A stretch of DNA of 17,765 bases from an uncultured Eubacteriales bacterium (GTDB lineage: Bacteria > Bacillota > Clostridia > TANB77 > RGIG9151), in contig CAZVVZ010000012.1 of assembly GCA_964631135.1 (NCBI GenBank), forward strand, positions 1-17,765. Reading direction: 5' to 3'. Below are positions 1-17,765 of the stretch, piece by piece. The stretch's first letter is position 1. The number at the start of each line of letters is the position of its first letter. Both the position numbers and the translations under genes were made by a program. Below the pieces are notes generated by a model. It was not told the DNA's origin, searched no databases, and worked only from the letters and a program-made list of their open reading frames with translations.

Positions 1-92
1 CCCGTATTTTTTAAAGTCTTTCGTAGCAAATCCTGAGTTCCGATAAAACATATATATTATTTTTATATAGTAGCAGGCTGAATAGTAGCCAC
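1..92 (-). repeat. Partial copy (a) of the palindromic intergenic element, cut by the window edge. Only the left arm and loop are visible, in reverse orientation.
   Basis: The reverse complement of 1-82 reads TCAGCCTG-N19-ATATATGTTTTATCGGAACTCAGGATTTGCTACGAAAGACTTTAAAAAATACGGG. Its inner 55 nt match copy c (12785-12839) at 51/55 positions, including the loop AAAAAATACGG. The 19-nt spacing between TCAGxCT and ATATATG is the same as in copies b and c. The outer block ATAGTAGCCAC (82-92) recurs at 15757-15767. Confidence 0.8.
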
Positions 93-119
93 TTTCCTTT
101 CTTACGTCGTTTTAAAAAA

Positions 120-1541
120 CTATAAAGTATATTCCTCTCCCAGCTCCTCAATTAAATACTTAATCATATTATTAGTAATGCTTGCAATTTCAGCTTTTGT
201 GAGCTGTTTTCTTGCCATCACATTACCATTTTCATCTCCATTTATTAACCCAATTTTATTTCCCATATAAATATATTTTTCTGCCCAAGAAGGTATATCC
301 GAGCTATCCGCAAAATTAAGTAGCGGTAACGGCTCCGGAGCTTTATCCTGAAATCCTAATGCATTTATAATCATTGTTATAGCTTCAGCCCTGCTTACAA
401 CGGCGCTAGGCTGGAATCTGCTGTTTCCTATACCTTCAACAACACCTGCTTCTGTTAATGCTGTTATATATTTATAATATTTATTAGTTTCCGGGACATC
501 TTTATATATTACCTTATTTTCCGTGGCAGTATTATTTGTATTCGCTTTATCACTTGTATCCAGTTTCAAAGCTAATGCCATAATCTTTGCGAATTCACCT
601 CTGGTAACCGGACTATCCGGAGTGGTGTTTTCGTCCCACTCATCCATATACTCTAGCGAAAAAGCTTGCCTTAATGCTTTTTCTCCCCAATGTCCTTTTA
701 TACCTTTTAATGAATAATTAGCTAAACGTGTTTCAACAGGAAACGATTCATATTTAAAAGAACCTTCATCGGTAACAATATAATCTAAAGCCTTAGTCCC
801 ATAAAATTCAGGCATTTCCATATAATATTTTAAAGTGCTTATATTATTTTCTGAAAGCATAAACCCACCGTCAAAGCTAATTTCTGTCGGCCTGTTAGCA
901 ATATATGAAACAACTTTTCTGTCCGTATCCGATGTTGTTGTTTTATACTTTCCCGTCCAGCTTCCTGTATCTTGAATATTTGAAACAGTATACGTCATAT
1001 TAACAGTTTCGTTTTTTGCCCATGATGTATCATATCCGTATATAGAACCTGTCCCCGTTACCTTTATCTTACCTGTATCACTTCCGTCGCTGTATTCTTT
1101 TGAAAGATTTATATTACCGGCAAAATATGTACCCACAGCTCTAACATCATCTAAACGATTTTTTGAAAAATTGTATTTATTAAGAGTATATGTTGTCCCA
1201 TTTATAGTAATAGTCTCAGCAAAGTCCTCTAACTGCCAGACTTTAGTAATCTGCCCATTAGATTTTTCACTCGAAGTTACAGAATATTTCATTTCTCTTG
1301 ATAAAGTATTTCCATTATTATCTGATAAATTGTATTTATAAGTTTCTGTTTCAGTCTTAGCTTTTTTTGACGATGTAATCTCAGCTGTTCCTTCCATAGT
1401 AATAGCTTCACCGGTTATAAAAACAACTTCCTTACAATTTAAATCATCCTGCCCAACCACATATTGAGTAATTGCAGGCTCATATGCATACGAAACTGAA
1501 AATAGTAACATACCGCATAATGCAATCAATATTTTTTTCAT
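120..1541 (-). CDS. Secreted cell-surface protein with three C-terminal SLH (S-layer homology) domains
   Basis: The N-terminus MKKILIALCGMLLFSVSYA is a typical signal peptide. The C-terminal third has three SLH-like repeats (GHWGEKALRQA...VTRGEFAKIMALAL; YKDVPETNKYYKYITALTEAGVVEG...VSRAEAITMIINAL; FADSSDIPSWAEKYIYMGNKIGLINGD...LTKAEIASI). The ORF-track start at 1553 is a TTG; the ATG at 1541 begins the signal peptide. The gene starts 13-25 nt after the upstream SLH gene, so the two are probably cotranscribed. Confidence 0.8.
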   Translation of the reverse strand: MKKILIALCGMLLFSVSYAYEPAITQYVVGQDDLNCKEVVFITGEAITMEGTAEITSSKKAKTETETYKYNLSDNNGNTLSREMKYSVTSSEKSNGQITKVWQLEDFAETITINGTTYTLNKYNFSKNRLDDVRAVGTYFAGNINLSKEYSDGSDTGKIKVTGTGSIYGYDTSWAKNETVNMTYTVSNIQDTGSWTGKYKTTTSDTDRKVVSYIANRPTEISFDGGFMLSENNISTLKYYMEMPEFYGTKALDYIVTDEGSFKYESFPVETRLANYSLKGIKGHWGEKALRQAFSLEYMDEWDENTTPDSPVTRGEFAKIMALALKLDTSDKANTNNTATENKVIYKDVPETNKYYKYITALTEAGVVEGIGNSRFQPSAVVSRAEAITMIINALGFQDKAPEPLPLLNFADSSDIPSWAEKYIYMGNKIGLINGDENGNVMARKQLTKAEIASITNNMIKYLIEELGEEYTL

Positions 1542-1566
1542 GATTTCCGTCAATCCCTTTCTTTTA

Positions 1567-4032
1567 TTACTCCGTTAGTAAAACTACTCCGGCGGTACTA
1601 GTTGCATCCAGCCTTATAGTAACAACTTCTTGATCTTTTTTAACATCACTGCTTCTTGCAAAATTTCCGTTCCTTATAAATAACGTATTAACCCCAAAAC
1701 TTACTTTTTCATCATTTGAAATTTCTAACCATTCTTCCTCTTCATAGTCAAAATATTCAACATCTTGAACAGTGAAGTCTGTGGTTGTAACTGACTTTAT
1801 ACTGCCTACCGTAATATATGGCTCATCACTAAGTCCTATAATACCTATTGAAATCGCCTCATCACCATATGCAACGACACAAACATTCTTATCTACATAA
1901 CTATCGTCAAATTCCTTAAATGTAAGTGGTTCAGTTTCACTAAAAATTCTCGTATCAGCTTTTATTGTGAAAGATGTACTTTTGTTTTTCATCTTTATCC
2001 ATTCATCATCTTCGAATCTTCCATTAACTTTAACCGATACCTCTTCGCCGGATTCCACATCTGTTATAGTTCCATAATAAACTTCTACGGTCCTTTCTTC
2101 TTCCATCTCCACACTTGTAATCATCTTTACAACATATTTCCCATCTTCATATGCAACTGTAGCTAAAACATTATCGCCTTTTTCTAATGCGGAAACTGAA
2201 ACAATTTTCCCCTCAATTACACAAACTGTAGTATTATTAGTATATAATTTTCTAGAATCATCATATAACTTTAACAGTCCGGAAGAAGAATTAAATGAAC
2301 GTATTTCTGAAATAATTGTATCATTGTCTTCTTCGAGTTCTATGTTAATAGCTTTAACTTTTTCCAAAACCATTGTGTCTTCGCGAGTTGCAATATATGC
2401 AAACTTGCCTACTTGCTTTTCACCCAATTCACTTTTTCCTATTTCTTCTCCATCATAAGTAATTTGCATATTGTCATCTAAAGGTATTGTAATAAAGCTA
2501 GATTCTGCACTTTCCCACTTTCCATTTTTCAGTACTTTCGGGTTTCTTAAAATAATTCTGTCCTGAATTAAATTTATTTCACTTATATATCCCTTATATA
2601 AGTTCTCTGCAGTCCTTTCATCCGCAACAATTTCAACTTTTATAAGTTCACTTTGTGAAGAATATATCTTCGCATATTTGCCATCAATTAAATCATCAAC
2701 ATTTATTTCGACTCCGTTTTCATATACAGGAATTCTTTTTAAATTGTACTCTTTGGAAGAATTATCACTATCCATTCTAAATGTTACGTTTAAGCCGTCT
2801 ATATCTATAATTGTTCCATACGTTATAACAGCATTTGTAACCCCTCTAATTACAACCACATCTCCTACCTCGTCAAACTCAAGATAAACGGTATCCCCCT
2901 GTAAAATATTACTTGCATTTGTTTCTTTACCATCTTTGTAAATGCTTGTCCATGATCCATACTCATAATTTTCAGTATTCCCGTTTTTATCTTTTATAGA
3001 TATTTCATAAAAATACGGACTGTTTCCAACTACTATTCCTTGTTTTGAAGCAGGCTTGGCAGTATTATCTGTAGAGCTTTCTTCATAAATTCCTTCATCT
3101 ATAACTCTTATAAATACAACTTGCTTTGATGTATCCACAAAAAACTCTATCTCATCCGAATTTTTTAATGCAGCAATTCCTGAAAGTCTGTTATTTTTTA
3201 TTACAGGAATATCTCTGTTAACACAATTTACCGTTATAGTGTTGCCATCATCATCCGTAATCTCAATGTTACTTCCATTAGTACTTTCTAAAAATCCGGA
3301 CCGCTTTGTAAGACGTAAATTTGTAAGTAAATACTCCTCACAATTCTTAAAAATCTGTGCAAATTCAGCTCTTGTAAGATTACTTTTAGGATTAAACATC
3401 TGCGATTCGTCTCCAACCATAATCCCAGCCATAGAAACAGCATCAACATGGGACACTCTTGACTCGTCGATTAAAGATTTATCCAAAAATTCTACCGGTT
3501 TTTTAGTTTCATCTGTAGATGTGGTAGGCAAACTAAAAGCCCTATATATTAGAGTCGCAACTTCTTCCCTGGTAATTGGAATATCTCTTATAAATACCCC
3601 TTTACTCTTTAGTACGTCTATATCGCCTTTAACATCTGACCTTTTATATACTATTTTTTCTGTAATTAAGCCATTATTCATAGCATACTTTATATATTTA
3701 TCCGACCAATTATTAACAATCATTTTTATATTTTCTACTTCTTTTGATTTGCCTGTTGCATTTAAGATTGTCGTAACAGCCTGTTCATTAGTAACAGCCG
3801 TAGTTGGGGAAAATGTATTAGAAGAAAAACCTTTCATTATTCCCATAGATGCAATCTGGTAAATAGCAGGTTTCGCCCAATAACCGTCTCCTTGACTAAG
3901 CACATCAGAAAAATTTATTGAACTTATTTTTGAATATCCATCTGCTAATCCGTAATATGTTATATCTGCCGCAAAACTATTGCTTATAAAGCCTAAAGCA
4001 ATAACACCGCCTACAATAATTTTTTTATTCAT
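1567..4032 (-). CDS. Large secreted cell-surface protein: signal peptide, three N-terminal SLH domains, then about 7 tandem beta-rich modules
   Basis: Signal peptide MNKKIIVGGVIALGFISNSFA. SLH-like repeats: FSDVLSQGDGYWAKPAIYQIASMGIMKGF...; WSDKYIKYAMNNGLITE...ITREEVATLIYRAF; VSHVDAVSMAGIMVGDE...LTRAEFAQIF. The remaining roughly 570 aa consist of divergent 65-85 aa modules, each starting G-x-I/V and ending V-V-x-I/V. Confidence 0.8.
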   Translation of the reverse strand: MNKKIIVGGVIALGFISNSFAADITYYGLADGYSKISSINFSDVLSQGDGYWAKPAIYQIASMGIMKGFSSNTFSPTTAVTNEQAVTTILNATGKSKEVENIKMIVNNWSDKYIKYAMNNGLITEKIVYKRSDVKGDIDVLKSKGVFIRDIPITREEVATLIYRAFSLPTTSTDETKKPVEFLDKSLIDESRVSHVDAVSMAGIMVGDESQMFNPKSNLTRAEFAQIFKNCEEYLLTNLRLTKRSGFLESTNGSNIEITDDDGNTITVNCVNRDIPVIKNNRLSGIAALKNSDEIEFFVDTSKQVVFIRVIDEGIYEESSTDNTAKPASKQGIVVGNSPYFYEISIKDKNGNTENYEYGSWTSIYKDGKETNASNILQGDTVYLEFDEVGDVVVIRGVTNAVITYGTIIDIDGLNVTFRMDSDNSSKEYNLKRIPVYENGVEINVDDLIDGKYAKIYSSQSELIKVEIVADERTAENLYKGYISEINLIQDRIILRNPKVLKNGKWESAESSFITIPLDDNMQITYDGEEIGKSELGEKQVGKFAYIATREDTMVLEKVKAINIELEEDNDTIISEIRSFNSSSGLLKLYDDSRKLYTNNTTVCVIEGKIVSVSALEKGDNVLATVAYEDGKYVVKMITSVEMEEERTVEVYYGTITDVESGEEVSVKVNGRFEDDEWIKMKNKSTSFTIKADTRIFSETEPLTFKEFDDSYVDKNVCVVAYGDEAISIGIIGLSDEPYITVGSIKSVTTTDFTVQDVEYFDYEEEEWLEISNDEKVSFGVNTLFIRNGNFARSSDVKKDQEVVTIRLDATSTAGVVLLTE

Positions 4033-4135
4033 ATTTTTCTCAACGTCCCTTCCAACCTCTCTATCGGCAAAATTCGAATCTATATTAACAAAAATGTTGT
4101 TGCTGGCCGTGCTTACAAGCCAAAATATTTAAAGC

Positions 4136-4168
4136 ACGAAAAATCGGGACGATCAAACCCGATTTTTC
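4136..4168 (-). terminator. Rho-independent terminator downstream of the carboxyltransferase gene
   Basis: The minus strand reads GAAAAATCGGG-TTTGATCGT-CCCGATTTTTCG, a 10-bp stem (4139-4148 / 4158-4167) with a T-run. It lies about 40 nt after the stop at 4208. Confidence 0.6.
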
Positions 4169-4207
4169 AATAAAAGCACTTATCAGCATTAAACATCATA
4201 CTAGCGA

Positions 4208-5605
4208 TTACACAATTGCAACTTTATTTTCAAAATCTGTAAATTCTGAATCTATACCATATTTTTTAGCACGCCTAAATTTAAAATATTCTGTTGCAAC
4301 TCCCGGGAATAATGCATACGACAAAACATCTTCGTCCTGTTCAAAAAATTCATTCATTTCTTTTCGCATATTTTCCAGCTCCGGTTGAATTCTATTAGCA
4401 GGTCTATAAGTAATGACATTATCATCCCCAAGTATTTTTTCAATTATCTCTTTAGAAATAGGCTTAGGAGTTTTCCCATATTCGCCTCTTACTAAAGCTT
4501 TTGTTTCCTTAGTAACCATCTTATATCTCTCACCCATAATAACATTTAACACAGCTTGTGTCCCTACAATTTGGCTGCTAGGTGTTACTAGCGGTGGAAA
4601 TCCCATATCTTCTCTTACCCTAGGTACTTCTTTTAAAACTTCTTCATACCTGTCTAATGCATTTTGCTGCTTAAGCTGTGAAACAAGATTAGACAGCATT
4701 CCACCCGGCACCTGGTAAATTAAAACATTTGCATCGGCAGTCATAACTTTAGCATCCAATGTACCGTTTTCAACATATTTTTCTCTAACTTTACTAAAAT
4801 AATCAGAAATTTCTCCAAGTTTTACTAGGTCCAGTCCGGTATCAAACTCCGTTCCCGAAAGTGTTGCAACAATCGCCTCTGTTGCAGGCTGAGAAGTTCC
4901 CATAGCAAAAGGAGATAGTGAAGTATCTACTATATCGCAACCTGCTTCTATAGCCTTCAGATAAGTCATAGAGCCGGTCCCGGCAGTATAATGTGTATGA
5001 AGTTCTATAGGCAAATTAACCTCTTCTTTTATTCTTTTTACTAAATCAAAAGCAGTAAAAGGAAGCAAAATTCCAGCCATATCCTTTATACAAATAGAGT
5101 CTGCGCCCATATTATAAAGTCTTTTCGCATCTTCAACAAATCCCTCTATTGTATGAACAGGACTAGTCGTATAACATATAGCCGCCTGTGCATGGCCTCC
5201 TTCTTTTTTGCAAGCTTCTATTGCAGTCTCTATATTTCTAAAATCATTTAATGCATCAAAAATCCTTATTATATCTATCCCATTAGCAATAGATTTTTTT
5301 ACAAAATACTCAACAACATCATCCGCATAATTTTTATATCCAAGCAAATTCTGCCCTCGAAGTAACATCTGAAGTTTAGTGTTTTTAACAACACTCCTAA
5401 TTTTCCTAAGTCTGTCCCAAGGGTCTTCTTTCAAAAATCTCATGCAAACATCAAAAGTAGCTCCTCCCCAGCACTCTAAAGAATTATATCCCACCTTGTC
5501 CATAAGTTCTAATGCCGGTAGCATCTCATCAGTCGTCATTCTTGTTGCAATAAGTGACTGATGCCCGTCACGAAGTATTGTTTCGGTAATTCCAATTTTT
5601 TTCAT
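4208..5605 (-). CDS. Carboxyltransferase subunit (oxaloacetate decarboxylase alpha / pyruvate carboxylase subunit B / transcarboxylase 5S family) with no biotinyl domain
   Basis: The N-terminus ITETILRDGHQSLIATRMTTDEMLPALELMDKVGYNSLECWGGATFDVCMRFLKEDPWDRLRKIR is the HMGL-like carboxyltransferase signature. It also has the metal-ligand region ELHTHYTAGTG and the PYC_OADA C-terminal region. The protein stops at 465 aa with no A-M-K-M biotinylation motif. An AAAGGAAG RBS precedes the ATG. Confidence 0.85.
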   Translation of the reverse strand: MKKIGITETILRDGHQSLIATRMTTDEMLPALELMDKVGYNSLECWGGATFDVCMRFLKEDPWDRLRKIRSVVKNTKLQMLLRGQNLLGYKNYADDVVEYFVKKSIANGIDIIRIFDALNDFRNIETAIEACKKEGGHAQAAICYTTSPVHTIEGFVEDAKRLYNMGADSICIKDMAGILLPFTAFDLVKRIKEEVNLPIELHTHYTAGTGSMTYLKAIEAGCDIVDTSLSPFAMGTSQPATEAIVATLSGTEFDTGLDLVKLGEISDYFSKVREKYVENGTLDAKVMTADANVLIYQVPGGMLSNLVSQLKQQNALDRYEEVLKEVPRVREDMGFPPLVTPSSQIVGTQAVLNVIMGERYKMVTKETKALVRGEYGKTPKPISKEIIEKILGDDNVITYRPANRIQPELENMRKEMNEFFEQDEDVLSYALFPGVATEYFKFRRAKKYGIDSEFTDFENKVAIV

Positions 5606-5623
5606 AATAATATCTTCCTTTCA

Positions 5624-6118
5624 CTAAATTCTATTATACTCAACAAAAGAAAATTTTATATTATTATCTTCATCATTTGCTATAACTTCTCTATTCCATA
5701 CATTACTACTTATTTCCGGAAAATACACATCCGCATCATCATCTTTTTCTTCAATATGTGTTATATACAATTTGTCCGCAATTTCCATAAACATTTTATA
5801 TAAAGAAGCTCCTCCAATAATAAAAATTTCATTATTAGCACTCAATTCTTTACACAAACCAATAAGTTTTTCTTTATCATCTATAACTAAAACATTTTCA
5901 TTTGTCTCTTTATTAAAACCGCCTGTTTTAGATAAAACAATATGTTTTCTGTTCGGCAGTATCTTTGGCAATGAATTAAAAGTATTCCTACCCATAACAA
6001 TTACAGAGCCTTTTGTCTTTTCACTAAAATATTTTAAATCCTTAGGTATATGCCAAATAAGGTTGTTACTTTTACCTAATTCATTGTTTTCCCCAATAGC
6101 AGCAATAATATTTATCAT
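5624..6118 (-). CDS. folA: Dihydrofolate reductase
   Basis: MINIIAAIGENNELGKSNNLIWHIPKDLKYFSEKTKGSVIVMGRNTFNSLP...IFIIGGASLY is a canonical DHFR motif set. The track start at 6139 is a TTG. The ATG at 6118 follows AGGAGAGTGCTT, and that RBS overlaps the thyA stop codon, which suggests translational coupling. Confidence 0.9.
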   Translation of the reverse strand: MINIIAAIGENNELGKSNNLIWHIPKDLKYFSEKTKGSVIVMGRNTFNSLPKILPNRKHIVLSKTGGFNKETNENVLVIDDKEKLIGLCKELSANNEIFIIGGASLYKMFMEIADKLYITHIEEKDDDADVYFPEISSNVWNREVIANDEDNNIKFSFVEYNRI

Positions 6119-6128
6119 AAGCACTCTC

Positions 6129-6974
6129 CTAAACTGCAACAGGCATAGAAATTTTACCTAAATGTTTATAATCTATCAGTTTAATATCTTTTAGCTCTTT
6201 AGAATTATCAAATGCAAAGAAATCATCTATCTCTTCATTAAGCCAAAGTTTCGGCGCAGGAAGTGCTTCGTCAATTCTTTTCATTTGCTCCTTAATTCCT
6301 TCAATTTGGTTCTCATAAATATGTGCATTATTTATTACATATGTAAATATTCCGGGCTTTAATCCGGTAACATGAGCAATTAAATGAATTAGCACCGCAT
6401 ACTGAGTAACATTAAACGGCATACCAAGCGGAACATCATTTGACCTTACATTAAGTAAGCAATTTAATTTCCCATCAGTAACGTCCCACTGTGTATTCCA
6501 AACACAAGAAGGGAGAGCTGCTGTAGCTAAAAATTCATTTTGCCATAAAGACATAACCATTCTTCTGTCATTAGGATTAGTTTTTAACGTATTGATTAAA
6601 TTCTGAGTAAGCTGATATTTATTAACAATCCACCCATATGCTGTACCAATAGTCCCTGCCCATTCTTTGCCAAAATTTTTGCCCATATACGTACCATCTT
6701 CACCAATTTCCCACTCGTTCCAAATTTTTACTCCTCTGTCTTTAAGCCAGCTAACATCATTACTTTGAGCTTGATAAATCCAAAGCAACTCCAAAACAGC
6801 ATGTTTAAAAGCAACTTGCTTAGTAGTTAAAATAGGAAATTCCTCAGATAAATCAAACTGTAAAATTTGATGAGGTAATTTATATGTCGCAATTCCAGTT
6901 CTATTTTGCACATACGTTCCTTCCGTTAAAATTTTATTGCACAAATCCAAATAAACTTTATCAAACTTAGACAT
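6129..6974 (-). CDS. thyA: Thymidylate synthase, B. subtilis ThyA / phage ThyP3-like subtype
   Basis: MSKFDKVY...[22 protein letters not shown]...RRMVMSLWQ...[10 protein letters not shown]...[16 protein letters not shown]...[17 protein letters not shown] aligns end to end with my recollection of B. subtilis ThyA. The start could be the ATG at 6974 or the one at 6980. I prefer 6974 from the GAAGGGAAG spacing and the N-terminal alignment. Confidence 0.9.
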
Positions 6975-7018
6975 AATCATCTTCCCTTCAAATTATTATT
7001 TCTATATATCACCAATTC

Positions 7019-7049
7019 ATTGTATCATAATTTATATAAAAAAACACAA
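7019..7049 (-). promoter_or_regulatory. Candidate sigma-A promoter for thyA (extended -10)
   Basis: The minus strand reads TTGTGT-N19-TACAAT with TGA just upstream of the -10 (TGATACAAT). The -35 element and spacing are poor, so the call rests on the extended -10. Confidence 0.3.
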
Positions 7050-7063
7050 CATATTATATAAAA

Positions 7064-7280
7064 AATTCCTCACAAAAAGTTACCATTCAGACTGCCGCCA
7101 CATAAAAAGAATATATATGTTTTATCGAAACTCAAAATTTACGGCGAAAAGCAAAAAATAAGGTGCATGCTTTATTGGAACTAAGTATTTGCAACGAAAG
7201 ATAAAAAAACAATCTAGAAAATCTTTCTGCAATTATTAGTTCCTTTTAAAGCATACACCTCATATTCTGTTCAGCACCAA
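7064..7280 (+). repeat. Composite copy (b) of the palindromic intergenic element: a degenerate left arm plus pseudo-loop, followed by a complete inner hairpin
   Basis: 7087-7163 (TCAGACT-N19-ATATATGTTTTATCGAAACTCAAAATTTACGGCGAAAAGC-AAAAAATAAGG) is colinear with the copy c left arm and loop. 7162-7259 is a full hairpin: GGTGCATGCTTTATTGGAACTAAGTATTTGCAACGAAAGAT / loop / ATCTTTCTGCAATTATTAGTTCCTTTTAAAGCATACACC. The left flank AAAAATTCCTCACAAAAAGTTACCAT resembles the copy c flank AAAACTCCTTAAACCGCTTACCGC. The right end CACCTCATATTCTGTTCAGCACC resembles 17097-17151 with an internal deletion. Confidence 0.75.
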
Positions 7281-7326
7281 CGTCTAATCAATAGTCAAGT
7301 CATCAGCTTCTTAAATACTCTTTTAC

Positions 7327-7656
7327 TTACGTCATCAGTTCCAAAACCTTTTCCATCAGCACACTTCTAGTCTTTCTATTCTCAATCTTAATAAGTTCAG
7401 TTCTAATTCGGTTAAGATATTCCTCTCCATTAGAGGCAAGCCACGTTCTGAATAATCTTCCGTTCGAGTTAACTACATTCTCTTCCACTTTCTCCAACAG
7501 CATTCTAAGTTCAGCGCAATCTTCATTACCGTAAATCTCAATCAGTGTTATCGCTTCCTTCAGTGAGTAGAGTTGTTGAACCTTTTCAGGAAAGATGTTG
7601 TACTCGCACAAGCTGTCATCAAAATTCGTTCGATACTTGCAATTAAAAGTATCCAT
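7327..7656 (-). CDS. Hypothetical small protein (109 aa), predicted helical, family not recognised
   Basis: The ATG at 7656 is preceded by GGGAGGTTAGAGAT. The track start at 7719 is a GTG lying inside the predicted promoter. The gene has its own promoter, and a terminator hairpin lies directly upstream. I recognise no motifs (MDTFNCKYRTNFDDSLCEYNIF...). Confidence 0.55.
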   Translation of the reverse strand: MDTFNCKYRTNFDDSLCEYNIFPEKVQQLYSLKEAITLIEIYGNEDCAELRMLLEKVEENVVNSNGRLFRTWLASNGEEYLNRIRTELIKIENRKTRSVLMEKVLELMT

Positions 7657-7670
7657 ATCTCTAACCTCCC

Positions 7671-7735
7671 AAAAAAATAGTAGATTAACGTGTAATTTAC
7701 CAACATCAATATTATACACGATTTCTACTATTTTT
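7671..7735 (-). terminator. Long hairpin plus U-tract after ftsK (intrinsic terminator), ending immediately before the RBS of the orphan ORF
   Basis: There is a 12-bp perfect inverted repeat, AAAAATAGTAGA (7673-7684) / TCTACTATTTTT (7724-7735). An inner 8-bp stem, CGTGTAAT / ATTA(TA)CACG, carries a 2-nt bulge. On the minus strand the 3' arm runs into TTTTTTT and then GGGAGG. Confidence 0.5.
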
Positions 7736-7738
7736 CAA
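7711..7738 (-). promoter_or_regulatory. Sigma-A promoter for the orphan ORF, embedded in the 5' arm of the ftsK terminator hairpin
   Basis: The minus strand reads TTGAAA (7733-7738), a 16-nt spacer, then TATAAT (7711-7716). Both hexamers are near consensus. Confidence 0.5.
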
Positions 7739-7744
7739 GAGTTT

Positions 7745-10054
7745 TTAATTGTTACCGGTTGCTTGCATTTCTTCCCAATTTTCTTTACTGATTAAAACTT
7801 GTCTAGGCTTAGTACCGTCAAAGCCGCTAATTATCCCTCGTTCTTCCATCTGATCTATAATTCTCGCAGCTCTGGCATACCCTACCTTAAACCTTCTTTG
7901 AATTAAGGAAGTAGAAGCCTGTCCAATTTCAACAACCATATTTATAACATCATTTAACAGCGGATCATTATCTCCGGAAGACTCATCTGACTTAGAAGTC
8001 GCAGCTCCTCCATTCTGTATCTTTTCTAAAACATCCTCGTCATATTTAACCTCATTATTGGACTTTATAAATTCGACAATCTGCTCAACTTCTTTATCTG
8101 TAACGAAAGCTCCCTGTACTCTGGTAGGCTTAGAAGCTCCCATAGGGAAAAATAGCATATCGCCCTTGCCAAGTAGCTTCTCAGCTCCTGCCATATCCAA
8201 AATCGTACGTGAATCAACCTGAGAAGAAACTGCAAATGCAATTCTAGAAGGAACATTAGCCTTAATCAGTCCGGTAATAACATCAACCGACGGTCTTTGA
8301 GTTGCAATAACCAAATGCATTCCCGCAGCTCTTGCCATCTGAGCCAAACGACAAATAGCATCTTCGACATCATTAGGTGCAACCATCATCAAATCAGCAA
8401 GCTCATCTACAATAATTACAATATGAGGCATAGTACCATCTTCCCCACTAGCCTTTATAGCCTCATTATATCCTTTCATATCTCTTACACCTTTTTGAGC
8501 AAACAAATTATATCTGTTAACCATCTCACTAACTGCCCAATTTAGCGCACCTGCTGCCTTTTTAGGATCTGTTACAACAGGAATAAGTAAATGCGGAATA
8601 CCGTTATACACACCAAGTTCGACCACTTTAGGATCTATCATAATAAGTTTAACTTCATTAGGTTTAGCCCTATATAATAAACTTGTTATAATCGTATTTA
8701 TGCAAACACTCTTACCGGACCCCGTAGCACCTGCAATTAAAACATGCGGCATTTTAGCAATATCTGCGACCATAGTCTTCCCGGCAGTATCCTTACCAAG
8801 TCCAAAAGCTATCTTCGAAGAATGCTCCTTAAAAGCCGGAGTATCTAAAATTTCTCTTAAAAATACAGCATCAACAGACGTATTAGGAATTTCTATACCA
8901 ACAGCAGCCTTGCCCGGAATAGGAGCTTCCATACGAATGGAAGGTGCAGCTAAGTTCAGTGCAATATCATTAGTAAGACTTACGATTTTACTAACCTTTA
9001 CTCCTGCGCTTGGTGTAACTTCATACCTAGTTACCGCAGGTCCGCGACTCACATTCGTAACATCAGCCGAAACTCCGAAACTATTTAACGTATTTTGAAG
9101 TTTCTGTGCAGTAGCCGTAAGTTCTTTTTTATATTTATCTCCGCTTCCGCCCTTAGGCTTTTGCAAAATATCTATAGGCGGTAAAACATAATTATGAACC
9201 TCCGGCTCCGTTGCATCAATATTTATGGTAGGAATAGGAGTATTATCTGCTTCTTGCTTTGGCTTTTCAGGTATTTTTTCATTTATTTCCTTGTCCTCTG
9301 TCTTTAGCGGAACATTTTCATCAACTTTTCCGTTCTTTACCTCATTGATATCGATTTGATTAGCTAAATCAAACTTTTCAATAGGAATTTCATCCGGTAT
9401 TCCTTCAATTTTTAACTTCTGCTCACTCTTCTTATTATCCTTCTTTACGTTATCAGGCTCTTCATCATCGTCACCATCATCTTGGCTTCGCATTTCTTCA
9501 ATTTTATTTTTAATCCACAACAAAATTGTTGCCGGATGAATTTCTGTAAGAAGTAAGAATGAAACTATCGTCGCACAAATAAAAATTATATATGTCCCGA
9601 CTAAACCGAAAAAATTTATAAACGGTGCAACAAAAATACTTACTGCTCCGCCACCTGTAGGTCCTGCCTCAATAGCCCCCATCGTATATAAATGTTTTAG
9701 TAATTCCATAAAACTATAATCCGGTTGGTATAAAGTCTTCTCATTCAGTAAAAAGCATAAAAAAGATATACAAAGCATAAACATAACAGACAATCTAAAA
9801 AACTTTTTGCGCTTTTTAGAACTCTTTGTAATCATTTGTATTCCAAAAACAAATAAAAAGAAAGGAAAAACATATGTAACACTTCCAAGCAACCCAAAGA
9901 AGAAATCAATAATACCATTCCCCCATGAGCCTAAATGGCCTCGTGAAAAAACTCCATATGTCAAAAACAGCGATAAAAAGCATATTACAACTCCCGTAAT
10001 TTCCTGTTCAAAAGTTTTTTCCGTCTTTTTATTCTTTATCTTTCGTCGTCCCAT
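7745..10054 (-). CDS. ftsK: DNA translocase FtsK/SpoIIIE
   Basis: N-terminal multi-TM region, acidic/lysine-rich linker, and motor domain with Walker A GATGSGKS and Walker B VIIVDELADLM. The C-terminal gamma winged-helix reads ASTSLIQRRFKVGYARAARIIDQMEERGIIS. The track start at 10078 is a TTG. The ATG at 10054 has AGAAAGGA 9 nt upstream. Confidence 0.9.
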   Translation of the reverse strand: MGRRKIKNKKTEKTFEQEITGVVICFLSLFLTYGVFSRGHLGSWGNGIIDFFFGLLGSVTYVFPFFLFVFGIQMITKSSKKRKKFFRLSVMFMLCISFLCFLLNEKTLYQPDYSFMELLKHLYTMGAIEAGPTGGGAVSIFVAPFINFFGLVGTYIIFICATIVSFLLLTEIHPATILLWIKNKIEEMRSQDDGDDDEEPDNVKKDNKKSEQKLKIEGIPDEIPIEKFDLANQIDINEVKNGKVDENVPLKTEDKEINEKIPEKPKQEADNTPIPTINIDATEPEVHNYVLPPIDILQKPKGGSGDKYKKELTATAQKLQNTLNSFGVSADVTNVSRGPAVTRYEVTPSAGVKVSKIVSLTNDIALNLAAPSIRMEAPIPGKAAVGIEIPNTSVDAVFLREILDTPAFKEHSSKIAFGLGKDTAGKTMVADIAKMPHVLIAGATGSGKSVCINTIITSLLYRAKPNEVKLIMIDPKVVELGVYNGIPHLLIPVVTDPKKAAGALNWAVSEMVNRYNLFAQKGVRDMKGYNEAIKASGEDGTMPHIVIIVDELADLMMVAPNDVEDAICRLAQMARAAGMHLVIATQRPSVDVITGLIKANVPSRIAFAVSSQVDSRTILDMAGAEKLLGKGDMLFFPMGASKPTRVQGAFVTDKEVEQIVEFIKSNNEVKYDEDVLEKIQNGGAATSKSDESSGDNDPLLNDVINMVVEIGQASTSLIQRRFKVGYARAARIIDQMEERGIISGFDGTKPRQVLISKENWEEMQATGNN

Positions 10055-10101
10055 TATATTACATCCTTTCTGCCCCAAAAGTGACGGAGCTTTTTATGCT
10101 A

Positions 10102-10839
10102 CTACCTATTGCCTCTTTGTCTTGCAACCTCATATATAACCATTCCACAAGTAACAGAAGCATTTAATGAAGTAATCTTGCCTTTCATCGGAATTTTAGC
10201 AAGAAAGTCACATTTCTTGCGAGTTAAACTTGCCATTCCTTCACCTTCACTCCCTATAACAACAGCTATAGGATCCTTCATGTCAATATCGGTTAAAAAA
10301 TCCTTGCCTAATGCATCAGTTCCAACAATCCAAACACCTTTTTCTTTTAACTCCTCTATACTATCGTTAATGTTATTAACTCTTGCAACTTTCATATATT
10401 CTAAAGCTCCGGCTGCAACCTTTGCGACAGTATTAGTAACTGCAACAGCTCTACGTTTTGGAATGATAATTCCGTGAACACCCATACATTCCGCAGTTCT
10501 TATCATAGCTCCTAAATTATGTGGATCCTCTATTCCGTCAGCAATTATAATAAACGGTGGCTCATTTCTCTCCTTTGCCACTTCTAATATATCGTCAATT
10601 TCACAGTATTTATAATGACTAGTAGCAGCAACTACTCCCTGATGATTCTGATTATTCGTCATCTCATCAAGCTTAGCCTTTTGTACCTCACTAATAACAA
10701 TCTTTTTCTTTCTGGCCAAATCAATTATTTTTCCCATAGAGCCGTGTGCCTCGCCCTTTTGAATAAATAATTTATTTATCGTTCTCTCTGAATTAAGTAC
10801 CTCTATAACCGAATTTCTTCCAAAAACCAAATCATCCAT
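10102..10839 (-). CDS. rlmB: 23S rRNA (guanosine-2'-O)-methyltransferase, SpoU/TrmH family (RlmB/YacO-like)
   Basis: The N-terminal SpoU substrate-binding region reads FGRNSVIEVLNS...INKLFIQKG. The SpoU methylase motifs are DGIEDPHNLGAMIRTAECMGVHGIII, VVIGSEGEGM and SLNASVTCGMVIYE. A GGAGGT RBS precedes the start. The gene lies 15 nt after lepA. Confidence 0.8.
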   Translation of the reverse strand: MDDLVFGRNSVIEVLNSERTINKLFIQKGEAHGSMGKIIDLARKKKIVISEVQKAKLDEMTNNQNHQGVVAATSHYKYCEIDDILEVAKERNEPPFIIIADGIEDPHNLGAMIRTAECMGVHGIIIPKRRAVAVTNTVAKVAAGALEYMKVARVNNINDSIEELKEKGVWIVGTDALGKDFLTDIDMKDPIAVVIGSEGEGMASLTRKKCDFLAKIPMKGKITSLNASVTCGMVIYEVARQRGNR

Positions 10840-10854
10840 ACTTTTACCTCCGAA

Positions 10855-12660
10855 TTAGTTATCGTCCAATTTTAGAATTGACATAAATGCTTCTTGAGGA
10901 ATTTCAACAGATCCTACCTGTCTCATTCTCTTTTTACCCTCTTTTTGCTTTTCAAGTAACTTCCTCTTTCTTGAAATATCTCCGCCATAGCACTTAGCTA
11001 AAACATCTTTTCTCATAGCACTAATAGTTTCTCTTGCTATAATTTTACCACCAATTGCAGCCTGAATCGGCACTTCAAAAAGCTGTCTCGGAATAACTTC
11101 CTTTAGCTTTTCCGCAATTTTTCTTCCTCTGGTATATGCCTTATCCTCATGAACAATAAAAGAAAGTGCATCAACTACTTCATTATTCAGTAAAATATCC
11201 AGTTTAACAAGTTTAGACTGCTTATAGCCTATTAGCTCGTAATCGAACGATGCATATCCCCTTGTCCGAGACTTTAATGCATCAAAGAAATCATAAATAA
11301 TCTCATTTAACGGCAATTCATATATTAAAGTTACTCTGTTATCATCTAAATACTGCATATTCATATATGTTCCACGTCTATCCTGACATAAATCCATTAT
11401 ATTGCCTACGAACTCCTTAGGAAGCATAATAGATGCCCTTACAATAGGCTCTTCCATAAAATCAACTTCTTGGGGAGGCGGTAAATTTGTAGGGTTAGAA
11501 ACCATAATTACTTCTCCGTCAGTCTTTGTAATTCTATAAATAACACTAGGAGCTGTAGTTATAAGATTTAAGTTGTACTCTCTTTCCAGCCTCTCTTGGA
11601 TTATCTCTAAATGTAAAAGTCCTAAAAAACCGCATCTAAATCCAAAACCCAATGCAATAGAAGTCTCAGGCTCAAAAAGTAAAGAAGCATCATTTAACTG
11701 CAACTTTTCTAAAGCCATCTTTAAATTCTCATAATCTGCTCCATCAACAGGGTACACTCCACAGAACACCATAGGTACAGCTTTCTTGTAACCTTCTAAA
11801 GGCTCGCTGGTCCTATTTTCAGCATTAGTTATAGTATCTCCGACTCTGGTATCCGAAACATTTTTCACACTAGCCGCAATATATCCAACCTGACCTGCTT
11901 GTAAACATTCCGACGGAATATAATTACCCGGTCTGAAATATCCAACTTCAGTAACCGTAAAAATTTTCCCTGTGGACATCATTAAAATAGTATCTCCGGC
12001 CTTTACGTTTCCTTCCATCAGACGTACATACGAAATTGCCCCTTTATAATTATCATAAAAAGAGTCAAAGATTAAAGCCTTTAATGGCTTATTTATATCC
12101 CCTTTTGGTGCCGGAACTTTATTTACAATTTCCTCTAGCACCTCTTCAACATTAAGACCTGACTTAGCAGAAATACGAGGCGCATCCATAGCTTCCAACC
12201 CTATAACGTCCTCTATCTCCTTTGCAACCTCATCAGGCCTTGCATTAGGTAAATCAACTTTATTTATAACCGGCAAAATTTCCAGATCATGTTCCAAAGC
12301 CAAATAAGTATTAGCCAAAGTTTGAGCTTCAACCCCTTGTGATGCATCAACAACTAAAATAGCACCTTCACAAGCGGCTAAGCTTCTTGATACCTCATAA
12401 TTAAAGTCAACATGGCCCGGAGTATCTATTAAATTAAGCTCGTAAGTATTGCCATCCTTTGCCTTATATAGCATCCTAACAGCCTGAGCTTTTATTGTAA
12501 TACCCCGCTCCCTCTCTATATCCATATTATCTAAAACTTGGGCTTCCATCTCCCTTTCAGACAGCACCCCGGTTAGCTCTAACATTCTATCCGCCAAAGT
12601 AGATTTACCGTGATCAATATGCGCAATAATACTAAAATTTCTAATCTTATCCTGCTCCAT
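10855..12660 (-). CDS. lepA: Elongation factor 4 (LepA)
   Basis: [23 protein letters not shown]...DTPGHVDF...NKVDL are the GTPase motifs, and the LepA-specific C-terminal domain is present (...[21 protein letters not shown]). The track start at 12675 is a TTG. The ATG at 12660 follows GAGGAGAGTTTTT. Confidence 0.95.
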
Positions 12661-12691
12661 AAAAACTCTCCTCAACCATTTTTTACTACAT

Positions 12692-12721
12692 ATTTTATCA
12701 TATTTTTATAAAGTTTAACAA
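12692..12721 (-). promoter_or_regulatory. Candidate sigma-A promoter for lepA (extended -10)
   Basis: The minus strand reads TTGTTA (12716-12721), an 18-nt spacer, then TAAAAT (12692-12697), preceded by TGA (TGATAAAAT). Confidence 0.4.
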
Positions 12722-12758
12722 TAGTCTAACCGTAAAAACTCCTTAAACCGCTTACCGC

Positions 12759-12905
12759 TCAGACTATTATTATATGAAAATAGTATATATGTTTTATCTG
12801 GACTCAGGATTTGCAACGAAAGACTTTAAAAAATACGGAAAGTCTTTCTGCAAATATTCGTTCCTTTTAAAGCATATATACTATTTTCATATAATAATAG
12901 TCTGA
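12759..12905 (+). repeat. Best-preserved copy (c) of the palindromic intergenic element (147 nt)
   Basis: Perfect 33-bp terminal inverted repeats: TCAGACTATTATTATATGAAAATAGTATATATG (12759-12791) and its exact reverse complement (12873-12905). The inner arms pair as TTTA/TAAA, GGA/TCC and TTTGCA/TGCAAA, with an AC bulge. The 10-bp apical stem GAAAGACTTT (12818-12827) / AAAGTCTTTC (12839-12848) encloses the loop AAAAAATACGG. Confidence 0.9.
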
Positions 12906-12973
12906 CTAATAATCTTAAACCCATTACCGACTAGTCCACTACATGCAATAATAATTATATAATTCCCCTTTAA

Positions 12974-13393
12974 CTATCTGTTAAATCTGACCCTAATTTC
13001 ATTCTCACCAATAGGCTTATCATCAACATCCATAGCATATGTTATACTTATCTCTCCATAATTCTGCTCCAAAACAGTATCAACATAGCTGGCAAAAACA
13101 CCTATCGAAAAAGCCCCATCTTTAGTATCGTAGTAAGAAAGATGCCTTTTCCCTTCTTCAAATATTAAATTAGAATTAACTGTACCGCTTCTCATAAGAG
13201 AAACAACTCCATCGTTTGAAACCGTTATCTCAGTAGTAGTCCCTTCCATTCCTGTAAGTTCACTCTCTTCATACTTTAAAGTATACGACTCATTTGAAAC
13301 ATTCAGTTCTCCGGCAGTAGTAAGTTCAACATTGTTCGTATCACCATTACCGAAATTCTGAGTTCCATCTATACTTATCATTATTTTTTCCAT
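12974..13393 (-). CDS. DUF1934 (YwiB-like) beta-barrel protein
   Basis: Size and sequence pattern (MEKIMISIDGTQ...VELTTAGEL...YTLKYEESE...TTTEITV...VVSLMRSG...LIFEEGKRH...YDT..G...IGVFA...) resemble the YwiB/DUF1934 family. The ATG at 13393 follows GGGGGTAATTTTC. The upstream ATG at 13435 sits at the predicted transcription start. Confidence 0.65.
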   Translation of the reverse strand: MEKIMISIDGTQNFGNGDTNNVELTTAGELNVSNESYTLKYEESELTGMEGTTTEITVSNDGVVSLMRSGTVNSNLIFEEGKRHLSYYDTKDGAFSIGVFASYVDTVLEQNYGEISITYAMDVDDKPIGENEIRVRFNR

Positions 13394-13442
13394 GAAAATT
13401 ACCCCCATATTGTTTTGCCGCGAAGCGACATCCATCTTTTTT

Positions 13443-13472
13443 ACTATACCAAAATCGCACCGTCGCTGTCAA
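13443..13472 (-). promoter_or_regulatory. Sigma-A promoter for the DUF1934 gene
   Basis: The minus strand reads TTGACA (13467-13472), an 18-nt spacer, then TATAGT (13443-13448), with TGG giving an extended -10 (TGGTATAGT). Confidence 0.5.
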
Positions 13473-13516
13473 TATTACAATATCTGTAAATACTTTCATT
13501 ATTTAATATTTATTTG

Positions 13517-13546
13517 AAAAAAAATAAAGGCGATCTATAAATCGCC
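13517..13546 (-). terminator. Rho-independent terminator after flgM
   Basis: The minus strand reads GGCGAT-TTATAG-ATCGCC followed by TTTATTTTTTTT. It lies about 15 nt after the flgM stop. Confidence 0.65.
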
Positions 13547-13560
13547 CCCTAATTTTTTAA

Positions 13561-13830
13561 TTATTCACCTAAAATCTTAGCTGCAATATCCTCTCCGGAT
13601 ACGTTATATTCGCCATTCTCAATCCTTGCCGAAAGTTCGTTAACTCTATCCATTCTAACATCCGGCACATCTTTCAAGGCATTCATAGCAACTGTGTAGT
13701 CTTTACCTACACTTGAAATTTTAACGTCATCCTTTGCAGGACTAATTTTATTTGTATTCTCTACGCGAGATATCTTTTTTTCATTTGTATAAACTCCTGT
13801 AACACTTCCTACATTCCCTGTAATTTTCAT
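13561..13830 (-). CDS. flgM: Anti-sigma-28 factor FlgM
   Basis: 89 aa. The C-terminus RMDRVNELSARIENGEYNVSGEDIAAKILGE matches the FlgM signature (KV..LK.AI..G.Y.VD...IA.K.L). The ATG at 13830 follows AAGAGGTGCTTTTT. The track start at 13890 is a TTG inside the promoter. Synteny with comFC matches the B. subtilis comF-yvyF-flgM region. Confidence 0.8.
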   Translation of the reverse strand: MKITGNVGSVTGVYTNEKKISRVENTNKISPAKDDVKISSVGKDYTVAMNALKDVPDVRMDRVNELSARIENGEYNVSGEDIAAKILGE

Positions 13831-13878
13831 AAAAAGCACCTCTTTCAATCTAGTTATCTTTTTGCCCTTGTGATTATT

Positions 13879-13905
13879 ATATCGGCACAAACTTAAAAAA
13901 CTTAA
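13879..13905 (-). promoter_or_regulatory. Sigma-D / sigma-28 (FliA)-type promoter upstream of flgM
   Basis: The minus strand reads TTAAG-N14/15-GCCGATAT. The GCCGATAT at 13879-13886 is an exact match to the sigma-D -10 consensus. The -35 is TTAA/TAAG against the TAAA consensus. Confidence 0.55.
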
Positions 13906-13964
13906 CAGCTTTTATAAAAGTTTTCGCATTTTTCAAACATTATATACTCCGCAGTATACTTAGC

Positions 13965-14666
13965 TTATTTCAATGTGTGACTTATGCAAATCACAGCAAC
14001 TTTTATATTTTTTGCTCCTGAATTTTTTAATACTCTGCAGCACTCATTCGCAGTAGAGCCGGTAGCAAAAATATCATCTATCAGTAAAATACTCTTATCA
14101 CATACATTACTATTATCGGCAATCTCAAAGACATTTTTTACACTCTTTAATCTGTCTTTAAAATTTTGCATACTCTGCCGTTCACTATTTCTTGTTTTAA
14201 GTAGTATATCGGCACTATACGGTTTATCTACCATCGCAGCCAATTTCTTAGCAATAATACCTGCTTGATTATACCCTCTTTCTTTATACCTCTCGCGACT
14301 TATCGGTACAGGAATTATTAAATCAAAATCTTCTTCTTTAATATGCTCATATATCAGCTCTGTGAAGAAATGATAATAATATTTCTTATCGGAGAATTTA
14401 TATAAATGTATTTTCTGTTTAAACTCTTCCGTATATTCACTGCAAAAAATCAGCTTATCGTAATATATCTTTTTCTTTTTACATTCAGAGCACACGTCAC
14501 TATAAGATATTTTACCACAAAAACTACATCTGTTTGTATACTTTTGTGTCGACAAATAATGACATTTGTTGCAAATAAAATGCTGTGTCATCGTTATCTC
14601 TCCACAAAATCCACATTTCGGCGGGAAAATCAAATTCAAAAATTTATCAAAAAAAAATTTATCCAT
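13965..14666 (-). CDS. comFC: ComF family protein (ComFC-like phosphoribosyltransferase-fold competence protein)
   Basis: The N-terminal zinc-finger-like cysteine pairs are CGFCG...CNKCH...CSFCG...CSECKK. The PRT-type motif is ILLIDDIFATGSTANEC, and RGYNQAGIIAK is also present. The ATG at 14666 follows GGAGGTACGA. The upstream ATG at 14696 lies within the predicted promoter spacer. Confidence 0.8.
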   Translation of the reverse strand: MDKFFFDKFLNLIFPPKCGFCGEITMTQHFICNKCHYLSTQKYTNRCSFCGKISYSDVCSECKKKKIYYDKLIFCSEYTEEFKQKIHLYKFSDKKYYYHFFTELIYEHIKEEDFDLIIPVPISRERYKERGYNQAGIIAKKLAAMVDKPYSADILLKTRNSERQSMQNFKDRLKSVKNVFEIADNSNVCDKSILLIDDIFATGSTANECCRVLKNSGAKNIKVAVICISHTLK

Positions 14667-14686
14667 TCGTACCTCCGAACGGATAA

Positions 14687-14715
14687 ATTTTATCATATTT
14701 TACAATATTTGTCAA
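14687..14715 (-). promoter_or_regulatory. Sigma-A promoter for comFC, immediately after the fba stop codon
   Basis: The minus strand reads TTGACA (14710-14715), a 17-nt spacer, then TAAAAT (14687-14692), preceded by TGA (extended -10). Confidence 0.5.
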
Positions 14716-15642
14716 CTATGCCTTACCTGAACAGCCAAGAACATCTCTCATCTTATGCCTTACCATATCCTTAATTGCGGCTCTTGCAGGGGATAAATAT
14801 TCCCTAGGATCGAACTTGTCAGGATGCTCAACAAAGAATTTCCTTATTGAAGCTGTCATTGCAAGACGTAAGTCTGTATCTATGTTTATCTTGCAAACAC
14901 CCATTGTTCCTGCCTTATGAAGCATATCTTCCGGAACTCCTTGTGCTCCCGGAAGCTGTCCGCCAAATTCATTGCATTGCTTTACAAACTCCGGCATAAC
15001 AGTTGAAGCACCATGCAAAACAATCGGAACTTCAGGAATTAACTTTGTTACCTCTTCTAATATATCAAACCTAAGCTTTGGCTCACCTTTGAATTTATAA
15101 GCTCCATGACTCGTCCCGATAGCGATAGCAAGTGAATCACAACCTGTTTTATGGACAAACTCAGCAGCCTGTTCAGGATCGGTAAATGCTGCATCTGCCT
15201 GAGATACAACCACCGCATCTTCAATTCCGGCAAGCTTTCCAAGCTCAGCCTCAACTACAACTCCTCTTTCATGAGCATAATCCACAACTTTTTTTGTAAG
15301 CTCTACATTCTCGTCAAATGAATATTTTGAGCCATCTATCATAACCGATGTAAAGCCACCGTCAATGCAAGCTTTACAAATTTCAAAATCCGCACCATGG
15401 TCAAGATGTACTGCAATAGGAACTCCTGTATCCTCTACTGCTGCTTCAATTAACTTCATTAAATATACATGCTTTGCATATTTTCTCGCACCAGCAGAAA
15501 CTTGAAGTATAACAGGTGCATTTTCTTCCATGGCAGCCTCTGTAATACCTTGTACAATTTCCATGTTATTTACATTAAATGCTCCTACAGCATATTTCCC
15601 ATATGCTTTTTTAAACATTTCTTTTGTTGTTACTAATGGCAT
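14716..15642 (-). CDS. fba: Class II fructose-1,6-bisphosphate aldolase
   Basis: MPLVTTKEMFKKAY...GAFNVNNMEIVQGI...PVILQVS.GARKY...HLDHG...GFTSVMIDGS...EAELG...AIAIGTSHGAYKF...LVLHGAS is the canonical FbaA class II motif set. An AAGGAGG RBS lies 7 nt upstream. Confidence 0.95.
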   Translation of the reverse strand: MPLVTTKEMFKKAYGKYAVGAFNVNNMEIVQGITEAAMEENAPVILQVSAGARKYAKHVYLMKLIEAAVEDTGVPIAVHLDHGADFEICKACIDGGFTSVMIDGSKYSFDENVELTKKVVDYAHERGVVVEAELGKLAGIEDAVVVSQADAAFTDPEQAAEFVHKTGCDSLAIAIGTSHGAYKFKGEPKLRFDILEEVTKLIPEVPIVLHGASTVMPEFVKQCNEFGGQLPGAQGVPEDMLHKAGTMGVCKINIDTDLRLAMTASIRKFFVEHPDKFDPREYLSPARAAIKDMVRHKMRDVLGCSGKA

Positions 15643-15675
15643 AATAATTCCTCCTTATTTACTTTTTTCATTGTT

Positions 15676-15704
15676 ATTATATACATTTAAAATAAGGATA
15701 TCAA
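15676..15704 (-). promoter_or_regulatory. Sigma-A promoter for fba
   Basis: The minus strand reads TTGATA (15699-15704), a 17-nt spacer, then TATAAT (15676-15681). Confidence 0.5.
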
Positions 15705-15740
15705 GCAAAATATAAACTTTAAGTTGCCAATGAGTTACTG

Positions 15741-15767
15741 CTCAGGCTTCTGATATATAGTAGCCAC
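15741..15767. repeat. Solo end fragment (e) of the palindromic element family
   Basis: CAGGCT (15743-15748) and ATAGTAGCCAC (15757-15767) are exact matches to 74-79 and 82-92 at the outer end of copy a. They are on the same strand and differ only in the spacer (8 nt versus 2 nt). Confidence 0.5.
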
Positions 15768-15782
15768 CACTCAACCCTATTA

Positions 15783-15822
15783 CTAAAATAAAAACTTACG
15801 AACAGTCAAGTCCGTAAGTTTT
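15783..15822 (-). terminator. Rho-independent terminator after tRNA-Gly
   Basis: The minus strand reads AAAACTTACG-GACTTGACTGTT-CGTAAGTTTT followed by TATTTTAG. The stem is 10 bp (15791-15800 / 15813-15822). Confidence 0.65.
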
Positions 15823-15829
15823 ATTCAAA

Positions 15830-15903
15830 TGGAGCAGATGAGGGGAATCGGACCCCCACCGTAAGCTTGGGAAGCTCAAGTTCTACCACTAAACTACATC
15901 TGC
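15830..15903 (-). tRNA. tRNA-Gly (anticodon CCC), CCA encoded
   Basis: The reverse complement is GCAGATGTAGTTTAGTGGTAGAACTTGAGCTTCCCAAGCTTACGGTGGGGGTCCGATTCCCCTCATCTGCTCCA. It folds as a cloverleaf: 7-bp acceptor GCAGATG/CATCTGC, D-arm GTTT-AGTGGTA-GAAC, anticodon arm TGAGC-TTCCCAA-GCTTA, 4-nt variable loop, T-arm GGGGG-TCCGATT-CCCCT, discriminator U and CCA. Confidence 0.85.
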
Positions 15904-15909
15904 ATTTCA

Positions 15910-15943
15910 CAACTATTATTATATATCTTAAAAATAATAGTTG
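15910..15943. repeat. Mini-hairpin resembling abutted terminal repeats of the element family
   Basis: CAACTATTATT (15910-15920) and AATAATAGTTG (15933-15943) form a perfect 11-bp inverted repeat. ACTATTATTATAT (15912-15924) is identical to 12763-12775 inside the copy c terminal repeat. Confidence 0.45.
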
Positions 15944-15953
15944 CAAGTATTTT

Positions 15954-16937
15954 TTAAACTGTCACTTCATTTAAAATTTTGCCATTTTCAAAAAATTCCT
16001 TGATATTGCCTACTGTTGTTTTAGCGATATTATCTAATGCTTCTTCTGTTAAAAAGGCTTGATGCGACGTTATCAGCACATTCGGCATAGAAATAAGCCT
16101 TGCTAAAACGTCATCTTGTACGATATGTCCTGAATAATCCTTGAAGAAAACATCATTCTCATCCTCATAAACATCAAGACATGCTGCACCTATTTTCTTC
16201 TCTTTTATTCCTTCCAATAAGTCTTCCGCATCTATTAACTTACCACGTGAAGTATTTAATATATATACACCTTTTTTCATTTTAGAAATCGAATCCTTGT
16301 TGATTAAATGTACATTATCTTTTGTTAAAGGGCAATGTAGCGAAATAACGTCGCTTTTTTCAAAAATTTCATCTAGTGTAACATAATTTATATCCGATGA
16401 AGTATCCGGATAAACGTCATATGCAATTACATTCATTCCAAAGCCCTTACATATATTTATAAATATCTTGCCTATCTTTCCCGTTCCGATAATTCCAATC
16501 GTTTTCCCGTGCAAATCAAACCCGGTAAAACCATTTAAACTAAAGTTAAACTCTCTGGTTCTGTTATATGCCTTATGAATACGTCTTAACGACGTAAGAA
16601 GTAATGCCATAGTATGCTCGGCTACCGCATAAGGAGAATATGCCGGAACTCTTACAACAGGTATCCTACCCTTTGCATATTCCAAATTCACATTATTAAA
16701 GCCCGCACACCTTAATGCAATTAGTTTTACACCATTTTCAATAAGCTGGTCTATTACTTTATCGTCAAGTGTATCATTAACAAAAGCCACTACCGCATCA
16801 AACCCTTTTGCTAATTTTACCGTATCTTCAGTAAGCTTTGTATCAAAGAATTTAATTTCAATATTATTTTCCTTTGAATATCGTTCAAAACTTGGCCTGT
16901 CATACTCTTTTGTATCAAAAAATGCTGCTTTTATCAT
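15954..16937 (-). CDS. ldhA: D-lactate dehydrogenase (D-isomer-specific 2-hydroxyacid dehydrogenase, LdhA type)
   Basis: Colinear with my recollection of E. coli LdhA: ALRCAGFNNV, VVRVPAYSPYAVAEHTMALLL, RTREFNFSLNGFTGFDLHGKTIGIIGTGKIG, DVISLHCPLT, NTSRG.LID, LDVYE.E...FF, TSHQAFLT. The start is either the ATG at 16937 or the one at 16946. I prefer 16937 from the RBS spacing and N-terminal alignment. Confidence 0.9.
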   Translation of the reverse strand: MIKAAFFDTKEYDRPSFERYSKENNIEIKFFDTKLTEDTVKLAKGFDAVVAFVNDTLDDKVIDQLIENGVKLIALRCAGFNNVNLEYAKGRIPVVRVPAYSPYAVAEHTMALLLTSLRRIHKAYNRTREFNFSLNGFTGFDLHGKTIGIIGTGKIGKIFINICKGFGMNVIAYDVYPDTSSDINYVTLDEIFEKSDVISLHCPLTKDNVHLINKDSISKMKKGVYILNTSRGKLIDAEDLLEGIKEKKIGAACLDVYEDENDVFFKDYSGHIVQDDVLARLISMPNVLITSHQAFLTEEALDNIAKTTVGNIKEFFENGKILNEVTV

Positions 16938-17024
16938 ATTTTTCATTTCCTTTCTCTAGACAATATTATTTTTCGCCAAATATTCATTGTAAACTGCCAT
17001 TAGAGTATTATTTACTCCGTGACA

Positions 17025-17053
17025 ATTATATACAAAACATTTCATTTTTTCAA
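17025..17053 (-). promoter_or_regulatory. Sigma-A promoter for ldhA
   Basis: The minus strand reads TTGAAA (17048-17053), a 17-nt spacer, then TATAAT (17025-17030). Confidence 0.5.
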
Positions 17054-17060
17054 TAAGAAT

Positions 17061-17165
17061 TACTGTCTAGGTAATTTGTGCAGAAATTTTGTTTCCACCA
17101 TTATATTATTTCATATAGTCTGATTAGTAACCAAAATGTTGCTGTTCAGACTATATAAAAATTTC
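17061..17165 (+). repeat. Degenerate right half (d) of the element, then a 22-nt spacer, then a solo left end
   Basis: 17078-17123 (TGCAGAAATTTTGTTTCC...ATTTCATATAGTCTGA) parallels the copy c right arm (TGCAAATATTCGTTCC...ATTTTCATAT..AGTCTGA). ATATAGTCTGA (17113-17123) and TCAGACTATAT (17146-17156) form an 11-bp inverted repeat. TCAGACTATATAAAAAT resembles the start of the copy c left arm. Confidence 0.55.
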
Positions 17166-17175
17166 TAAAGAACCC

Positions 17176-17208
17176 TTGACTTAAAGTTAACTCTAAGTAT
17201 TATATAAT
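17176..17208 (+). promoter_or_regulatory. Promoter of the flavodoxin gene, with a 20-bp dyad operator in an over-long spacer (MerR/SoxR-like architecture)
   Basis: TTGACT (17176-17181) is followed by TATATA after 19 nt or TATAAT (17203-17208) after 21 nt. The dyad ACTTAAAGTTAACTCTAAGT (17179-17198) is palindromic at 9 of 10 pairs around a central GTTAAC. Confidence 0.45.
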
Positions 17209-17273
17209 AGATGGGATGAAAAAAGATTTTATAGGAAATTAAAAAAACAATTTTTAAAAGGAATGAGGTAAAG

Positions 17274-17765
17274 ATGCAAAATAACAAAAAAATAATAGTG
17301 TATTTTTCATATACGGGAAATACAAGAAAAATAGCAGAGAAAATAAAAGAAAGTTTAAAGTGCGATATGTTAGAGATACAAACAGTAAAACCATACTCTA
17401 CAGATTATCAGACAGTTGTAGATGAAGAACAGAACAATGAAAGCAGTAAAAAGGCCCCAGAAATTAAAGACATAAACATAGATTTAAATATCTATAACGA
17501 AATTATAATTGGGACACCGGTATGGTGGTATACAATTGCACCAGCAATCAGGACATTTTTAAAACAAAATGAATTAGCCGGAAAAACAATAATTCCATTT
17601 GCAACGAATGCAGGATGGCTCGGAAGAACATTTGAAGAAATAAAAAATTTATGTCCAAATTCAGAAGTTCAAAAAGGAATGAACATAGTTTTCAAAAGTT
17701 ATAGTAGCAAACTTGTCACACCAGAAGCAGAAATAAATAAATGGATAAATTCCATAAAAAACTAG
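17274..17765 (+). CDS. Flavodoxin family protein (Flavodoxin_4-like)
   Basis: The FMN-binding N-terminus is KIIVYFSYTGNTRKIAEKI. IIIGTPVWWYTIAPAIRTFL and IPFATNAGW are typical of short Flavodoxin_4 proteins. The RBS is GAGGTAAAG. The complete ORF ends at the TAG on the last bases of the window. Confidence 0.8.
   Translation: MQNNKKIIVYFSYTGNTRKIAEKIKESLKCDMLEIQTVKPYSTDYQTVVDEEQNNESSKKAPEIKDINIDLNIYNEIIIGTPVWWYTIAPAIRTFLKQNELAGKTIIPFATNAGWLGRTFEEIKNLCPNSEVQKGMNIVFKSYSSKLVTPEAEINKWINSIKN

Follow-up and report, generated by a model that had tools for sequence, protein, structure and literature searches.

A probable new MITE family with long terminal inverted repeats and a bulged hairpin core in an uncultured Clostridia lineage

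What is the long palindrome that lies between a DUF1934 gene and lepA in this uncultured Clostridia genome, and why does related sequence recur in other intergenic gaps nearby? The DNA analyzed here, which we call the window, is a stretch of 17,765 nucleotides. An initial annotation of its letters had preferred to read the palindrome as a REPIN/BIME-type element mobilized by a RAYT transposase, with a MITE or a structured RNA as alternatives. Our analysis favors the MITE. The locus probably carries one member of a new MITE family of uncultured Clostridia, moved in trans by a candidate DDE-type transposase encoded elsewhere in the genome. The family is new; the kind of system is ordinary and well known.

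The palindrome and the boundaries of the element

The palindrome itself is as first described. It spans 147 nt (12759-12905), with outer arms at 12759-12791 and 12873-12905 that repeat each other exactly, in inverted orientation, over 33 nt (TCAGACTATTATTATATGAAAATAGTATATATG). Complementarity over the full 57 nt of the arms is 84%; their inner parts pair around defined bulges, and a 10-bp apical stem (GAAAGACTTT/AAAGTCTTTC) closes an A-rich loop of 11 nt, AAAAAATACGG. Folded as RNA, the plus strand of this copy, which we call copy A, reaches -71.6 kcal/mol, against -21.6 +/- 3.5 in 200 shuffles, none of which folded as well (z = -14.2); the minus strand reaches -68.3 kcal/mol. The open reading frames inside the element are all short. 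The longest, a spurious one of 43 aa, was compared with the protein collection and gave neither a homologue nor further copies.

The actual unit is larger than the palindrome. Copy A occupies 12750-12913, or ∼164 bp, and ends in terminal inverted repeats of ∼41 nt that read, from the outside inward, 8 nt (GTTACTAG/ATTATTAG), TCAGACT, 19 nt and ATATATG; an asymmetric bulged hairpin of ∼80 nt sits between the two ends. The motif TTACC, initially placed just 5′ of the left end, is indeed at that position, but it belongs to the outermost part of the terminal repeat and not to the flanking DNA. From left to right, copy A thus runs CTTAAACC, then GCTTACCGC TCAGACT ... AGTCTGA CTAATAAT, then CTTAAACC again (Table 1). 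The inner 33 nt of its left repeat are perfectly complementary to 12873-12905, and the same architecture is found in copies B, C and E.

A second complete element in the same species has the same boundaries. Copy E (L042:10727-10889, 163 bp) is laid out as ATAATTTG, then GTTACTAG TCAGACT (19 nt) ATATATG, the core, CATATAT (19 nt) AGTCTGA CTAATAAT, then ATAATTTG. Its right-end terminal 8-mer is identical to that of copy A. Its 33-nt arms are also perfect, with a sequence partly different from that of copy A, and it is flanked by its own perfect 8-bp duplication, ATAATTTG. By our own estimate, an 8/8 match at fixed positions would arise by chance in this AT-rich composition at ∼5e-5 per copy. 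Identical ends combined with different perfect 8-bp flanking repeats at two unlinked copies are the signature of transposition via staggered 8-bp cuts. Such clean target-site duplications occur in two of the five copies (A and E). Copies B, C and D have none that can be recognized, and their ends are degenerate, duplicated, or partly deleted and rearranged. An imperfect direct repeat of 16 nt that brackets copy A had also been considered as its duplication; copy E showed that the true duplication comprises the first 8 nt and that the remainder belongs to a neighboring decayed end. Directly beyond the right duplication of copy A, the sequence at 12922-12955 is probably an older, decayed element end, judging from its resemblance to the left end.

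Table 1. Features of the element family in the window and in overlapping contigs of the same species; positions are those of the window unless a contig is named
Feature	Position	Strand	Remarks
Left target-site duplication, copy A	12742..12749	+	CTTAAACC; same 8-mer at 12914-12921, directly outside both ends
Left terminal inverted repeat, copy A	12750..12791	+	GCTTACCGC + TCAGACT + 19 nt + ATATATG
Core of copy A, asymmetric bulged hairpin	12785..12879	+	from fold, covariance model and covariation
Right terminal inverted repeat, copy A	12873..12913	-	end CTAATAAT (ATTATTAG on the other strand)
Right target-site duplication, copy A	12914..12921	+	CTTAAACC
Degenerate end-like sequence	12922..12955	+	CATTACCGACTAGTCCACTACATG...; resembles left end GCTTACCGCTCAGACTATTATTATATG when read directly
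Copy B, left half (terminal repeat and 5′ arm of core)	1..89	-	89% identical to copy A over 80 nt
Copy B core	1-55	-	cut by window start; complete at L042:3864-3958
Copy C, part one (left terminal repeat, then left half-core C1)	7079..7152	+	repeat GTTACCAT-TCAGACT-19 nt-ATATATG
Copy C, part two (C2)	7163..7258	+	complete, diverged core hairpin without terminal repeats
Solo terminal repeat	15734..15767	+	GTTACTGC-TCAGGCT...; no core
Solo or decayed element end	17090..17131	-	GTTACTAA-TCAGACT-ATATGAAATAATATAATGG; no core
Solo or decayed element end	17138..17165	+	GTTGCTGT-TCAGACT-ATATAAAAAT; back to back with 17090..17131, 6 nt apart
Copy D core	L002:458-553		downstream of flavodoxin gene, just past window end
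Copy E core	L042:10761-10855		between histidine-kinase gene and rplM

Two features had been called conserved between copies. The 19-nt spacing from TCAGNCT to ATATATG is kept in copies A, B, C and E. Conservation of the loop sequence holds only among the closest copies (A, B, D and E) and fails in C2 and in the cores from L009 and L014 described below. A fixed spacing of 19 nt also invites comparison with a -35/-10 promoter. We rejected the end module as a promoter: TCAGNCT is variable at its middle base, no solo end faces a gene in need of a promoter, and real promoters are visible elsewhere.

Dispersed copies, empty sites and gene context

The window's species was found in metagenome assemblies only, and LepA homologues carry the label of an uncultured Clostridia or Eubacteriales bacterium. 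About 34 kb of the species was pieced together from overlapping metagenome contigs (L002, L013, L042 and L045) that are 99.5-99.8% identical to the window, and a covariance model built on the 96-nt inner hairpin was used to find copies there. Five core-bearing copies (A-E) and three solo ends were found, on both strands, which bears out the description of a multi-copy, modular, intergenic element (Table 1). Copies score ∼105 bits in one orientation and ∼35 in the other (104 bits on the given strand and 37 on the opposite strand for the core of copy A). This gap indicates that the element has a definite polarity even though it is nearly palindromic.

The copies differ in how complete they are. 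The window's first base falls in the loop of copy B, whose full form is found at L042:3839-3985 and also in L013. Copy C (7064-7280) is a rearranged composite, a left end with a half-core followed by a more diverged full core (C2) that scores 96 bits and shares 72-76% identity with the other cores; over all cores in the species, identity ranges from 72 to 96%. Among the related sites listed at the outset, 1-92 is a true minus-strand copy, 7064-7280 is this composite, and 15741-15767 and 17061-17165 correspond to solo ends lacking a core. The site at 15910-15943 does not belong with them: it has only a 13-nt AT-rich word in common, is an independent small hairpin, and is not counted here. The end signature TTRCYNNTCAGNST occurs five times in the window against 0.06 expected, a count that none of 200 shuffles reaches, and among the 41 loci fetched it is confined to loci of the window's species. 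One extra match to the signature, inside plsY of L013, looks coincidental.

Three of the insertion sites (A, B and C) can be compared with relatives, and all three are empty there. The DUF1934-lepA gap measures 313 bp with copy A in place, 34-35 bp in two relatives with 95% LepA identity (L014; L022/L023), and 101-108 bp in L015 and L025, which share the lepA promoter and have a canonical terminator in the gap. Past the SLH gene's 3′ end, copy B is followed by only the 3′ arm of a terminator, GTGGTAATTTTTTTT, and its U-tract; the closest relative found (L026, 83% SLH identity) has an ordinary terminator at this site, AAAAATTACCAC-AAAAA-GTGGTAATTTTTTTT. The FtsK-thyA interval holds copy C here, a terminator only in L026, and a gap of 58 bp in L014. 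The 109-aa ORF beside copy C is matched by homologues at the corresponding position in L025 and L027, which have no element; this small ORF is ancestral, and copy C as a gene cassette with an attC site is thereby ruled out.

The distribution of the family is correspondingly narrow. The covariance model found no copy in the loci of relatives with 92% and 85% LepA identity, or in L026 or L027. A single decayed member of the family was found in a sister species, the one with LepA P0002 (L009:4797-4920); its contig is part of MAG GCA_964640345.1, the MAG that also contains the empty lepA site of L023. The family thus belongs to a narrow clade and has expanded in the window's species. In a pattern scan of 185,579 species genomes there was one true match, the copy in L009, and three chance matches. 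A scan of JGI metagenomes returned two chance matches only, and three viral scans returned either nothing or chance matches that the covariance model rejected. These near-empty scans imply that the element is phylogenetically narrow or that it is poorly assembled in MAGs. A BLAST search against plasmids and phages gave no match. Rfam 15, searched at E<=1 with the window and with L009, L014, L022 and L027, matched no copy, returning only a tRNA and one weak, unrelated match.

Among the 99.8%-identical strains compared, no copy is wholly present in one and absent from another, so current activity is not evidenced. Two smaller strain differences do involve copies. A 15-nt indel lies in the left arm of copy B, where the segment 75-89 is absent in L013. 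In some strains, most of copy D is replaced by other DNA beside an island with a tRNA and integrase, the breakpoint of which falls within the left terminal repeat of copy D.

All genes around the copies in the window were identified: two SLH-domain proteins, OadA, DHFR, ThyA, a small ORF, FtsK, a SpoU methylase, LepA, DUF1934, FlgM, a ComF-like protein, FBA, a tRNA, a 2-hydroxyacid dehydrogenase and flavodoxin. Of the eight cores located (five in the window's species and three in sister species), six start 1-70 nt after a stop codon. Copy E, located in a divergent promoter region, weakens the generalization that all copies are 3′ of genes. Sense orientation is found for B and D and for the cores in L009 and L014/L022, antisense orientation for A and C2. 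Copy A sits between the DUF1934 stop and the lepA promoter. The same bias to gene 3′ ends is seen for MITEs and pneumococcal repeats, where it is ascribed to tolerance of insertions, and a terminator function is possible for SPRITE (PMC3049150).

Upstream of lepA and of thyA, and also downstream of the S-layer-homology gene, copies have displaced intrinsic terminators or inserted into them. A scan for terminators at copy A found no terminator-like site and no canonical U-tract, so we claim no terminator function for it, in keeping with the first reading of the locus as neither a terminator nor a CRISPR array. Even so, a transcript running across a copy would fold into a very stable hairpin of ∼60 bp and may thereby influence termination or mRNA stability. 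Copy E lies within the rplM-rpsI promoter region, and a 60-bp hairpin there could change how the operon is expressed.

The core hairpin and its distant homologue

The core of copy A is built of four stems, with an internal loop (TCAGG/ATTC) and bulges (AC and TC/TTT). Within the window's species, cores that are 72-96% identical would share these bulges without any selection. A diverged homologue of the core, present in two sister species, is more informative. In L014 it immediately follows the stop codon of a membrane-protein gene of the Bax1-I family (PF01027), with an orthologous site in L022, and it shares 50-62% identity and the same architecture with the cores of the window's species. Two stems are exchanged as pairs: ATTTGC/GCAAAT becomes ATTCAC/GTGAAT, and GAAAGAC/GTCTTTC becomes GGAAACC/GGTTTCC. 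The unpaired TCAGG, ATTC, AC and TTT are unchanged.

Conserved pairing was assessed over six sequences. In this alignment, pairing is kept in 94% of cells, and double compensatory changes occur at 14 of 34 pairs; none of 500 shuffles comes close, nor does any slid register. RNAalifold marks 18 of 42 pairs as carrying compensatory changes. In six of seven copies the forward strand has the slightly stronger fold, with 12 G-U pairs against 4. Covarying stems and conserved bulges in a diverged homologue suggest that the hairpin itself may be under selection. Evidence that it has been maintained for a long time is moderate, given the few sequences and a covariation that comes mainly from two divergent ones.

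The homologue in L014 and L022 has no recognizable transposon ends. Its outer arms are perfect, 51-59 nt long and of unrelated sequence, and they are followed by TTTTTT, a T6 run that no other core has after it. The two orthologues differ by three substitutions in ∼200 nt, all of which preserve pairing (one compensatory pair and one change from G-T to A-T), and the flanking genes are 92-93% identical. This resident hairpin, in the position of a terminator, looks to be under purifying selection, an argument made weak by an identity between L014 and L022 that varies from 93 to 98.7% among the segments compared. L022 also carries an exact insertion of 88 nt at the AC bulge, which folds as two extra hairpins and is unique among the data examined.

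The outer arms of the mobile copies pair without mismatch inside each copy, yet their sequence changes from copy to copy. Template switching inside the palindrome, or quasipalindrome correction, may keep up this complementarity and would also yield the 15-nt arm-extending indel of copy B (PMC7202029).

Readings of the element and its relation to known families

A MITE would account for the element as follows. A transposase from elsewhere in the genome, presumably of the DDE type, would bind the terminal repeats; the element would insert through 8-bp staggered cuts, the repair of which would leave the 8-bp direct repeats. The family has expanded recently in the window's species, and most copies landed shortly after stop codons, within intrinsic terminators or next to them. 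The element is small (163-164 bp) and has no coding capacity, with no frame longer than 43 aa and no transposase gene. Its terminal inverted repeats are perfect over the inner 33 nt in A and E and extend to ∼41 nt, and target-site duplications flank A (CTTAAACC) and E (ATAATTTG). Five copies and three solo ends are dispersed over ∼34 kb, the sites of A, B and C are filled in this lineage and empty in relatives, and several copies are decayed or rearranged. The MITE alternative named at the outset is therefore the one upheld. The absence of a transposase, noted for the window, extends to all ∼34 kb of the species, and neither a transposase nor an autonomous element with the same ends was found there or in the relatives' loci. 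Copy number for the family is extrapolated from the same ∼34 kb. The long-term covariation of the core with a homologue that has no ends is not something that simple selfish spread requires, and it counts against the MITE reading, as do the restriction of clean duplications to two of five copies and the lack of whole-copy polymorphism among near-identical strains.

That covariation leads to the idea that the inner hairpin functions as a structured RNA, or that a protein binds it as single-stranded DNA, and that the copies are maintained for this function, mobility being secondary or absent. It would account for the compensatory changes and for the unpaired positions kept in a ∼60%-identical homologue, as well as for the strand polarity of both scores and folds. 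The pairing-preserving substitutions between L014 and L022 would suit it too, as would the insertion in L022 of two hairpins exactly at a bulge, which is typical of RNA. We nevertheless consider it improbable, because target-site duplications and terminal repeats show transposition and the copies point both ways with respect to the transcription around them, with A and C2 antisense and E in a divergent promoter region. Moreover, identity of 84-96% among copies within the species explains their shared bulges without selection, two divergent sequences supply most of the covariation, the comparison of L014 with L022 is weak for the reason given above, and no Rfam family matched. The two ideas can also be joined: the MITE might carry a functional hairpin module (RNA or folded ssDNA), the transposon having captured or evolved from a protein-binding element and now spreading a mobile regulatory module. 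This we regard as unlikely, with an outside chance of being right. A further reading turns to local processes: the copies would be intrinsic terminators that became overgrown, or else palindromes that formed and multiplied through duplication, template switching and recombination in place, and not through transposition. The position of six of eight cores shortly after stop codons, the replacement of a terminator's 5′ arm by copy B, the TTTTTT after the L014/L022 homologue, the arm indel of copy B in one strain (PMC7202029), and unrelated long palindromes at terminator positions in relatives (L027:11443-11669 and L014:6739-6802) all lean that way. Such processes leave unexplained the identical boundaries with different perfect 8-bp duplications at unlinked sites and the location of copy E in a divergent promoter region, and the A-type copies have no proper U-tract; we judge this account very unlikely.

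The two remaining proposals invoke other enzymes. The one initially preferred, a REPIN/BIME-like element or an IS200/IS605-type PATE moved as single-stranded DNA by a Y1 (HUH) transposase such as RAYT and targeting TTAC, draws on the hairpin-forming, modular character of the repeats, on inverted pairs of short units (17109-17160), and on TTAC near the left end of several copies. REP units are GTAG-type palindromes of 20-40 nt that are moved by Y1 enzymes without duplications. To our knowledge, Y1 transposition by IS200/IS605 and RAYT systems leaves no target-site duplication, and the elements have no terminal inverted repeats. The perfect 8-bp duplications and ∼41-nt terminal repeats found here do not fit such a mover and argue against the REPIN/RAYT idea. 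The TTAC lies inside the element, apart from the duplication, and a PF01797-type (Y1_Tnp) gene appears in no gene list of the loci fetched. The repeated end (GTTACTAG-TCAGACT...) is not itself palindromic and has no GTAG head. A PATE has distinct left and right subterminal hairpins, inserts 3′ of a fixed tetranucleotide, and has neither terminal inverted repeats nor target-site duplications, whereas this element is a single large hairpin with terminal repeats and duplications. Thus, short units, inverted hairpin-forming pairs and extragenic mosaics are likenesses to REP/REPIN-RAYT and BIME systems, but of their defining features (a GTAG palindromic unit, a Y1 mover and no duplication) none is found here, and we hold this origin to be exceedingly unlikely. 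Folded recombination sites resembling attC, or attachment sites of a tyrosine recombinase, have next to no likelihood in our view. The bulged, imperfect palindrome has an attC-like form and size, and copy D abuts a strain-variable island with integrase genes beside a tRNA, the breakpoint lying in its left repeat. However, only this one of the five copies touches an island, inspection of the alignment shows no R″/R′ boxes (RYYYAAC/GTTRRRY), and there is no array of promoterless cassettes and no IntI. Instead, the copies flank housekeeping genes (lepA and thyA) and an SLH gene in mixed orientation, and the small ORF beside copy C is ancestral and not a cassette.

Read as a MITE, the element has several counterparts. 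Correia and RUP elements have TA as their target duplication. The Correia elements of Neisseria and RUP of S. pneumoniae are, like this element, noncoding sequences of 100-200 bp with terminal inverted repeats and target-site duplications, present in many intergenic copies; they too fold as hairpins over their whole length, occur in truncated and rearranged forms, and differ sharply in copy number between close species (PMC10969869, PMC3049150). The present element differs from both in having no sequence similarity to them, an 8-bp duplication, unusually long repeats of ∼41 nt, and a host among uncultured Clostridia. More broadly, known MITEs are small intergenic sequences that fold as hairpins, degrade into truncated forms, and differ in copy number from one close taxon to the next (PMC10969869, PMC3049150), and the mixture of intact, truncated and rearranged copies described above is what MITE families look like (PMC10969869, PMC3049150). 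ERIC/IRU, a 127-bp element of enterobacteria, is likewise an imperfect palindrome of about this length; it has a defined polarity, lies in transcribed intergenic DNA, and varies widely in copy number among related taxa (PMC10969869). It comes from an unrelated taxon and has an unrelated sequence, and the clear duplications and terminal repeats set the present element apart. SPRITE and BOX of S. pneumoniae resemble this family as AT-rich Firmicute repeats enriched near gene 3′ ends, SPRITE with a long, terminator-like hairpin and BOX with a modular build and lone modules (PMC3049150). SPRITE, however, has only AAAA/TTTT ends and no demonstrated duplication (PMC3049150), as against the long terminal repeats and 8-bp duplication seen here, and most copies here have no proper U-tract.

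The element leaves the current understanding of mobile elements unchanged. It documents a recent, species-specific MITE burst, its terminal repeats offer a specific probe for the cognate transposase, and its core hairpin offers a test of whether structures borne by MITEs are selected. Recognition of this undescribed family should also help the assembly and annotation of MAGs, since copies break the lineage's contigs, the start of the window being one such break. Several metagenome contigs stop within a copy (L003 and L005 at window positions 12788-12791), which is the expected, usual behavior of multi-copy palindromes in short-read assemblies. Next to copy A, the start of LepA is the ATG at 12660, not the TTG of the ORF list.

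Palindromes at the 3′ end of the SLH gene

In L027, a more distant relative of the window species, the site orthologous to that of copy B of the element (the near-palindromic MITE), 3′ of the SLH gene, holds a palindrome of ~230 nt that is unrelated to the element (L027:11443-11669). Its basal stem is ~45 bp long and its top is branched, the fold having a free energy of −120 kcal/mol (z = −14.5). Downstream of this palindrome stands a decayed form of the copy B site's terminator. Within the clade, the terminator site 3′ of the SLH gene seems to have been invaded repeatedly by different long palindromes.

Copy B itself differs among strains. In its left arm, window positions 75-89 form a 15-nt segment, TCAGCCTGCTACTAT, bordered by the 8-nt direct repeat GCTACTAT; the window and L042 both have the segment, and strain L013 lacks it. 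This is the sole within-element indel among strains that are 99.8% identical, and it reflects either a slippage deletion or an extension of the palindrome by template switch.

Divergence at copy D and in sister species

Strains also diverge 3′ of the flavodoxin gene, just past the window's right end (L001:1-4845, L004:1-480, L045:1-7650). Downstream of this gene, copy D is found in some strains together with ~300 nt of other DNA, and in others a 176-aa integrase fragment occurs instead; both versions adjoin a tRNA with the anticodon CCA as well as a 416-aa tyrosine integrase. The point where they diverge falls within the left terminal repeat of copy D, after ...ACTAATAAGATA.

Hairpins also differ between L014 and L022, the two sister species with 95% LepA identity. 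Within its resident homologue of the core hairpin, L022 has an exact 88-nt insertion at the AC bulge (L022:146-233). This insertion, which forms two hairpins, is missing from L014 (compare L014:771-772) and occurs only once across all sequences compared. Upstream of fba, the terminator of L014 is a perfect 64-nt palindrome with a spacer of zero (L014:6739-6802), whereas its L022 counterpart (L022:6195-6240) is a far shorter hairpin with identical outer arms; a new perfect palindrome has taken the place of the inner part. This terminator matches Rfam rli51 weakly and below threshold (E = 0.053).

The tRNA neighborhood and gene content

Features near the tRNA gene (window positions)
Feature	Position	Strand	Description
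tRNA gene	15833-15903	-	Rfam, 63 bits
Canonical terminator	~15785-15825		Follows the tRNA gene
Small hairpin	15910-15943		CAACTATTATT...AATAATAGTTG; between dehydrogenase gene and tRNA

The tRNA is predicted to be Gly because its anticodon loop reads CCC. A solo element end lies just past the terminator. The small hairpin had been listed in the initial annotation as a further site of element-related sequence; it has only a 13-nt word, ACTATTATTATAT, in common with an arm of copy A and is otherwise dissimilar. On this sequence comparison we treat it as unrelated to the element, or as a tiny fragment.

Two starts in the mechanical ORF list, 7327-7719 (-) and 10855-12675 (-), are too long. The former, a small ORF after ftsK, probably encodes 109 aa starting MDTFNCKY, as called in L002; for the latter, LepA, the start codon is the ATG at 12660, which a GAGGAG ribosome-binding site precedes.

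Close relatives vary in gene content at the window's locus (L014:17753-18691, L022:16826-17767, L027:5083-5754). In both 95%-LepA species, oadA is separated from the SLH genes by an N6/N4 DNA methyltransferase gene, and in L027 thyX (Thy1) replaces thyA-folA.
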